Shown here one piece after another: positions 1 to 64,000 of a stretch of 64,000 bases of DNA (positions within the stretch are counted from its first letter, which is position 1; every line of letters starts with the position of its first letter). This DNA comes from Bacteroidota bacterium (GTDB lineage: Bacteria > Bacteroidota > Ignavibacteria > UBA10030 > SZUA-254): the NCBI GenBank assembly GCA_035524335.1, contig DATKPE010000033.1:36157-100156 (forward strand). The letters are read 5' to 3'. Below the pieces are notes generated by a model. That model made no database searches. It saw only the letters and a list, made by a program, of their open reading frames with translations, and had not been told where the DNA came from. A program made the position numbers and the translations under genes.

Positions 1-1274
1 CCACCGGCGAATCCGACGGTTCCCTCTCCTTCCGCATCGACGAGGGAGCCATCAGACAAATACGGTACGAAGGGAATTATCTCACAAAGGACTACATCAT
101 CCGGAGAGAGTATCCCCTCGACGAAGGAGAGATCTTTACAATCGATAAAGCGACCAGGGGAGTCGTGAATATCAAGAGCACGGGACTGTTCGAGTATGTT
201 CTCCTCGATATCCGGTATGAATCGGACCGGCCGGTGATCATCCTCCGGGTCAAGGAAAAAAGCCCAGAACTGCTCCGGATCGGACTCCATGTGGATGATG
301 AACGAAGCATCGTTTCCACCTTCGACATCCGCGACGCGAACTTCCGCGGCGCATGGGAAGACCTTGGCCTTCTTGCCCGATACGGCTATCGTGACCGGGG
401 CGCCGAGTTCGGCTACACCATCCACAGAATCTTCAACACCTATTTCACCCTGAACCTGAAGAGCTACGTCGGCTCACGCGACATCTTCACCTACAAGGAC
501 GATTTTTCAGAAGGCGGCCGGGGATGGGACAGGATCGAAAACGGGGAATACCAGAAGGGAATGTACGGATGGTCGCTCGCCTTCGGGAGCCACTTCGAAC
601 GCTTCGGCGACGTCTCCGTCCAGTTCAGAATGGAAAATCAGAAGGTCACGGGCCTCGCCGGACTCGGCTACGTCCCCGATCAGATCAAGTTTGCAAGTCT
701 CCGGGTCCTCAGCACTATCGATACCGAGAACAAGTTTCTCTTCCCGACCGCGGGAACGTATGTATCGATCTCCTATGAATCGGCCACCCAGAACCTGGGC
801 AGTGAGGTCGGCTTCGGGAAAATGCTTGTCGTCTATGAAACCTATCTCACCCCCTCGGCCTCGCACACCTTCCGGCCGAGGATCACCTTCGGCTTCGCCG
901 ATAACACGCTCCCGCTCACCGAACAGTTCACCCTCGGGGGAAGAACTTCGTTCTACGGACTGCGGGAAGACGACAGCTACGGCCGCCAGCTCATGCTGAT
1001 GAACATGGAATACCGGTACGCACTCCCCTTCAAACTGATCTTCGATTCCTACCTGAAACTGCGGTGCGACCTCGGGTCGATTTCGCTTCAGCCGCAGGAA
1101 CTGAAACTGGCGAGTTTCCGGTATGCCTACGGCGGCGAGCTTGCGCTCGATACACCCCTCGGCGAAGCGTCGGTCGGCGCCGGCCAGTCGTTCTATCCCC
1201 GCCGGGATCTTCCGGGCAACCCGATCGGCTTCGGCCCCCTTCTGGTCTACTTCTCCATCGGCACCTCGCTCTGA
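1..1274 (+). CDS. Omp85/BamA-family outer-membrane protein (POTRA-like region + surface-antigen beta-barrel); 5' end lies outside the window
   Basis: Frame of ORF 165..1274 is open back to the window edge (TGESDGSLSFRIDEGAIRQIRYEGNYLTKDYIIRREYPLDEGEIF..., POTRA-like). The C-terminal half shows an alternating hydrophobic beta-strand pattern with Gly/aromatic-rich motifs (GGRTSFYGLRE..YGRQLML.NMEYRY) typical of Omp85/D15 barrels. Confidence 0.55.
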   Translation, partial: TGESDGSLSFRIDEGAIRQIRYEGNYLTKDYIIRREYPLDEGEIFTIDKATRGVVNIKSTGLFEYVLLDIRYESDRPVIILRVKEKSPELLRIGLHVDDERSIVSTFDIRDANFRGAWEDLGLLARYGYRDRGAEFGYTIHRIFNTYFTLNLKSYVGSRDIFTYKDDFSEGGRGWDRIENGEYQKGMYGWSLAFGSHFERFGDVSVQFRMENQKVTGLAGLGYVPDQIKFASLRVLSTIDTENKFLFPTAGTYVSISYESATQNLGSEVGFGKMLVVYETYLTPSASHTFRPRITFGFADNTLPLTEQFTLGGRTSFYGLREDDSYGRQLMLMNMEYRYALPFKLIFDSYLKLRCDLGSISLQPQELKLASFRYAYGGELALDTPLGEASVGAGQSFYPRRDLPGNPIGFGPLLVYFSIGTSL

Positions 1275-1319
1275 GCGCGGATTGGAATTGCGCCGGGCGG
1301 TTCGTATCTTTCCGGCGTC

Positions 1320-1739
1320 ATGCAGGCCTCGTTTTCCCTTGTGGAGCATCCATCCGATCTGGGGATTGAAGCACGCGGCGCCACACCGGCCGAGGCGTTT
1401 GAACAGGCCGCCTGCGGCCTCATCGCGGTCATCCTCGATCCTGCCACCGTCGTGAAGAACGAAAAGCGCAGTATTGAGGTCGAAGCCGCGGATATGGGAC
1501 AGCTTCTCGTCCGCTGGCTCTCCGAACTTCTCTATCTCTACGATGCGAAACATTTTATCGCCGGTTCGATCAGGATCGAACAGCTCGGCGACCGATCCCT
1601 CCGCGCGAGCGTGTGGGGCGAACAATACCGGCCGCCGCGCGCCGGCACCAGGTGCGATGTGAAAGCCGTCACCTATCACCAGCTTTCCCTCCGCTCCGAC
1701 ACGGACGGCACCGTTCTCCGCGTATTCCTCGATATCTGA
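1320..1739 (+). CDS. archease (RtcB activator/chaperone)
   Basis: 139 aa with archease-like N-terminus (FSLVEHPSDLGIEARGATPAEAFEQAA..) and sits immediately upstream of rtcB, which is the conserved archease-RtcB arrangement. Confidence 0.75.
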   Translation: MQASFSLVEHPSDLGIEARGATPAEAFEQAACGLIAVILDPATVVKNEKRSIEVEAADMGQLLVRWLSELLYLYDAKHFIAGSIRIEQLGDRSLRASVWGEQYRPPRAGTRCDVKAVTYHQLSLRSDTDGTVLRVFLDI

Positions 1740-1748
1740 ATCATTATC

Positions 1749-3188
1749 ATGCAGACCAACCCGGGATTGAAACAAATCGACCGGTACCGTTTTCTCCTCC
1801 CCACGGCGTACCGGAAGGGAATGCGGATCGAAGGGCTGATTATCGCCGATGAAACGCTGATGGCGCAGATCTCGCGCGACCAGACCATCGAACAGGTGGC
1901 CAACGTCGCCTCCCTGCCCGGTCTGGTCGGCCGCTCCCTCGCTATGCCCGACGCACACCAGGGATACGGATTCTGCATCGGGGGCGTCGCTGCGGCGGAC
2001 GCCGCCGAGGGAATCGTCTCTGCGGGAGGCGTCGGGTTCGACATCAACTGCGGCGTCCGGCTCCTCCGGACACCTTACCGGGACACCGACGTCCTTCCCC
2101 GGCTCGACAGCCTGATCGAGCGCCTCTTCCGGGATATCCCCTGCGGAACCGGTCGCAAGAGCCGGTTCCCTCTCGATCCGTCCGGTATGGATGGCGTGCT
2201 CGCACAGGGGGCGTCCTGGGCGGTGAGCGGAGGATACGGAACGGCGGAAGACTGCGCTCATATCGAGGACGGCGGCTGTCTCCCGGGAGCCGATCCGGCC
2301 GCAGTTTCCCCGCGGGCAAAGGAACGGGGCATGATTCAGCTCGGCACCCTCGGTTCGGGCAACCATTTCCTGGAAATCCAGGCCGTCGAACAGATCTACG
2401 ACGCCCCGCTCGCCGCACGATTCGGGCTCGCGGAAAAAAGCATCGCCGTGCTGATTCACAGCGGCTCCCGCGGCCTCGGGCATCAGGTGTGCACCGATTA
2501 TCTCGATATCATGCAGACTGCGATGCAGAAATACAGACTCTCCGTGCCCGACAGACAGCTCGCCTCCGTCCCGGTCCATTCAGCCGAGGGGCGCTCGTAT
2601 CTCGGGGCGATGGCCGCCGCGGCGAATTTCGCCTTCGCGAACAGACAGATGATCACCCATCTCACCCGGGAGGCGTTCTCCGCGATCCTCGGTTCAGGGA
2701 ATCTCCCTCTTGTCTACGACGTATGCCATAATATCGCAAAGACCGAAGAACACCGGGTGGATGGCGCCCGGAAACGGCTCCTCATCCACCGGAAGGGTGC
2801 AACCAGGGCATTTCCCGCGGGCCACCCGGCACTGCAGGGAGAATTCGCAGGGACGGGCCACCCGGTACTGATCCCCGGAAGTATGGGGACGGCCTCCTAT
2901 GTCCTGGTCGGGACCGACCGCGCGATGGAGGAAACATTCGGATCCTCCTGCCACGGCGCCGGCCGGCTGATGAGCCGGACGCAGGCGAAGCGGGAAACGA
3001 CCCCGGAAGAGCTTCTCACCGCGATGAACCGGAAACGGATCCTCGTCCGGGGCGAATCGAAAGGCGGTCTGGTGGAGGAAAAACCGGACGCTTACAAGGA
3101 CGTCGATCATGTTGTCGATGTCATCCACGGCGCCGGCATAGCCAGGAAAGTGGCCCGACTGATCCCCCTTGCCGTCATGAAAGGCTGA
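1749..3188 (+). CDS. rtcB: RNA-splicing ligase RtcB (3'-phosphate/5'-OH RNA ligase)
   Basis: 479 aa carrying RtcB signature motifs: HQGYGFCIGGVAA, GSGNHFLEIQ, HSGSRGLGHQV, and HRKGATRAFPAGHP (the GMP-histidine region). Confidence 0.9.
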   Translation: MQTNPGLKQIDRYRFLLPTAYRKGMRIEGLIIADETLMAQISRDQTIEQVANVASLPGLVGRSLAMPDAHQGYGFCIGGVAAADAAEGIVSAGGVGFDINCGVRLLRTPYRDTDVLPRLDSLIERLFRDIPCGTGRKSRFPLDPSGMDGVLAQGASWAVSGGYGTAEDCAHIEDGGCLPGADPAAVSPRAKERGMIQLGTLGSGNHFLEIQAVEQIYDAPLAARFGLAEKSIAVLIHSGSRGLGHQVCTDYLDIMQTAMQKYRLSVPDRQLASVPVHSAEGRSYLGAMAAAANFAFANRQMITHLTREAFSAILGSGNLPLVYDVCHNIAKTEEHRVDGARKRLLIHRKGATRAFPAGHPALQGEFAGTGHPVLIPGSMGTASYVLVGTDRAMEETFGSSCHGAGRLMSRTQAKRETTPEELLTAMNRKRILVRGESKGGLVEEKPDAYKDVDHVVDVIHGAGIARKVARLIPLAVMKG

Positions 3189-3228
3189 ACATGAAACCCA
3201 ACGACGCTTCAAACAGGAGATCCGCAGA

Positions 3229-6200
3229 ATGCTGACCGACCGTCAGCGGCAGGCACTCGCGCTCGACCGGCATCTTTCGGTCACGGCCAATGCAGGGGCG
3301 GGCAAGACCAAAGTTTTGGTCGAACGCTTCCTGCAGATCGTCCTCGGAACCGATACGCCGATCAACCAGGTTGTGGCGATCACCTTCACCGAAAAGGCCG
3401 CGGGAGAGCTTCGCGCGCGGATTGCCCAGGAAATCCGGGCATCGATCGCGACAGCCGGAAACGGGCGCGAGCGTTCGAAACGGGAGCAGGTCCGGGATAC
3501 GCTCGCAGAAGCGACCATCTGCACAATCCACGCCTTCTGCGCCCAGATTCTCAGGGAATACCCCGTCGAGGCCGGCATCGACGCCGGTTTCTCCATCTTG
3601 GAGGGCATCGACCAGCACTTCCTGCTCGACGAGGCGTACCGTGACGCAGTCGCCGATATCTTCGCCGAGGGCGGAACTGTCAAATCGGCATTCTCCCTCC
3701 TCTGCCGTTCCCTCGGCGTCGGGACTGCGGAACGATTCATCAGATCGCTCCTCGCGAACCGGGAACAGCTTCTTCAATGGAATGAAAACCTCTTCACCCC
3801 CGGCGGGGATGATGCCTCCATTCTTCAGAAGTGGAATTCACTCGCGGACGATGCACTCCTGGGCCTTCTTGGCACACCCGGACTGGGGGAAACGATGCAT
3901 CGCCTCGCCGCATCGGCGTCGGGCCGGAAGGGGTCCGCCCTCCTTCCATTTCTCAGGGATTTCGACGCACGTTCAGATCCGGCGGCGGGAACGGCGGCGA
4001 TTCTCGGCTTCATCGATCTCTATTTCACCAAACAGATGGAACCAAGAAAAGAGGTCGCCGGAAACCCCGCAGGCGGATCCCCGGCGGATATTTCGCTTCT
4101 CAAAGATATCGCCGCCCCGCTGAGAGAGCTCGCCCCCGACCCTGACGACGGCCCAGGGAACGGCCGGCTTCTCCAGCTGACCAGAATCCTCGTGGAGGTG
4201 GCGCTCCGGGTTTCGGAACGCTATGCCCGGAAAAAGTATGACGGCGGATATCTCGATTTCGACGACCTTCAGCTCCACCTCCGCGATATGCTCCGGAAAC
4301 CGGAGTCGCGCTCCCTCATCTCGAGAAAATATCGTTTTCTGATGATCGATGAGTTCCAGGATACGAATCATCTCCAGTATGAGATCATCCGCCTCCTGAT
4401 GGACGATTTCCGGCAGGGAAACCTCTTCATCGTCGGAGACCCGAAACAATCCATCTACGGCTTCAGGAACGCCGAGGTCGAGGTCTTCGAACAGTCCAAA
4501 AGGGACATCGGCGGCGGCGATGCGCCCGAGACCGCCGGCATTATCCTCGCCGAAAGTTTCCGGCTCCTCCCGGCCCTCACTTCCTTTACCAACCGCGTCT
4601 TTTCCGCGCTGATGGCTCCCGAAAGCCGCTTTGACGTTGGATACAATGAACTGGTATGCGCCCGACAGGCCCCTCTGGAAGGGTCTGTGGAACTCCTCCT
4701 CTCCCACGGATCGGGGGAAACGTCGCGGCGGGAGGCCGCCATGCAGGAAGCCCGCCTTATTACACAACGCCTCATCCGGCTCCATTCGGAAGGTCAACCG
4801 ATCGCCGGACCCGAAGGACTCCGTCCCTTCCGCTGGAGCGACGCCGCCGTCCTCCTCCGGAAAAGGACTCACATGGATGAAATCGAAGAGGCATTCCGGA
4901 CGGCAGGGATCCCCTTCACCCTCGCCGGAGGCCGGGGCTTTTATCAGTCCCAGGAGATCTACGATATCCTGAACTACCTTACCTTCCTCCTCAACAGGGA
5001 GGATGACGTGGCTCTCGCCGGCATCCTCCGGTCTCCGCTGTTTGCGATATCCGACCGGGTCCTCTTCTCTGTCGCGGCGAACGGCGGGAAAGAATCTTTG
5101 TGGGCAAAAATTATACGGAACGGAGATCGCGCTCCATTGCCCGATCCGCTCCGGAGAGCGGTGGACATCCTGAAAATCGACCTTGCGCTGGCCAACCGCA
5201 TTCCCATCTCCGATCTTATCCGGGGTATATGCAGGTCGACAGGCTGGTACGGTACCCTCTCGGGCCTCGACCGCGGAGCGCAGGCAATCGCCAATATCGA
5301 AAAGCTTCTCGCAATCTCCCGGGATTTTGAATCCCGCGGATTTCTGACACTCTACGATTTCGTCGGCCGGATCAAATTTCTCGCCGATGAGGAGGAGCAG
5401 GAAGGTCAGGCCCCATTTGAATCTACGGACGATGTCGTACATCTCATGACAATTCACGGGGCCAAAGGCCTTGAATTTCCGGTGGTTTTTCTCCCTTATC
5501 TCCACCATCCGTTTCAATATGATCGTCAACTCTTTCTGGACCCAACGGTTGGGGCGGGATTCAGAATACCTGATGAGGAGAACATGGAGGAGGTTGTCGA
5601 GCCGCGGCTGTACCGATATCTTAAGATAAAGAGCGTGCAAAAAACCGATGCGGAAGAAAAGCGAATATTCTATGTCGGCGTCACAAGAGCCAGAGACATG
5701 CTTATCCTTTCAGGTGCCGTGACCGAAAAAGAGTCCGCCAAATCGTGTCTCAGGTGGCTGTATACCTCCCTTGATATAGACGGACAGTCTCTCACGACCG
5801 GAAGTCTCACCCTCCCCCCGGTACCGCTAAAACGGCTCGAAATGAGCGGCGCAGCGGCCACGGATGAGAATTATGTTCTCAGGATTGACGTGACCGCCGG
5901 CGCAGGCGACACGAGGCCTCCTGTCTCCGCTCAAAAACTTCCGGAACCCCGACCGGCGCGTCCGGTCGTCCTCTCTCCGATCGGGGGACAGCGACAGGGG
6001 GAATATTTCGCGGCAACGCAGATCAGGACCTATCTCGAGTGTCCGGCCAAGTTCTATCTTAAGTACGTCCTCGGCATCCCGGAACGGGGCTCGCGACCGG
6101 CGGATTTCGACGAACATGAGGAACCCGACGACCGGTTGCGGGGGGAGATCCTCGGAACGATCATACACCATGTGCTGGAACAGCTGACGGATGCAAACCG

Positions 6201-6774
6201 GTCGGGGCCACCCCTCGAGGAGCTGGTCTCGGAGGTGGTAGATTCTCATCCTCCCCCGGAAAGTGGCCGCAGGGAGGAGTATATCAGGGAAGCGGTTCGC
6301 CAGGTGGGGAATTTTGTCACATCCCCCGCCGGTGAAGCGATCCTCAACGCAAAGCGATTCAATACTGAATTTTCGCTAACGACCGTACTGGGCGAGGATT
6401 ACCTGACCGGAACGATCGACCGGCTGTACGAAGCGGGGGATGGCAGATGGGCAGTCGTCGATTACAAGACCGACGCCGTGACAGAGCGCGAACTGCGGAA
6501 ACGGGCGGAGGGGTATAAAATTCAACTTGAAATTTACGCTCTCCTGGTGAGTCTGTTCCATGGTCAGCCGGAGGTTGATGCGACGATTCTCTTTCTCCGC
6601 CACACGGGCCGGCCGGTTCAATTTCATTTCGGCCCTACGGAGCTGACAGCCATTAAGGAAAAAATTTCGGCGATCATAACGGACATCAAATCGGGACGCT
6701 TCACGCAGGATTTCCGGCATTGTCCGGAATGCAGTTTTTCGGTCAAGGGCGGCTGTATTCTAAATCCCTCCTGA
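3229..6774 (+). CDS. UvrD/REP-family ATP-dependent helicase with C-terminal PD-(D/E)XK (RecB/Cas4-like) nuclease domain and Cys4 cluster (AddA-like helicase-nuclease)
   Basis: Walker A ANAGAGKT (helicase motif I), DEFQDTN (motif II), IHGAKGLEFPVVFL (motif V) and YVGVTRARD (motif VI). The C-terminus has IDRLYE...VVDYKTD (RecB nuclease motifs II/III) and cysteines in YLECPAKF...HCPECSFSVKGGC (C-Xn-CxxC-X5-C, an AddB/Cas4-like Fe-S arrangement). Confidence 0.8.
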   Translation: MLTDRQRQALALDRHLSVTANAGAGKTKVLVERFLQIVLGTDTPINQVVAITFTEKAAGELRARIAQEIRASIATAGNGRERSKREQVRDTLAEATICTIHAFCAQILREYPVEAGIDAGFSILEGIDQHFLLDEAYRDAVADIFAEGGTVKSAFSLLCRSLGVGTAERFIRSLLANREQLLQWNENLFTPGGDDASILQKWNSLADDALLGLLGTPGLGETMHRLAASASGRKGSALLPFLRDFDARSDPAAGTAAILGFIDLYFTKQMEPRKEVAGNPAGGSPADISLLKDIAAPLRELAPDPDDGPGNGRLLQLTRILVEVALRVSERYARKKYDGGYLDFDDLQLHLRDMLRKPESRSLISRKYRFLMIDEFQDTNHLQYEIIRLLMDDFRQGNLFIVGDPKQSIYGFRNAEVEVFEQSKRDIGGGDAPETAGIILAESFRLLPALTSFTNRVFSALMAPESRFDVGYNELVCARQAPLEGSVELLLSHGSGETSRREAAMQEARLITQRLIRLHSEGQPIAGPEGLRPFRWSDAAVLLRKRTHMDEIEEAFRTAGIPFTLAGGRGFYQSQEIYDILNYLTFLLNREDDVALAGILRSPLFAISDRVLFSVAANGGKESLWAKIIRNGDRAPLPDPLRRAVDILKIDLALANRIPISDLIRGICRSTGWYGTLSGLDRGAQAIANIEKLLAISRDFESRGFLTLYDFVGRIKFLADEEEQEGQAPFESTDDVVHLMTIHGAKGLEFPVVFLPYLHHPFQYDRQLFLDPTVGAGFRIPDEENMEEVVEPRLYRYLKIKSVQKTDAEEKRIFYVGVTRARDMLILSGAVTEKESAKSCLRWLYTSLDIDGQSLTTGSLTLPPVPLKRLEMSGAAATDENYVLRIDVTAGAGDTRPPVSAQKLPEPRPARPVVLSPIGGQRQGEYFAATQIRTYLECPAKFYLKYVLGIPERGSRPADFDEHEEPDDRLRGEILGTIIHHVLEQLTDANRSGPPLEELVSEVVDSHPPPESGRREEYIREAVRQVGNFVTSPAGEAILNAKRFNTEFSLTTVLGEDYLTGTIDRLYEAGDGRWAVVDYKTDAVTERELRKRAEGYKIQLEIYALLVSLFHGQPEVDATILFLRHTGRPVQFHFGPTELTAIKEKISAIITDIKSGRFTQDFRHCPECSFSVKGGCILNPS

Positions 6775-7060
6775 TTCCCTCAAGTAATCCCTCCTGTTTT
6801 ATCCGTTTTGGGATATTCACATCCGGTTTCGAACCCTCCAAATTTTGCAGAATTGTGGATATTTTTGTTTGGAACCTGTGGATAACCGGCAAATTATTAT
6901 CCTGTGAGCTTTAATTGTTTTAGCTCAAGCAATTCTTAAAAAAGTTCTTGCATCTTATTGTAAAATTATGTAACCTGTCGATATTTCAGGGGCAGGAAAA
7001 TCATTTTGACATCATGAAAACGGAATTGGAAAACAACTGGAAATTACGGGCAAATCTGTC
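6775..7060. promoter_or_regulatory. AT-rich intergenic region, probable promoter/5' regulatory region for the downstream hybrid histidine kinase
   Basis: 286-bp non-coding gap, visibly AT-rich against a GC-rich background. It contains TTGCAT/TTGACA-like hexamers and A/T tracts. No convincing ORF; the 64-aa ORF 6720..6914 has no coding signal. Confidence 0.3.
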
Positions 7061-9478
7061 ATGAATTCACCTCAAAAATACGAAGAGATACTCGAAGGTA
7101 TTTCGGGCGGATTTTTCGCATTGGACAGTGAATACCGGTTCACGTACTGGAACCGTGCGGCGGAGGAAGGTACGGGGCTCAAGCGTGAGGATGTGCTCGG
7201 AAAGAACGTGTTTGAGATTTTTCCGAATGCCAGGGATGCCGAGCTCGGTGAGAAGTACCGCACCGCGATGACGAAGAAATCGTTCCAGAGCATCGAGACA
7301 TCCTATCGCGACGAGCGGTTCGAGGCGTGGTACGACATCCGGGTCTACCCGACCGACAGCGGGATTTCCGTTTTCTTCCAGGACATCACCGAGCAGAAGC
7401 GACAGCAGAGGCAGAAGGAAATGCTGATGGAGGTGTCGCACGTCATCAACGTCGCACCGCATCTCGACGATCTTTGTCTCAACGCGGGCGAACGGATCGC
7501 CGCGTTTCTGGAAATCCCCTCCAAGTTCGTCTGCATCTACCGGTACGACCAGCGTTCCTCACTTCTCCACCTGATGGCGCCCTCGCTTCTCGATGTCCGG
7601 ATCGACCCGGAGGTGGAGCACCAGATCGTGGATGAGAAATCGACGACGATCGCCGTACAGACCGCCCTGGGCAAGAAGACCATCGTGACCGACGAGCTCT
7701 CGCGGAGTTCGATCGCCTCCTACTTTCTGACGGAGACGACGTCCCTGAACCTGAAGACGCTCATTTCCCTCCCCCTCCTCGTCCAGAATGAACTCCAGGG
7801 CGTGCTCGAAGTTCTGTCTCCCAAAGTCGACAAGTACGTCGACGAAGAGCTCAAAATGCTCTCCATCATCGCGAACGAACTTTCGATCGGCATGAGCCGG
7901 AAACGGCTCATGGACGAGATCACGATCAAGAACATCGAGCTCGAAAACGAGAAGAAACGGACAGACGACGCCAACGAGACGCTCAAGCGCTTCCTGGCGA
8001 CCTTCAGCCACGAACTCCGGGCTCCCCTCAACGCCATCGTCGGCTTCTCCGAGATCCTCACGAACGACCTGAGCATCCTCCCCGAGGCGAAGGTGAGCGA
8101 TTTCATGAAGAACATCCATGAAAGCGGAAAGCACCTGCAGGGACTGATCAACGACATCCTCGACCTGTCGAAGATCGAGGCGGGGAAAATGGAGCTCCAC
8201 GTCGAAGCCTATCCGATATCGTACTTTACGGAAAGCGTCGCCCGGGTCATGCAGTCGCTTCTCCACCAGAAACATGCCGAACTGAAATTCGACATTGCCC
8301 CGGAAATCGATCAATTGGTGGTCGACCAGACGAGATTCAAGCAAATTCTGGTCAATCTGGTCTCCAACGGCATTAAATACAGCAATCAGGGGGGTACGGT
8401 CACGGTCTCCATGCGTCGGTTCGTGAACGAAATCGAAATCGCCGTCATCGATACCGGCATCGGCATCAAGCCGGAGGACCTTCCCCGCCTGTTCCACGCG
8501 TTCCAACAGGGGAAGAACGCCCACGGGTCCAAGGAAGGGACAGGCCTCGGCCTGGTCATCACAAAACGGCTTGTCGAGCTCCACGGCGGTCAGATCACCG
8601 TCGAGAGCGAATGGGGGAAGGGGGCCACGTTCCGTTTCCGGATCCCGATGGTGGTTGCCGGCGAGGTCGTCGAATCAGCCGATCAGCTCCTCAGGGTTGT
8701 GAACGATCAGCAGGTCACGACGAAGGAGGGGGAAAAACCGCTCGTGCTGATCATCGAGGATAACCCGCAGGCCAGCCAGCTGATCCAGATGTACCTGCAG
8801 GAGGCGGGATACAGAACGGATACCGCCCGGGACGGTTCGGAGGGAATTGAAAAGGCGAAACGGCTCAAGCCGCACATCATCACGCTCGACATGATCATGC
8901 CGATCAAGGACGGCTGGCAGGTCCTGAAGGAACTGAAACGGCACCCGATCTGCAAGGATATTCCGATCATCATTATTTCGATCACGGACGAGAAAAAACT
9001 CGGCTTCAGCATGGGCGCGGTCGATTATTTCGTCAAGCCGGTGAACCGCGATGAACTGATCAAGGCGGTACAGCGGGTCCCCCTCCGGACGGTCAAGAAC
9101 AAGGATCATCCGAAAGTGCTCATCATCGACGACGACAAGACCGCCGCCGAGCTGATCCAGGTCATCCTCGAATCGGAAGGGTATGAAGTCATCAAATCGA
9201 TGCACGGGAAGGAAGGGGTGCACCTCGCCGCCTCGGAAAAACCCGACCTGATCATCCTCGACCTGATCATGCCCGATATTTCCGGCTTCAACGTCGCCTA
9301 TCAGCTGAAGCAACAGCAGTCGACCCGGAACGTTCCGATCATCATTCTCACCTCGATGGAGATCGACGAGGAGACGCGCGAGCAGATGCAGGGATTCATC
9401 TCCACGATCATGAGCAAATCCCGGTTTACGAAGAAGGACCTCCTCCGCGAAATCACCACCATCGAAAAGATGAAGTAG
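7061..9478 (+). CDS. hybrid sensor histidine kinase (PAS - GAF-like - HisKA - HATPase_c - REC - REC)
   Basis: PAS-like N-terminus (FALDSEYRFTYWNRAAEEGTGLKREDVLGKNVFEIFP), H-box FLATFSHELRAPLNAIVGFSE, N/G boxes (LVSNGIKYS, DTGIGI, GTGLGL), and two receiver domains (LIIEDNP...ITLDMIMP and VLIIDDD...IILDLIMP). Confidence 0.85.
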   Translation: MNSPQKYEEILEGISGGFFALDSEYRFTYWNRAAEEGTGLKREDVLGKNVFEIFPNARDAELGEKYRTAMTKKSFQSIETSYRDERFEAWYDIRVYPTDSGISVFFQDITEQKRQQRQKEMLMEVSHVINVAPHLDDLCLNAGERIAAFLEIPSKFVCIYRYDQRSSLLHLMAPSLLDVRIDPEVEHQIVDEKSTTIAVQTALGKKTIVTDELSRSSIASYFLTETTSLNLKTLISLPLLVQNELQGVLEVLSPKVDKYVDEELKMLSIIANELSIGMSRKRLMDEITIKNIELENEKKRTDDANETLKRFLATFSHELRAPLNAIVGFSEILTNDLSILPEAKVSDFMKNIHESGKHLQGLINDILDLSKIEAGKMELHVEAYPISYFTESVARVMQSLLHQKHAELKFDIAPEIDQLVVDQTRFKQILVNLVSNGIKYSNQGGTVTVSMRRFVNEIEIAVIDTGIGIKPEDLPRLFHAFQQGKNAHGSKEGTGLGLVITKRLVELHGGQITVESEWGKGATFRFRIPMVVAGEVVESADQLLRVVNDQQVTTKEGEKPLVLIIEDNPQASQLIQMYLQEAGYRTDTARDGSEGIEKAKRLKPHIITLDMIMPIKDGWQVLKELKRHPICKDIPIIIISITDEKKLGFSMGAVDYFVKPVNRDELIKAVQRVPLRTVKNKDHPKVLIIDDDKTAAELIQVILESEGYEVIKSMHGKEGVHLAASEKPDLIILDLIMPDISGFNVAYQLKQQQSTRNVPIIILTSMEIDEETREQMQGFISTIMSKSRFTKKDLLREITTIEKMK

Positions 9479-9490
9479 ACGCGGTACCGG

Positions 9491-10591
9491 TTACAGCAGA
9501 CCCTGTGCACGGAAGAAGCCCGCAAGGGCTTCTTTCATTTGCGGCCTGTCGAACCGGACCACCGTCCTTGCAATCGCCGCGGGATCGAACCGGAGCGTCC
9601 CGAACCGGCCGATCGCCTCAATGAGCGATTCCTCCGATTGGCGGGAAAAGAAGAGTCCGTTCACGCCGTCCACCACCGTCTCCAGCGCGCCTCCCCGCCC
9701 GAATGCAATCACCGGCTTTCCGCACGCCATCGCCTCGAGCGGGACGATGCCGAAATCCTCCTCCCCCGGAAAGATGAGCGCCTCGCACTCCCTGTACCGG
9801 CGCACCACTTCCCCGTCCGGAATGCGCCCCGTAAATTCAATGGTCGGACCGGCGATCCTGCGCAGATTGCCCTCTTCCGTACCCCCACCCACGACCACCA
9901 GCCGGTTCCCCAGCAGGTTGCAGGCCCGTACGGCAATATCGATCCGCTTGTAGGGCACAAGCCCCGCAACGACCAGGAAATACCCTTTTCCGGCGGTTGA
10001 AACGGAAAACCGGCGCAGATCAACGGGCGGATAGACGACATCCGCGTCCCGGCGGTAGATCCGGGAGATCCGTTCCCGGACATTCTCCGAGTTGGCGATG
10101 AAGCGGGTGACGCGCGCGGCAGAACCGAGGTCCCAGCGCCGGAAGGGCCCGCGGAGAAGCCGCATCACCATGCCGGCCGGGCTCCATGCCCTCGCGCCGC
10201 CGAAGTAATCGTCGAACTGGTCCCAGATATATCGCATCGGGGTGTGGCAGTAACAGATGTGGGGAACGCCCTCCGGAACGGCGATCCCTTTCGCCACGGC
10301 ATGACTGCTGGAGATCACCAGGTCCGCCGGCGGCAGTTTCATCGTGCGCGTGAGAAGGGGGAACAGGGGGAGATACCGCTGGTACTTCGTGCTTCCCCAC
10401 GGCAGACGCTGGAGCAGAGAGGTCAGAATCGTGCGCGATTCGATGGAGGGGGAACAGCTTCCGGTCCGGTGAACGAGCGTCACGACCGGCGCGGCGGGAA
10501 AAAGCTCGAGGAGCACCTCGAGGACCGCCTCGCCTCCGCGCATGCCGGTGAGCCAGTCGTGAACGATGACAACACGCCGATCGGTCTTCAT
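9491..10591 (-). CDS. glycosyltransferase family 4 (GT1/GT4 fold)
   Basis: 366 aa with the C-terminal GT4 motif EEDFGIVPLEAMACGKPVIAF and an N-terminal VVIVHDWLTGMRGGE region. Confidence 0.8.
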   Translation of the reverse strand: MKTDRRVVIVHDWLTGMRGGEAVLEVLLELFPAAPVVTLVHRTGSCSPSIESRTILTSLLQRLPWGSTKYQRYLPLFPLLTRTMKLPPADLVISSSHAVAKGIAVPEGVPHICYCHTPMRYIWDQFDDYFGGARAWSPAGMVMRLLRGPFRRWDLGSAARVTRFIANSENVRERISRIYRRDADVVYPPVDLRRFSVSTAGKGYFLVVAGLVPYKRIDIAVRACNLLGNRLVVVGGGTEEGNLRRIAGPTIEFTGRIPDGEVVRRYRECEALIFPGEEDFGIVPLEAMACGKPVIAFGRGGALETVVDGVNGLFFSRQSEESLIEAIGRFGTLRFDPAAIARTVVRFDRPQMKEALAGFFRAQGLL

Positions 10592-10721
10592 AGTCAGTCA
10601 ATATACGAAAATGCCTGTATTTTCACGCTTATTCCTGCCGGACCGTTTGCTTTGGATTTCTCCTCTGCCTATATTTGATTCCATGATCCGCATCCCACTC
10701 CTTCCGGCACGGCTTTAGGAC

Positions 10722-11630
10722 ATGTCGCTCCTCCTGGTGCTGGCGATTACCGCATTTCTGTTCCTCGCCACGGTGACGCTCATTCTTCTCCTCATCGGCC
10801 CGACACTTCTTCTCCGGCCGAAGCGCCGGCGGGCCGACTATTACCGCTCTATGGGCGCCCCGGCACACCCGGACGATCTCGGACTCCCCTCCGAATCGCT
10901 CCTGATCGGGACGGACGACGGGCTCACCCTGAACGCATGGCTCATCCCGGGAGCGGAACCGGTCCGGGGTACCATTCTCTACCTGCACGGGGTCGGCGAC
11001 TGCCGGATCGACGGGTTGCGCGCCGCAAAACTTTTCCATGACCACCATTATACCTCCGTCCTCTTCGATTCGAGGCGCCACGGAGAGAGCGGCGGCAGAT
11101 TCTGCACCTACGGGTATTACGAAAAGATCGACGTCATGAGGGTGATCGATCAGGTTCTCAAACGCAGTCCGGGCCCCCGCCCGCAGGTCGGACTCTTTGG
11201 AACATCGATGGGCGCCGCCGTGGCCCTCCAGGCCGCAGCCATCGACCCGCGGATCGCCGCGGTGGCGGCGGAGAACTCCTTCGCAACCCTCCGGTCGATT
11301 TTCGACGATTATCAGAAACGGATGATCAAACTTCCGTTCCATTACCTCAGAAACCTGGTCATCGTCCGCTCCGAATTCCTCGCCGATTTCAAGGCGAGCG
11401 ATGTTTCACCCCTCGACGCCGTTGGACGGATCCGGATCCCCCTGCTCATCGCGTACAGTGAACACGACGTCCGCATCCGGCCCGGGTATTCCCGGCAGAT
11501 CTACGCGGCCGCCCGCGGACCCAAGACGCTTCTTCCGATCGCGAACGCCCAGCACAACAACACGTGGGATTCGGGCGGCGAGAGCTACCACACTGCGATC
11601 CTCGATTTTTTCTCCCGCGCCCTGCAATGA
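10722..11630 (+). CDS. alpha/beta-fold hydrolase with N-terminal membrane anchor
   Basis: N-terminal TM helix. HGVGDCRIDG (oxyanion-hole HGxG-like), nucleophile elbow GTSMGAAVAL (GxSxG), and later D/H residues (SEHDVR..., AQHNN). Its stop overlaps the start of the next gene (ATGA). Confidence 0.7.
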   Translation: MSLLLVLAITAFLFLATVTLILLLIGPTLLLRPKRRRADYYRSMGAPAHPDDLGLPSESLLIGTDDGLTLNAWLIPGAEPVRGTILYLHGVGDCRIDGLRAAKLFHDHHYTSVLFDSRRHGESGGRFCTYGYYEKIDVMRVIDQVLKRSPGPRPQVGLFGTSMGAAVALQAAAIDPRIAAVAAENSFATLRSIFDDYQKRMIKLPFHYLRNLVIVRSEFLADFKASDVSPLDAVGRIRIPLLIAYSEHDVRIRPGYSRQIYAAARGPKTLLPIANAQHNNTWDSGGESYHTAILDFFSRALQ

Positions 11631-13906
11631 AAACCGTCGCCGCCGCCGCGCTCCTCCTGATCCTCTCAACCCCGGGCGCGGCAGGGGAACTCTTCTCCAC
11701 CGCACGGGCGTCTGAAACCGTCCGGCATCTCGCGGTCGACATAGGACCCCGCCCGATGGGATCTCCAGCCGAAGCCGCCGCCCTCCGCTTTGCCGCAGAT
11801 CAGTTCCGCGCGAACGGCTGTGACACCTCCTACATCATGCCGTTCGACTTTACCCACAAGGTCAACACCTCAAGCGGTATCGCGGTCGGCATCAAACGGG
11901 GAACCTCCGGTCGCATCATCGTCATCGGCGGCCACATCGACTCGAGCAGTCCGGAAGCCCCCGGCGCCGACGACGACGCCTCGGGCTCGGCCGTCGTTAT
12001 CGAGTGCTCCCGGGTGCTCGCGTCGTCCGTGCATGCCTCCACGATCGTCTTCTGCTGCTTCGGCGGGGAGGAACAGGATCTCTGCGGCTCCGAGTATTTC
12101 GCCGGACACTTCATCTCCATCGACAGCGTCACCCTCATGCTCCAGACCGACATGGCCAACGGTCTCGGCGTTCTGGACATCGATCCCGACGGCAGAGGCG
12201 GCATGAGCGCCCCTTCGTGGCTTGTTCGCGCTACGGTCGAGGAGTACCGGATCCTCGGCTATACGGCCCTCCGGTATCCGACCCACTTTTTTTCCCTGAA
12301 CTACGCGACCGGCTCCGGGGCCGGTTCTGACCATGAATCCTTCCTGGCCCGCGGGGTTCCCGCTATTGACTTTTCCACCGACATTGCAAGCCCCATCCAT
12401 ACACCGTGCGACAATATCGGAAATTTCGATCCCCGCGGCCTCGGCAGAACGGGCGAGCTCGTCCTCCGTCTCTTCAACCGGTTTGACGGCGGAGTCCCCT
12501 CCCGGTCGCCCGAGCGGTACTGGCTCTGGCTCGCCGGCCCTCTTGTGATCGTCCTTCCTGCCGGCGCACTCACTGCGCTACCCGTGCTAGCATTCCTCAC
12601 GGCTATCGCCGCATTTATCCGCCTCCGCAGGCAGGAACCGCCCGGGACACCCCGGGTGCGCTGGTCGTGTTTCAAGATCTGGCTGAGTTCGCTCATCCTC
12701 CTCAGCGCCGCAGTCTGTTCCGGCGACGTCGTCTCCCTCGTGCGTTCCGTCCGGTTTCCCTGGGTCACGAACGCAGGCGTCTACGTCCTGCTCGGGATCA
12801 GTTCGGCCGCCGTTCTGCTCCCGGTCTGGATTGTTCTTCTGAGGCGACTCCGGATTTCCCGCCGCCCTTCGGGGTATTTTCTGATTTCGGCCATCTCCCT
12901 GATTATCCTCACATTTCTCCTTTCGCTCCTGAACACAAAACTCGGCATCGAACCGGCGGCGGCTCTTCTTCTGCTGTCGCTTGCCGTCCTCGTTCCCTGG
13001 CCGGGGGTCAAAATTTCTCTCGCGCTCCTCGCGCCCGTCTGGCCGTTTCGGCTGGTATTCTCCGAATGGCTGGTCCTGCTCCTCAGGTCGTTCGCCGCAT
13101 CCCCGGTCTCGAACTGGCCGGTCCGGAACACAACGTTCGTCATCCTTCTGAGTCTCCTGAGCCTTCCGTTCCTCACCGGAACCGTCGCACTGGCCCGCCA
13201 GTCGGATCAGGTCGCGCGTGCACTGCGCAGAATGGCTGGTCCGGTCGGGAACCGGTTCGCCCTCGCAGTCATGATCGCCATATACTCCTATCTTCTGTTT
13301 GTGCCGGTTTTCTCCCCACGCTGGGAGCGGGAGGTCAACGTTCGGGCCGCCGTTTCGCTCAATACCGGCGCTTGCGGTCTTTCGCTTGAGGGGAGTGAGT
13401 TTCTGGACGGCATCGGATACCGGACGGGAGATACGGAGGGCGTTGTGTCGGGGCGCTCAACGGTCAGGGACCTGCCGGTCCCAGAGTATTTCGACACAAC
13501 GTGGGTTCACATTGACCGGTCCGACACGCTTTCCCGGAACGGTGACGTCTGCCGGCACGCTGTCACGCTCAGAATGCATTTTCAGTTCAGACCGTACACC
13601 GTGGCGGTCCGTTACAGCGGCACCCTGAATCCCGGCCGGACGCTCCGATCGCCGTGGAAGTACAGCATGGAGAAAGAGAGCACAGCGGTGATGTCGTGGT
13701 ATTCCTTCCCGGATTCCGATCTGACGGTGCCTGTTTCGTGGGAAATGGGGGCGGGCGACAAACTCGTCGAACAGATTCAGGTGACCTTTGACCGGCTCCC
13801 CTGCCGGATCGGCCTGACCCGTCCGGTGACCTATTTCATACCGCGGACGATGTACAGCGGGCGATGGACGTACAGCGGTGATGCGTCGATGGCTTCGGGA
13901 CTATGA
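11627..13906 (+). CDS. M28-family zinc peptidase domain fused to a C-terminal polytopic membrane region
   Basis: Signal peptide MKTVAAAALLLILSTPGAAG. M28 metal-binding motifs GGHIDSSSP...DDDASGSAVVIE...GGEEQDLCGSEY. Residues ~300-540 are multiple hydrophobic helices. Start chosen at the internal ATG that overlaps the upstream stop; the track ORF begins earlier at 11564. Confidence 0.7.
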   Translation: MKTVAAAALLLILSTPGAAGELFSTARASETVRHLAVDIGPRPMGSPAEAAALRFAADQFRANGCDTSYIMPFDFTHKVNTSSGIAVGIKRGTSGRIIVIGGHIDSSSPEAPGADDDASGSAVVIECSRVLASSVHASTIVFCCFGGEEQDLCGSEYFAGHFISIDSVTLMLQTDMANGLGVLDIDPDGRGGMSAPSWLVRATVEEYRILGYTALRYPTHFFSLNYATGSGAGSDHESFLARGVPAIDFSTDIASPIHTPCDNIGNFDPRGLGRTGELVLRLFNRFDGGVPSRSPERYWLWLAGPLVIVLPAGALTALPVLAFLTAIAAFIRLRRQEPPGTPRVRWSCFKIWLSSLILLSAAVCSGDVVSLVRSVRFPWVTNAGVYVLLGISSAAVLLPVWIVLLRRLRISRRPSGYFLISAISLIILTFLLSLLNTKLGIEPAAALLLLSLAVLVPWPGVKISLALLAPVWPFRLVFSEWLVLLLRSFAASPVSNWPVRNTTFVILLSLLSLPFLTGTVALARQSDQVARALRRMAGPVGNRFALAVMIAIYSYLLFVPVFSPRWEREVNVRAAVSLNTGACGLSLEGSEFLDGIGYRTGDTEGVVSGRSTVRDLPVPEYFDTTWVHIDRSDTLSRNGDVCRHAVTLRMHFQFRPYTVAVRYSGTLNPGRTLRSPWKYSMEKESTAVMSWYSFPDSDLTVPVSWEMGAGDKLVEQIQVTFDRLPCRIGLTRPVTYFIPRTMYSGRWTYSGDASMASGL

Positions 13907-14881
13907 TGTGATCCCGGAGCGGAGAATCGCGAGGAGTTCCGTCATATCGGCGGGAAGGGCGGAATCGAACCGTTTCCGTTCCCCGGTCACCGGGTGGATA
14001 AAACCGAGCGTTTTTGCATGGAGGGCCTGCCTCCCGATGATGGTGAGAAGCCGCTGGACGAAATCCCGGCGTGACGGCGTCGTCGGTCCCCAGGCGATTC
14101 TTCTTCCCCCGTAGATCGGATCCCCGAAGACCGGATGTCCGATATGGTGGAGATGCACGCGGATCTGGTGAGTCCGGCCGGTGAGGAGCTTAAGGGAGAG
14201 AAGCGAGAGAAATCCGAACTCTTCAACGACGCGATAGGTCGTCACCGCCGGTTTTCCCTCGGAGCGGACGGCGATTTTCTTCCTGTCGGATGCACTGCGC
14301 CCGAGGGCTGCCTCGATGACGCCTGATTTCTTACCGTCGAACGTTCCCCAGACGACCGCCTGATATTCGCGTTCGGTTTCTCTCCGGGAAAACTGGCCGG
14401 CGAGATGCGCGTGAACCGTGTCGTTCTTGGCGATCAGGAGAAGACCGCTGGTATCCTTGTCGAGCCGGTGTACGATGCCGGGGCGCGTGCGGTCATTGAC
14501 GGCGGAAAGGCCCGCTCCCGCGTGATGGAGGAGGGCATTGACCAGGGTCCCGGTATAATGTCCGAACGCCGGATGGGTCACCATCCCCGCCGGCTTGTTG
14601 ACGACCAGGAGAGCATCATCTTCGTAGACGATTTCGAGGGGGATGTTTTCCGGTTCCACGTCCGGGGGAGGCGGTTTGGGAATTGTGATATCGATCGATT
14701 CCCCGCCGGACACCCTGTAGCTCACCTTCGCTTCACTTCCGCCAATCCGGACGAGTCCCGCGCGAATGGCCTTCTGGACCTTTGCTCTGGTGGCGTTCTC
14801 GATGTGGCGGGTGAGATAGACGTCGAGCCGTTCGGGTGACTGTCCCGGCGGCACGTCGATGTGGATTTCCCGGGAGGGCAT
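13901..14881 (-). CDS. rluD: RluA-family 23S rRNA pseudouridine synthase (RluD-like) with N-terminal S4 domain
   Basis: S4-like N-terminus (RLDVYLTRHIENATRAKVQKAIRAGLVRIGG) and catalytic motif HRLDKDTSGLLLIAKN. Confidence 0.85.
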   Translation of the reverse strand: MPSREIHIDVPPGQSPERLDVYLTRHIENATRAKVQKAIRAGLVRIGGSEAKVSYRVSGGESIDITIPKPPPPDVEPENIPLEIVYEDDALLVVNKPAGMVTHPAFGHYTGTLVNALLHHAGAGLSAVNDRTRPGIVHRLDKDTSGLLLIAKNDTVHAHLAGQFSRRETEREYQAVVWGTFDGKKSGVIEAALGRSASDRKKIAVRSEGKPAVTTYRVVEEFGFLSLLSLKLLTGRTHQIRVHLHHIGHPVFGDPIYGGRRIAWGPTTPSRRDFVQRLLTIIGRQALHAKTLGFIHPVTGERKRFDSALPADMTELLAILRSGITS

Positions 14882-14886
14882 CCTCT

Positions 14887-15507
14887 TCAGGTCAGGGTGG
14901 AATCGGGGTTGCCGAGATCGGCTTCGGACACGGGTACCGGATCGGGCGTCCCGCTCCCGGGGGAAGTTCCGGTCTCAGCCGTGCGGCGGTGGGAAAAGAT
15001 CATGAGGATCACGCCGCAGGTGACCGAGGCGTCGGCGAGGTTGAAGACCGGGAAGCGGGAGAGATGATAGCCGAAAAAATTCAGCGTAAAAAAATCGGCA
15101 TCGATGAAATCGACGACTCTCCCGTAAAACAGCGGACCTTCGTGGAACAGGAGTCCGTAGAAGACGCGGTCGATGAGGTTGCCGATTGCGCCGCCGAGGA
15201 TCATGGCGAGGGAAATGCGGAAGGCAAGGTTTTCATGCCGCGCCTTGTACATGTAGAAAAGGATCCCGAGGCTTGCGAGGATGGAAAAGAGCGAAAAGAA
15301 GATCTTTCCACCGATGTCGATCCCGAACGCCATCCCGGGATTTTCGATGTAGGTCAGGCGGAGGATATTGCCGAAAATCGGCCGGCTCGAACCGATGGGA
15401 ACCCCGGCGAACCGGAGCCCGATCGCTGGTATCTGAATCCCCTTGATCCAGAGTTTCGTCAGCTGGTCGGCCAGAACGATGAATATGCTGAGGTTGAGAA
15501 CCTTCAC
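14887..15507 (-). CDS. lspA: lipoprotein signal peptidase (signal peptidase II)
   Basis: 206 aa, 4 TM, with LspA motifs IENPGMAFGID and FNLADASV. Directly downstream of ileS/dksA-like on the same strand, the conserved ileS-lspA linkage. Confidence 0.85.
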   Translation of the reverse strand: MKVLNLSIFIVLADQLTKLWIKGIQIPAIGLRFAGVPIGSSRPIFGNILRLTYIENPGMAFGIDIGGKIFFSLFSILASLGILFYMYKARHENLAFRISLAMILGGAIGNLIDRVFYGLLFHEGPLFYGRVVDFIDADFFTLNFFGYHLSRFPVFNLADASVTCGVILMIFSHRRTAETGTSPGSGTPDPVPVSEADLGNPDSTLT

Positions 15508-15518
15508 GCCGCTCTCCG

Positions 15519-16046
15519 CTATTTCCCCGACCGGAGCTTACACTGCAGACACTGCTGGGCGTGCGGAACCGCTTCAAGCCGCTCCTTCTCGATGAGCTTG
15601 CCGCAGTTGGTACACCGGCCGTACTCCCCTTTTTCGATGCGGGAGAGGGCGTCCTCGAGATAATTCAGAAATTTTCCCTCCCTCGAGGCGAAAAGAAAGG
15701 TTTTCTCGCGTTCCATCGCGTCGGTCCCCTGCTCCATATGCGTAGAGTACATGGAATTCTCGCTCGCATACTCCCCCGTCGCGGCATCCATCATGCTGTC
15801 GCGGAGCGTCTCCAGCTCTTCCAGAATCTCCTTTTTCTTTTCGATGATGATCTGTTTGAAATGCTGGAGATCATGGGCTGAGTAAACGGCCCGCTTCACG
15901 GGGGCCTTGGATTCATCGGTTTTCGCCAGTCGCGGCTTCACCTTGACCCTGGTTTTCGCTCCGGCCGGGGCGGGCTTCTCCATCTTCGCCTTCGGCTTTG
16001 TGCCTGATTTCGCCGTCACAGGAGCGGGTTTCTTTGCTTTTGCCAT
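15519..16046 (-). CDS. DksA/TraR-family C4 zinc-finger protein with Lys/Ala/Pro-rich basic N-terminal extension
   Basis: C-terminal CTNCGKLIEKERLEAVPHAQQCLQC (Cx2C-X17-Cx2C) preceded by a DksA-like coiled-coil. N-terminal ~58 aa are MAKAKKPAPVTAKSGTKPKAKMEKPAPAGAKTRVKVKP... Start placed at ATG 16046 with AAGGAA 7 nt upstream; the track ORF extends to 16265 through non-protein-like sequence. Confidence 0.7.
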   Translation of the reverse strand: MAKAKKPAPVTAKSGTKPKAKMEKPAPAGAKTRVKVKPRLAKTDESKAPVKRAVYSAHDLQHFKQIIIEKKKEILEELETLRDSMMDAATGEYASENSMYSTHMEQGTDAMEREKTFLFASREGKFLNYLEDALSRIEKGEYGRCTNCGKLIEKERLEAVPHAQQCLQCKLRSGK

Positions 16047-16104
16047 AGGTTCCTTCTTTCTGACAGTGAAGAAATATATTGACTGGTTCAGCCGTTGACG
16101 CAAT

Positions 16105-19100
16105 TCATGATTGGGCGACCACCCGCTCGATGCGGAGGCGGCACGATTCGCCGTTGACGTCGATCTCCTCCCCGGCCACTCCGGCGTCCGGGTGAATGTC
16201 GATCGCAAGCGTTTCATTTTTGATGTACGGAGCGAGCGCTGTGACAGCGCCGACCAGCCTCTCACTGCCGGTGAAGGCGATGCGGATCCGGTCGGTCACC
16301 TCGAATCCCGAATCCTTCCGGAGATTCTGCACCCTGTTGACGAATTCCCGGGCGAAACCCTCGTTCAGAAGCTCCTCATTCAGCTCCGTATCGAGGGCGA
16401 CGGTGAGACCGTTCGCCGATTCCGCCACCCAGCCCTTGACGTTCTCATGCAGGATCTCGACGTCGTCGCGCGTCACCGTGATTTCAATCCCGTTGATCGG
16501 CACCAGGATCTCACCCTGTTTTTCCAGCGCGGCGATCTCGGCCTGACCGAACGTCCTGATGGCGGCGGCCACCGGCTGGACCACTTTTCCGTGCTTTGGA
16601 CCGAGCGACTTAAAATTAGGTTTAATAGTCTTATGCACGATCCGGGAATCGTCCTGCACGTACTCGATCGCCTTCACGTTGATCTCTTCGAGGATGATCT
16701 CCTCCATGCGCGCAATGCTCTGCCGGTGCCTGTCGCCCGTCACCGGAATGATCACCCGCCGGAGCGGCTGACGCACCTTGAGATTCACCCTGTTCCGGAT
16801 CGCCCGCACCAGCGAGACGATCTGTTCCGCCTGCGCCATTCTTGCCTCGAGCTCAGGATCAAGCGCCTCTGTTTCGACCTCCGGAATGAATGCCAGATGC
16901 ACCGATTCGGCGGCTTCCTTCTTCGTGACCCCGCTCAGATTGCGGTACAGCTCCTCGGCGAGGAACGGCGCAAACGGGGCGATCAGCTTTGCGATCACCA
17001 TCAGACAGTCGTAAAGGGTCTGGTAGGCGCACAGCTTGTCGGGCCCCATCTCGCTCTTCCAGAAGCGCCGCCGGTTCCGGCGGACGTACCAGTTCGAGAG
17101 CTGATCGATGGTGAAGTCGCTCACCGCCCGGGCGGCCCGCGTCACATCGTACTCATCCATCGCCGTCCGGTAGTTCTTCACGAGAGTGTTCGCCGCCGAG
17201 AGAATCCAGCGGTCGATTTCGGGACGTTCGGCGACCGGGATCCGCCCCTTCGCGTAGGTGAACCGGTCGATGTTGGCGTACAGCGAGAAGAACGAATAGG
17301 TGTTCAGGAGCGTGCCGAAAAATTTCCTCTGGACCTCGACCAGACCCTGTTCATCGAACAGCGTCGGCCTCCAGGGCGGGCTCGTCGCCACGAGATACCA
17401 CCGGAGCGTATCGGCGCCGTATTTCTCGATGATCGCGAAGGGATCGACCGTGTTTCCCTTCGTCTTGGACATCTTCATCCCTTCCTTGTCCAGGATCAGT
17501 TCGTTCACGATCACGTTCCGGAACGCCGGTCTGTTGAAGAGGAAGGAGCTGATGGCATGAAGCGAATAAAACCAACCGCGCGTCTGATCGATTCCTTCGC
17601 AGATGTAATCCGCCGGATGCCGCTCCCCGAAGAGGTCGCTGTTCTCGAACGGATAGTGCCACTGCGCAAACTGCATCGCACCCGAATCATACCAGACATC
17701 GATCAGTTCCGGCGTTCTCCGCATCTCCCCTCCGCACGAACAGTCGAAGGTCACTTCATCGACATACGGCTTGTGGAGATCGACCGGTTCGGCGAAATGT
17801 TTGCCCGCCTTGAGTTCCTCAATACTGCCGATGCACTTGTGCCCGCCACAGCTGCCGCAGACCCAGATCGGCAGGGGCGTGCCCCAGAAACGATCGCGCG
17901 ACAGGGACCAATCCTTGTTCTCCTCGAGCCAGTTACCGAACCGGCCCACCCCGACCTCGGGCGGATACCAGTTGATCGCCGTATTCAGTTCCACCATCCG
18001 GCGGGCATACTTTGTGGTCGCGATGTACCACGATTCACGCGCATAATAGAGGAGCGGAGTCTTGCACCGCCAGCAGTGCGGATAGCTGTGGGTGATCGTC
18101 TCCTTCTTGTAGAGGATTCCGCGTTCGCGGAGATTCCAGATGATCTCCGCGTCGGCCTCCTTGACGAATTTCCCCGCAAAGTCGCTCACGGCGGACTCGA
18201 ACTCGCCGCTGGTATTCACCGGGTGAATCGTCGGCAGGCCGAATTTGCGCGATACCTGATAGTCGTCCTCACCGTAGGCCGGAGCGATATGGACAATGCC
18301 CGTGCCGTCCTCGGTGGTGACAAAATCGGCGGTGACGACATAGAACGCTTTCTCCCGCACCGCGTGATAGTTGAAGATCCGTTCGTATTCCCTGCCTGCC
18401 AGCGTTCCGCCCTTGAACCGTTCCAGCACGGTATACTCTCCCTCGAGGACGCCGAGACGGGCTTCGGCGAGTATCCAGGTCTCGCCGCGGTAGGAAACGC
18501 GGACATAGTCGATCTGCGGATGAACCGCCAGGGCGACGTTGGATATGAGTGTCCATGGCGTCGTAGTCCAGACGAGGAAAAAGGTCTGCTCTTCTCCGCG
18601 GACCTTCATCTTGACATAGACGCTCGGGTCCTTGACATCCTCATACCCCTGGGAGACCTCATGGGATGACAGCGGCGTTTCACAGCGGGGACAGTAGGGT
18701 TGAACCTTGAATCCCTTGTAGATCAGATCGGCGTCGTAGTACTGTTTGAGGGACCACCAGACCGATTCGATATACCTGTTCTCGAAGGTGATGTAGGGAT
18801 CGGAGAGATCGACCCAGTAGCCCATCCGCTGGGTCATCGATTCCCACTCGGTCTTATACTTCCAGACCGATTTCCGGCATTCCTCATTGAATTTCGCGAC
18901 ACCGAATTTCACGATGTCGTCCTTGTGACGGAAGCCGAGGGCTTTTTCGACCTCGATCTCGACCGGGAGCCCGTGAGTGTCCCATCCCGCCTTCCGGTGA
19001 ACCTGATAGCCGCGCATCGTCTTGTAGCGGCAGATCAGGTCCTTGAGGGTCCGGCTCATGACATGGTGGATGCCCGGGCGGCCGTTGGCGGTCGGAGGTC

Positions 19101-19236
19101 CTTCGAAGAAGGTAAAGCCTTCGCCCCCTTCGCGGCCCGACACGCTTTTTTCAAATATTTTCTGTTTCCGCCAGAATTCGAGGGTCCGTTTCTCGAGACC
19201 GGCGTACTGGAGTTTATCGGATAATTCTTTGAACAC
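16105..19236 (-). CDS. ileS: isoleucyl-tRNA synthetase (type 2)
   Basis: 1043 aa with class I motifs PPTANGRPGIHHVMSRT (HIGH-type) and KMSKTKGN (KMSKS). Editing and anticodon-binding regions are collinear with IleS. Confidence 0.95.
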   Translation of the reverse strand: MFKELSDKLQYAGLEKRTLEFWRKQKIFEKSVSGREGGEGFTFFEGPPTANGRPGIHHVMSRTLKDLICRYKTMRGYQVHRKAGWDTHGLPVEIEVEKALGFRHKDDIVKFGVAKFNEECRKSVWKYKTEWESMTQRMGYWVDLSDPYITFENRYIESVWWSLKQYYDADLIYKGFKVQPYCPRCETPLSSHEVSQGYEDVKDPSVYVKMKVRGEEQTFFLVWTTTPWTLISNVALAVHPQIDYVRVSYRGETWILAEARLGVLEGEYTVLERFKGGTLAGREYERIFNYHAVREKAFYVVTADFVTTEDGTGIVHIAPAYGEDDYQVSRKFGLPTIHPVNTSGEFESAVSDFAGKFVKEADAEIIWNLRERGILYKKETITHSYPHCWRCKTPLLYYARESWYIATTKYARRMVELNTAINWYPPEVGVGRFGNWLEENKDWSLSRDRFWGTPLPIWVCGSCGGHKCIGSIEELKAGKHFAEPVDLHKPYVDEVTFDCSCGGEMRRTPELIDVWYDSGAMQFAQWHYPFENSDLFGERHPADYICEGIDQTRGWFYSLHAISSFLFNRPAFRNVIVNELILDKEGMKMSKTKGNTVDPFAIIEKYGADTLRWYLVATSPPWRPTLFDEQGLVEVQRKFFGTLLNTYSFFSLYANIDRFTYAKGRIPVAERPEIDRWILSAANTLVKNYRTAMDEYDVTRAARAVSDFTIDQLSNWYVRRNRRRFWKSEMGPDKLCAYQTLYDCLMVIAKLIAPFAPFLAEELYRNLSGVTKKEAAESVHLAFIPEVETEALDPELEARMAQAEQIVSLVRAIRNRVNLKVRQPLRRVIIPVTGDRHRQSIARMEEIILEEINVKAIEYVQDDSRIVHKTIKPNFKSLGPKHGKVVQPVAAAIRTFGQAEIAALEKQGEILVPINGIEITVTRDDVEILHENVKGWVAESANGLTVALDTELNEELLNEGFAREFVNRVQNLRKDSGFEVTDRIRIAFTGSERLVGAVTALAPYIKNETLAIDIHPDAGVAGEEIDVNGESCRLRIERVVAQS

Positions 19237-19326
19237 AGGATGAATATTCAGTTAAACATGGGCCGCCGGATGCCGGAGCAGTCGGCAGGTCTGCATGATC
19301 GTTGAAAGGGATACAATATACATGAA

Positions 19327-20157
19327 TTAGAGACGTCCCACAAGTTCCTTCATGATCATCGTCAACTTCGGCTCGGCCGCATTTGCAACCGCGATGATCT
19401 CGGCAACGTCGACGGGACGGAGCGTCTCGGGGAAACATTCGTCGGTGATGATCGACATTCCGAAGACCCGCATGCCCATGTGGTTGGCCACAATCGATTC
19501 CGGAACGGTCGACATGCCGACCGCATCGGCGCCGATCTTCCGGAGAAACCGGTACTCGGCTCTGGTTTCAAGATTGGGCCCCTGGACCGCCACGAAGACG
19601 CCGCGGCGAAGCGGAATCCGCTTCCGGCCGGCGAGCCTGCCGGCAAGCGCGATCAGGCCGCGGTCGTACGGTTCCGACATGTCGGGGAACCGGGGACCGA
19701 GCTCCGGATCGTTCGGGCCGATGAGAGGATTGTCTCCCTGGAGGTTGATATGATCCGTAATGATCATCAGATCGCCGCGGCGGAATTTCGGGTTCATTCC
19801 CCCTGCGGCGTTCGAGATGAGAAGGGTGCCGACCCCGAGGCCCGCCTTTGCCGACATGACGCGGACCGGGTAGGTCACCTGCTGCATCGTGTAGCCTTCA
19901 TAATAGTGAAACCGCCCCTGCATCGCCACGATCCGCTTTCCCGAAAGCGTTCCGAAGATCAGCTTCCCGTGATGCGACTCGACGGTCGACACGGGAAAAT
20001 GCGGGATCTCCTCGTAGTCGAGGACCGTTTCCGCGTCGATCTCCTTCACCAGCCCGCCGAGTCCCGTTCCGAGGATGATGCCGATCTCCGGCTTCGACCG
20101 GGTGTGCCGCCGGATGTACCGGAGGGTTTCGCCGAGCTGTTTCTTCAACGGACTCAT
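19327..20157 (-). CDS. purine nucleoside phosphorylase (PNP family I, PunA/MTAP-like)
   Basis: 276 aa. [12 protein letters not shown] phosphate-binding loop, GRFHYYEGY, and a MSTVPE/ITDE region typical of trimeric PNP/MTAP. Confidence 0.8.
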
Positions 20158-20696
20158 TGTTCGTCACCGAGAGTTTTGATGATCTCTTCGATCTCCCGCA
20201 TCTCGTCCGACTCCTTCAGACCGGTGCGGACGCGTTCGGGGGAGAACGACGGTTCCCCGCTGTCGAATGACCGGATCATATCAAGTTCCGACTGGAGGAA
20301 AAGCTTCAGCCGTTCGCGGATGGCGTCCCTCTTCGCGGTCAGGATGATCGTCGCCTCCTTCACCCCGGTCAGCGCGGCGTACGCCTCCTCGATGGTGCGC
20401 GCCGCCTTTCCCGCCGCCTCCTGACGGATGAGATCGGCCTCCTTCTTCGCGGCATCGACGGTTCGCGCGCTGGTCTCCTGGGCCTGCACCAGCGTCTGCT
20501 GGATGGAGCGTTCGAGCGTCCGGACGGCGTTCACCTCCGCTTCGAGCGAGGCGACACGCTGTTCGAGCTGGTCCTTCTGCAGGACGAGAAGCCGGCAATA
20601 GTCGGCGACCTCCCGCAGAAACGAATTGACTTCAGACGAGTCGGCACCGCGGAATTTCCGCCGGAACGTCCGTCCTGCCACCATGTTGGGATCCAT
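20154..20696 (-). CDS. DivIVA-domain protein
   Basis: N-terminal DivIVA motif ([23 protein letters not shown]) followed by a long coiled coil. Start set at MDPNM (20696), 2 nt from the yggS stop; its stop overlaps the PNP start. Confidence 0.7.
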
Positions 20697-20697
20697 T

Positions 20698-21411
20698 TCA
20701 GTCTCTCCTGTTCTGGAGGCCGACCGGGACGGCCGGGGTGCGCGCTCCAAAAATAGCGGTCCCCACCCGGATCAGCGTTGCACCTTCTTCGACTGCAATT
20801 TCAAAATCGTTCGTCATGCCCATCGACAGATGGGGAAGAAAAATACCATCCCGCCTGCAGGAATCCTGGAGACCTGCGAGTTCGCGGAACGCCGGACGCG
20901 ACTGCTCCGGATCGGGAAGCATCGGCCCGATGGTCATGAACCCTGCGACCGCGAGACGGGGAAGAGCGAGGAGACGCTCCGTCAGGCCTTGGGCATCCTT
21001 CACCGCAGTGCCGAATTTTGTCCGCTCACCGGTCGTATTCACCTGGACGAGGACCGTCGCGACGATGCCCGCGTCCGACGCTCTGGCGGATATTTCCTGC
21101 CCGAGCTGAAACGAATCGACGGAGTGGATGAGCCCGACACGGCCGATCAGCGATCGGACCTTGTTCCGCTGCAGGTGGCCTATGAAATGCCAGCGAACAC
21201 GGGGATCCTTCACAATCTCCTGTTTTCGCAGCATTTCCTGCACGTAATTTTCACCGATGTCCGCAACGCCGGCCTCAACGGCTTCGGAGATCAACGAACC
21301 GGGAAACGTCTTCGCAACGGCGAGAAGGACAACATCCTGCGGATTCCGACCTCTCCGTGCGCACGCACCCGCGACGCGATCGCGGATATTTCGGATATTC
21401 TCGGAGATCAT
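20698..21411 (-). CDS. yggS: YggS-family pyridoxal-5'-phosphate homeostasis protein
   Basis: 237 aa, alanine-racemase N-terminal barrel fold. PLP lysine lies in LLAVAKTFP. C-terminal IGTAIFG motif. Confidence 0.8.
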   Translation of the reverse strand: MISENIRNIRDRVAGACARRGRNPQDVVLLAVAKTFPGSLISEAVEAGVADIGENYVQEMLRKQEIVKDPRVRWHFIGHLQRNKVRSLIGRVGLIHSVDSFQLGQEISARASDAGIVATVLVQVNTTGERTKFGTAVKDAQGLTERLLALPRLAVAGFMTIGPMLPDPEQSRPAFRELAGLQDSCRRDGIFLPHLSMGMTNDFEIAVEEGATLIRVGTAIFGARTPAVPVGLQNRRD

Positions 21412-21559
21412 CGGCGTGCCAGGAGATCAATATACCTGATTTCCGTCAAAAAATCAACGAACTGCACCGGGGGATTACTTGACTTAGGATTATTTTTTTG
21501 TTTCCTTGCATCAAATACGACTGTTTCAGACAAACGGTCAGCTCCGACAACCGCTCCCT

Positions 21560-22972
21560 ATGGATACTTTCGAATTCGACGATACCGAACACCGGGACGA
21601 TTTCGATCAGAACAAAAGCGACGACGAACAGATTCAGCGCCTGCAGGAACACCTCCACGACCAGGGCTTTCTGAATATCGAGTCGCTCGAGGAAATCATC
21701 AATTATTACTTCGAAAAGGAACGGTTCGAAGATGCGCTCCATTTCACCTCCCTTCTGCTCGAACACCTGCCGTTCAATGCCGACGCATGGCAGAGAAAAG
21801 GGATCATCCTCAATCATCTTCAACGGCATGAGGAGGCGCTCGCCTGCTTCGACAAGGCGCTGGCGCTCAATCCCGTCGACGCCGAACTCTTTCTGAACCG
21901 GGGCATCGCGCTGGAACACCTCGGCCGCTATGAGGAAGCCCTCGCATCGCTCGACAAGCTCCTCGAACTCGATTCCTTCAATGAGGACGGACTCTTCAGC
22001 AAGGGGATCGTGTTCGAAAAGCTCGAGCGGTTCCCCGAGGCGATCGGGATATTCCAGTATCTCCTCGACATCACCCCCCAGCACAAGGACGCCCTCTACG
22101 AGCTCGGCTACTGTTACGACTGTTCGAACAACCTCGAGGAGGCCCTCCGCTGTTACGAACGCCACCTCGACCTCGATCCGTTCAACTACAACGCCTGGTA
22201 CAACCGCGGCATCGTCCTGAACCGGCTCGCCCGCTATTCCACCTCGATCGAGAGCTACGACCTCGCCATCGCGCTCCGGCCGGAGTTCACCGCCGCCTGG
22301 TACAACAAGGGAAACGCCTTCGCCAACCTCGGCAGACTGCACGACGCGATCCACTGCTACCGCGAAACGCTCCGCATCGACGTGAAGGACATCCCCGCCT
22401 GGCATAATCTGGGCAACGCCTACGAGGAACTCGGCCTCTTCACGGAGGCGATCAAGTGCTTCACCCAGGCGATCAAATTTGATCCGACCCATTACGAATC
22501 GTACTTCGGCCGCGGGAGCTGTTACGATTCCCTCGCCCAGCACCGGAAGGCCTACAACGACTACAACAAGGCGCTCACCCTCTGCAAAACCTATCCCGAA
22601 CTCTGGTACGCGAAGGCCGACGCGGCCTATAATCTCGGAAAGTGGAAGGAAGCGCTCTACAGCTACCGGATGACGGTCCGCTTCGATCCCGCCAATACCG
22701 AAGCCTGGTTCGACCTCGGCGAAACACTACTCGAATACGGATATTTCAAGGAAGCCCTCAAATCGTTCAACAAATGCATCGAACTGGAACCGAAGTGGTC
22801 CGATCCCCACTACAGCAGGGCCAAGGTTCTCTTTCTCATGCGCAAGACGTTCGATGCCATCGAATCCCTCAAGACATCCTTCCAGCTCGACCCGCTCAAG
22901 AAAAACATGTTCGAACAGGAGTTTCCCGGCGTCCACTCGCTTTCGGAATTCACCCGCATCCTGAAAAAGTAG
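21560..22972 (+). CDS. tetratricopeptide-repeat (TPR) protein
   Basis: About 12 consecutive 34-aa TPR units (e.g. AWYNRGIVLNRLARYSTSIESYDLAIALRPEFTAAWYNKGNAF...). Start is ambiguous: 21506 in the track or 21560, the first Met of the protein-like region. Confidence 0.75.
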   Translation: MDTFEFDDTEHRDDFDQNKSDDEQIQRLQEHLHDQGFLNIESLEEIINYYFEKERFEDALHFTSLLLEHLPFNADAWQRKGIILNHLQRHEEALACFDKALALNPVDAELFLNRGIALEHLGRYEEALASLDKLLELDSFNEDGLFSKGIVFEKLERFPEAIGIFQYLLDITPQHKDALYELGYCYDCSNNLEEALRCYERHLDLDPFNYNAWYNRGIVLNRLARYSTSIESYDLAIALRPEFTAAWYNKGNAFANLGRLHDAIHCYRETLRIDVKDIPAWHNLGNAYEELGLFTEAIKCFTQAIKFDPTHYESYFGRGSCYDSLAQHRKAYNDYNKALTLCKTYPELWYAKADAAYNLGKWKEALYSYRMTVRFDPANTEAWFDLGETLLEYGYFKEALKSFNKCIELEPKWSDPHYSRAKVLFLMRKTFDAIESLKTSFQLDPLKKNMFEQEFPGVHSLSEFTRILKK

Positions 22973-22998
22973 CCGGACCGAGCGGACCCGAACCCAGC

Positions 22999-23859
22999 AT
23001 GAACCGGGACCTAGAAGAGAAATATCTCCATCTGCAGTCGATTCTCCGTTCGATGGACTCCCTCGTCATCGGCTATTCCGGCGGGGTCGACAGCACACTC
23101 CTCCTGAAGGTCGCCGCCGACGTCCTGGGCGCCCGCGCACTCGCCGTCATCGGAAAATCCGAAACCTATCCGACCCGCGAATACGAGGAGGCGGTGAAGG
23201 TCGCCGCGGAGATCGGCGCCCGTGTGGCGGAAGTCCGGACCGAGGAAACCGACAACCTCAAATTCCGGGAGAACCCGGCCGACAGATGTTACTACTGCAA
23301 GACGGAACTTTTTTCGAAACTCCGCGCAATTGCGGCCGAACGATCGATCCGGTGGATCGCCGACGGCACCATCGTCGACGACCTGTCCGACTTCCGGCCC
23401 GGCATGCTGGCGCGGTCGGAGCAGGAAGTCCGCTCGCCGCTCCTCGAGGCCGGATTCCGGAAGCAGGATGTCCGCGATCTCTCCCGGGAACTCAACCTGC
23501 CGACCTGGAACAAGGGCTCATTCGCCTGTCTCTCCTCCCGCTTTCCGTACGGGACGGGGATCACGAAGGAGAATCTTTCCCGGGTCGACCGGGCGGAATC
23601 GCTCTTCCGCGACAACGGTTTCCGGCATTTCCGGGTCCGACAGCATGATGAACACACCGCCAGGATCGAAGTGGGTCCCGAGGAGATCGGGCGCCTGTTC
23701 GAGGGGGAACTGCGGACGGCGATCGTCGCGCGCCTGAAGGAGCTCGGCTTCACCTATGTGACCCTCGATCTGCAGGGATACCGCACCGGCTCGATGAACG
23801 AGGTTCTGCCGCAGGACCCTCACGGGACCGCGGGCGGCACTGCGCCGCTCCCGGCGTAA
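22999..23859 (+). CDS. larE: LarE-family ATP-dependent sacrificial sulfur transferase / PP-loop ATP pyrophosphatase (TIGR00268-like)
   Basis: PP-loop SGGVDST near the N-terminus, CYYCK, and the LarE-type motif SFACLSSRFPYG (Ser-x-Cys-Leu-Ser-Ser-Arg). Track ORF 22642.. extends upstream through arginine-rich non-protein-like sequence, so the start is set at MNRDLEEKY. Confidence 0.75.
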   Translation: MNRDLEEKYLHLQSILRSMDSLVIGYSGGVDSTLLLKVAADVLGARALAVIGKSETYPTREYEEAVKVAAEIGARVAEVRTEETDNLKFRENPADRCYYCKTELFSKLRAIAAERSIRWIADGTIVDDLSDFRPGMLARSEQEVRSPLLEAGFRKQDVRDLSRELNLPTWNKGSFACLSSRFPYGTGITKENLSRVDRAESLFRDNGFRHFRVRQHDEHTARIEVGPEEIGRLFEGELRTAIVARLKELGFTYVTLDLQGYRTGSMNEVLPQDPHGTAGGTAPLPA

Positions 23860-23927
23860 CATTCCGCCCCGGGAACTCTGCGGGATTCCGGATGGTTTAA
23901 CGATTATTGATGACAAGGATCGATCCG

Positions 23928-26900
23928 ATGAAACGTGCCGCTGTACTGCTGTTCTGTTCCCTCGCGGTTCTGTTTTCCTCCGCCTCCGCCCAGGATACCC
24001 AGTTCGGTCAGAATAAGGTCCAGTACCGCGAATTCGAATGGTACTACATCCAGTCGAACCACTTCGACGTCTATTACAGTCTCGGCGGGGAACAGCTGGC
24101 GGCCTTCGCGGCCGATATCGCCGAATCCTCCTACGCGCGGATCAGCGCGTCGTTCCGCTACCAGATCACGAACCGGATCGCCATCGTGGTCTATAATTCG
24201 CACAACGACTTTCAGCAGACGAACGTCGTGAATTCCTATCTCGAGGAAGGCATCGGCGGCGTGACCGAAATGTTCAAGAACCGGGTCGTCCTTCCCTTCG
24301 AGGGGGACTACAAGAAATTCCGGCACGTCATTCACCACGAACTCGTCCATGCCGTCATCAACGACATGTTCTACGGCGGGTCGATCCAGTCGATCATCAC
24401 AAACAACATCACGCTCCAGCTTCCCCTCTGGTTCAACGAGGGGCTGGCGGAATACGAGTCGCTTCACTGGGATACGAACTCCGACATGTTCCTGCGCGAC
24501 GCCGCCCTGCACGAGTATCTCCCGCCGATCAACCGGCTGGACGGGTATTTCGCCTACCGCGGAGGCCAGTCGGTCTGGAACTATATCGCGACCAAGTACG
24601 GGGAGCAGAAGATCTCGGAAATCCTGATGCGCATCAGGAGCTCGCACAATGTGGACCAGGGATTCCGCGCGGCGATCGGGCTCAACGTCGAGGAGCTCTC
24701 TGAGCGCTGGCAGAAGGAGCAGAAAGTGCTCTACTGGCCGGATATCGCAAAACGGACGGAGGCGGAGGATTATGCGAAGCGCCTCACCGATCACCGGAAG
24801 GACGGCAGTTTTTACAACACGAGCCCGGCTCTTTCTCCGGCCGGCGACCGGCTTGCCTTCATCTCCAATCCGGACGCCTACTTCGACGTCTATATCATGA
24901 GCGCCGCCGACGGTTCCTCGCGCGACAAGCTCATCAGCGGCCAGCGCACGCCCGACTTTGAGGAGCTCCACCTTCTGACGCCCGGCATGTCGTGGTCCCC
25001 CGACTCCCGCTTTCTCGCCCTTGCGGCGAAAAGCAGTGACCAGGACGCCATCATCATAAAAAATGTCCAGAACGGCGACGAACAGAAGATTGAACTCGGC
25101 CTCGACGGCATCTTCTCGGTCAGCTGGTCGCCGGAGGGAACCGACTCCCTTCACCCGCGTCACCAGCTTGCCTTCATCGGACTCAAAAACGGCAGATCGG
25201 ACATCTACACCTACGATCTGGACTCGCACCGGCTCGAAAACCTCACGCACGATCCGTTCAGCGACGCCGACCCCTCCTGGTCCCCCGACGGCACGGCCAT
25301 CTATTTCTGCTCCGACCGCGGCGACAACCTGGACCCCGACCGCATCCCCGAAAACTTCAGGATGCAGCACTACGATTTTCACCAGCTCGATCTCTACCGG
25401 CTCGACCTCGCGACAAAAAAGATCTCCCGCCTGCTCCATCTTCCCCAAAGCGACGAGACGTCGCCCGTCGCCGCTCCGGACGGAAAACACCTCCTCTTCG
25501 TCTCCGACCTGAACGGGATCAACAACATCTATGCGCTCTCGCTCGACAGCGGGACCTACCGGCCGCTCACCAATTCCATCAGCGGTGTCTACCAGCTCTC
25601 CCTCTCGAAAGACGGGACAAAACTGGCCTTCAGCTCGCTCGTCTACGCCGGCTTCGACCTCTTCATCCTCCGGAATCCCCTCGATCAGAAAACGCCCCTC
25701 GCATCGCTCGAACCGACGGAGTTCCTCCGGCAGCTTTCGCTCCGGCCCGCCCCCAGGCATGACGACGCCGGCCATCCGGACAGCGTCGCCATCGCGGATG
25801 ATGTCGTGATCAGAACCGACACCCACGATACCAGCGGCGTCTTCGGCAACGCCGTGAAGCTCGACCTCCGCAATTATGTCTTCAACGACAACTACCGCGA
25901 CCGGAAGGAACGGAAACCGGACACCGCGAGGTTCCCCCTTGCCGCGCATAATATCGATTCCCTCGGAAATTACGTGCCGACGAAATACAAGCTGAATTTT
26001 TCAACCGACATCGTCTACGGTAACGCCGGTTATAACACCTTCTACGGCGTCCAGGGATCGACCATCATGGCGTTCAGCGACATGCTGGGCAACCATCAGA
26101 TCTACCTCCTCACCGATCTCTACTTCGATTTCAAGAACAGCAACCTCGCGCTTGCGTACATGTACCTCCCCAAGAGGATCGATTACGGCATCCAGATCTT
26201 TCACAGCGCAAGATTCCTCTACCTGGACGACGATACGCTCGGCGAGCATCTCTACCGCTTCCGCAATTACGGTCTGACCGGGATGGCGTCGTACCCCATC
26301 AATAAATTCAACCGCTGGGAGGGATCCCTCTCCTGGTTCAACATCTCGCGGGAAAACATGGATATCCTGGACGAGCCCGCACAGACCCGGACAGTAATCC
26401 TCCCGTCGGTCAGCTACGTCCACGACAACAGTCTCTGGGGGATGATTTCTCCCGACAACGGCGAGCGCTACAACTTCACCGCCATGGCAAGCCCGAAGAT
26501 TCTCGGCCTGTCGCTCGGGTTCACGAGCATCCTGGGCGACTACAGAAATTACTATCACCTCGGGAAGAACTACACCTTCGCGCTCCGCCTGGCGGCGGGC
26601 GGCAGTTTCGGTCCCGATCCCCAGCGCTTCGTGGTCGGCGGCGTCGACAACTGGATCAACCGGCAGTTCGAAGGAAACCACATTCCGATCGACAGCGCCG
26701 AGGATTTCGTGTTCCTCACCTCGGGCGTCCCGCTCCGCGGCTATAATTACAACGCCGAAATCGGAACGAAATACGGTCTGGTGAATCTCGAGATGCGATT
26801 CCCCTTCTTCGGATACTTTGCCGCCGGCCCGCTTCCCATCTTTTTCCAGAGTCTCTCGGGGGTCCTGTTTCTCGACGTCGGCGCCGCGTGGAATCACCGG

Positions 26901-27089
26901 AGCGACTTCAAGGCCTTCGACCGCGATGCGGGCGGCACGGTCTACATGCGGGATCTCCTGTCGGGAATGGGCTACGGCCTCCGGGTCGCTTTCCTCGGAT
27001 TTCTCCTCAAGATGGACGTGGCGTACGCCTACACGCTGAAGGAATTTTCGGACCCGAAATTTTACCTCTCCCTCGGACCCGATTTCTGA
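23928..27089 (+). CDS. large outer-membrane protein: signal peptide + HExxH metallopeptidase-like domain + TolB-like (PD40) beta-propeller repeats + C-terminal Omp85/surface-antigen beta-barrel
   Basis: Signal peptide MKRAAVLLFCSLAVLFSSASA. HVIHHELVHAVINDMFYGG...NEGLAEYES (zincin-like HExxH...E). Repeated PD40-like segments (SPAGDRLAFISNPDAYFDVYIM; SWSPDGTAIYFCSDRGDN; APDGKHLLFVSDLNGINNIY; SKDGTKLAFSS). The last ~400 aa show the Omp85 barrel pattern (QRFVVGGVDN...LRGYNYN...YTLKEFSDPKFYLSLGPDF). Confidence 0.7.
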   Translation: MKRAAVLLFCSLAVLFSSASAQDTQFGQNKVQYREFEWYYIQSNHFDVYYSLGGEQLAAFAADIAESSYARISASFRYQITNRIAIVVYNSHNDFQQTNVVNSYLEEGIGGVTEMFKNRVVLPFEGDYKKFRHVIHHELVHAVINDMFYGGSIQSIITNNITLQLPLWFNEGLAEYESLHWDTNSDMFLRDAALHEYLPPINRLDGYFAYRGGQSVWNYIATKYGEQKISEILMRIRSSHNVDQGFRAAIGLNVEELSERWQKEQKVLYWPDIAKRTEAEDYAKRLTDHRKDGSFYNTSPALSPAGDRLAFISNPDAYFDVYIMSAADGSSRDKLISGQRTPDFEELHLLTPGMSWSPDSRFLALAAKSSDQDAIIIKNVQNGDEQKIELGLDGIFSVSWSPEGTDSLHPRHQLAFIGLKNGRSDIYTYDLDSHRLENLTHDPFSDADPSWSPDGTAIYFCSDRGDNLDPDRIPENFRMQHYDFHQLDLYRLDLATKKISRLLHLPQSDETSPVAAPDGKHLLFVSDLNGINNIYALSLDSGTYRPLTNSISGVYQLSLSKDGTKLAFSSLVYAGFDLFILRNPLDQKTPLASLEPTEFLRQLSLRPAPRHDDAGHPDSVAIADDVVIRTDTHDTSGVFGNAVKLDLRNYVFNDNYRDRKERKPDTARFPLAAHNIDSLGNYVPTKYKLNFSTDIVYGNAGYNTFYGVQGSTIMAFSDMLGNHQIYLLTDLYFDFKNSNLALAYMYLPKRIDYGIQIFHSARFLYLDDDTLGEHLYRFRNYGLTGMASYPINKFNRWEGSLSWFNISRENMDILDEPAQTRTVILPSVSYVHDNSLWGMISPDNGERYNFTAMASPKILGLSLGFTSILGDYRNYYHLGKNYTFALRLAAGGSFGPDPQRFVVGGVDNWINRQFEGNHIPIDSAEDFVFLTSGVPLRGYNYNAEIGTKYGLVNLEMRFPFFGYFAAGPLPIFFQSLSGVLFLDVGAAWNHRSDFKAFDRDAGGTVYMRDLLSGMGYGLRVAFLGFLLKMDVAYAYTLKEFSDPKFYLSLGPDF

Positions 27090-27095
27090 TGACGG

Positions 27096-28568
27096 TCAGC
27101 TGAGCGGAAGGGTGACGATGAACGTGCTTCCCGCACCCGGCTCGCTCTCGACCGCGATTGTGCCGTGGTGCAGGCCGACGATCCATTGTGCGATGGAGAG
27201 CCCGAGCCCGCTTCCCCCCATGTCGCGCGATCTCCCTTTCTCAACCCGGTAAAACCTGTCGAAGATCTTATTCTGCTCTTCCGGCGCGATACCGACGCCC
27301 GTATCGGCGACGCGGATAACGGCATGCGCTTCCGTCCGGTCGGCGCTCAGGATGACGGTTCCCCCTTCGGGGGTGTATTTCACCGCATTGTCGAGAAGAT
27401 TGAGGAACAGCTGGCGGAGGCGGACCGGATCGCCGAGGACGACCGCATCGGTGTTTCTCGAGAGGCGTACGGTGATCTGTTTTTTCGAGGCGATGACCTC
27501 GCTGTCCTCGTAGAGTTCCGCGATGAGATCGCGGATATTGACCGGCTGGAGCGGAATGTCGGCCAGATCGGCGTCGGCCTTGGCAAGAGCGAGGAGACTG
27601 TCGATAATGGTGGCCAGGCGGAGAATTTCCTCCAGGTTGCTGACGAGGACGCGCCTGTATTCCTCGGGTTCCTTCGTATTCCGGAGGGCGAGCTCGACCT
27701 CCCCTCTCATGATCGTGAGAGGAGTCCGCAGTTCATGGGAAGCGTCGACGGAAAATTGCCGGATGCGGTCGAACGAGAGCCGGAGCCGTTCGATCATGTC
27801 ATTGAAGGTGGCGACCAGCCGGCCGATTTCATCCTGGACGGCCCGGGGAGGGATGCGGGTGGCGAGATTGTGCGCCGAGATCTCGCGGGCGGCCTTCGTT
27901 ATTTCGTCGACCGGGCGGAGCGAGGTATAGGCGAGGAACCAGCCTCCGCCGATGGAGATGGCGAGCGCAATCGGAATGAGAATAAGGAAAATGGAGAAGA
28001 GGTTGTCGAGCACCTCGGTAACCTCGCCGAGCGGATAGGCGACGTAGATGCGGGTCATTTTGGTCGCGGTGGCCACGACACGGAAATCCGTTCCCCGCTC
28101 GCTCCGGACGGTGATGATCCTGGTGGTATCGAGCGGCACTTCGCCGACCATGGGATTCTCCTCTCCCACAGTGAAGGACCGGAAGACGACCAGACCCGAC
28201 TTGTCGGTCACCTCGATCATGGTCTTCTTCCAGTTCATGAGGGCATGCTCATAGATCTGGTTCCAGACCTCTTCATCGGCATCGGACGGCTCCTGGCCTT
28301 CTTCGGGAAGGGGAGGCTGTTCGGGAAGGACGATCGTTTTTTTCTTGGAGACGAATTTTTTGCTCGGGCGCATCCCGCTTCCCCGCGGCTCGATGATCGC
28401 CCTGACCCAGTGGACTTCGTTCAGGAGCGACTTGTCGAGATTATCGAGGAGTTGTTCGCGTGAATAGGTATAGGCGATCAGACCGAAGGCGACGAGGGTG
28501 GTCAGCAGGATGAGGGAATACCAGAGGGTGAGGCGGGTACGGATCGATTTGAAAAAGCCGAGCATCAC
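27096..28568 (-). CDS. two-component sensor histidine kinase (TM - periplasmic - TM - HAMP - HisKA - HATPase_c)
   Basis: Two TM helices flank a ~150-aa periplasmic region. H-box ASHELRTPLTIMRGE. N/G boxes LLDNAVKYT, DTGVGI, GGSGLGLSIA. Its stop overlaps the response-regulator gene start region. Confidence 0.85.
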   Translation of the reverse strand: MMLGFFKSIRTRLTLWYSLILLTTLVAFGLIAYTYSREQLLDNLDKSLLNEVHWVRAIIEPRGSGMRPSKKFVSKKKTIVLPEQPPLPEEGQEPSDADEEVWNQIYEHALMNWKKTMIEVTDKSGLVVFRSFTVGEENPMVGEVPLDTTRIITVRSERGTDFRVVATATKMTRIYVAYPLGEVTEVLDNLFSIFLILIPIALAISIGGGWFLAYTSLRPVDEITKAAREISAHNLATRIPPRAVQDEIGRLVATFNDMIERLRLSFDRIRQFSVDASHELRTPLTIMRGEVELALRNTKEPEEYRRVLVSNLEEILRLATIIDSLLALAKADADLADIPLQPVNIRDLIAELYEDSEVIASKKQITVRLSRNTDAVVLGDPVRLRQLFLNLLDNAVKYTPEGGTVILSADRTEAHAVIRVADTGVGIAPEEQNKIFDRFYRVEKGRSRDMGGSGLGLSIAQWIVGLHHGTIAVESEPGAGSTFIVTLPLS

Positions 28569-29236
28569 TCGTCCTTGAGAACGTACCCGACGCCGCGGAC
28601 GGTGTGCAGCAGTTTCTTCTCGAAAGCGTCGTCGATTTTGCTCCGGAGGTGATTGATATAGACGTCGATCACATTTGTGCCGGTGTCGAAATTATAGCTC
28701 CAGATATGTTCGGAGATGATCGTCCGGGTGAGGACGCGGTTGAGGTTGCGCATGAAATATTCGAGGAGGGCGTATTCGCGGCCGGTGAGGTCGATCAGTT
28801 TCTCCCCGCGCCGCGCCTTATGGGAGACGGTATCGAGCTGAAGGTCGGCGACGCGCAGCATGGTGGTCTTTTCGGTGGCGCCGCGGCGGAGGAGGGAGCG
28901 CGTGCGTGCGAGAAGTTCGGCAAAGGCGAACGGTTTGGTCAGATAATCGTCGGCGCCGCTGTCGAGTCCCTCCACTTTATCGTCGGTGGATGATTTGGCG
29001 GTGAGGATCAGGACGGGGACGGTCATTTTTTTTGCGCGGAGGTTCCGCAGGACGGTGATGCCGTCCTTGATGGGGAGAAAAATGTCGAGAATGATCAGAT
29101 CATAGCCCCCGTCGGAGGCGAGGATTTCTCCCTGGTCTCCGTCGCCGGCGACATCGACCGCGTAGTGCTCCTCCTCCAGACCCTGCTGAATGAATTTCGC
29201 CACCTTTTTTTCATCTTCCACAACGAGAATCTTCAT
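28565..29236 (-). CDS. OmpR-family DNA-binding response regulator
   Basis: MKILVVEDE, phospho-acceptor region LIILDIFLP, and winged-helix C-terminus (LTGREYALLEYFMRN...VRGVGY). Confidence 0.85.
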   Translation of the reverse strand: MKILVVEDEKKVAKFIQQGLEEEHYAVDVAGDGDQGEILASDGGYDLIILDIFLPIKDGITVLRNLRAKKMTVPVLILTAKSSTDDKVEGLDSGADDYLTKPFAFAELLARTRSLLRRGATEKTTMLRVADLQLDTVSHKARRGEKLIDLTGREYALLEYFMRNLNRVLTRTIISEHIWSYNFDTGTNVIDVYINHLRSKIDDAFEKKLLHTVRGVGYVLKDE

Positions 29237-29399
29237 TCACCACTCCGATTGTTTCCATCAATATAAGAAAGTGGTCTTTGGGATGATATTAATGCAATAT
29301 TAAAATTTTTTAAGAAGACGGGCGGATCGGAGATCCCGGCATCCACGGGAACGTCCGCTCTTTCAGGTCAGCGGGAGTTTTTGTATATTAGGCGCACCG
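29237..29399. promoter_or_regulatory. AT-rich divergent intergenic region (promoters of the response-regulator/histidine-kinase operon and the TatT/DctP pair)
   Basis: 163-bp gap between divergently oriented genes, visibly AT-rich (ATATTAATGCAATATTAAAATTTTTTAAGAAG). Confidence 0.3.
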
Positions 29400-30257
29400 A
29401 TGAAGATCCTTCCGCTGCTCATACTCCTCATCTTCGCGGCCGGGGGCTGCATCCAGCAGATCGCGCTCAACTCCCTCGGATCGGTTCTCGACACCGGCTT
29501 CGACGTCATCAACAGGGAGGAGGATCTCACCCTCGCCCAGGCATCAATCGCCTCCGACCTCAAGCTTCTCGAAACGCTCATCGCCCGGGATCCCGGCAAT
29601 GCGCATTACCTTCTTCTCGCATCGATGGGATATTCGAGCTATGCCCTCGGTTTCGCCGAGGACGACAGCGTCGAACGGGCGAAACTGTTCTATGCGCGCG
29701 GGCGTGATTTCGGCTTCAGAATTCTGGACGCCGGCGACGCGTTCAGGACGGCACGGGGACAGGGGCCGCAGGAATTCCGGGAAGCGCTCCGGTCGCTCTC
29801 CCGCGACGATGTTCCGGCCGTGTTCTGGACCGCGGTCGGCTGGGGCAATTCCGTGCTTCTGAATCTTTCGGATCCGGCCGCGCTGGCCGATCTCCCGAAG
29901 ATCGAGGCGATGATGGAGTTCGTCGTCCGGAACGATTCGACGTACTTCTACGGCGGCGCCCTGAGTTTTCTCGGGGCCTATCACGGAAGCAGGCCCGCCA
30001 TGTTTGGAGGCGATCCGCGGCTCGCGAAAAATTATTTCCACCGCGCTCTCGGCATCTCGGGGGGAAAATTCCTGATGACTTACATCCTTTTCGCCAAAAC
30101 CTGCGCCGTCCAGAGCCAGGACCGACAGCTCTTCGAGAGCTGTCTCACCGCGGTCGACACGGCATCGCTCGACCGGCTCCCGGAGGCGCGTCTGTCGAAC
30201 GCGATCGCAAAAAAGAAAGCGATGATTCTCCGCTCAAAAACCGACACACTTTTCTGA
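29400..30257 (+). CDS. TatT-like TPR-fold lipoprotein (TRAP-transporter T component family)
   Basis: Lipoprotein signal MKILPLLILLIFAAGGC. Mostly helical 285-aa protein located immediately upstream of a DctP-type solute-binding protein, as in the T. pallidum TatT/TatP(T) arrangement. The family call is by recollection, not a search. Confidence 0.5.
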   Translation: MKILPLLILLIFAAGGCIQQIALNSLGSVLDTGFDVINREEDLTLAQASIASDLKLLETLIARDPGNAHYLLLASMGYSSYALGFAEDDSVERAKLFYARGRDFGFRILDAGDAFRTARGQGPQEFREALRSLSRDDVPAVFWTAVGWGNSVLLNLSDPAALADLPKIEAMMEFVVRNDSTYFYGGALSFLGAYHGSRPAMFGGDPRLAKNYFHRALGISGGKFLMTYILFAKTCAVQSQDRQLFESCLTAVDTASLDRLPEARLSNAIAKKKAMILRSKTDTLF

Positions 30258-30271
30258 CCTTCGGATATCCC

Positions 30272-31297
30272 ATGAGGCGTATCATTCTTCGAACAGTCCT
30301 GATCCTTTTCCTCCTCGCCCCCTCCTCCCCACTCGGCGCGCAGGAATATATCATCAAGTTCGCCACCGTCGCGCCGGAGGGAAGCACATGGATGAACGTC
30401 ATGAAGGAATACGACCAGGCCGTCCGGGCGGAGAGCCACGGAAGAATCGGCTTCAAAATTTACCCGGGGGGCGTTCAGGGGGATGAAAAAGACGTCCTGC
30501 AGAAAATCCGCCTCGGCCAGCTTCAGTGCGCCGGAGTCACCGGCAACGGCCTTACCACCATCGCCCCCGCGGCCCGGATCCTCGACGCTCCCTTTCTCTT
30601 CCGGAACTATGACGAAGTCGACCGGGTCTACGCGACCTTCGATGCGGAATTCGAGCGGGCATTCGAAGAGAACGGCTATGTGAACCTCGGCTGGGCGGAG
30701 GTGGGATTCGTCTACGTATTCACCAACACGCGCGTTGAAGGCCCGGCCGACATGAAAAATGTCCGGATGTGGATCTGGGAAGGGGACCCGATCGCGGAAG
30801 CGGCCATCGCCGCCCTCAACGTGCACGACGTTGTTCCGCTCGCCATCACCGACGTGTTCACCTCTCTTCAGACCCATCTCATCGACGGCGTCTACGCATC
30901 CCCCCTTGCGATGATCGCCCTTCAATGGTTTTCCCGCACGAAATATATGCTCGACGTCCCGCTTGCGGATGCCGCGGGAGCGGTCGTCATATCAAAGAAA
31001 AAGTTCGATCAGCTGCCGGCGGACCTGCAGGAAATTCTCCGCCGCAACGGGAAAATATATCTCGGGAAGCTCACCCGCCTGAGCCGCGAAGAGAACAGAA
31101 AATCGCTCGATGCGCTGAAGAAAAACGGCGTGATCATCGTCGAACCGAAGAACTCGAAGGACCTCGCTGAATACGAACAGCTCGGGAAGCAGGCACGGCA
31201 GACCCTGGCCGGAAAACTCTTTACGGCGGACCTGCTGAACCGCGTCGAACAGGAAATCGCCCGCCTCCGTCCGGGATCCGGCGCAGGCAGGAAATAG
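30272..31297 (+). CDS. TRAP-transporter solute-binding protein, DctP family
   Basis: Signal peptide. The core motif set for this family is present: IKFATVAPEGSTWMNVMKEYDQAV...GRIGFKIYPGGVQGDEKDVLQKIRLGQLQCAG. Confidence 0.75.
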   Translation: MRRIILRTVLILFLLAPSSPLGAQEYIIKFATVAPEGSTWMNVMKEYDQAVRAESHGRIGFKIYPGGVQGDEKDVLQKIRLGQLQCAGVTGNGLTTIAPAARILDAPFLFRNYDEVDRVYATFDAEFERAFEENGYVNLGWAEVGFVYVFTNTRVEGPADMKNVRMWIWEGDPIAEAAIAALNVHDVVPLAITDVFTSLQTHLIDGVYASPLAMIALQWFSRTKYMLDVPLADAAGAVVISKKKFDQLPADLQEILRRNGKIYLGKLTRLSREENRKSLDALKKNGVIIVEPKNSKDLAEYEQLGKQARQTLAGKLFTADLLNRVEQEIARLRPGSGAGRK

Positions 31298-31319
31298 TAT
31301 CAGCGCGCGAAGGAGTGCA

Positions 31320-31844
31320 GTGATGAAACGGCTTCTGCTGTTTGTCTTCCTCTTCGTCTCAACCGCCTTCCCCCAGCAGGGGCGCCTCATTAAAAATCCG
31401 CTCCGGGAACTTCCCGTCTGGGCACGCCTCGCCTTCACCCGCCAGAAACTGGATTCCCGGTTCGCCATCACCCTGGAACGGTACCCGCATCTCCTGAAAG
31501 GAGACTTCAACGCGGACAACAGACGGGACGTCGCCCTCCAGATAACCGATCTCGCCGGCGGAAGCCAGGGCATCGCCATTATGCATGCCCCCCGGCCTCA
31601 GGCCGAGCAGATCCGGATTGTCATCATCGGCGCCGGCGTCAGCAGTCCCGAATTTCCGGAAAATCTGAAAGCCTACCCGCACTGGTCCATCCTCCCGAAC
31701 GACGAGATCGACGGCACCGGCCTTCCGCGGGAGCTGAAAGGCGACGCCATCCGCCTCCAGAAGAGCGACAGCTCGGGAGCCTATATCTACTGGGACGGGA
31801 AAAAATATCAGTGGCAGCCGTTCCGGAGAAAAACACCCCGCTAG
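31320..31844 (+). CDS. hypothetical secreted protein (signal peptide)
   Basis: 174 aa with N-terminal signal (MMKRLLLFVFLFVSTAFP). Composition is protein-like, with no recognisable motif. Confidence 0.45.
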   Translation: MMKRLLLFVFLFVSTAFPQQGRLIKNPLRELPVWARLAFTRQKLDSRFAITLERYPHLLKGDFNADNRRDVALQITDLAGGSQGIAIMHAPRPQAEQIRIVIIGAGVSSPEFPENLKAYPHWSILPNDEIDGTGLPRELKGDAIRLQKSDSSGAYIYWDGKKYQWQPFRRKTPR

Positions 31845-31871
31845 AGCCCCCCGTCCCGGCCTCATCGTCCC

Positions 31872-33665
31872 TCAGCGGACGTCGAACGGGATTTTTACAG
31901 TCCGGTCGTCGAAAATGCAGAGCGAAGTGTACCGGCCCGAATGGAGACCGGACACATCGGCCGCGGCAATGTGCCTGCCGGGGAGTTCGACCGCATCGAC
32001 CACGCTTGCAACCTCCCTGTTCCGCTGATCCAGGATGCGGAGAATCACGGGCGTCACCCGCACGAGTTCGTACGGAAAGTAAACGGTCGACGAGCCGGCG
32101 GGCTGGAACGGCTCTTTCACGACGCCCGAATCGCGGAAGACCCGGGATATGACGGCGAGCTCCGAGACCGGCAACCGCTCTTTTCCCGGGAGACTCTCGT
32201 TCCAGAGCCGGTCGACCGCGGTCACACTGTAGGAGTACCCCGCTCTTCCGTTTTCCCGGATGGTGTCGAGGTAGGAATGGCGCACGGGCGGCAGGATCGC
32301 GACGATATTCCCGGGCCTGGTCCGGTCAGGCTCGCCATCGGGGGAGCGGTAGACCACATAGGCCGCGGGAAGCTCGCCGTCGGCCGCCGGAAGAGGCGTG
32401 GACCATCGGAGGACGACGATCCCGTCGTTCATCGTGCGAACGCGAAGATCCGCCGGCGGGAGCGGCGGAACGGAATCTCTCCAGAGCATGGGGGGAATCA
32501 GCGCCGGGGCAGGATATCTCCCTCCCATCGCGAGAAAATCCTCAATATTGCTGTACCGGAAAAACGAGTTGCCCTGCATCCCCTCCTCCCGGCTCAGGTC
32601 GATCAGCCGGGGAATGTCCGGAAAAACGGCCGGCTTATAGGCGCCGATGCCGGGATAGAGATGCCGGCCGCCGGCATGTTCGCTCCAGTCGCGCAGGACC
32701 AGGGCAAAATCGGGATCGCCGGAGCCGCCGCCGAGCGGCCAGTAGAGCTGAGGAGCGAGATAATCCTGCCATCCCTCCAGGATCCATCGCCGGGAATCCT
32801 GATACAGGTCGGTGTAGCTCTGGAGACCCCGGAATCCGGACGTGTTCCGGTAAATGCCTATTGGACTCGAGCCGATTTTGAGGCGGGGACGGACGGCAAG
32901 CGCCGAATCCCGGAACTGCCGGGCGATGGCGTTGATATTGTCCCTGCGCCATTCATCCTTCGGCACCGATCTGCCGTAGTGCCGGTACGTCGTCTGGTCC
33001 GGGAATTCCTGGACGGGATAGCGGAGAAAATCGAACTGAAAACCGTCGATGTCGTATTTGCGGACGAGGTCCATCGCAACATTAATGAGATAGCGGCGTG
33101 CGTCGGGAATGCCGGGATCGAGCCACCATTCGCCGTTGACCTCATGGATCCAGTCGGGATGGGCGAGGATGAGGTGCCGGGGGGAAGATTCGGCGGGTGG
33201 ACCGCCGCCGTTTTTCACCATGACGGTGTTGAACCAGGCGTGCACTTCCATACAGCGGGCATGCGCCTCCTCCAGAACGACGGCGAGGGGATCCCAGCCC
33301 GGATCTTTGCCGAGGGTGCCGGTGAGCTGGGGAGACCACGGTTCATAGTCCGATCGGTACATCGCATCGGCGCGGCCGCGGACCTGAAAAAAGATGGTGT
33401 TAAAGTGAGCCGCCGCGAGCTTCCGGATCATCTCCCTGAGAGAACGCTCCTGTTCCTCCCGGTCGGCGGATTTCGGCCAGTCGAGTCCGAGCACGGTTGC
33501 TATCCAGACGGCGCGCACCTCCCGTTTGGGAGGAGCGGGGCCGGAGGCGGTTGCCGCGGAGGCCGTGAACAGGAAAAGAAAGATGCCGGAAAAAAACCTG
33601 AGGAGTCCGGCGGGGAAAAAGATGCGCACGCACGTGGTCCGGAAATTGGTTCCGGCAATATACAT
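31872..33665 (-). CDS. glycoside-hydrolase-like family 10 protein (GHL10 / COG1649, YddW/YngK-like) with C-terminal beta-rich extension
   Basis: Signal peptide, then REVRAVWIATVLGLDWP and HAWFN...DGFQFDF segments typical of the GHL10 TIM-barrel family. Start set at internal MYIAG (33665), the first Met of the signal peptide. The long plus-strand ORF 31941..33674 is the R/G-rich antisense. Confidence 0.6.
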   Translation of the reverse strand: MYIAGTNFRTTCVRIFFPAGLLRFFSGIFLFLFTASAATASGPAPPKREVRAVWIATVLGLDWPKSADREEQERSLREMIRKLAAAHFNTIFFQVRGRADAMYRSDYEPWSPQLTGTLGKDPGWDPLAVVLEEAHARCMEVHAWFNTVMVKNGGGPPAESSPRHLILAHPDWIHEVNGEWWLDPGIPDARRYLINVAMDLVRKYDIDGFQFDFLRYPVQEFPDQTTYRHYGRSVPKDEWRRDNINAIARQFRDSALAVRPRLKIGSSPIGIYRNTSGFRGLQSYTDLYQDSRRWILEGWQDYLAPQLYWPLGGGSGDPDFALVLRDWSEHAGGRHLYPGIGAYKPAVFPDIPRLIDLSREEGMQGNSFFRYSNIEDFLAMGGRYPAPALIPPMLWRDSVPPLPPADLRVRTMNDGIVVLRWSTPLPAADGELPAAYVVYRSPDGEPDRTRPGNIVAILPPVRHSYLDTIRENGRAGYSYSVTAVDRLWNESLPGKERLPVSELAVISRVFRDSGVVKEPFQPAGSSTVYFPYELVRVTPVILRILDQRNREVASVVDAVELPGRHIAAADVSGLHSGRYTSLCIFDDRTVKIPFDVR

Positions 33666-33943
33666 CGGCAGTGAGGGAATTGCAACAGATCTTCCCCTGT
33701 TCGCCGGGGCTCTGCAGGAGTTCCCGGATAAGGGGAAGGCCGAAGCCTCCATCCGGGAGGGTCAATTGTGAAGGGGGGATTCCGCCGGAGTAAGCGACAG
33801 TGCCGGAACCGGCATGCTAACATCCGACGGTGAAGTGCGTAAAATGATTGACTTTCTTAGAAAATAGACGTATATTTTTATTCCGAAATCTTCAGATATC
33901 ACCAATTTTCCACCATTTCCAACCAAGAGTGTAAGGGATCGTT

Positions 33944-35839
33944 GTGAAAAAGAACCGCGGCAAGCTCATTTTTATCCTCATTTTCATCTTCCTGGCGCTC
34001 TATTTTCTGTACCCGACCTACAGGGATTACAACTTTACGCAGGATCTTCGCAAGCTGACAGGGAAAGACAGCATCGAATACCTTGATCAGCATGAAGCGG
34101 CGATGCGCGACGCAAAGTCGAAGCGGATCAAGCTCGGTCTCGATCTGCAGGGCGGCATGCGGATAGTGCTTGAGGTCAATACCCTGAAGCTGATCGAGGA
34201 TCTCGCCAAGAACAAGGACGATCTCTTTACCGGTCTGATGGATGAGGTGAAGGCTCAGGCGAAGGCTTCGCCCGATGAGGATGTGATCGATATTCTCCTG
34301 GCCAGGTTCCAGGCAAAGCAGGTGCGTCTCAGCAGGTATTACGGGAGCATCCGGGACTCGGACGACGACATCATCAAGCGGCTCAGGGATGAGACGACCA
34401 ACGCCGTTGACCGGGCGAAAGAAATCGTCCGGAACCGCGTCGACCAGTACGGCGTGTCGGAGCCTTCGATACAGAAACAGGGCGCCCGCCGGATCATTGT
34501 GGAACTTCCCGGCGTGAGCAACGAGAAGGACGTGCAGGAACTGCTGAACAGCACGGCACTGCTGGAGTTCAAGCTGGTGACCGATCCCGACATCATGATC
34601 AAGGTGTACGATTCCATCGACAAACTGCTCGCCGGAAAGCCGCTGAACGATTCCGCCTCCGCGGCCGATTCCGCGAAAAATCTGGCGGCGCAGAAGACCG
34701 ATTCGACGCATGCCGCCGACAGCTCGCTCGCAAAAACGTCTGTCAGCGATAAACAGGCCCAGGAACAGGCCGAGAAGGATCACCCCTTCTTCACGCTCGC
34801 CAATCCGATGCAGGGACAGAATCAGGGATGGAGCGGCGATCTGTTCACGGCAGAAAACGACCGGCACCGGGTCGACCGCATCCTGGCGCGGCCGGATGTC
34901 CAGCGGCTGGTCCCCTCCGAGGTTGCGTTCGTCTGGGAAGCCAAACCGCGCTTCACCGCCGACGGCAAAAAATTCTTCGCCCTCCATGCGGTCAAGAAAA
35001 CGGCCGAACTCACCGGCGGCGTGATCGTCAACGCGAAGGCGACCATCGATCCGCAATTCAACACCCCGGTCGTCGATATGGAGATGAACAGCGAAGGGTC
35101 GCATGAATGGGCCCGGATCACCGGCGCGAACGTCAAGAAGAAGATCGCCATCATCATGGACAACGCCTGCTATTCGGATCCGGTGGTGCAGACGAAAATC
35201 ACCGGCGGGCGGTCGCAGATCACCGGCATGGCCGACGCCGAAGAGGCAAACCGGCTGGCGATCGTGCTCAAATCGGGCGCACTTCCCGCACCGGTCGATA
35301 TCATCCAGCAGGTCACCGTCGGACCTTCGCTCGGCGAAGACTCCATCCGTCAGGGTATCTGGTCGGCGATCCTCGCCCTGGGCCTGACGGTGGCGTTCAT
35401 GGTCATATACTACAGCACCGGCGGCACGATGGCGGACATTGCGCTGTTTCTGAACATCCTCTTCGTCCTCGGGGTTCTGGCGGCATTCAAAGGCACGCTG
35501 ACCCTCCCGGGCATCGCGGGCATCATTCTGACGGTCGCCGTCGCGGTCGACGCGAACGTGCTGATCTATGAGCGTATCAGGGAGGAATCGGTCACGGGGA
35601 AGACGCTTACCGCCGCGATCGACGCCGGCTATACCCGCGCCTTCACGGCGATCTTCGATGCGAACCTGACGGCCTTCATCACCGGCGTGATTCTCTACCA
35701 GTTCGGGACCGGACCGGTCCAGGGCTTCGCACTGACGCTCATGATCGGCATTGTGGCCAGCGTCTTCAGCGCCGTCGTCGTCAGCCGCGTGATCATCGAA
35801 ATGCTGATCGAACGCGGCAAACATGTGAGTTTTGGCTGA
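33944..35839 (+). CDS. secD: protein translocase subunit SecD
   Basis: GTG start. N-terminal TM, large periplasmic domain, and C-terminal 6-TM SecD block (GPSLGEDSIRQGIWSAILALGLTVAFMVIYY...). Confidence 0.9.
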   Translation: MKKNRGKLIFILIFIFLALYFLYPTYRDYNFTQDLRKLTGKDSIEYLDQHEAAMRDAKSKRIKLGLDLQGGMRIVLEVNTLKLIEDLAKNKDDLFTGLMDEVKAQAKASPDEDVIDILLARFQAKQVRLSRYYGSIRDSDDDIIKRLRDETTNAVDRAKEIVRNRVDQYGVSEPSIQKQGARRIIVELPGVSNEKDVQELLNSTALLEFKLVTDPDIMIKVYDSIDKLLAGKPLNDSASAADSAKNLAAQKTDSTHAADSSLAKTSVSDKQAQEQAEKDHPFFTLANPMQGQNQGWSGDLFTAENDRHRVDRILARPDVQRLVPSEVAFVWEAKPRFTADGKKFFALHAVKKTAELTGGVIVNAKATIDPQFNTPVVDMEMNSEGSHEWARITGANVKKKIAIIMDNACYSDPVVQTKITGGRSQITGMADAEEANRLAIVLKSGALPAPVDIIQQVTVGPSLGEDSIRQGIWSAILALGLTVAFMVIYYSTGGTMADIALFLNILFVLGVLAAFKGTLTLPGIAGIILTVAVAVDANVLIYERIREESVTGKTLTAAIDAGYTRAFTAIFDANLTAFITGVILYQFGTGPVQGFALTLMIGIVASVFSAVVVSRVIIEMLIERGKHVSFG

Positions 35840-35864
35840 TCACCTTTTAACCGGAGATTTTTGA

Positions 35865-36827
35865 ATGCGATTTTTCCGCAAGACATCGATTGATTTCATG
35901 GGAAAGAGGAAAATGTGGTATACCATTTCCCTTACCGTCATCCTCCTCGGGATCCTGTCGCTCTCCATCAAGGGCTTTCACTTCGGGATCGACTTTCTCG
36001 GCGGAACCGAGATGATCGTCCAGTTCAATCAGCCGGCCGACGTGGGCCGTATCCGGACGCTGATGGACAACTCCGGTTTTCCGCGCTCGGAACTGAAGGC
36101 GTACGGCAATCCGAACACGATCCTCATACGGACGCTTCTGCAGGGAGAAGGAACCTCGGTCGCCGACCGGATCAAGGCGGAACTGCAGAAGACCTTCCCC
36201 GATCAGAATCCCCGGGTTCTGTCGGAACAGAAGATCGGCCCGAAGATCGGTTCCGAACTCCGGCGGAACGCCCTCCTCGCGGTGCTCTCGTCCCTGATCG
36301 CCATGTCCCTCTATGTGGCGTTCCGGTTCAAGTTCATCTACGGGGTCGGGGCTCTGGTCGCGCTCTTTCATGACGTCATGGTGACGCTCGGCCTGGTCTC
36401 GGTCCTCGACGGGTTGACGCCCTATACCAATTTCGAAATCGACCAGAACATGATCGCGGCGTTCCTCACGATCATCGGTCTTTCCATGAACGACACTGTC
36501 GTCATCTTCGACCGGATCCGCGAAAACCAGAAAATCTACCGGTCGATGGGACTCATGGAGCTCATCAACAAAAGCCTGAACGAGACCCTGAGCCGCACGA
36601 TCATCACATCGGGCACCGTGTTCGTCATTACGACGATCCTCTTCTTTTTCGGCGGGGAGGTGAACCGCGGGTTCTCCTTCGCGCTGACCATCGGCATCAC
36701 GACCGGCACGTATTCCTCCATCTACATCGCGAGCGCCATCGTGCTCGACTACACCCTCCGGAAGCTCGGGAGGGTCCAACAAACCGTCGCCACCCCGAAA
36801 CCGCACTATGAAACTGCGAACAAGTGA
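35865..36827 (+). CDS. secF: protein translocase subunit SecF
   Basis: 320 aa with SecF TM block (DFLGGTEM...; LSMNDTVVIFDRIREN). Directly follows secD. Confidence 0.9.
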   Translation: MRFFRKTSIDFMGKRKMWYTISLTVILLGILSLSIKGFHFGIDFLGGTEMIVQFNQPADVGRIRTLMDNSGFPRSELKAYGNPNTILIRTLLQGEGTSVADRIKAELQKTFPDQNPRVLSEQKIGPKIGSELRRNALLAVLSSLIAMSLYVAFRFKFIYGVGALVALFHDVMVTLGLVSVLDGLTPYTNFEIDQNMIAAFLTIIGLSMNDTVVIFDRIRENQKIYRSMGLMELINKSLNETLSRTIITSGTVFVITTILFFFGGEVNRGFSFALTIGITTGTYSSIYIASAIVLDYTLRKLGRVQQTVATPKPHYETANK

Positions 36828-37149
36828 ACTCGACGGCGTCGTCGTCATTCAGCTGGAAGGAAGCGTCCTCGGCGGGCCGGACGCCACCGCGCTGAACGAT
36901 GCCCTCCACAAACTGCTGGAAAAGAAGAAGAAACAGGTCGTGGTCGACCTGGCGGACGTCGAAACGATGAACAGCTCGGGCCTCAGCATGCTCATCAATG
37001 CGCTGAACACCATGCGGAAGGCGTCCGGCGACATGAAGCTCGCCGCGGCATCGAAAAAAATCGAGAGCCTCCTCGTGATCACAAAGCTCAGCACCGTGTT
37101 CGAGGTCCATCCAACCGTGAAAAAAGCGGTCGGGAGCTTCAAATCCTGA
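36808..37149 (+). CDS. STAS-domain anti-sigma-factor antagonist (SpoIIAA-like)
   Basis: 113 aa (VVVIQLEGSVLGGPDATALNDAL...VVVDLADVETMNSSGLSMLINAL). Overlaps the secF 3' end by 20 nt. Confidence 0.7.
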   Translation: MKLRTSELDGVVVIQLEGSVLGGPDATALNDALHKLLEKKKKQVVVDLADVETMNSSGLSMLINALNTMRKASGDMKLAAASKKIESLLVITKLSTVFEVHPTVKKAVGSFKS

Positions 37150-37177
37150 TCCCGATGCAGTCGCAGTAAATCTTTCC

Positions 37178-37214
37178 CTCCGGTGCCGCTTCCAGCACAC
37201 CGGAGTTTTCATTT
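37178..37214 (+). terminator. intrinsic terminator after the secD-secF-STAS unit
   Basis: CTCCGGTG - 12-nt loop - CACCGGAG, followed by TTTTCATTT, 29 nt after the STAS stop. Confidence 0.55.
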
Positions 37215-37225
37215 GCAGGTGCACC

Positions 37226-38500
37226 GTGCCAGTCCAGATCATCGTCGGCGCCCAGTGGGGCGATGAAGGAAAGGGAAAAATCGTCGACCACCTCAGCGCG
37301 GAGGTCGATATCGTCGCCCGCTACCAGGGCGGCGCGAACGCCGGCCATACCGTCGTCATCGGCCAGACCACCCACGTCCTCCACCTCATCCCCTCCGGCA
37401 TCTTCCACCCCCGCGTCACCTGCGTCATCGGCAACGGCGTCGTCATCGACCCGATCGCCCTGCTCGAGGAAATCGAGCAGATCAGAAAGATGAAGATCGA
37501 TATCGCGGGCCGGCTCCTCATCAGCCATAACGCCCACCTCATCATGCCGTACCACAAGCTTCTCGATACGATCCGGGAACGGACAGCGGATAAAATCGGC
37601 ACCACGGGACGCGGCATCGGACCCGCCTATATCGATAAATTCATGCGGACCGGGATCCGGATCGTCGATCTCCTCGACCGGGACGTCTTTGTCGGCAAAC
37701 TGAGACGCAACATCGAGGAAAAAAATCAGATCCTCAACAAGGTCTATGAATCCCCGGGCCTTGACGTCGACCGGATCGTTGCGGACTATGAGGAGTTCGA
37801 TAAGAAGATCGACCCGTACGTCACCGATACCGTCGTCTACCTCAACCAGGCGCACCGGGCGGGCAAAAAGATCCTGGCCGAAGGAGCACAGGGCGCGTTG
37901 CTCGACATCGACCATGGAACCTATCCCTTCGTCACCTCCTCGAATCCGACCAGCGGCGGCGCCTGCACGGGCCTCGGCATTCCCCCCACCGCCATCCAGT
38001 CGATCCTCGGAGTCGTCAAAGCATACACCACCCGCGTCGGCAACGGCCCCTTCCCGACGGAAGAGGCGAACGAGACCGGCGATCGGATCCGCTCGCTCGG
38101 GGGCGAATTCGGCGCAACCACGGGCAGGGCGCGGCGCTGCGGCTGGTTTGACGCCGTCGCCGTCCGCTACTCGGCCCTCGTCAACGGCATCACCAAAGCC
38201 GCCATCACCAAACTCGATGTTCTGGACGGATTCGACGAGATCAGGATCTGCACCGGCTATACCATCGGGGGCAAGGTGCTCAAAACGTTTCCCACAGATC
38301 TCCGGACGCTCGAACGGGTCGTGCCGGTGTACGAGACCGTCGACGGGTGGAACCAGCCGACCGCCGGGGCAAAATCGTATGCCGAACTCCCGGCCCGGGC
38401 CCAGGCTTATCTGACCATGCTCGCACACCTGACCGGAACGGAGATCATTATGGTGTCGGTCGGAGCCCGGCGGGATCAGCTGATTTCTCTTCCGGTGTGA
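37226..38500 (+). CDS. purA: adenylosuccinate synthetase
   Basis: GTG start. GAQWGDEGKGKIVD P-loop, GGANAGHTV, and GTTGRGIGPAY motifs. Confidence 0.9.
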   Translation: MPVQIIVGAQWGDEGKGKIVDHLSAEVDIVARYQGGANAGHTVVIGQTTHVLHLIPSGIFHPRVTCVIGNGVVIDPIALLEEIEQIRKMKIDIAGRLLISHNAHLIMPYHKLLDTIRERTADKIGTTGRGIGPAYIDKFMRTGIRIVDLLDRDVFVGKLRRNIEEKNQILNKVYESPGLDVDRIVADYEEFDKKIDPYVTDTVVYLNQAHRAGKKILAEGAQGALLDIDHGTYPFVTSSNPTSGGACTGLGIPPTAIQSILGVVKAYTTRVGNGPFPTEEANETGDRIRSLGGEFGATTGRARRCGWFDAVAVRYSALVNGITKAAITKLDVLDGFDEIRICTGYTIGGKVLKTFPTDLRTLERVVPVYETVDGWNQPTAGAKSYAELPARAQAYLTMLAHLTGTEIIMVSVGARRDQLISLPV

Positions 38501-38505
38501 ACGTC

Positions 38506-39723
38506 ATGGCAGGGCCCCGATCCGCCAATATCAAGCTGATTCTCCTCATCGCCGCGGTGATCATCGTGGTGGCGACGCTCCTCTACACGAGAATCCTCGT
38601 CAACGAACTTCTCGAGCGTGAACGGGAAGTCGCCGACATCTATGCGAAATCGATCGAATTCGTTGCCAACCGGCCGGCGGAAAAATCCGGCGAACAATCG
38701 GATTACAGTTTTATCTTCGATGAGATGATCCGGACGATCGATTTTCCGGTCGTCCTCTCGGACCCGGGCAATTCCCCGCTCGCTCCGTATTATACCAGCG
38801 CCAAGAACGTCCAGTTCGACACCACCCTCTCCCCCGATCAGCAGAGGGAATATCTCGCGGGCGTGATCAGGGAGCTGGACATGGTCAATCAGCCGATCAG
38901 GGTCATGCTCCAGGATACCGTGCTCGTCAGTTATGTCCACTACGGCAATTCCCGCCTCATCACCCGCCTCCGGTGGCTTCCCTACATCGAAATCGCCGTG
39001 GCCGGCATGTTCATCATTCTGGGATACGTCGGGTTCAGCTATATCAAGCGGAACGAGCAGAGCAACATCTGGGTGGGAATGTCGAAGGAAACCGCCCATC
39101 AGCTCGGGACGCCTATCTCGAGCCTCCTCGGATGGGTCGAGATCATCAAGGGGATGGAACACGACCGGTCGAAGCTCATTCCGACCATCGAGGAAATGGA
39201 ACGGGACATCCAGCGTCTCCAGCGCGTGTCCGACAGATTTTCCAAGATCGGTTCACGACCGAGTCTCCGGGAGGAGGATCTGGACGAACTGATCGGATCG
39301 ACCATTCAGTATTTCAAAACACGGCTTCCCTCCCGTTACGGCGAGGGACGGCAGATCGATATCGTGATCGAGGAATCGTCCCATCCCAAAGCGCTCGTCA
39401 ACAGGGAACTGTTCGGCTGGGTGATCGAAAATCTGATCCGCAACGCCGTCGATGCATTCGAGGAAGGGAAGGGAAAGATTTCCTTCTCCCTCGCCGACCG
39501 CGGCGCGGAGGTGGTCATCGACGTCCGGGATACGGGAAAGGGAATCGATAAATCGCTCCGGAGGGACATCTTCCGCCCCGGGTTCAGCACGAAACAGCGC
39601 GGCTGGGGTCTCGGGCTCAGCCTTTCAAAACGGATCATCGAATCGTACCACAAGGGGAAAATTTTCGTCAAGGAAAGCAGGACCGGAAAAGGGACCACTT
39701 TCCGGATCCGCCTCCCGAAGTAA
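38506..39723 (+). CDS. sensor histidine kinase (2 TM + HisKA-like + HATPase_c)
   Basis: TM1 (IKLILLIAAVIIVVATLLY) and TM2 (LPYIEIAVAGMFIILGYVGF). H-box region GMSKETAHQLGTPISSLLGW. N/G boxes LIRNAVDAF, DTGKGI, GWGLGLSL. Start set at ATG 38506; the track ORF begins at 38347 inside purA. Confidence 0.8.
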   Translation: MAGPRSANIKLILLIAAVIIVVATLLYTRILVNELLEREREVADIYAKSIEFVANRPAEKSGEQSDYSFIFDEMIRTIDFPVVLSDPGNSPLAPYYTSAKNVQFDTTLSPDQQREYLAGVIRELDMVNQPIRVMLQDTVLVSYVHYGNSRLITRLRWLPYIEIAVAGMFIILGYVGFSYIKRNEQSNIWVGMSKETAHQLGTPISSLLGWVEIIKGMEHDRSKLIPTIEEMERDIQRLQRVSDRFSKIGSRPSLREEDLDELIGSTIQYFKTRLPSRYGEGRQIDIVIEESSHPKALVNRELFGWVIENLIRNAVDAFEEGKGKISFSLADRGAEVVIDVRDTGKGIDKSLRRDIFRPGFSTKQRGWGLGLSLSKRIIESYHKGKIFVKESRTGKGTTFRIRLPK

Positions 39724-39732
39724 CCCCGGCCG

Positions 39733-41814
39733 TCAGGGAACCGGTACGACCAGATCCGGATCGGTCTCCTCCCACGTGCCGGAGAGGATCTCCTCCCGCC
39801 CCCGCAGAACCGTCCACGACGCCTCATACGGAAGAAGCTCCGGATTCGACCGAGCGCCGGCAGGCGCGATCCAGACGATCATTCCGTCCGCCAGATACGG
39901 ATTTTCGATCGCCTGAACGAGCGTGAGCGAGCTGTCGGCGACCGTTTCCCCGCCGGCAGTCACCGAATCGCCGGAGACCCGGAACGGAAATTTATCCAAC
40001 AGCCGTCCGACCGCCGAGTTTTCATCCGCCCGCCCGTAGAGGAGAACATCGTCCCGCTGAAGATCCGCGAGGGTGGCCTGCCGGTCGCTGACGACCGTTA
40101 CGGACCATCCGCTCCTGTCCATTTCCGAGGAATCGCGACGTGCAAGCCCGGCCAGATGGCCCGACGGGTCAGTGGAACCGACGATCATCGTGCAGGACCC
40201 CGGATCGGACAGATCGCTGATTTTCACCGGCATTTTCTGATACTTCAGGAGCACGCCGGAAGGATCGGCAATGACCCGGCGCGGTCTGCGCGGGGTAACG
40301 AGGGAAAACGGAACATCATTCCGGTAGACGCCGGTTGAATCCTCTCCGAGCCAGACGGTGCACCTGCCGGTTCCGGCCGCCGAATCGCACCCGATTTCGA
40401 CCGGTGAGGTGAATTTTTCATAACCGACAATTCTGACCCTTCCGCGCGTCGTCCATCCCCCGCCCGAGGCCGCCGTCCTGACATTATAGAGTCTGAACCG
40501 CGGAATTCCGCCGCCGCCGGTCCACTGATCAAAAAACCACCTGAGCTTTTTCCCCGAAATCTCCTCCGCGAGCCGTTCAAAATCATCCTGGCTCGTCTCC
40601 TTCAGGCGGAATCTGACTGCCCATTCATGATAGAGCCGGAAGAAGGCGCTGTCGCCGATGATTTTCCGGAGCATGGAATGGACGAAACTCGATTTCAGAT
40701 AATGCGTCGGCAGGGCCCGGAGATCGATTTTCCGCCGGAGCGGAAGATCCTGATGGCGGGCGATACGGCGGAGAAGCGATCGGAGGAGGGGGTGATGCTG
40801 AAGCGAATCGCGGACCGAGAGGGTTCCCTGTAGCTCACCGTACAGGAGAGCCGAATACTCGCACATTCCCTCGCTGAGAAGCGCGGCGTCGGTATCATCG
40901 ATGAACACCGTCATCGGCCACCATTGATGGGCGATTTCGTGCGGGAGGACCGCCTCGACCCGGTCGAAACGGGAAGCGGCATGCAGTGCCCGGTGTTTGA
41001 CGAGAATCATGCCGGGTACCGCGATCGCGAGCACGCCGCGCCCGGCGATCCAGTCTTCCACCTCGACAATGGTAAGACGGGGAAACCGGTAGGGGGTAAA
41101 CATTGACCCGTAGACGCGGAGGATATCACGGGCACGTTCTGCGATGCCCTTTCCGCGGGCGGAATCGTCCGGCATGAGCGCCACCGTGACGCCGGAATCG
41201 GCATATTCACTGCGGCGGCCTGCACAGATCCAGCCGAGAACCGGCGCCACAGAATCCAGACGGTATGTCGTGACGAGAGAATCCGCCGTACTACGCCGGG
41301 CCGCCGGTTCACCCGGGGCATAGACCTGCCATCCGGCGGGAACTTCGACCGAGGTGACCGTTTCTCCGATCGTCCGGGATCCCCCGGGAAGGATTTCCTC
41401 GCTCCGGAGCGCGGCTTCTTCGGAGCCGATGCGCGAAAATTCAGAATGGGGGTCGATGGTCCCCGAATAGGAGATGGCGGCCGTCAGCACGGTTTCCGCC
41501 GGACAGCGAAGGAGGACAAGATGTTCTCCCCGCCGGCTGAAGGGCACCGGACGACCGTTGATCTGAACCGCCGCCACCTCATAGCGGGGGAGGAGGAACA
41601 GATCGATCGAATCGGCCCCGGGCTGAGGTCGTCTGAGAAGAAGCGTATCTTCCGCCGTAAATCCGGCCTGGCCCGGGAAGATCCGGAGGAAGCAGTGCTG
41701 GCGGATGAATTCAACCGCCTCTCCGGAACCGGCGCGTGCCGGGAGAGCGGCGGCGAGAAGCACGGCCAGTATCGCTGTGCGGCGGAGTATCAGATGTCGG
41801 ATCGCAGAACGCAC
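39733..41814 (-). CDS. M1-family (gluzincin) metallopeptidase, secreted
   Basis: Signal peptide. HEIAHQWW...LSEGMCEY gives HExxH-X18-E. Confidence 0.75.
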   Translation of the reverse strand: MRSAIRHLILRRTAILAVLLAAALPARAGSGEAVEFIRQHCFLRIFPGQAGFTAEDTLLLRRPQPGADSIDLFLLPRYEVAAVQINGRPVPFSRRGEHLVLLRCPAETVLTAAISYSGTIDPHSEFSRIGSEEAALRSEEILPGGSRTIGETVTSVEVPAGWQVYAPGEPAARRSTADSLVTTYRLDSVAPVLGWICAGRRSEYADSGVTVALMPDDSARGKGIAERARDILRVYGSMFTPYRFPRLTIVEVEDWIAGRGVLAIAVPGMILVKHRALHAASRFDRVEAVLPHEIAHQWWPMTVFIDDTDAALLSEGMCEYSALLYGELQGTLSVRDSLQHHPLLRSLLRRIARHQDLPLRRKIDLRALPTHYLKSSFVHSMLRKIIGDSAFFRLYHEWAVRFRLKETSQDDFERLAEEISGKKLRWFFDQWTGGGGIPRFRLYNVRTAASGGGWTTRGRVRIVGYEKFTSPVEIGCDSAAGTGRCTVWLGEDSTGVYRNDVPFSLVTPRRPRRVIADPSGVLLKYQKMPVKISDLSDPGSCTMIVGSTDPSGHLAGLARRDSSEMDRSGWSVTVVSDRQATLADLQRDDVLLYGRADENSAVGRLLDKFPFRVSGDSVTAGGETVADSSLTLVQAIENPYLADGMIVWIAPAGARSNPELLPYEASWTVLRGREEILSGTWEETDPDLVVPVP

Positions 41815-41824
41815 ACGATGATGG

Positions 41825-42367
41825 TCAGACCGAAGCCGCGGGCGGCGGCGGGGGCATCGGGGTCAGACCCTTCGGTTTGTAGACGCTGTAACCGATGAGA
41901 CCGCCCAGGAGACCGAAACCGCCGAACAGCACGACGGAAAAGACCAGGTTTTTCACGAACTTGACGACCGTGAGCTCCTCGGCGAGCGATTCCTCGATCT
42001 TCCGGAGAGCCTCTTCGGGGATCTTGATGCTGGAATTCCGCAGGAAGTCGATGACGAATTTCCCCGCGACGTCGCCGAGCATGGCGGTAATCACTGCGCT
42101 GACGGTCGCGGCGATAACGGCTCCTATCACCCCGGCCAGAAAACCGGCCAGGAGACAATCGGATGAGGTGAAGCCCGGATCGCCGGGGGGAAAATTGTCG
42201 TGATAGAATTTTGCTGTCAGAAATCCGCCAAACAGAATACCGGCACAGCAGAAGCAGTTGACGAAGCTGACGAAGGGAATCGACGAAATTGCGCCGATCA
42301 CGATGCCGCCGTACAGCACCGGCATCTTCATATCGGGTTTTTCATTCATGGGTGCTCCTTGGTTCAT
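41825..42367 (-). CDS. hypothetical small membrane protein
   Basis: Three or four hydrophobic helices (VLYGGIVIGAISSIPFVSFVNCFCCAGILFGGFL...). Start uncertain, with alternative Met codons at 42349 and 42331. Confidence 0.45.
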   Translation of the reverse strand: MNQGAPMNEKPDMKMPVLYGGIVIGAISSIPFVSFVNCFCCAGILFGGFLTAKFYHDNFPPGDPGFTSSDCLLAGFLAGVIGAVIAATVSAVITAMLGDVAGKFVIDFLRNSSIKIPEEALRKIEESLAEELTVVKFVKNLVFSVVLFGGFGLLGGLIGYSVYKPKGLTPMPPPPPAASV

Positions 42368-42830
42368 GGATACGCGGTGTGAAGAGGCCTGCGATCGCGT
42401 TCATCGCATCGGGAAGAAGGACAAAGCCGGCCGTGAGGCCGAAGAGCGCTCCGGTGAACGTTCTGGTCAGCACGCCGGCCTCGTGGAGACCGGTCAGGTC
42501 GGCGGCAACGTCGATGAGCATCGGGGAGACGCCGATGAGCCAGAACGGCAGTGTGCTCCGAGGGCGGACCGGGGGCACGAAGGGAGCGGCGATCAATGCC
42601 GCGAAAAAACCGGCATAGACGGCCGTACAGCGGATGCAGACCGCGAAGGGGTGTCCGGTGAGAAAAAACGACCTTGCGGCGTCCTGGTGGCAGACCGGAC
42701 GGAAGAAGCGGTAGATGTCGGCCGCCGCCGGCACTCCCCATGCCGCCAGGACCGGAGCCGCGATGATCAGTGCGCACCAGAGGGCGGCGGCGAAAAGGAG
42801 ACCTGCATATATCAGTGGACGGGATTGCAT
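42342..42830 (-). CDS. DUF2085-like membrane protein
   Basis: TM helices plus CHQ...C-x-R-C motif (RPVCHQDAARSFFLTGHPFAVCIRCTAVYAGFF). Start set at internal MQSRPLIY (42830). Confidence 0.5.
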   Translation of the reverse strand: MQSRPLIYAGLLFAAALWCALIIAAPVLAAWGVPAAADIYRFFRPVCHQDAARSFFLTGHPFAVCIRCTAVYAGFFAALIAAPFVPPVRPRSTLPFWLIGVSPMLIDVAADLTGLHEAGVLTRTFTGALFGLTAGFVLLPDAMNAIAGLFTPRIHEPRSTHE

Positions 42831-42994
42831 CGGGGTAAAGTAGCAGAAAATGGTTATATAATCAAGGACGGAATTGAAAAAGAAGGAGGAATCAGGTATA
42901 TTCAAATCGTTTCCGGAGACCGCAGGGGCGGGAAGCGGATTTCCCTCCCTGCCCCGTCGCCGATTCTCACAGTTCGTCACCCAGGAATGCGTTC

Positions 42995-43891
42995 ATGAAA
43001 ACACTCGGCATCGCAAAAAACTATCTCGGTATAGAAGATGAATATTCCGGCTACGCCGGCTCGCGGGTGGTCGTCCTTCCGGTCCCCTATGAGCAGACCG
43101 TCAGCTACGGCGGCGGCGCCAGGCGGGGTCCGGGCGCCATCCTCGACGCATCCCACTACGTCGAATTCTACGATGAGGAAACGGGCCGGGAGGTCTACCG
43201 CCAGCTCGGCATCGCCACGCTCGCCCCGATGACGTTTCCGGCGAAACAGCAGGAGAGCTCGCTGGAAAAAATCTACCGCACCGTCAGCGATCTCCTGCAC
43301 GATAAAAAATTTGTCGTTGCCCTCGGGGGGGAACATACCATCTCGCAGGCCACGGTTGCCGCCTGCGCCGAACGGTTCAGAAATCTCTCGGTCCTCCAGA
43401 TCGACGCGCATTCCGATCTGAGGGCGGAATATCAGGGGAACAAATTCAGCCACGCGTCGGTGATGGCCCGTATCGCGGAGTTCATCGATCCCCGCCGAAT
43501 CGTTCAGGTCGGGATCCGGGCCCAGTGTATCGAGGAAGCGGACTATATCCGGCGGAGCGGCATTCACACCTTCTACGCCCATGAGATCAGAGGGGGAACC
43601 TACTCGAAAATCGTGAAGGACTGGGACGACCTGGCGGTCGAAAAACTGACCGATCATGTCTATGTCACGTTTGACGTCGACGGCCTCGATCCGTCGATCA
43701 TGCCCTCCACCGGAACGCCCGAACCGAACGGCCTCTTCTGGCATGAGACGATGAAACTCCTCCGCAAGGTCGGCAAACGGAGGCATGTCGTCGGCTGTGA
43801 TATCGTCGAGCTCGCCCCGATCCCGCGCCTGCATCACGCCGATCTCGCCGCGGCGAAGATCGTCTCGAAAATGATCAACTATTTCTGCTGA
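42995..43891 (+). CDS. speB: agmatinase / arginase-family ureohydrolase
   Basis: GGEHTIS, DAHSDL, and FDVDGLDPS metal-binding motifs. Confidence 0.8.
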   Translation: MKTLGIAKNYLGIEDEYSGYAGSRVVVLPVPYEQTVSYGGGARRGPGAILDASHYVEFYDEETGREVYRQLGIATLAPMTFPAKQQESSLEKIYRTVSDLLHDKKFVVALGGEHTISQATVAACAERFRNLSVLQIDAHSDLRAEYQGNKFSHASVMARIAEFIDPRRIVQVGIRAQCIEEADYIRRSGIHTFYAHEIRGGTYSKIVKDWDDLAVEKLTDHVYVTFDVDGLDPSIMPSTGTPEPNGLFWHETMKLLRKVGKRRHVVGCDIVELAPIPRLHHADLAAAKIVSKMINYFC

Positions 43892-43918
43892 GACCGTTCC
43901 CCAACCTCACCTCCGACC

Positions 43919-45904
43919 ATGGCAACAACCGCCCCGACAGCCCTCACGCTTGAACGCGTGGGACCGGCCCGGGTGGTCCGTCTGACCGCCGACGGATTCG
44001 ACCGGCTCACTCCGAAGGAAAAAATATTCTGCTATTACCTCTCGCAGGCGGCGATCGCCGGCCGGGATATCGCCGTCGACCAGCACCACCCCGACGCCCT
44101 CGAACTGAGGGACCTTCTGGAGGAACTCTTCACCCATCCCGCCGGGATCGATCCGGACGTTTTCCGGGCGGTCGGGAACTACCTCAGGCTCTTCTGGATC
44201 AACAACGGCTTTTACGACACTCTGACGTCGGCAAAATTCCTGCTGGAGTGCACCTTCGGGGATTTACAGAAGGCATGCCGCGCGGCTGTGTCAGGCGGCG
44301 CACGCTTCAACCCTTCGAATGACCATCTGGATCAGACCCTCGAACGGTTCCGTCACCACCTGTTCGATCCGGAATTCGACCGGCAGATGACGAATAAATC
44401 GCCGGGAGAGGACTGGATCAGGGGAAGCGGAGTGAATTTCTACGGCCGGGGGATCACGGCGGACGAGGTCTCCGCGTGGGCTGACCGGGGCGGCGAACAG
44501 CATCCGCTCAACGCCTCGGTTCTCCGGAAGAACGGACGTCTGTACGAGGAAGTGTGGCGTGCAGGCTCCGCCGATGTGCCGCCGGGGCGGTATGCGAGGG
44601 AACTTTCCGCCGTCATCGGCTGTCTCGAACAAGCTCTCCCCTATGCGGCATCTGAACGGCAGGCGCAATCGATCCGCCTCCTCATCCGCTTCTTCCAGAC
44701 CGGCGATCAGGACGATTTCCGGAAATACAACATCCATTGGATCACGGACGATTCCCCGGTCGATTTCATCTTCGGATTCATCGAGGTTTACATCGACCCC
44801 CGGAGCAGAAAGGGCGAATGGGAATCGTCGGTGCTGTACACCGATCCCGGACAGACGGCCCTGATGCAGGGCATCGCATCGAGGGCACAGTATTTTGAAG
44901 ACCGGGCTCCATGGGCGGAAGAGTACAGAAAACATGCGCACACCATTCCGCTCGCCCGCGCGGTGGACGCGCTGTTCCAGACCGGCGGCACCGGGCCCAT
45001 CTCGCCGATCGGCATCAATCTTCCCAACGAACAGTCGATCCGGCAGGCGTTTGGGAGCAAGAGCGTGCTTCTGAGGAACGTGGCAGACATCACCACGCTT
45101 GCGAACGGTCGGGCGATCCTGAACGAATTTGCCTTCGATCGCGAGGAGATCGGGGAGGATGACCGGTACGGAATACGCGCCGGTCATCTTCACACCGCAC
45201 TTCATGAAATTGCCGGGCACGGATCGGGAAAAGTGAGTGCGCGTCTGGAGGAAAAGGACCCGTCCCATATTTTCCCGGGACTGTACAGCACGCTCGAAGA
45301 GACCCGGGCCGATCTCGTCGCGCTCTGGCATGCCTGGGATCCGGAACTCATCGCGATCGGTGTCGCCAAAGACCGGGAAGAGCTGGAGGGCATCGCGAAA
45401 ACGATGTACCGGCAGGCGATCCTGGCCGCGCTCACCCAGCTCCGCCGCATAGGGAAAAGCGAACGGCTCGAGGAGGATCACATGAGGAACCGCCAGCTCA
45501 TCGCGCACTACATCATGGCAAATTCCCGTGCGGTGGAAACTGTGCGGCGGAACGTAAAAACGTACTATCACATTGTCGACTTCGCAGAGGCGCGGAAGTG
45601 TGCCGGCAGGCTTCTTGCGGAGGTCATGCGGATCAAGGCGGAGGGCGATCTGGACGCATGCAGAACGCTGACAGAACAGTACGGCACGTCCGTCGACCTT
45701 CGGCTGAGGGACGAGGTACAGATACGGGCGGAGGGACTCGACGTGGCTTCCTATTGTGCCTTCGTCCAGCCGGAGCTCCGGCCGGTGCGCGACGCGGCCG
45801 GATCGATCACCGGCGTCGAGCTCGGATACCCGGAGAGCCTCGCCGAGCAGATGCTGGGGTTTTCCCGTTTCACAAGTGCGTTGAGGAAACACGCGGGCGG
45901 GTGA
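43919..45904 (+). CDS. dipeptidyl-peptidase III (peptidase family M49)
   Basis: M49 zinc motifs HEIAGHGSGK (HExxGH) and LEETRADLVALW (EExRAE-type). Confidence 0.75.
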   Translation: MATTAPTALTLERVGPARVVRLTADGFDRLTPKEKIFCYYLSQAAIAGRDIAVDQHHPDALELRDLLEELFTHPAGIDPDVFRAVGNYLRLFWINNGFYDTLTSAKFLLECTFGDLQKACRAAVSGGARFNPSNDHLDQTLERFRHHLFDPEFDRQMTNKSPGEDWIRGSGVNFYGRGITADEVSAWADRGGEQHPLNASVLRKNGRLYEEVWRAGSADVPPGRYARELSAVIGCLEQALPYAASERQAQSIRLLIRFFQTGDQDDFRKYNIHWITDDSPVDFIFGFIEVYIDPRSRKGEWESSVLYTDPGQTALMQGIASRAQYFEDRAPWAEEYRKHAHTIPLARAVDALFQTGGTGPISPIGINLPNEQSIRQAFGSKSVLLRNVADITTLANGRAILNEFAFDREEIGEDDRYGIRAGHLHTALHEIAGHGSGKVSARLEEKDPSHIFPGLYSTLEETRADLVALWHAWDPELIAIGVAKDREELEGIAKTMYRQAILAALTQLRRIGKSERLEEDHMRNRQLIAHYIMANSRAVETVRRNVKTYYHIVDFAEARKCAGRLLAEVMRIKAEGDLDACRTLTEQYGTSVDLRLRDEVQIRAEGLDVASYCAFVQPELRPVRDAAGSITGVELGYPESLAEQMLGFSRFTSALRKHAGG

Positions 45905-46008
45905 GGATCCCGGGAGAGAGGGGACGGCAGGTTGCACAATCGCTCCGTTTTATGTACATTTAAACTGCAAGCAACCATTCTTCACTTTCTCACGAGTATA
46001 AAAGAACT

Positions 46009-47166
46009 ATGCGTATCGGCATCCTGACCGGGGGCGGTGATGTCCCCGGCCTCAATCCATGCATAAAAGCCGCAGTCACCAGGGCATCGGAAGACGGGCA
46101 TGAAATTATCGGCGTGCGGCGGGGCTGGGGCGGCCTGCTGAGGTACAATCCCGACGATCCCTCGTCGCAGACAGAGCACATCATTCCGCTGAACCGGGTG
46201 AACACCCGGACGATTGACCGGACGGGCGGGACCTATCTGCACACCTCGCGGACGAATCCCGGCAAGGTGAAACCGAAGGAGCTTCCGGATTTTCTGAAGG
46301 AGGCGTTCCCCCCGCAGGGAAAGGATCAGCCGATCGATTGCACGAAGCACGTTCTGCGGGTGCTCGAACAGCTGAAGATCGACGCCCTGATCGCGATCGG
46401 GGGCGATGACACGCTGAGCTATGCCGTACGGCTTCACAAGGAGAATTTTCCGATGGTCTGCATTCCGAAGACCATGGACAACGATGTCTACGGCACGGAT
46501 TACTGCATCGGGTTTTCGACGGCGGTCACGCGGAGCGTGGAATTCATTCATGCCCTGCGGACGCCGACGGGGTCGCACGAGCGGATCTGCGTCGTCGAGC
46601 TGTTCGGCCGCTACTCCGGTGAGACGTCGCTGATATCGGCCTATCTGGCGGGGGTCGACCGCGCGGTGATATCGGAAATCGATTTCGACGTCCAGCGTCT
46701 CGTCGATTTTCTCGTCGAGGACCGGAACCACAATCCGAGCAACTATTCGATCATGACCATTTCGGAAGGGGCAAAGCCGATCGGCGGGGAAATGATGATG
46801 ATGGGCGAAGCGGACGCCTACGGTCACAAGAAACTGCGCGGCATCGGCGATTTCATCAGTCAGGAAATCGAAAAACGCTCGGGGACGAAAACCATTTTCC
46901 AGCCTCTCGCCTATCTCATGCGGAGCGGCGCTCCGGACGCGCTTGATCTGATGGTTTCGACGAGCTACGGATATCTGGCGACGGATCTGCTGGTGAAAAA
47001 ACAGACCGGCCGGATGGTCGCCCTGCGGGACGGAAAGTACACGACCGTCTCGGCCAATATCATCACCGAGGGGAAAAAACGCGTCGATGTCGACGAACTG
47101 TACGATAAGGAACGCTACCGTCCGAAAGTGGCTCACCTCCTCGGCAAACCGATGTTTCTCTACTGA
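46009..47166 (+). CDS. pfk: 6-phosphofructokinase, probably pyrophosphate-dependent
   Basis: [18 protein letters not shown] in place of ATP-type GGDGS, and PKTMDND in place of PGTIDND, the Asp/Lys pair associated with PPi-dependent PFKs. Confidence 0.85.
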
Positions 47167-47184
47167 GCTCCTGCGAACCGCCAG

Positions 47185-47526
47185 ATGCGCGAATACCTGC
47201 ACGGAAAAATCCACAGAGCCCGGGTGACCGAGGCCAGTCCGGATTACATCGGCTCGATCACCATCGACGAAGACCTTCTGGAAAAAGCCGACCTCCGGGA
47301 ACACCAGAAGGTTCTCGTCGCCAGTCTCAATTCGGGAAACCGGGTTGAGACCTACATCATCCGCGGTGTCCGCGGCTCGGGTCAGATCTGCATGAACGGC
47401 CCGGCCGCGCACCTGATCAATGTCGGCGATATCGTCGTCATCATGGGGTTCGAAATCACGGAAGAACCTCCGCCGCCCAACATCGTTCTCGTCGACGACG
47501 ACAACAGATTCGTCCGCTATCTGTAA
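47185..47526 (+). CDS. panD: aspartate 1-decarboxylase proenzyme
   Basis: 113 aa: MREYLHGKIHRARVTEA...YIGSITID (Gly-Ser self-cleavage site). Confidence 0.85.
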   Translation: MREYLHGKIHRARVTEASPDYIGSITIDEDLLEKADLREHQKVLVASLNSGNRVETYIIRGVRGSGQICMNGPAAHLINVGDIVVIMGFEITEEPPPPNIVLVDDDNRFVRYL

Positions 47527-47533
47527 CCCCCTG

Positions 47534-47580
47534 CCCTGCGGCCGCATCCGGACCGCAGGGCTTCCATCGCCGGTTCTTTT
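47534..47580 (+). terminator. possible weak intrinsic terminator after panD
   Basis: CCCTGCGG - 11-nt loop - CCGCAGGG, then a U-poor tail (CTTCCATCGCCGGTTCTTTTCC). Confidence 0.3.
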
Positions 47581-47711
47581 CCATGACGCCATGTTCCGCT
47601 CTCTCTCCGCGGCCGGCGTCTCTTAACCCGACGGCACCGGCCCTCCCGGATGACGATGCAACAATCCCGCCATCCCCCCGTACCGGTAATATAGCCATTC
47701 ACCCGGGAAGC

Positions 47712-49223
47712 ATGATGAAAGTTTCCGCTCTCCTGCTCCGCTTCGCCGCGATTGCAGGTCTTCTCTACGTTGCGCTGTTCGTCTATGTGGCGATTTCACG
47801 CATATCGTATCCTTACGAACTTGAATGGATGGAGGGGGGCATGCTCGACCAGATCGGACGGGTGCTCACCGGATTGCCGCTGTATACACATCCCTCGGTC
47901 AGCTATGTCCCCTTCATCTATCCCCCTCTCTATACATATCTGTCCGCCGGATGCTCCCTGCTCATCGGAGCGGGGTTTCTGCCGCTTCGTCTGATCTCCC
48001 TCTGCGCCACCCTTGGCTGTTTCGTCGTTCTGTATATGTTCGCACGCAGGGAGACCGGCTCGGCCGCCGCCGGTGCGATCGCGGCGGGCCTTTTTGCTGC
48101 CATGTTCGAGATCTGCGGCTCATGGTTCGACATCGCCAGGATAGATTCTCTGTTTCTCCTTTTCATCCTTCTTGGTGCGTACCTGCTCCGGTTCAGGACG
48201 GGCGCCCGCGGCATCATCATCTCGGGTCTCATGTACGTTCTGGCCCTCTTCACCAAACAGTCGGCCAATGTGACGATCATCGCCTTCACCATTTTTCTTC
48301 TCCTCACCGTCCGGGACAAATCGCGCTGGTACTTCCCTGCCGTCGTCATTCTGGCGGGCGGAGGGGCTGTTGTCCTCCTCCAGTGGCTGAACAGCGGATG
48401 GTACTTTTATTACGTGTTTCTTCTCCCGCTGAAACACGCTTCGAATTATGCGATGATCGAGTATTTTTTCCTGCGCGACATCGGGTTGCGGCTCCTGCCG
48501 GGATGCGCGGTCGCCCTCGCAGGCCTCGCCGCGATGTACCGGCACAGGACGAAACCCGTCCCGTTGTTCTACGTTTTTCTGACGGCCGGGATGGCAGTGA
48601 CTGCGCTTGTTTCCAGAATCCACCGCGGGGGATATGTCAATGTTCTTATGCCCGTCTGCGCGGTGATCGCGCTGATGGCCGGCATCGCATGCGGCACATT
48701 CGCCGTCCGGCGGAAGCACCGGGGTGAGGAACCGGAATCGGATCCTGCGCCCCCCTCCCGGCTCGCCGGCGTACTCGCGTTTGCGATTCCCGCCTTCTGC
48801 ATTTTCCAATTTTCCCTGCTCTGGTATTCGCCCGTGAAGCAGATCCCGAGTCCGGCGGACCGGCGCGGGGGCGACGCCCTCGTCCGCACGGTCGCCGCAA
48901 TTCCGGGCGAAGTCTATCTTCCCTTCCACGGCCACCTCGGACCTCTTGCAGGGAAATCCACCTTCGCACACGCTATGGCCATTGACGACATCCTGTACAG
49001 CAGTGACGACCGGATGAGGAACGCGCTCATGAGCGACATTTCGGCCGCGATCGTCGCCAGGAAATTTTCGGCCATAATTTCGGATCAACCTTTTTTTTCA
49101 ACCCCTATCTCCGAAAATTACCGGTATGCAGGGAGGATCTTTGACACCGCGGACGTTTTCTGGCCGGTCGTCGGGTATAAAGTCAGACCCACCGCGATCT
49201 TTCTCGCCCGAAAAGGGGATTGA
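47712..49223 (+). CDS. polytopic membrane glycosyltransferase-like protein (ArnT/PMT GT39/GT83-like fold)
   Basis: About 11 TM helices and an N-terminal loop with conserved acidic residues. Start set at MMKVSALLL (47712); the track ORF begins at 47583 in P/A-rich sequence. Confidence 0.5.
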   Translation: MMKVSALLLRFAAIAGLLYVALFVYVAISRISYPYELEWMEGGMLDQIGRVLTGLPLYTHPSVSYVPFIYPPLYTYLSAGCSLLIGAGFLPLRLISLCATLGCFVVLYMFARRETGSAAAGAIAAGLFAAMFEICGSWFDIARIDSLFLLFILLGAYLLRFRTGARGIIISGLMYVLALFTKQSANVTIIAFTIFLLLTVRDKSRWYFPAVVILAGGGAVVLLQWLNSGWYFYYVFLLPLKHASNYAMIEYFFLRDIGLRLLPGCAVALAGLAAMYRHRTKPVPLFYVFLTAGMAVTALVSRIHRGGYVNVLMPVCAVIALMAGIACGTFAVRRKHRGEEPESDPAPPSRLAGVLAFAIPAFCIFQFSLLWYSPVKQIPSPADRRGGDALVRTVAAIPGEVYLPFHGHLGPLAGKSTFAHAMAIDDILYSSDDRMRNALMSDISAAIVARKFSAIISDQPFFSTPISENYRYAGRIFDTADVFWPVVGYKVRPTAIFLARKGD

Positions 49224-49375
49224 CTGGGCTTTTTCCGGCCGTCTTCCAGTCCGGGAAAGGAACCCTTTCCGGGTTGCCGGCGGAGCCTTCCGAATTGCTT
49301 TTTGGGCAATCTTTTCATTGATTCATTATATTTACTTCCGGCATGCCGCCGACCGCTGCCCCTTCGAACGGAGAT

Positions 49376-52003
49376 ATGAATTCAACCCCCTTAATGAAGC
49401 AATACGCCCAGCTGAAGGCGAAGTACCCCGATACGGTCCTTCTTTTTCGCCTGGGTGATTTTTACGAGACATTTGAGGACGACGCGGCGATCACGTCACG
49501 GGTTCTCGGTCTGACCCTCACGCGAAGGAACAACGGCGCCGCCGGCGACATCCCCCTTGCCGGGTTCCCCTACCACGCGCTGGAATCGTACATGCCGAAG
49601 CTCCTGAAAGCGGGGTACCGGGTGGCGGTCTGCGAACAGATGGAGGATCCAAAATTCGCCAAGGGACTCGTCAAAAGGGAAGTCACCGAAGTGGTGACCC
49701 CGGGCGTCTCCTATTCCGACACCGTTCTGGACCGGAAGAAAAACAACTACCTTCTCTCCCTCGCGCTTCCGAGTGCAGTCGCGACCGGAGATACGCTCAT
49801 CGGCATCTCCTGGGTTGACGTATCCACCGGTGAATTCCGGGCGGCGGAACTCCGCTTTTCCGACGCTGTCAACCACATCCTCTCCCTCCAGCCGGCCGAA
49901 ATTCTGGTACAGAAACGCGACCGCGAAACAATTGAGGATCTCCTCCGGAATTCAACCTCGCCGGTGATTTCAAAACTCGACGACTGGATTTTCACCTACG
50001 AGTACGCCTACGAGCTTCTCATCGGACAGTTCAAAACCCAGACACTGAAGGGATTCGGAATGGAGGAATTCCGCCCCGGCATCATCGCCGCAGGGGCGAT
50101 TCTCAACTACCTCCAGGAAACGCAGAAGTCGAACCTCCTCCACATCACAAAAATCACCCCCTTTCAGCCGTCCGATTATATCGCTCTCGATCCCTCCACA
50201 AAGCGAAACCTGGAGATCATCCGTTCCATCGAGGGAAAAGAGGACGGCACCCTCTTCTGGGTACTCGACCGGACCACAACTCCGATGGGAGCCCGGTTGC
50301 TGAAACAGTGGCTCAACCGCCCGCTCAGGTCTCTCCCGCTCATCCGCGAACGGCTGGAGGCGGTGCGGGGTCTTTTCCGTGATCATTCCCTCCGGGAAAA
50401 GCTCTCCGCCGAGCTTGCGACGATCGGCGACCTGGAACGGCTCATCTCCAGAATATCGACACAGCGGGCGACGCCGAGGGAAGTCGCGGCATTCCATCTC
50501 ATGCTTGGAGGATGCGAACGGGTCAAATCCCTTGTGAGCGACGCGTGCCGGGCGGACGAGTCTCTTCGCCTGGCGGGTTTTGCCGACGCCATCGATCCGC
50601 TCACCGGCCTGCGGAAAACCATCGCCGCAACGCTGAGCGACGACCCGCCCGCCCTTCTCGGGGACGGCGGCGTGATCCGGACCGGATTCAACAGCGAACT
50701 CGACGAACTCCGGTCGATCGCCGTGAACGGCAAAAGCTGGATCGCTCATCTCCAGAAATCGGAACGTGAACGGACCGGCATCTCCTCACTGAAAATCGGG
50801 TTCAACAACGTGTTCGGCTACTATATCGAAATCACGAACACGCACAAGGAGAAGGTCCCTCTCGACCGCTATCACCGGAAGCAAACCCTGGCTAACGCTG
50901 AGCGGTATATCACCCCCGAACTGAAGGAATATGAAGAGAAAATCCTCCATGCGGAGGAAAAGATCGGCGCGCTGGAAAACGAGCTCTTCACAAAGCTCCG
51001 GCAGGCAATAGCCGCCGAGGCCGTCCGGGTCCAGCAGAACGCATCGCTGATCGCGACGCTCGACTGTTTCACGGCGCTTGCAGGGGTGGCGCACGAACAG
51101 CGCTATACGGAACCGGAAGTCGACGACGGGGAGATCATCGAGATCCGCGAGGGCCGGCACCCGGTGATTGAAAAACTGCTCCCCCCGGGCGAGACCTTTA
51201 CGCCGAATGACGTCGTTCTCGACAACGGTGAAAACCAGATACAGATCATCACCGGCCCTAACATGAGCGGCAAGTCGAGCTACCTCCGCCAGACGGGGCT
51301 CATCGTTCTCCTTGCGCAGACGGGCAGTTTCGTCCCCGCCGCCCGCGCCCGGATAGGGCTGGTCGACCGGATCTACACCCGCGTGGGCGCCAGCGACAAT
51401 ATCTCCTCCGGCGAGAGTACCTTCCTCGTGGAAATGCACGAAGCCGCCAACATCGTCAATACCGCATCCGCCCGGAGTCTCATTCTGCTCGACGAAGTCG
51501 GACGGGGAACAAGCACCTTCGACGGCATCAGCATCGCCTGGGCGCTTACGGAGTACCTTGCCAACCGGATCGGCGCGAAAACCCTCTTCGCCACCCACTA
51601 TCACGAGCTGAACGAGCTTGCCGACCTGTTTCCCCGGATCAAAAATCTCAAGGTCGAAGTGCGCGAATACGGCGACAAAGTAATCTTCCTCCATAAAGTC
51701 ACGCCGGGTTTCGCGGACCACTCATACGGAATCCAGGTCGCACAAATGGCGGGGCTTCCGGAGGAAATCATCCGGCGAGCAACCACCATTCTCCACAACC
51801 TCGAACAGAGCGACCTGACACCCCATGGCGCCGGACGGAAACCGAAAGGACGGATCGGTGCATCGGAAATGCAGCTCACTCTCTTTGAAATGAAGGATGA
51901 TGCGCTCCGCGAGGAACTGAACCGGATCGACCCCGAAAAGATGACCCCCCTCGACGCACTGCAGAAGCTCATCGATCTGAAAAAAAAGTCCGGATCGTCC
52001 TGA
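49376..52003 (+). CDS. mutS: DNA mismatch repair protein MutS
   Basis: TPLMKQYAQLKAKYPD aligns with the E. coli MutS N-terminus. Walker A GPNMSGKSSYLRQ and STFLVEMHEAA motifs. Start at ATG 49376 with GGAG 4 nt upstream; the alternative is 49343. Confidence 0.9.
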   Translation: MNSTPLMKQYAQLKAKYPDTVLLFRLGDFYETFEDDAAITSRVLGLTLTRRNNGAAGDIPLAGFPYHALESYMPKLLKAGYRVAVCEQMEDPKFAKGLVKREVTEVVTPGVSYSDTVLDRKKNNYLLSLALPSAVATGDTLIGISWVDVSTGEFRAAELRFSDAVNHILSLQPAEILVQKRDRETIEDLLRNSTSPVISKLDDWIFTYEYAYELLIGQFKTQTLKGFGMEEFRPGIIAAGAILNYLQETQKSNLLHITKITPFQPSDYIALDPSTKRNLEIIRSIEGKEDGTLFWVLDRTTTPMGARLLKQWLNRPLRSLPLIRERLEAVRGLFRDHSLREKLSAELATIGDLERLISRISTQRATPREVAAFHLMLGGCERVKSLVSDACRADESLRLAGFADAIDPLTGLRKTIAATLSDDPPALLGDGGVIRTGFNSELDELRSIAVNGKSWIAHLQKSERERTGISSLKIGFNNVFGYYIEITNTHKEKVPLDRYHRKQTLANAERYITPELKEYEEKILHAEEKIGALENELFTKLRQAIAAEAVRVQQNASLIATLDCFTALAGVAHEQRYTEPEVDDGEIIEIREGRHPVIEKLLPPGETFTPNDVVLDNGENQIQIITGPNMSGKSSYLRQTGLIVLLAQTGSFVPAARARIGLVDRIYTRVGASDNISSGESTFLVEMHEAANIVNTASARSLILLDEVGRGTSTFDGISIAWALTEYLANRIGAKTLFATHYHELNELADLFPRIKNLKVEVREYGDKVIFLHKVTPGFADHSYGIQVAQMAGLPEEIIRRATTILHNLEQSDLTPHGAGRKPKGRIGASEMQLTLFEMKDDALREELNRIDPEKMTPLDALQKLIDLKKKSGSS

Positions 52004-52030
52004 CCCACATTTTTCCGGAGAACCGCTCCC

Positions 52031-52540
52031 ATGAATCTGACCGAAATCAGAGAATTATTCCGGTACAACAGCTGGGCGCACCGGCGGATGTTCGACATCG
52101 TCGCACAGGTTCCCCATAACCTCTACATGCAGAGCGCCGGGACGAGTCACGGCAGTCTCCACGGCACCGTCACCCATACCATCGGGGCCGAGGGGCTCTG
52201 GCTCCTCCGCTGGAACGGACATTCCCCGACCGCCCTCCCTTCGCCGGCGGATTTCCCCGACTTCGCCGCCGTACGGAGTCAATGGGAGGAGACCGACAGG
52301 GATCTCCAGGCATTCTGCATCGCCCTCGCGACCGAAGAAAGTCTCGGCCGGGTTATCCGCTACACCGACCTGAAGGGCAATCAGCACAGCGAACAGCTTC
52401 ACCGGCTCATGAAGCATCTGGTGAATCATTCTTCCTACCACAGAGGCCAGATAGCGATGTTCCTGCGGCAGTACGGATGCATACCGGCGTCTACTGACCT
52501 GCTGATCTACTTCAGGGAGCATCCGGCTCCTGCATATTGA
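52031..52540 (+). CDS. DinB/YfiT-like (DinB_2) four-helix-bundle metalloprotein
   Basis: WAHRRMF...HGTVTHTIGAEGLW...HLVNHSSYHRGQI (His triad). Confidence 0.7.
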   Translation: MNLTEIRELFRYNSWAHRRMFDIVAQVPHNLYMQSAGTSHGSLHGTVTHTIGAEGLWLLRWNGHSPTALPSPADFPDFAAVRSQWEETDRDLQAFCIALATEESLGRVIRYTDLKGNQHSEQLHRLMKHLVNHSSYHRGQIAMFLRQYGCIPASTDLLIYFREHPAPAY

Positions 52541-52766
52541 CTTCAGATCCCCATTTCCATATCTTCGGATAATCCCTTTCGCTGACGGCTGAATGTCCGG
52601 ACCGCTGATCGGGCCCGGGCCCCCGGATGAATGAAACTGTCGCGATTGATGTCCCGCTCCCGCAGGCCCGGGACACGGATCCGCCTCAGCGTTCCTGTTT
52701 GGCATGGCCGGCGGGGAGGGTGCATATCCACCCCCGGAACGGCCGCTCCATGCGGAGAGGAACACC

Positions 52767-55700
52767 ATGAACCGAATTTCGCAGATCCTGATCGCCCTTT
52801 CCATCGCCGGCGCAGTCGCCGCCGGTATCATTGCCGGATTCAAACCGCCGCCTGCCGAACGCGAAGATGCGACAGGCGCACTGCAGGCGCTCGATTTCTG
52901 GACACGGGCGCGGGCCTATCCACGAAACGATATTCCCCCCGGAAAATACGCGTCCGCCGTCCGGCATGTCCGTCAGACGATGAAACGGCTCCCCCCCTCG
53001 GTGAACGGAAATTCGGTCTGGACATCGATCGGTCCGATGAATCTGTCCGGCCGTGCGCTGAGCGTGGCGGTCAACCCGCAGAACAGCAGTACGGTCTATG
53101 TCGGATCCGCGAGCGGAGGCCTCTGGCGGTCATACACTGCCGGTCTTGAGGGAGACTGGCAGCGCGTCCCGACCGGATATCCGGTCCTGGGCGTTGGCGC
53201 AATCGCGTTTGTGCCCCACGATTCCACACGTATGTATATCGGAACGGGAGAGGTCTATCAGTACCGAACCGCCCTCGGAGGGTTAATCATCCGGACAACC
53301 CGTGGAAGCTATGGAATCGGCATTCTCAAATCGATCGATGGCGGGAAAAGCTGGCAGAAATCGCTCGACTGGTCGATGGATCAGGAAGCCGGGGTCGACT
53401 GCATCCGGATCAACCCGCTCAATCCCTCCACTCTTTTGGCGGGGACGAGCGAGGGGATCCTCAAATCGACCGACGCGGGGACATCCTGGACCAACGTCCT
53501 TCCGTATCAGATGGCGGAGGATATTCTCATCAATCCGCAAGACACGACAACCGCCATTGCAGTCGTCGGAAACTTCAACAGCGATTATGCCGGGCTGTAT
53601 TATTCGTTCGATGCAGGCGACGACTGGTACAACGTGCCGACCTTCCCAGCCTTTTCGGGGAAAGTGAAGCTGGAAATGTACCAGGCCTCCCCCAACGTCG
53701 TCTATGCAAGTGTTGCAGACAGCACGACGAGCGTCAGTTCGCTCTGGCGTTCGACCAATTTCGGCGCTTCGTGGCGCGAGGTGAACGGCACCGATGTCGC
53801 CGGAGTCCAGGGGTGGTATTCACACTATGTCGCAGTGCACCCGAACGATTCTTCCCAGATCATCAGGGGAGGCATTGATATTTTCAAATCGGTGACGGGC
53901 GGATCCACATTCTTCGGCGCCGCGGGCTCGTATTCGGATCATCACGGCTTCGCCCACGATCCGAACAACCCCGACATCATTTACGACGCCAACGACGACG
54001 GACTCTACCGGTCGACCGATTTCGGGGAAACCTACACCTGGGTCAGCTACGGCATGCAGACGGGACAATTTTACAACGGATTTTCCTGCTCCTCCCAGGA
54101 TTCCCTCTTTGCCATCGGCCAGGTTCAGGATCATATCCCGGGCTATTCCTATTTCGGAAGTCAGGACTGGGGCAGAACAGCCGTCGACGAATGCGGCTGG
54201 ACCGCCGCCAATCCGCTCAACGATCATCAGCTCTACGCCGTCGACAGGAACGGCGGATCGGTATACCGGTCGACCGACCGCGGGAATTTGTTTCTTCCAC
54301 TTTACGGGGATACGGAATTCGGCGCCTGGAACACTCCTGTCGCAATCGCCCCTTCCAACCCGTCAGTCCTTTACTTTGCCAAAAATTCGATTCACAAAAG
54401 CACCGACGGCGGCACAACATGGTACAATACCGGCTCGTATGTCACGAACGACGGCGATGTCGCTATTTCCATGGCAATTGCTCCAACCAGCCCCGACACC
54501 GTTTTCATCGGCAAGGCCCCGTATACCCCCGGACATGCGCATATCTACAGGACTGTGAACGGCGGCCTGTCCTGGGTCGATGTCACAGGGACTCTTCCCG
54601 ATGCATACCCGCTTGACATCGCAATCGACCCGCATCATGCATCGGTCGTTTACGCTGCCTACGGGGGATTCTTCACGGGACATATCTTCAAATCGATCAA
54701 TTGCGGCATCAGCTGGACGGACATCTCGGGATCGCTCCCCGACATTCCCGTCACCGCGATCGCGATCGATCCGCAGAATTCCTCCTACGTCTACATCGGA
54801 ACCGACGTCGGTGTGGAAGTTTCGACCGACGCCGGCGCCAGCTGGAACGATTTTTCAGAAGGACTTCCGGAAGCCATCCTCGTCTCCGACCTCGTCGTCT
54901 CCCCGAGCAACCGTATGCTGAGGGTCGTCACCCATGGGAATGGAGTATACGAACGCCCCCTGCCGGCCGTCATTCCGTTCGTGACCCTTCAGTCACCCGC
55001 CGGAGGGGAACATTGGGATGCGGTCGACGACCACCGCATCTCCTGGGATGAAGCGGGCGCACCGCTCCTCCGGCTGGAGATCTCCACCGACGGGGGATCC
55101 GGCTGGACGCTGATTGCCGACAGCGTAAACGGTTTCACGCGCTCGTATATCTGGCATACCCCCTACCTGGTAACCGATCAGGCCGTGATGAGAATCAGCG
55201 TCGACGGAAATCTCTCCGTCCACAGCCAGACGCCGGCCCCCTTTGCCCTCTATTATCACGGGGACGCCCTGCCGGTTTCGGCCGGATGGAACATGATTTC
55301 TCTTCCGGTCAATCCGAAAGACTCGGCCGCGGCAGATCTCTTCCCCGGCGCCAGCTCCCCGCTGTTTTCCTACACCGGAGGATCCGGTTACAGCTACAGC
55401 GGAACCGCTGCTCCCGGCCCGGGGTACTGGATCCGGTACGCATCGGCGCAGACCGTACTCCTCCCGGGCGACTCACTGACGATTCAACAGATCGCGGTCA
55501 CCACCGGCTGGAATCTCATCGGATCGATCGGGACTCCGATTCCGGCCGGTTCGATCGGCTCGATCCCCCCGGGGATCATCAGCGGAAATCTCTTCACCTA
55601 CAGTTCCTCCAGCGGCTACGTCATCGCCGATTCAATTACCCCCGGAAATGCATACTGGGTGAATACCACCTCTGCAGGGACGCTGACGCTTTCGACCATA

Positions 55701-56387
55701 CCGGTCCCTGCGGCGGGACGGACACCCGATGCAGAGGGAACTTCCGCACCGACAGATACAATATTCATGACCGATGATGCCGGACGGACCGGTTACCTGC
55801 TTGTCACGGACGGAGATGCGGCATCGGAGCAGAAAGAATCGGCCCTGCCGCCCGTTCCGCCCGAGGGCGCCTTCGACATCCGGTTTGCCGGCGACAGATT
55901 CCGGGCTGGTCTCTCCACTCCGGAAAACGGCATAAAGCCGATTCCACTGAGCCTTCGCGGTATCCGTTATCCGCTCCGGGTGCGATGCGGTCATTCACCC
56001 CTGTTTCCCCTCTCGATTTTTGTGAACGGAAAGGAGCGGCTTCTTCCGGCCGCGGGTGAACTCGTCGTGGCGGAACCGGGCACCGGCATCGCACTTGGAC
56101 GGAGCAGTACCTCCGGTCTGCCGGCGGCCTTCGCGCTTCACCAGAATTATCCGAATCCCTTCAATCCGTCTACCACCGTCCGGTTTGATCTCCCGGTCCA
56201 TTCCCATGTACGGCTCGATCTTTACTCGACGCTCGGTTCGTTCCTGGAGACCGTGTTCGAAGCCGATTCCCCCGCAGGAAGCAGATCCGTCGTCTGGAAC
56301 GGGGCAGGCCGCCCGAGCGGGGTCTATTTTCTCCGGATGACCGCAGGGAATTTCACCCGGACCGAGAAAATCGTCCTTCTCCGCTAA
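52767..56387 (+). CDS. secreted BNR/Asp-box repeat beta-propeller protein with C-terminal T9SS sorting domain
   Basis: SD GGAGAGG upstream, signal peptide, and more than six SxDxGxTW repeats (STDAGTSW, STNFGASW, STDGGTTW, SINCGISW, STDAGASW...). The C-terminal ~80 aa (NYPNPFNPSTTVRFDLPVHSHVRLDLY...GVYFLRMTAGNFTRTEKIVLLR) is a type-A T9SS sorting domain. Confidence 0.75.
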   Translation: MNRISQILIALSIAGAVAAGIIAGFKPPPAEREDATGALQALDFWTRARAYPRNDIPPGKYASAVRHVRQTMKRLPPSVNGNSVWTSIGPMNLSGRALSVAVNPQNSSTVYVGSASGGLWRSYTAGLEGDWQRVPTGYPVLGVGAIAFVPHDSTRMYIGTGEVYQYRTALGGLIIRTTRGSYGIGILKSIDGGKSWQKSLDWSMDQEAGVDCIRINPLNPSTLLAGTSEGILKSTDAGTSWTNVLPYQMAEDILINPQDTTTAIAVVGNFNSDYAGLYYSFDAGDDWYNVPTFPAFSGKVKLEMYQASPNVVYASVADSTTSVSSLWRSTNFGASWREVNGTDVAGVQGWYSHYVAVHPNDSSQIIRGGIDIFKSVTGGSTFFGAAGSYSDHHGFAHDPNNPDIIYDANDDGLYRSTDFGETYTWVSYGMQTGQFYNGFSCSSQDSLFAIGQVQDHIPGYSYFGSQDWGRTAVDECGWTAANPLNDHQLYAVDRNGGSVYRSTDRGNLFLPLYGDTEFGAWNTPVAIAPSNPSVLYFAKNSIHKSTDGGTTWYNTGSYVTNDGDVAISMAIAPTSPDTVFIGKAPYTPGHAHIYRTVNGGLSWVDVTGTLPDAYPLDIAIDPHHASVVYAAYGGFFTGHIFKSINCGISWTDISGSLPDIPVTAIAIDPQNSSYVYIGTDVGVEVSTDAGASWNDFSEGLPEAILVSDLVVSPSNRMLRVVTHGNGVYERPLPAVIPFVTLQSPAGGEHWDAVDDHRISWDEAGAPLLRLEISTDGGSGWTLIADSVNGFTRSYIWHTPYLVTDQAVMRISVDGNLSVHSQTPAPFALYYHGDALPVSAGWNMISLPVNPKDSAAADLFPGASSPLFSYTGGSGYSYSGTAAPGPGYWIRYASAQTVLLPGDSLTIQQIAVTTGWNLIGSIGTPIPAGSIGSIPPGIISGNLFTYSSSSGYVIADSITPGNAYWVNTTSAGTLTLSTIPVPAAGRTPDAEGTSAPTDTIFMTDDAGRTGYLLVTDGDAASEQKESALPPVPPEGAFDIRFAGDRFRAGLSTPENGIKPIPLSLRGIRYPLRVRCGHSPLFPLSIFVNGKERLLPAAGELVVAEPGTGIALGRSSTSGLPAAFALHQNYPNPFNPSTTVRFDLPVHSHVRLDLYSTLGSFLETVFEADSPAGSRSVVWNGAGRPSGVYFLRMTAGNFTRTEKIVLLR

Positions 56388-56404
56388 CCATCACTCAAGG
56401 TGCC

Positions 56405-57190
56405 ATGAACAGCCATCAGACCCTTCTTTGTTCCTCTTCCGACGGAATTCTCACCGTCACAATGAACCGTCCGGAAGTTTTCAACGCCCTTAACGAGCAG
56501 ATGAAAACGGAGCTGAATGCCGTTTTCGCCACCGACGCCGCCGCTCCCGACGTGCGGTGCGTGGTTCTCAGGGGTGCGGGCGACCGGGCCTTCTGTTCCG
56601 GCCAGGATCTGAAGGAGCACGGGAACGCCAGCCGGTCGCTCAGGGAATCCCTGCAGAAACAGTACAATCCCCTCATCCTGAAAATCAGACAGCTGGAAAA
56701 GCCGGTCATCGCCATGATCAACGGAGTGGCCGCGGGGGCGGGATGCAGTCTCGCACTTGCCTGCGATATGCGCATCATGTCGGCCTCCGCGAAACTGATC
56801 GAGGTGTTCATCCGGATCGGTCTGGTGCCGGATTCCGGCTCGCACTGGTTCCTTCCACGGCTTGCGGGAATGGCCCGGGCCTTTGAATACGCCGCCACCG
56901 GGAGGGATATCGGTCCCGAGGAAGCCGAGCGCGCGGGACTCGTGAATGCCGTCGCCCAGCCGGAAGCGCTGGAAGCCGAAACGATGTCTCTCGCACGGAC
57001 GCTCGCCTCCGGCCCGACCCGGTCGATCGGCCTCATCAAACGGACGCTCAATCAGGCGATGATATCCGATCTCCCCGCCCTCCTGGAGTACGAGGCGATG
57101 ATGCAGGAGATCGCTTCGCGCACCGCGGATCATCGCGAGGGAATTGCCGCTTTCCTGGAGAAGAGAAAAGCCCGGTTCACGGGCCGATAA
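56405..57190 (+). CDS. enoyl-CoA hydratase/isomerase (crotonase family)
   Basis: ILTVTMNRPEVFNAL...FCSGQDLKE...INGVAAGAGCSLALACD. Confidence 0.85.
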   Translation: MNSHQTLLCSSSDGILTVTMNRPEVFNALNEQMKTELNAVFATDAAAPDVRCVVLRGAGDRAFCSGQDLKEHGNASRSLRESLQKQYNPLILKIRQLEKPVIAMINGVAAGAGCSLALACDMRIMSASAKLIEVFIRIGLVPDSGSHWFLPRLAGMARAFEYAATGRDIGPEEAERAGLVNAVAQPEALEAETMSLARTLASGPTRSIGLIKRTLNQAMISDLPALLEYEAMMQEIASRTADHREGIAAFLEKRKARFTGR

Positions 57191-57196
57191 CCGGCT

Positions 57197-57238
57197 CGGC
57201 ACGCACCGGGCCGATCAGGTGCCGGTCTGTTCTTCCCC
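57197..57238 (+). terminator. possible weak terminator after the enoyl-CoA hydratase gene
   Basis: CGGCAC - 16-nt loop - GTGCCG, followed by GTCTGTTCTTCC. Confidence 0.25.
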
Positions 57239-57312
57239 TCCGGAGAGTGATAACCCGTTGTTTCTCAACGACGCATTCCGTACATTGGGGCCAGTCCTCT
57301 CCATCTGACACC

Positions 57313-58407
57313 ATGATTCCGATTCTTCTGTTTGTCCTGATCCTCTTATACGCCGCCGAGATGGGATGGCTTTACGCCGGCATCCAGCGGGCGGGCCGCT
57401 GTCGGCGGGTCGAAGATTACGAACCGGCGGTTTCGGTGATCGTCGCAGCCCGGAACGAGGAGGAATATATCGCCGGCTGTCTCCGGTCGCTTCTGAAGCT
57501 CGAATACCCCCGCGAAAAGCTGGAAATCATCATTGTCAATGACAGCTCCACCGACCGGACGGGCGAAATACTCTCCGGATTCCCTCCCGACCCGAGGATC
57601 AGGATATTGCAGACCACTCCCGGAAGCGGCAACCTGCACGGCAAGGCGAATGCGCTTGCCGCGGGGATCCGGGGCTCGCACGGTGAAATCATCATGCTGA
57701 CGGATGCCGACTGTACCGTCCGGCCCGGGTGGGTGCGGGAGACGGTCAAATATTTCACCCCCGGCACCGGAATCGTGGGCGGGTTCACGGTGCTGGAGGG
57801 ATCGGGGGCATTCAGCGGGATCCAGGCGCTCGACTGGTTCTTTCTCTTCAATGTCGCCGCAGGGACGGCGGGGTGGCGCTACCCGCTGACGGTCATCGGC
57901 AATAATTTCGCAGTGCGGCGCGAGGCGTATGAGGCCGCGGGAGGATATGAAGCGATCCCGTTCAGCGTGACGGAGGATTACGCACTGGTGCGGTCGATCG
58001 TGCGGACCGGCAGATTCGGCGTGGAGTTTCCGCGCGACGCCGGGTGCAGTGTGGAAAGCCGGCCCTGCAGAAATGCCGGACATCTTTTCCGGCAGAAACA
58101 ACGCTGGGGTGTCGGCGGACTCGACATGATTCTCGGGGGGATGCTCATCATGGCGGTCAGCTGGTGTACGCGGGTCATGGTGATCGCGGCGCTTCTGTAT
58201 ATGCCGCTGACGGCCGGGCTCGTTTCCGCCGCGCTTCTCTGCGTGACGGATCTCTGTTTCCTGACCGGGACCGCCCGGCGGTTCGGCGCGGCGCGGCGGC
58301 TCGGGTATTTTCCGCTCTTCGAACTCTATCTCACCTTCTACGCTCTCCTGATCCCCTTCGTAGCGCTCTTCAGCAGGAAGATCATCTGGAAACACCGCAG
58401 TCTGTAA
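57313..58407 (+). CDS. family 2 glycosyltransferase (membrane-anchored)
   Basis: N-terminal TM. SVIVAARNEE...IIVNDSSTD...LTDADC gives the GT2 DxD context. C-terminal TM helices. Start at MIPILLF (57313). Confidence 0.7.
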   Translation: MIPILLFVLILLYAAEMGWLYAGIQRAGRCRRVEDYEPAVSVIVAARNEEEYIAGCLRSLLKLEYPREKLEIIIVNDSSTDRTGEILSGFPPDPRIRILQTTPGSGNLHGKANALAAGIRGSHGEIIMLTDADCTVRPGWVRETVKYFTPGTGIVGGFTVLEGSGAFSGIQALDWFFLFNVAAGTAGWRYPLTVIGNNFAVRREAYEAAGGYEAIPFSVTEDYALVRSIVRTGRFGVEFPRDAGCSVESRPCRNAGHLFRQKQRWGVGGLDMILGGMLIMAVSWCTRVMVIAALLYMPLTAGLVSAALLCVTDLCFLTGTARRFGAARRLGYFPLFELYLTFYALLIPFVALFSRKIIWKHRSL

Positions 58408-58413
58408 ACGAAA

Positions 58414-58446
58414 AACCCCCGAACCGCGGGGAGCGGAACGGGGGTT
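58414..58446. terminator. GC-rich hairpin between convergent genes; candidate bidirectional intrinsic terminator
   Basis: AAAAA-AACCCCCG-(loop)-CGGGGGTT-AT. The A5 tract reads as U5 for the minus-strand regulator gene, and TT follows on the plus strand. Confidence 0.45.
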
Positions 58447-58473
58447 ATCGAGAGACGATCTGAAATCCGCCGG

Positions 58474-59502
58474 TCAGGCGCGCGAGCGCGAGCTGGCGAT
58501 ATTGAGGCGTTTCAGCTTGTACCGGAGGGTCTGCTCGGTCATGCCGAGGAAACCGGCCGCCTTCGACTGGTTGAACCCGAATTTCTGCAGTGCCCGTTCG
58601 ATGATCCCCTTCTCGATCGCATCGAGAGACTTGTCCAGAATGAAATCCTGCCCGTTCTGGATGTTGTTGATCATCTTCACGACCTCGGTCTTTTCGTCGA
58701 CGAGTTCGGGCGGGAGCATGAACCGGCCGCCGTTGGAGAAGAGGACCGATTTATCGATGACCGCCTTCAGCTCGCGGATATTCTCCCGCCAGCTCTGGCG
58801 GACGAGGACGTCGATGGCGTTGATATCGATGACCAGTTCCCCGATGCCGATTTCGTGGCAGAGTTCGTTGGCGAAATGTTTCACGAGGAGCGGGATATCC
58901 TCGGGGCGTTCGCGGAGCGGCGGAATTTCGAGCCGTTCGAAGTCGCTCAGCTTGGTGAACAGTTCCTCGAGCAGTTTCCGTTTATCCACGAGCGACCGGG
59001 GGTCCTCCTTCAGGGTAAAGATCAGGCGGATATCGATCGGTTCGGACTGGGAACCGCCGATGCGGCTCGTGAGCCGTTCATTCAGGAAGGTGAGGATCTT
59101 CATCTGATTACGGAAGCTGGCTTCCTCGACCTCCTCGATGAGGACGGTCCCGCCGTTGGCGATTTCGAAGAGGCCCCGTTTGGTGGTATAGGGAAGTCCT
59201 TCCGCGCCGCGGTCAAATCCGAAGAGAACCGCTTCGAGCTCCTTATCATCGAGGACGGAGAGGTTGATCGACATGAACGGCGATTTCGACCCCTCGACGG
59301 CGCCGAGAGAGTAGATGTTTTTGGCGACGGCGCCCTTCCCGACGCCGGCCTCGCCGACGATGACCACGTCGTTGCGGTTTTTTGCAAGTCTGCCGATCTG
59401 TTTCAGCAGCTGCTCGACGGCCCGGCTCTTGCCGATAATCGGGTATTCCATCGATCCGCCCTTCGCTTCATCGGGTGATTTTACCTTCTTGTCTTTATCC
59501 AT
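58474..59502 (-). CDS. sigma-54-activator-family (bEBP-like) AAA+ ATPase with Fis-type HTH, lacking an N-terminal sensory/receiver domain
   Basis: Walker A VGEAGVGKGAVAKN and a Walker B-like GGTVLIEEVEEA (EE where DE is usual). The GAFTGA region reads FGFDRGAEGLPYTTKRGLFEIANGG. R-finger/sensor II region present. C-terminal HTH AAGFLGMTEQTLRYKLKRL. Start set at MDKDKK (59502). Confidence 0.7.
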   Translation of the reverse strand: MDKDKKVKSPDEAKGGSMEYPIIGKSRAVEQLLKQIGRLAKNRNDVVIVGEAGVGKGAVAKNIYSLGAVEGSKSPFMSINLSVLDDKELEAVLFGFDRGAEGLPYTTKRGLFEIANGGTVLIEEVEEASFRNQMKILTFLNERLTSRIGGSQSEPIDIRLIFTLKEDPRSLVDKRKLLEELFTKLSDFERLEIPPLRERPEDIPLLVKHFANELCHEIGIGELVIDINAIDVLVRQSWRENIRELKAVIDKSVLFSNGGRFMLPPELVDEKTEVVKMINNIQNGQDFILDKSLDAIEKGIIERALQKFGFNQSKAAGFLGMTEQTLRYKLKRLNIASSRSRA

Positions 59503-59540
59503 ACTATCCTCGTAGTAAATAAATCGTCCTGCCACAACCG

Positions 59541-60668
59541 TTACTTGCCCTGTGAATTCTGGAACAGGCGCCCGTTGAAAAGCTTGAAATTGAAGAACCG
59601 CTCCAGGATGAGGTTGTCGACCCAATCCCGCCAGCGGCTGATCGTCTGCGGGTTGCTCGCCAGTTCCAGCTCGTAGAATTCGCCCTGCACCGAGGTAATG
59701 AACCGCAGACGGAGGACGAAGAACCAGACGATGAAGAACTCGACGAAAATCGTGACGTACTGGGAGACGGCGAACAGATCGGCGAATGAGGAAAATTCGA
59801 CGCTGTGGCTGAACCCCCAGTTATGGAGGATCTCCATCGACGAGAGGAGGAGGAACAGGAACATGATCTTGTCGATATACGCCCCCTGGGGCGGATCCTT
59901 CTTGAACTGGTAAAGGAAAAACAGCAGTATGAAGACGATGAAGAAGACGTTCATGTAGACGATGCTCATGTTCATCGGCTTCCAGAGCAGGATGATGTAG
60001 TTGTTGCCCGCAAGGTACGGCATCAGATATTCGATACGGCGGATATTCTGATCCGGGTAAAGATCGCCGACGGCGCGTCCGTCTTCCCACGACTGCAGTT
60101 TGACGGATCCGGCAAGCTGGATGGCCGAAGGGGTTTCCTTCGCGGGATCGACCGCCTGGTAGAGCGTCTTGAACTGCTTGATGTCCTGCGTCGAGTAGAG
60201 ATACAGCGGATCATGAAAATACGGCTGGAAGATCATCCAGCTGACGATGACCGAAAGGGCGATTGCGGCGAGATATTTCTGATAGATCCTCAGCTCGCGG
60301 AATATCTGATCGATCACGATGTAGCAGATGGCGAGCGACATGAAAACCTGGAATCCGATCAGGGTATACTGGTGCAGAATGTGGGTGGCGAATTTGTTCT
60401 CGGTGAAGATCGACACGCCGACGAAATCGAAGAAATAATGGCTGACCGAGACGGTGAACAGGAAGATAAAATTCAGGAAGATGAATTTATTTTTCGGATT
60501 CGGCTCACTGCGGTAAATCAAAACGGACAGAATGAGAAGCAGAATCTGAATAGCCCTGTTGAAAACGCCTTCGAGGTCGATCGGGTGGTGTGGAAACAGC
60601 ACCAGGGCCACGCAATAAACTGCGTGAAAAACAAGTAGAAAGAAAAATGCTTTGACAAGATTTTTCAT
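59541..60668 (-). CDS. hypothetical polytopic membrane protein (about 8 TM), first gene of the operon with the bEBP-like regulator
   Basis: 375 aa with hydrophobic helices throughout. Begins directly at an AT-rich promoter region and ends 38 nt upstream of the regulator gene. Its antisense ORF (59805..60638) is the acidic mirror translation. Confidence 0.55.
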   Translation of the reverse strand: MKNLVKAFFFLLVFHAVYCVALVLFPHHPIDLEGVFNRAIQILLLILSVLIYRSEPNPKNKFIFLNFIFLFTVSVSHYFFDFVGVSIFTENKFATHILHQYTLIGFQVFMSLAICYIVIDQIFRELRIYQKYLAAIALSVIVSWMIFQPYFHDPLYLYSTQDIKQFKTLYQAVDPAKETPSAIQLAGSVKLQSWEDGRAVGDLYPDQNIRRIEYLMPYLAGNNYIILLWKPMNMSIVYMNVFFIVFILLFFLYQFKKDPPQGAYIDKIMFLFLLLSSMEILHNWGFSHSVEFSSFADLFAVSQYVTIFVEFFIVWFFVLRLRFITSVQGEFYELELASNPQTISRWRDWVDNLILERFFNFKLFNGRLFQNSQGK

Positions 60669-60954
60669 AAGTAAAGACCGGGTACGAAGTCCGATCCCTC
60701 GTTTTGTTTAAATTTATCGCTTTTTTGAACAAATGTCAATAGCATTCGCAATTTTTTTTCTATATGCTCAAATCTGTGATTCGCAACACGCCATAATATT
60801 CGTGATATTTTTTCAGAATAAAATAGCAAAATTCTTGCGAATTTTCACATAATATCGTAACTTGTCCTTGGAGTTTTTCCCCTCATTACCCCTTTAATGC
60901 GAATATACAAAAATATTTTTCATAATCAATTAATTAAATCCGAGGAGAGTTACC
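60669..60954. promoter_or_regulatory. AT-rich divergent intergenic region with repeated octamer ATTCGCAA / TTGCGAAT
   Basis: 286 bp, visibly AT-rich. ATTCGCAA at 60744-60751 and 60779-60786, inverted TTGCGAAT at 60835-60842, and a 7/8 inverted copy ATGCGAAT at 60897-60904. SD-like GGAGAG precedes the downstream small ORF. Confidence 0.45.
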
Positions 60955-61197
60955 ATGACTGCCATCACACGTCGTAATGCAAAGCGGATCGGATCCCTTC
61001 TGATCGCTTTACTGATCGTTCTTGTGACCAATATCGCCATCTCCCTGGCCGATAACGCACGCACGCTCGATCCGAACAATCCGATCTACGGTTCGCCCCG
61101 TCCCAAGACGCTCGATCCGAATAATCCGATCTATGGCTCGCCCCGTCCCAAGACGCTCGATCCGAACAATCCGATCTACGGTTCACCGCGCCCGTAA
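60955..61197 (+). CDS. small (80 aa) signal-peptide/membrane-anchor protein with three tandem copies of TLDPNNPIYGSPRP separated by Lys
   Basis: GGAGAG 7 nt upstream of ATG. N-region RRNAKR, hydrophobic IGSLLIALLIVLVTNIAISLA, then DNAR-TLDPNNPIYGSPRP-K-TLDPNNPIYGSPRP-K-TLDPNNPIYGSPRP-stop. All inter-repeat nucleotide differences are synonymous. Confidence 0.55.
   Translation: MTAITRRNAKRIGSLLIALLIVLVTNIAISLADNARTLDPNNPIYGSPRPKTLDPNNPIYGSPRPKTLDPNNPIYGSPRP
61063..61197 (+). repeat. 3 x 45-bp tandem coding repeat inside the small ORF
   Basis: Copies at 61063-61107, 61108-61152 and 61153-61197. They differ only at third codon positions: aac/aat, tac/tat, ggt/ggc, tcg/tca, ccc/ccg, cgt/cgc, ccc/ccg. 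Confidence 0.9.
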
Positions 61198-61245
61198 GGC
61201 ACGGCCCGCGGCATTTGCCGCGCGTTCGGTAACTCCATAATTGAT

Positions 61246-61287
61246 ACACCCCGCCTGCGGTCCGCCGCGGACGGGGTGTTTTTTTTC
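61246..61287 (+). terminator. strong Rho-independent terminator downstream of the repeat-peptide ORF
   Basis: ACACCCCG - loop containing the nested TCCGC/GCGGA pair - CGGGGTGT, followed by T8 (TTTTTTTT). Confidence 0.7.
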
Positions 61288-61345
61288 CCGGGACTCCGAT
61301 TACCATTTCTCGTGATTTTTTTTTATTTTTCCCTGAAATACCTCC

Positions 61346-62347
61346 ATGGAGCCCGTCTACCCATCAGATCCGACCACTTTCAGCTGGCAGGGACAACCAC
61401 CCCCGCCTCCACGGCCATGGAAATCGTACCTCTTCCATGCGTCGCTCTTCCTTCTGACGTTCATCACCACAACACTCGCGGGCGTCCTATGGCTCCTGAA
61501 AGACCCGTTTGAACTGTCCAATTTCCCTGCGGGATTTCCCTATTCCCTCAGTCTCCTGGCAATCCTCACGGCCCACGAATTCGGGCATTACTTTGCGGCG
61601 CGACGCTACCATATTCCGACCACCCTCCCCTACTTCATCCCGATGCCGCCGTTTCTCATCAACCTTTTCGGCACCATGGGGGCGGTGATCAGGATCAGGG
61701 GGGCGATCGGAACCAGAAAACAGCTCTTCGACATCGGCGCCGCCGGACCGATCGCGGGTCTTATCGTTACCCTGGGTGTCCTCGCCCTCGGCATGGCGAC
61801 GCTTCCCCCGATCAGCTATCTGTACGGAATACATCCCGAATATATCGGCCTTTCTGCAATCCCCAACGGAGGGCTGACCTTCGGCTCCTCTCTCTTCTTC
61901 CGCGGGTTTCTCCGCCTGTTCGCACACGGCCGGTTTATTCCCCCCATGAATGAAATTTACCATTATCCCTATCTCTGCGTCGGCTGGTTCGGCCTGTTCA
62001 TCACCGCGATGAACCTGATCCCCGTCGGCCAGCTGGATGGCGGCCATATCCTCTATTCCATGGTCGGACGCCGGCAGGGGCTGATCGCGAAAATCTGCTT
62101 CGGCATACTCATCCTGATCGGCCTCGTGGCGTTCATTCCCGCATTCGGTTCCCATATTCAGCTGGGGACCCTCGGCTGGCTCATTTTCGCCGTCATCCTG
62201 TTTTTCGTCATCAAGCTCAATCACCCCGAAATCCACGATCCGGAACCTCTCGACTCATCGCGAACCTTCCTCGGATGGATTCTCATGGCCCTCTTCATCC
62301 TCATTTTCACCCCGGTGCCGTTCTATGAAATCTCCCCGGCACCTTGA
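61346..62347 (+). CDS. site-2 protease family (peptidase M50) intramembrane zinc metalloprotease, no PDZ domain
   Basis: HExxH inside a TM helix (LAILTAHEFGHYFAARRY) and the second S2P motif NLIPVGQLDGGHIL. Multiple TM helices. Confidence 0.8.
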   Translation: MEPVYPSDPTTFSWQGQPPPPPRPWKSYLFHASLFLLTFITTTLAGVLWLLKDPFELSNFPAGFPYSLSLLAILTAHEFGHYFAARRYHIPTTLPYFIPMPPFLINLFGTMGAVIRIRGAIGTRKQLFDIGAAGPIAGLIVTLGVLALGMATLPPISYLYGIHPEYIGLSAIPNGGLTFGSSLFFRGFLRLFAHGRFIPPMNEIYHYPYLCVGWFGLFITAMNLIPVGQLDGGHILYSMVGRRQGLIAKICFGILILIGLVAFIPAFGSHIQLGTLGWLIFAVILFFVIKLNHPEIHDPEPLDSSRTFLGWILMALFILIFTPVPFYEISPAP

Positions 62348-62471
62348 CTTTCAACGACGATTTTCGTAGATTTTCAATACTCAATAACTTTCCCGGACGC
62401 ATTATCTGCCCCATGGTATAGAGTTTGACCCGACGATCCCGTCACGTTTTTGAAAGGGCAGGTCTATTTCG

Positions 62472-63353
62472 ATGCGTCGCACCATTTCCACCGTTCTGAT
62501 CCCCCGGGTGTTCCGGACGATATCCCCATACCGCCGGATTCTTCCTGTCGTCATACTTGTGGTCGCGGGACTGGCAGGCTGCCGGCGCGAGTATTCCGGT
62601 ACGCTCGACCCGCCCCTCACCGCGCCGTATCTGTATCAGGCGCAGATCGGGGTCTCGCTCGTCGATCTCGATACCTCCTCCGCATCCGTCGTAAAACAGA
62701 TTTCGCCCGGGACCTACGAGATCACCGATTCTCTTTCCGCCGTGGTGCTCGATCCGGTGAGCGGAGACGATATCACCTCCTGCACCTACAGCGTCACGTC
62801 GCCGGGCATCTCGACGCCTTTTCTCACAGGGAACCTGAACCGGATCTCGGTGTCGTCCAATCAGGCGAATTTCAGCACGAAGTTTGCCTTCCTCGTCCGG
62901 CGCGACCAGATAGGTCCGTACATTATCGAAATCGACGCCTCAGGGCAGGCAGGGTATGTCGCGAATGCCCGACGGGTCACCCTCTCTATTATCAGAAACG
63001 ACGCCCGGCCGGTCATCTCGAATCTCCTCGCACCCGACACCCTGGTCCGGCCGCAATCCGGTTCCCGGATGGTCCGTCTCGCCATTTCGGCCTCCGATTC
63101 GGACGGCCTCGGCGACATCGTCAAAGTTTTCTTCCGGAGCATCAACTCCACCTCCCCCGATTTTGAACAACCGATGTTCGACGACGGGAATCTGGCGGTG
63201 GACGGTGATTCCGTTGCGGGCGACGGCCGCTATGCCAGACTTCTGCCGCTCGATTCAACGGCCACGGCGGGAATCAAGGAATTTCGCTTTTTCGCGCGCG
63301 ACAAAGCGGGAGCGGTGAGCGATTCAATCGTCCATTATATCGTCATCCAATGA
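62472..63353 (+). CDS. hypothetical lipoprotein (beta-rich)
   Basis: Lipobox VVAGLAGC after a hydrophobic stretch. Ser/Thr/Val-rich beta-strand-like composition. Its stop overlaps the start of the next gene (ATGA). Confidence 0.5.
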   Translation: MRRTISTVLIPRVFRTISPYRRILPVVILVVAGLAGCRREYSGTLDPPLTAPYLYQAQIGVSLVDLDTSSASVVKQISPGTYEITDSLSAVVLDPVSGDDITSCTYSVTSPGISTPFLTGNLNRISVSSNQANFSTKFAFLVRRDQIGPYIIEIDASGQAGYVANARRVTLSIIRNDARPVISNLLAPDTLVRPQSGSRMVRLAISASDSDGLGDIVKVFFRSINSTSPDFEQPMFDDGNLAVDGDSVAGDGRYARLLPLDSTATAGIKEFRFFARDKAGAVSDSIVHYIVIQ

Positions 63354-64000
63354 TCAGCCGCACCGGACTCCATATCGTCCTCGCTCTCCTCGTGGCATTC
63401 GGGCTCCATTCACGGTCCTCGGGACAATCCAGATACCTCCGTCATTTTTCCCCCTATACGAGTGAGGGCTCGGCGATTCCCCCGAGCAACAACATCTCCC
63501 ATGCCGCCGTCTCCGGCGGGATCCTCTGGTTCGGAACCAGCAAGGGCCTCACCCGTTCCATGGACACGGGAAAAACGTGGACCTCCTTCAGGTCAAATCC
63601 GGCCTTCGCCAACGACGGCATCTATGCCACCGATGCCGCCGACTCGATCGTCTGGGCCGCCACGGGATATGACAAGGATATGGGAGACGGCTCCACGGTG
63701 CAGACCGGGAGCGGGTATGCCTTCAGCACAAACGGCGGCGCGACATGGACCCACAGGGGGCAGGCGCTCGACGGCCTCCACGACACGCTGATCGCCTACG
63801 GGATCAACGATTCGCTGAGGATTCTTCCGGTGGTCGTTCCGGAACAGAACGTCACCTTCGATATCTCGCTTCAGGGGCGCAATGTCTGGATCGCCAGCTG
63901 GGCCAGCGGTCTCCGCCGCTCGTCCGACAACGGCGCGACGTGGCAGAGAATCCTTCTCCCGTCCGATATCCAGAGCACGCTGTCACCGACCGACACTCTC
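63350..64000 (+). CDS. BNR/Asp-box repeat protein, 3' end outside the window
   Basis: Frame open to the window end and not listed in the track because it has no stop. Signal peptide-like start MISRTGLHIVLALLVAFGL. Repeats SMDTGKTW, STNGGATW, SSDNGATW. Confidence 0.6.
   Translation, partial: MISRTGLHIVLALLVAFGLHSRSSGQSRYLRHFSPYTSEGSAIPPSNNISHAAVSGGILWFGTSKGLTRSMDTGKTWTSFRSNPAFANDGIYATDAADSIVWAATGYDKDMGDGSTVQTGSGYAFSTNGGATWTHRGQALDGLHDTLIAYGINDSLRILPVVVPEQNVTFDISLQGRNVWIASWASGLRRSSDNGATWQRILLPSDIQSTLSPTDTL

Follow-up and report, generated by a model that had tools for sequence, protein, structure and literature searches.

The locus

The window analysed here is a 64-kb stretch of DNA in which a small open reading frame lies between a divergent two-gene operon, encoding a membrane protein and a transcription regulator, and a gene for an M50 family peptidase. 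The genes and signals of the locus are as follows.

58474..59499, minus strand: AAA+/HTH_8 regulator of the bEBP family (Pfam; partner 2), with no N-terminal sensor domain and with GAFTGA replaced by GAEGLP
59541..60668, minus strand: MEMB (partner 1), a receptor-like 8-TM membrane protein (375 aa) whose periplasmic loop domain spans aa ~152-222 and whose cytoplasmic tail is conserved
60711..60739, minus strand: putative sigma-70-type promoter of the membrane-protein/regulator operon, TTGACA-17-TAAATT, 10/12 matches
60775..60816, no strand assigned: two operator-like inverted repeats, TGTGATTCGCAACAC (60775-60789) and CGTGATATTTTTTCAG (60801-60816; CGTGAAAAATTTTCACG in relatives), conserved blocks in alignment A5, between the divergent promoters
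60835..60863, plus strand: putative sigma-70-type promoter of the small gene by consensus match, with -35 TTGCGA (60835-60840), a 17-nt spacer and -10 TAACTT (60858-60863)
60942-60949, plus strand: Shine-Dalgarno sequence GAGGAGAG, 5 nt upstream of the ATG; AGGAG-like sites are kept in relatives (alignment A5)
60955..61197, plus strand: small ORF with ATG start, 80 aa and stop, predicted to encode an exported multi-copy proline-rich peptide protein
60955..61050, plus strand: leader, aa 1-32, with a basic n-region MTAITRRNAKR, an h-region IGSLLIALLIVLV and a c-region TNIAISLA; signal peptidase I site predicted after SLA (-3/-1 rule)
61051..61062, plus strand: spacer DNAR, aa 33-36, its basic last residue directly 5' of unit 1
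61063..61104, plus strand: unit 1, TLDPNNPIYGSPRP, followed by K at 61105-61107
61108..61149, plus strand: unit 2, TLDPNNPIYGSPRP, followed by K at 61150-61152
61153..61194, plus strand: unit 3, TLDPNNPIYGSPRP, the protein ending in PRP; stop codon 61195-61197
61246..61287, plus strand: intrinsic terminator, a 14-bp G+C-rich hairpin (61246-61279) followed by U8, starting 49 nt after the stop
61346..62347, plus strand: M50 (site-2 protease family) gene (Pfam), conserved downstream neighbour and backbone gene

The 80-residue product has the layout MTAITRRNAKRIGSLLIALLIVLVTNIAISLADNAR-(TLDPNNPIYGSPRP-K)x2-TLDPNNPIYGSPRP-stop, that is, a basic N-terminus, a hydrophobic segment and three identical 14-residue modules, exactly as a preliminary description of this DNA had reported. 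The stand-alone character that it ascribed to the gene, with its own Shine-Dalgarno sequence, an AT-rich upstream region and a terminator 49 nt downstream, was confirmed from the sequence, and the neighbours that it named, an M50 peptidase and a divergent pair of a membrane protein and a Sigma54_activat/HTH_8 protein, were confirmed with Pfam. The upstream intergenic region is 286 nt long and has a G+C content of 32%, against 59% for the whole window. At the DNA level the tandem repeat has a period of 45, with 2.7 copies and 92% matches (TRF), and comparable amino-acid periodicity is found in no other ORF of the window apart from the antisense shadow of the small gene. An antisense ORF at 60965..61306 was rejected as a real gene, its repeats not being kept identical.

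Selection on the repeat units

Among the three DNA copies in the window, 10 nucleotide positions vary, every one of them synonymously in the plus frame, with no change over ~65 non-synonymous sites. The same pattern is seen in the homologues described below: adjacent units in the 25 family members that have identical units differ by 341 synonymous and 0 non-synonymous base changes, and the family-wide unit comparison gives pS 0.51 versus pN 0.08. The small ORF is a genuine coding gene, and the identity of its repeats is held by strong purifying selection. As regards freely varying repeats, which would be at odds with the multi-copy precursor proposed in the preliminary description, the units are kept identical in these 25 members but do vary in L113, L115, L146 and L089.

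Copy number varies between genomes, from 1 to 8 units across the family and between 2, 3 and 4 among strains that are 99-100% identical, with flanks 99.2-99.8% identical. Relative to the unit order a-b-c of the window, strain L001 has a-c, unit 2 being absent, and strain L083 has a-b-a-c, with an additional copy of unit 1 placed after unit 2. The sister species L163, which is 78% identical in nucleotide sequence, carries four units that are all identical in amino-acid sequence to those of the window; the residue preceding unit 1 is R in the window and K in L163.

An undescribed family of small proteins

The family could be reached via the neighbouring genes only, first M50 and then MEMB. When the 80-residue protein itself was used as the query, a word-indexed search returned a 2-copy strain variant as its sole match, and an exhaustive HMMER search contributed one further true homologue (P0002, 4 copies), the remaining matches being low-complexity noise; a GTDB scan with leader-derived patterns yielded no matches. 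The homologues whose existence the preliminary description had left to be checked amount to 57 distinct proteins, from Ignavibacteria-like Bacteroidota MAGs and metagenomes. Because all of them are 54-194 aa long and share the same layout, the window protein is not a fragment of a larger proline-rich surface protein, as had been considered. The common architecture consists of a leader of fixed length and, after it, a proline-rich unit of 11-19 aa that is specific to the species and present in 1-8 copies, and the C-terminal end is exactly P-[RK]-P in 40 of the 57 proteins. The sequence of the unit differs between species (SGVATHPDTPRP is the unit of another one), and at the scale of the family the identity is 0.46 for the leader versus 0.30 for the core, the terminal P[RK]P excluded. 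Members with a single copy and members with diverged copies also exist.

Neither the window protein nor any of 8 further members is matched by a Pfam or NCBIfam model, PADLOC has no match for the small protein, and Rfam reports nothing at or near the gathering score in 60500-61500. An LRV match to a family protein was discarded as a repeat artefact, no single stretch passing by itself. We found no description of the family or of the three-gene module in the literature. The small protein represents an undescribed family that is confined to an Ignavibacteria-related clade of Bacteroidota.

Leader and linkers

The leader conforms to the consensus [RK]-x-R, a 14-residue hydrophobic stretch and then T-N-[IF]-A-I-S-[YF]-A, and its 22-aa segment is free of indels across the family. 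In the logo of the 57 proteins, the conserved positions are -22 (R/K, 57/57), -7 (N, 55/57), -5 (A, 52/57), -4 (I, 53/57), -3 (S, 50/57) and -1 (A, 46/57). A rule-based reading finds the -3/-1 rule of Sec signal peptides respected at -3 (S/A/T) and at -1 (A/S/G/T) in 55/57 proteins each, and in ~15 members unit 1 starts right at the predicted cut (ISYA|SG...), without a linker residue there. The predicted n-h-c layout, together with this rule, agrees with one of the two readings given in the preliminary description, a cleavable signal peptide as against a type-II membrane anchor, and from these features of the sequence we infer that the protein is exported and its leader cleaved after ..IS[YFL]A. 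A Tat signal was considered in view of the T-R-R-N-A-K of the window protein and rejected, as the family consensus is K-R-[FILT]-R-S without an obligatory RR and the h-region is strongly hydrophobic (I/L/V). A lipoprotein signal was rejected too, there being no Cys.

The preliminary description also placed a basic residue before every unit. This holds for the window protein and most members, in which K or R precedes each unit and spacers, where present, end in K/R, but it fails at the level of the family, where the linkers may be Q, H, D, E, DL, RT, TER, NALA/NTLLLA or absent. Examples are Q in L092, H in L104, DL/DM in L148, D/E in L153, NALA/NTLA in L122 and one junction without linker in L100. 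Within a protein the linkers can vary while the cores are invariant, as with TER/SER/ADR in L102 and STVTLA/NALA/NTLA/NTLLLA in L122. Since linkers vary beyond K/R, monobasic cleavage is not a general rule; judged from the linker sequences, the units may plausibly be cut at basic residues, though not in every member. No subtilisin/Kex2-like endoprotease or trimming peptidase is encoded in the conserved locus. The Bacteroidetes O-glycosylation sequon D-(S/T)-(A/I/L/V/M/T) was ruled out because the units carry D-S-P or D-T-P.

The divergent membrane protein and regulator

At every family locus the small gene is divergent to the MEMB/regulator operon. The three genes strictly co-occur: each of the 6 GTDB loci with a MEMB gene contains all three, as does every one of the 53 metagenome loci whose sequence extends >500 nt upstream of it, and at the other M50 loci they are all absent together. 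MEMB, which is translationally linked to the regulator gene, has 454 homologues, all annotated as 'hypothetical', and no match in PADLOC. A Foldseek comparison of MEMB with the PDB gave a resemblance to the GPCR fold that is not significant (E >= 0.08, TM 0.25-0.4), and this weak likeness may be generic to helical bundles. No covariation between the unit sequence and the MEMB periplasmic loop was detected when the TM bundle was controlled for (partial Mantel, partial r -0.27).

The regulator is 61-85% identical across family loci, and in PADLOC it has generic RtcR/PspF-type AAA+ matches only. When the window protein is aligned to NifA, GAEGLP stands where NifA has GAFTGA; at this position five orthologues carry G[AV]EG[LI][PS]. 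HisKA, HATPase_c, Response_reg and TPR domains were sought with Pfam and NCBIfam in the module proteins and are absent from them.

The intergenic signals are conserved as well. The TTG and TAnnTT columns of the putative small-gene promoter are kept in 10 related intergenic regions, and 24 of 42 family loci have TTGAC[ACT]-N16-18-TAnn[AT]T on that strand; for the operon promoter, TTGTCAA and AATATA are invariant columns in alignment A5. A hairpin-T terminator lies 3' of the small gene in all loci inspected. In a search of both strands of 42 intergenic regions for a sigma-54 -24/-12 promoter, no GG-N10-GC site exceeded 6/12 specified consensus positions, and the intergenic region of the window contains no GG-N10-GC site at all. 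TAGCAA-N5-TTGC (60824-60838), initially a candidate for a weak -24/-12 site, was dropped because the alignment shows TTGCGA as the conserved -35 hexamer. As the regulator lacks GAFTGA and a -24/-12 promoter is absent, the locus is not a sigma-54 circuit.

The M50 gene and the wider neighbourhood

The preliminary description named an M50 protease among the neighbours. The M50 gene does follow the small gene immediately, and on its strand, at all family loci that extend far enough, but the same flanking genes (GT2 and a 293-aa lipoprotein-like gene) also surround it in relatives where the three-gene module is missing. The M50s of module-bearing loci fall essentially into a single clade, so that the adjacency is inherited and not independently recurrent. 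The M50 gene thus belongs to the backbone, and relatives that have no small gene carry it at this position too; it is MEMB and the regulator that constantly accompany the small gene, and a role for M50 is unsupported.

Across ~60 loci, and in the gene table of L163, the conserved neighbourhood comprises only ECH, GT2, the AAA+ regulator, MEMB, M50 and the lipoprotein-like gene. It contains no radical-SAM, YcaO, ATP-grasp, Lan-type or peptidase gene, which extends to the family what had been noted for RiPP-type modification enzymes near the small gene, and the conserved module contains no transporter or peptidase-ABC gene.

A possible peptide ligand and its alternatives

On the basis of these data, we consider, at a probability of roughly 0.45, that the product of the small gene is an exported peptide ligand, or the precursor of one, for the divergent receptor-regulator pair. 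The leader would carry the small protein across the inner membrane and be removed, after which the repeat array, either as cut single peptides or as a multivalent chain, would serve as the cognate extracytoplasmic ligand of the 8-TM protein. The cytoplasmic tail of this receptor would control the co-operonic AAA+/HTH regulator, itself devoid of a sensor domain and of GAFTGA, which in turn may use the conserved inverted repeats to act on the two divergent promoters of sigma-70 type. The number of copies would then set the dose or the valency of the ligand and could change rapidly by in-register gain or loss of units. Both the pairing of ligand and receptor and the regulatory loop are inferred. 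Of the multi-copy peptide precursor envisaged in the preliminary description, the stand-alone multi-copy gene, its homologues, the variable copy number and the selected identity of the units stand; universal cleavage at basic sites does not. A broader proposition, which we regard as doubtful, is that the three genes form a self-contained, previously undescribed type of peptide signalling, in which a Sec-exported, species-specific proline-rich peptide, encoded in 1-8 identical copies that vary in number from strain to strain, acts on a GPCR-like 8-TM receptor, and this receptor in turn exerts direct control over an AAA+ transcription factor that is sensor-less and independent of sigma-54. Diderm Bacteroidota/Ignavibacteria would then possess a ribosomal-peptide communication or autocrine circuit whose parts are unrelated to known quorum-sensing machinery.

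Several features sit uneasily with a ligand. The linkers, not always being basic, do not point to one clear rule of cleavage, the copies of some members are diverged or reduced to one, the Mantel and Foldseek results given above also count against it, and in a diderm cell a periplasmic peptide has no obvious outward route. In addition, the conserved leader, with polar residues at -15, -8, -7 and -3, also fits an uncleaved membrane anchor.

Such an anchor is an unlikely alternative. The leader would be a type II signal anchor whose polar face (T-15, T-8, N-7, S-3) packs on the MEMB bundle, with the proline-rich tail as a tethered periplasmic arm (a ruler, a tethered ligand or a docking site) and no peptide released. 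Disposable signal peptides do not usually have a fixed length (here a 22-aa segment without indels), a conserved Asn and polar residues spaced about a heptad apart, and a tethered arm accommodates the single-copy members; distances between leaders also correlate with those between MEMB TM bundles (r 0.56; partial r 0.46 with the loop controlled), a relation that shared phylogeny can explain. What speaks for cleavage is the textbook -3/-1 motif at the end of the segment (S-x-A in ~80% of members), the coincidence of the boundary between conserved and variable sequence with exactly this site, the first repeat beginning at +1 in many members, and an h-region proper of only 10-13 residues.

The product might also be an antagonistic peptide, bacteriocin-like or otherwise inhibitory, with MEMB as an immunity or export factor and the regulator controlling production, although we consider this distinctly improbable. 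A conserved leader with a hypervariable, species-specific core (0.46 vs 0.30 identity) is typical of bacteriocin/RiPP precursors, a polytopic membrane protein is always adjacent, and PRP-type motifs recur in insect proline-rich antimicrobial peptides, among which apidaecin likewise derives from a multi-copy precursor. The units nevertheless carry almost no net charge (0 for TLDPNNPIYGSPRP, +1 when K is included) and are neither cationic nor amphipathic, the conserved module has no transporter or peptidase-ABC gene, PADLOC matches neither MEMB nor the small protein, and the translational linkage of MEMB to a transcription regulator suits a sensor better than an immunity protein. Activity of the apidaecin/oncocin/drosocin (PrAMP) type in particular was rejected: although the units have a PRP motif, their charge is wrong, and D or E occurs in most units of the family.

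Very improbable, in our estimation, is a function of the small protein as substrate of the adjacent M50 protease, an intramembrane cut releasing the peptide array or a product derived from the signal peptide, as Eep does for enterococcal pheromones. S2P substrates have an N-in TM segment and need a helix-destabilising residue in it; the N-in orientation fits, the Asn at -7 in the hydrophobic segment could be such a residue, and the protease gene adjoins on the same strand at all loci that extend far enough. Against this, M50, GT2 and the 293-aa gene are backbone genes found in relatives without the small gene, the adjacency is inherited within essentially one M50 clade, a strong terminator separates the small gene from M50, and the protease lacks PDZ and CBS domains and shows nothing that we could recognise as specific to the module. 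A RiPP precursor with modifying enzymes encoded elsewhere (for example for proline hydroxylation, glycosylation or cyclisation of each core) we likewise consider very improbable, for while the conserved leader, multiple identical cores, variable linkers and adjoining GT2 glycosyltransferase gene fit it, the GT2 is a backbone gene present without the module, the conserved neighbourhood lacks the modification and peptidase genes listed above, and, because the leader is a Sec-type export signal, the cores would exit the cytoplasm unfolded, possibly co-translationally, with little chance for cytoplasmic tailoring.

Comparison with known systems

The organization of the small protein recalls eukaryotic multi-copy polyproteins (yeast alpha-factor MFalpha1, the TRH and FMRFamide precursors and the honeybee apidaecin precursor), which have a secretion signal followed by tandem identical short peptides, and with which it shares a basic residue between units in most members, a variable copy number and a last copy that coincides with the protein end. 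Unlike them, the small gene is bacterial, lacks homology in sequence, has single-residue linkers that need not be basic, and has no Kex2/furin-like, Ste13-like or carboxypeptidase gene linked to it. Multi-core RiPP precursors (cyanobactin PatE, microviridins/graspetides, prochlorosin-type) likewise combine a conserved leader with cores that are hypervariable between precursors and invariant in several copies within each, separated by variable linkers, but the leader of the small protein is of Sec type and not a cytoplasmic recognition sequence, and the locus has no modifying enzyme or leader peptidase. Gram-positive peptide cassettes (Agr, ComCDE, Rgg/SHP, RNPP-Phr) resemble the module in that a small exported precursor with a species-specific peptide lies beside, and often divergent from, a sensor and a regulator, with an M50 protease nearby as Eep is, functionally, for SHP and enterococcal pheromones. 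The module differs from these cassettes in having no histidine kinase, response regulator or TPR/RNPP receptor; its candidate sensor is an 8-TM protein without known domain, its regulator a GAFTGA-less AAA+ protein, its host a diderm and its M50 a backbone gene.

A sigma-54-independent, non-canonical bEBP, PexR, has been described in Myxococcus (PMC12754779). The window regulator shares with such proteins (TyrR, R. capsulatus NtrC, VpsR, PexR) an AAA+ Sigma54_activat domain and a Fis-type HTH without the GAFTGA loop, and a target region that is sigma-70-like and free of -24/-12 elements, but it has no N-terminal sensory or receiver domain of any kind and is always co-operonic with the 8-TM protein, presumably its input. 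In the PspF-PspA-PspBC system of envelope stress, too, a sensor-less AAA+ regulator is controlled in trans by membrane-associated partners and its gene is divergent to the target; PspF, however, has retained GAFTGA and works on a sigma-54 promoter, the locus has no homologues of PspA, PspB or PspC, and a secreted repeat peptide would be the target in the present case.

For Gram-positive bacteria and eukaryotes, ribosomal peptide signals that act on receptors of their own are well documented; to our knowledge, they are almost unknown in diderms and unknown in Bacteroidota/Ignavibacteria. If the small protein is a ligand of MEMB, the module would constitute a new signalling architecture, would give a function to three families of unknown function and would offer a natural example of dose tuning via tandem copy number. 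If it is not, the family is still a clean case of selection keeping peptide repeats identical, and the regulator still exemplifies a bEBP that has departed from the sigma-54 system. The small gene has no called-gene record, in contrast to its two neighbours, which are on record from the NCBI MAG, and it is as such an example of what the annotation of small ORFs can miss.

The small gene and its surroundings

The small gene, its partners and the predicted control elements are placed as follows.

58474–59499, minus strand: regulator, an AAA+ protein of the bEBP family (Sigma54_activat, AAA_lid, HTH_8)
59541–60668, minus strand: MEMB, a divergently encoded membrane protein
60739–60711, minus strand: putative MEMB-operon promoter (TTGACA-17-TAAATT), conserved in an alignment of ten related intergenic regions
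60775–60789 and 60801–60816, between the divergent promoters: a conserved pair of inverted repeats (GTGA-N6/7-(T)CAC type)
60835–60863, plus strand: putative small-gene promoter (TTGCGA-17-TAACTT), conserved in the same alignment
5 nt 5' of the small-gene ATG, plus strand: Shine-Dalgarno sequence GAGGAGAG
60955–61197, plus strand: small gene, ATG start, 80 aa
Starting 49 nt past the small-gene stop, plus strand: terminator, a G+C-rich hairpin of 14 bp and then U8

The product of the small gene consists of MTAITRRNAKRIGSLLIALLIVLVTNIAISLADNAR followed by three copies of TLDPNNPIYGSPRP joined by K, with its C-terminal end at PRP; in Tandem Repeats Finder the array has a period of 45 nt and 2.7 copies, at 92% matches. 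Among the three DNA copies 10 positions vary, each of them synonymously in the plus frame, with no change over ~65 non-synonymous sites, and in the overlapping antisense ORF (60965–61306) the repeats are not kept identical. Comparable amino-acid periodicity was found in no other ORF of the 64-kb window. G+C content is 32% in the 286-nt intergenic region 5' of the gene vs 59% in the window. The open reading frame, repeats, Shine-Dalgarno sequence, AT-rich upstream region and terminator are all present as the preliminary description had them, and the small gene is real, selected and monocistronic. The public gene collection contains no gene with exactly this 80-aa product. It does list the flanking M50 (site-2 protease family) gene and MEMB from an identical NCBI MAG contig, on which the small gene thus seems to have gone unannotated.

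An undescribed family of repeat peptides

Direct searches for homologues were nearly blind, and the family surfaced only via the neighbouring genes. The sole match in the indexed protein search was a 65-aa, two-copy variant carried by a strain whose DNA is 99% identical; one further true relative came from exhaustive HMMER search, P0002 (97 aa, four TTNPNNPLYGSPRP copies with K between them), which likewise has a terminator and then an M50 gene behind it, and a scan of GTDB with the leader pattern gave no matches. The HMMER search also returned P0009, an unrelated 117-aa protein from outside the window in which a signal peptide precedes five YELPNFNTHDPTSPL copies; it is a further case of near-identical tandem peptides in a small secreted protein. 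A scan of 80 GTDB loci fetched via M50 and 80 metagenome loci fetched via MEMB recovered 57 distinct small proteins of 54–194 aa, from MAGs labelled Ignavibacteriales, Ignavibacteriota or Bacteroidota; NCBI proteins under "MAG TPA: Bacteroidota bacterium" are 100% identical to the window's own M50 and MEMB. No Pfam or NCBIfam model matches any family member, no description was found in the literature, and both the family and the three-gene module of small gene, MEMB and regulator are undescribed. The window also encodes a 1227-aa BNR/Sortilin-like repeat protein (52704–56387, plus strand) that carries a T9SS sorting domain at its C-terminus (...NYPNPFNPSTTVRFDLP...), and a similar protein starts near the window end (in 63208 to the end). 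This confirms a T9SS-bearing Bacteroidota/Ignavibacteria host; Por_Secre_tail is listed in the gene table of the sister species (L163).

Numbered backwards from the border with the variable part, the 22 leader residues align among the 57 proteins with zero indels and are strongly conserved (R/K at -22 in 57/57, R at -20 in 38/57, T at -15 in 42/57, T at -8 in 36/57, N at -7 in 55/57, A at -5 in 52/57, I at -4 in 53/57, S at -3 in 50/57 and A at -1 in 46/57). By its n-h-c layout and the -3/-1 rule the leader is a predicted Sec/SPase I signal, and its conservation is far above that usual for signal peptides. This conservation, together with a polar face, would also be compatible with an uncleaved anchor packing against MEMB; that the small protein acts as such an anchored partner is unlikely in our estimate. 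In ~15 members the predicted cut falls directly before unit 1, which starts exactly at +1 (ISYA↓SGVATHPDTPRP-K-SGVA...), with no linker residue there.

The variable part of the presumably exported protein is a proline-rich unit of 11–19 aa in one to eight tandem copies (a single copy in L101 and L139/L140/L159), exemplified by SNVPILPDSPRP, SGVATHPDTPRP, SGMPIIPDSPKP, SVLSQPKPPIP, AGVGVLSGNTPRP, FAADAVIFQPAPRPSKT and LTSGDGAPLPPPPPPDVNS. Most units close with P-[RK]-P, 40 of the 57 proteins terminate precisely at P[RK]P without a linker, and spacers before unit 1, where present, have K or R last (DNAR in the window, DNAK in L163). With the start of unit 1 at +1, these features point to a defined unit phase. 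The basic residue that had been noted before each unit holds for the window but is not universal in the family, so that the emphasis on basic-site cleavage needs revising: Q, H, D, E, DL and RT also occur as linkers, some junctions have none, and invariant cores can be joined by linkers variable in sequence and length (TER/SER/ADR in L102; STVTLA/NALA/NTLA/NTLLLA in L122). In L100, units 3 and 4 are fused without a linker (…DSPRP-SSVPL…) and the first two junctions are RT; linker presence can thus vary inside one protein.

Comparison of adjacent units in 47 proteins gave 769 synonymous vs 360 non-synonymous nucleotide differences (pS 0.51, pN 0.08), the latter concentrated in a few members. 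Adjacent units in 25 proteins have 341 synonymous vs 0 non-synonymous differences and are therefore not recent duplicates; judged from these counts, the copies are old as DNA and held identical as peptide. Clearly diverged copies occur in a few proteins (L113, L115, L146, L089). Units vary from species to species. In L163, the closest other species (78% nucleotide identity; MEMB 83%, M50 78%), each of the four units has the same amino-acid sequence as those of the window, and the leader has five substitutions. In three assemblies of the window's species the units are a-c, a-b-c (the window) and a-b-a-c between flanks that are 99.2–99.8% identical, a pattern of in-register gain and loss of whole units. 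Copy number is 2, 3 or 4 within this species. Overall, the comparative data largely support the original reading as a gene for an exported peptide in several copies.

A three-gene module on a conserved backbone

Synteny was examined by tblastn, with the window's proteins as queries against every fetched locus. Every small-gene locus has a single arrangement: the 293-aa gene, M50 and the small gene, a divergent MEMB and AAA+ regulator, and a convergent glycosyltransferase gene (GT2). The small gene is present in 6/6 GTDB loci with MEMB and, among metagenome loci that extend >500 nt upstream of MEMB, in 53/53; M50 loci that lack it also lack MEMB and the regulator. In a neighbour-joining tree of M50, module-bearing loci form essentially one clade, with few exceptions. 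Synteny, joint absence and the M50 tree together indicate that the three genes are one unit, vertically inherited at one site, and the linkage of the small gene to its two partners, a membrane protein of receptor-like topology and an AAA+ regulator independent of sigma-54, is obligate. That the small protein is a bacteriocin-like peptide for which MEMB provides immunity is in our view distinctly unlikely.

In module-less loci, GT2 and sometimes a 272-aa outer-membrane-like gene precede M50 and the 293-aa gene. The emphasis formerly placed on M50 (61346–62347, plus strand) needs revising: M50 and its flanks occur in relatives without the module, a strong terminator separates it from the small gene, and its adjacency reflects history and is not independent evidence for function. 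Of the neighbours singled out earlier, the divergent pair is the constant partner and M50 is backbone; that the small protein is an M50 substrate, as adjacency might suggest, is highly unlikely. The ~272-aa gene is conserved, encodes a signal peptide, lies directly upstream of M50, often overlapping it (~800 nt upstream in L007, L008, L012, L013, L016, L020, L024, L027 and others), and sits where the window's clade has the module. The 293-aa gene (62472–63353, plus strand) is conserved downstream of M50 in almost every related locus, whether or not the module is present; its N-terminus is lipoprotein-like (…VVAGLAGC), and it weakly matches "choice-of-anchor X".

MEMB, the regulator and a proposed mechanism

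All 454 MEMB homologues are annotated "hypothetical", and no Pfam domain was found in MEMB or in any of them. The AlphaFold2 model (44 sequences; pLDDT 84.6, pTM 0.81) comprises five TM helices, a periplasmic helix and β-hairpin domain (aa ~152–222), three TM helices and a conserved cytoplasmic tail. GPCRs head the Foldseek matches at non-significant values (E ≥ 0.08, TM 0.25–0.4), and we treat this as receptor-like topology, not homology.

The regulator resembles non-canonical bEBPs such as TyrR and VpsR. Domain search found no N-terminal sensor domain, and GAEGLP replaces the GAFTGA loop, a loss common to five orthologues (L003, L004, L005, L014, L022). The regulator likewise resembles PexR, another non-canonical bEBP (PMC12754779). 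The regulator is 61–85% identical across the family, far above the conservation of its two partners.

Our preferred reading, to which we assign a probability of roughly 45%, is that the leader exports the small protein and is cleaved off behind IS[YFL]A, and that the proline-rich array, intact or cut to units, would be an extracytoplasmic ligand for MEMB, whose cytoplasmic tail would control the regulator; the latter would act at the divergent promoters, and unit copy number would tune dose or valency. The heterogeneous linkers count against this mechanism, as do the conservation and polar face of the leader, and a Mantel test of unit sequence against the MEMB periplasmic loop found no specific covariation. 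The layout of the small gene resembles eukaryotic multi-copy peptide polyproteins, although the family has no universal basic processing site, and multi-core RiPP precursors, although neither a leader peptidase nor an enzyme for tailoring is linked to the module; a RiPP modified by enzymes encoded elsewhere is scarcely to be expected. The genomic logic is that of Gram-positive peptide-signalling cassettes, but without a histidine kinase/response regulator pair or RNPP receptor, and the module differs from sigma-54/bEBP systems in lacking the GAFTGA loop and a -24/-12 promoter. We rate its kind, a ribosomal exported peptide with cognate sensor and regulator, as known; a truly new signalling architecture is doubtful.

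No GG-N10-GC promoter occurs in the 42 intergenic regions scanned, and TTGAC[ACT]-N16-18-TAnn[AT]T is found on the small-gene strand in 24/42 family loci. The inverted repeat at 60775–60789 (TGTGA-N6-ACACG) resembles a CRP/FNR-type site. In one subgroup (L014, L022, L110, L113, L116, L120–L131 and others) a sigma-70-like promoter lies 200–285 nt upstream of the small-gene start codon, vs ~85 nt in the window's subgroup, which implies a long 5' UTR in the former.
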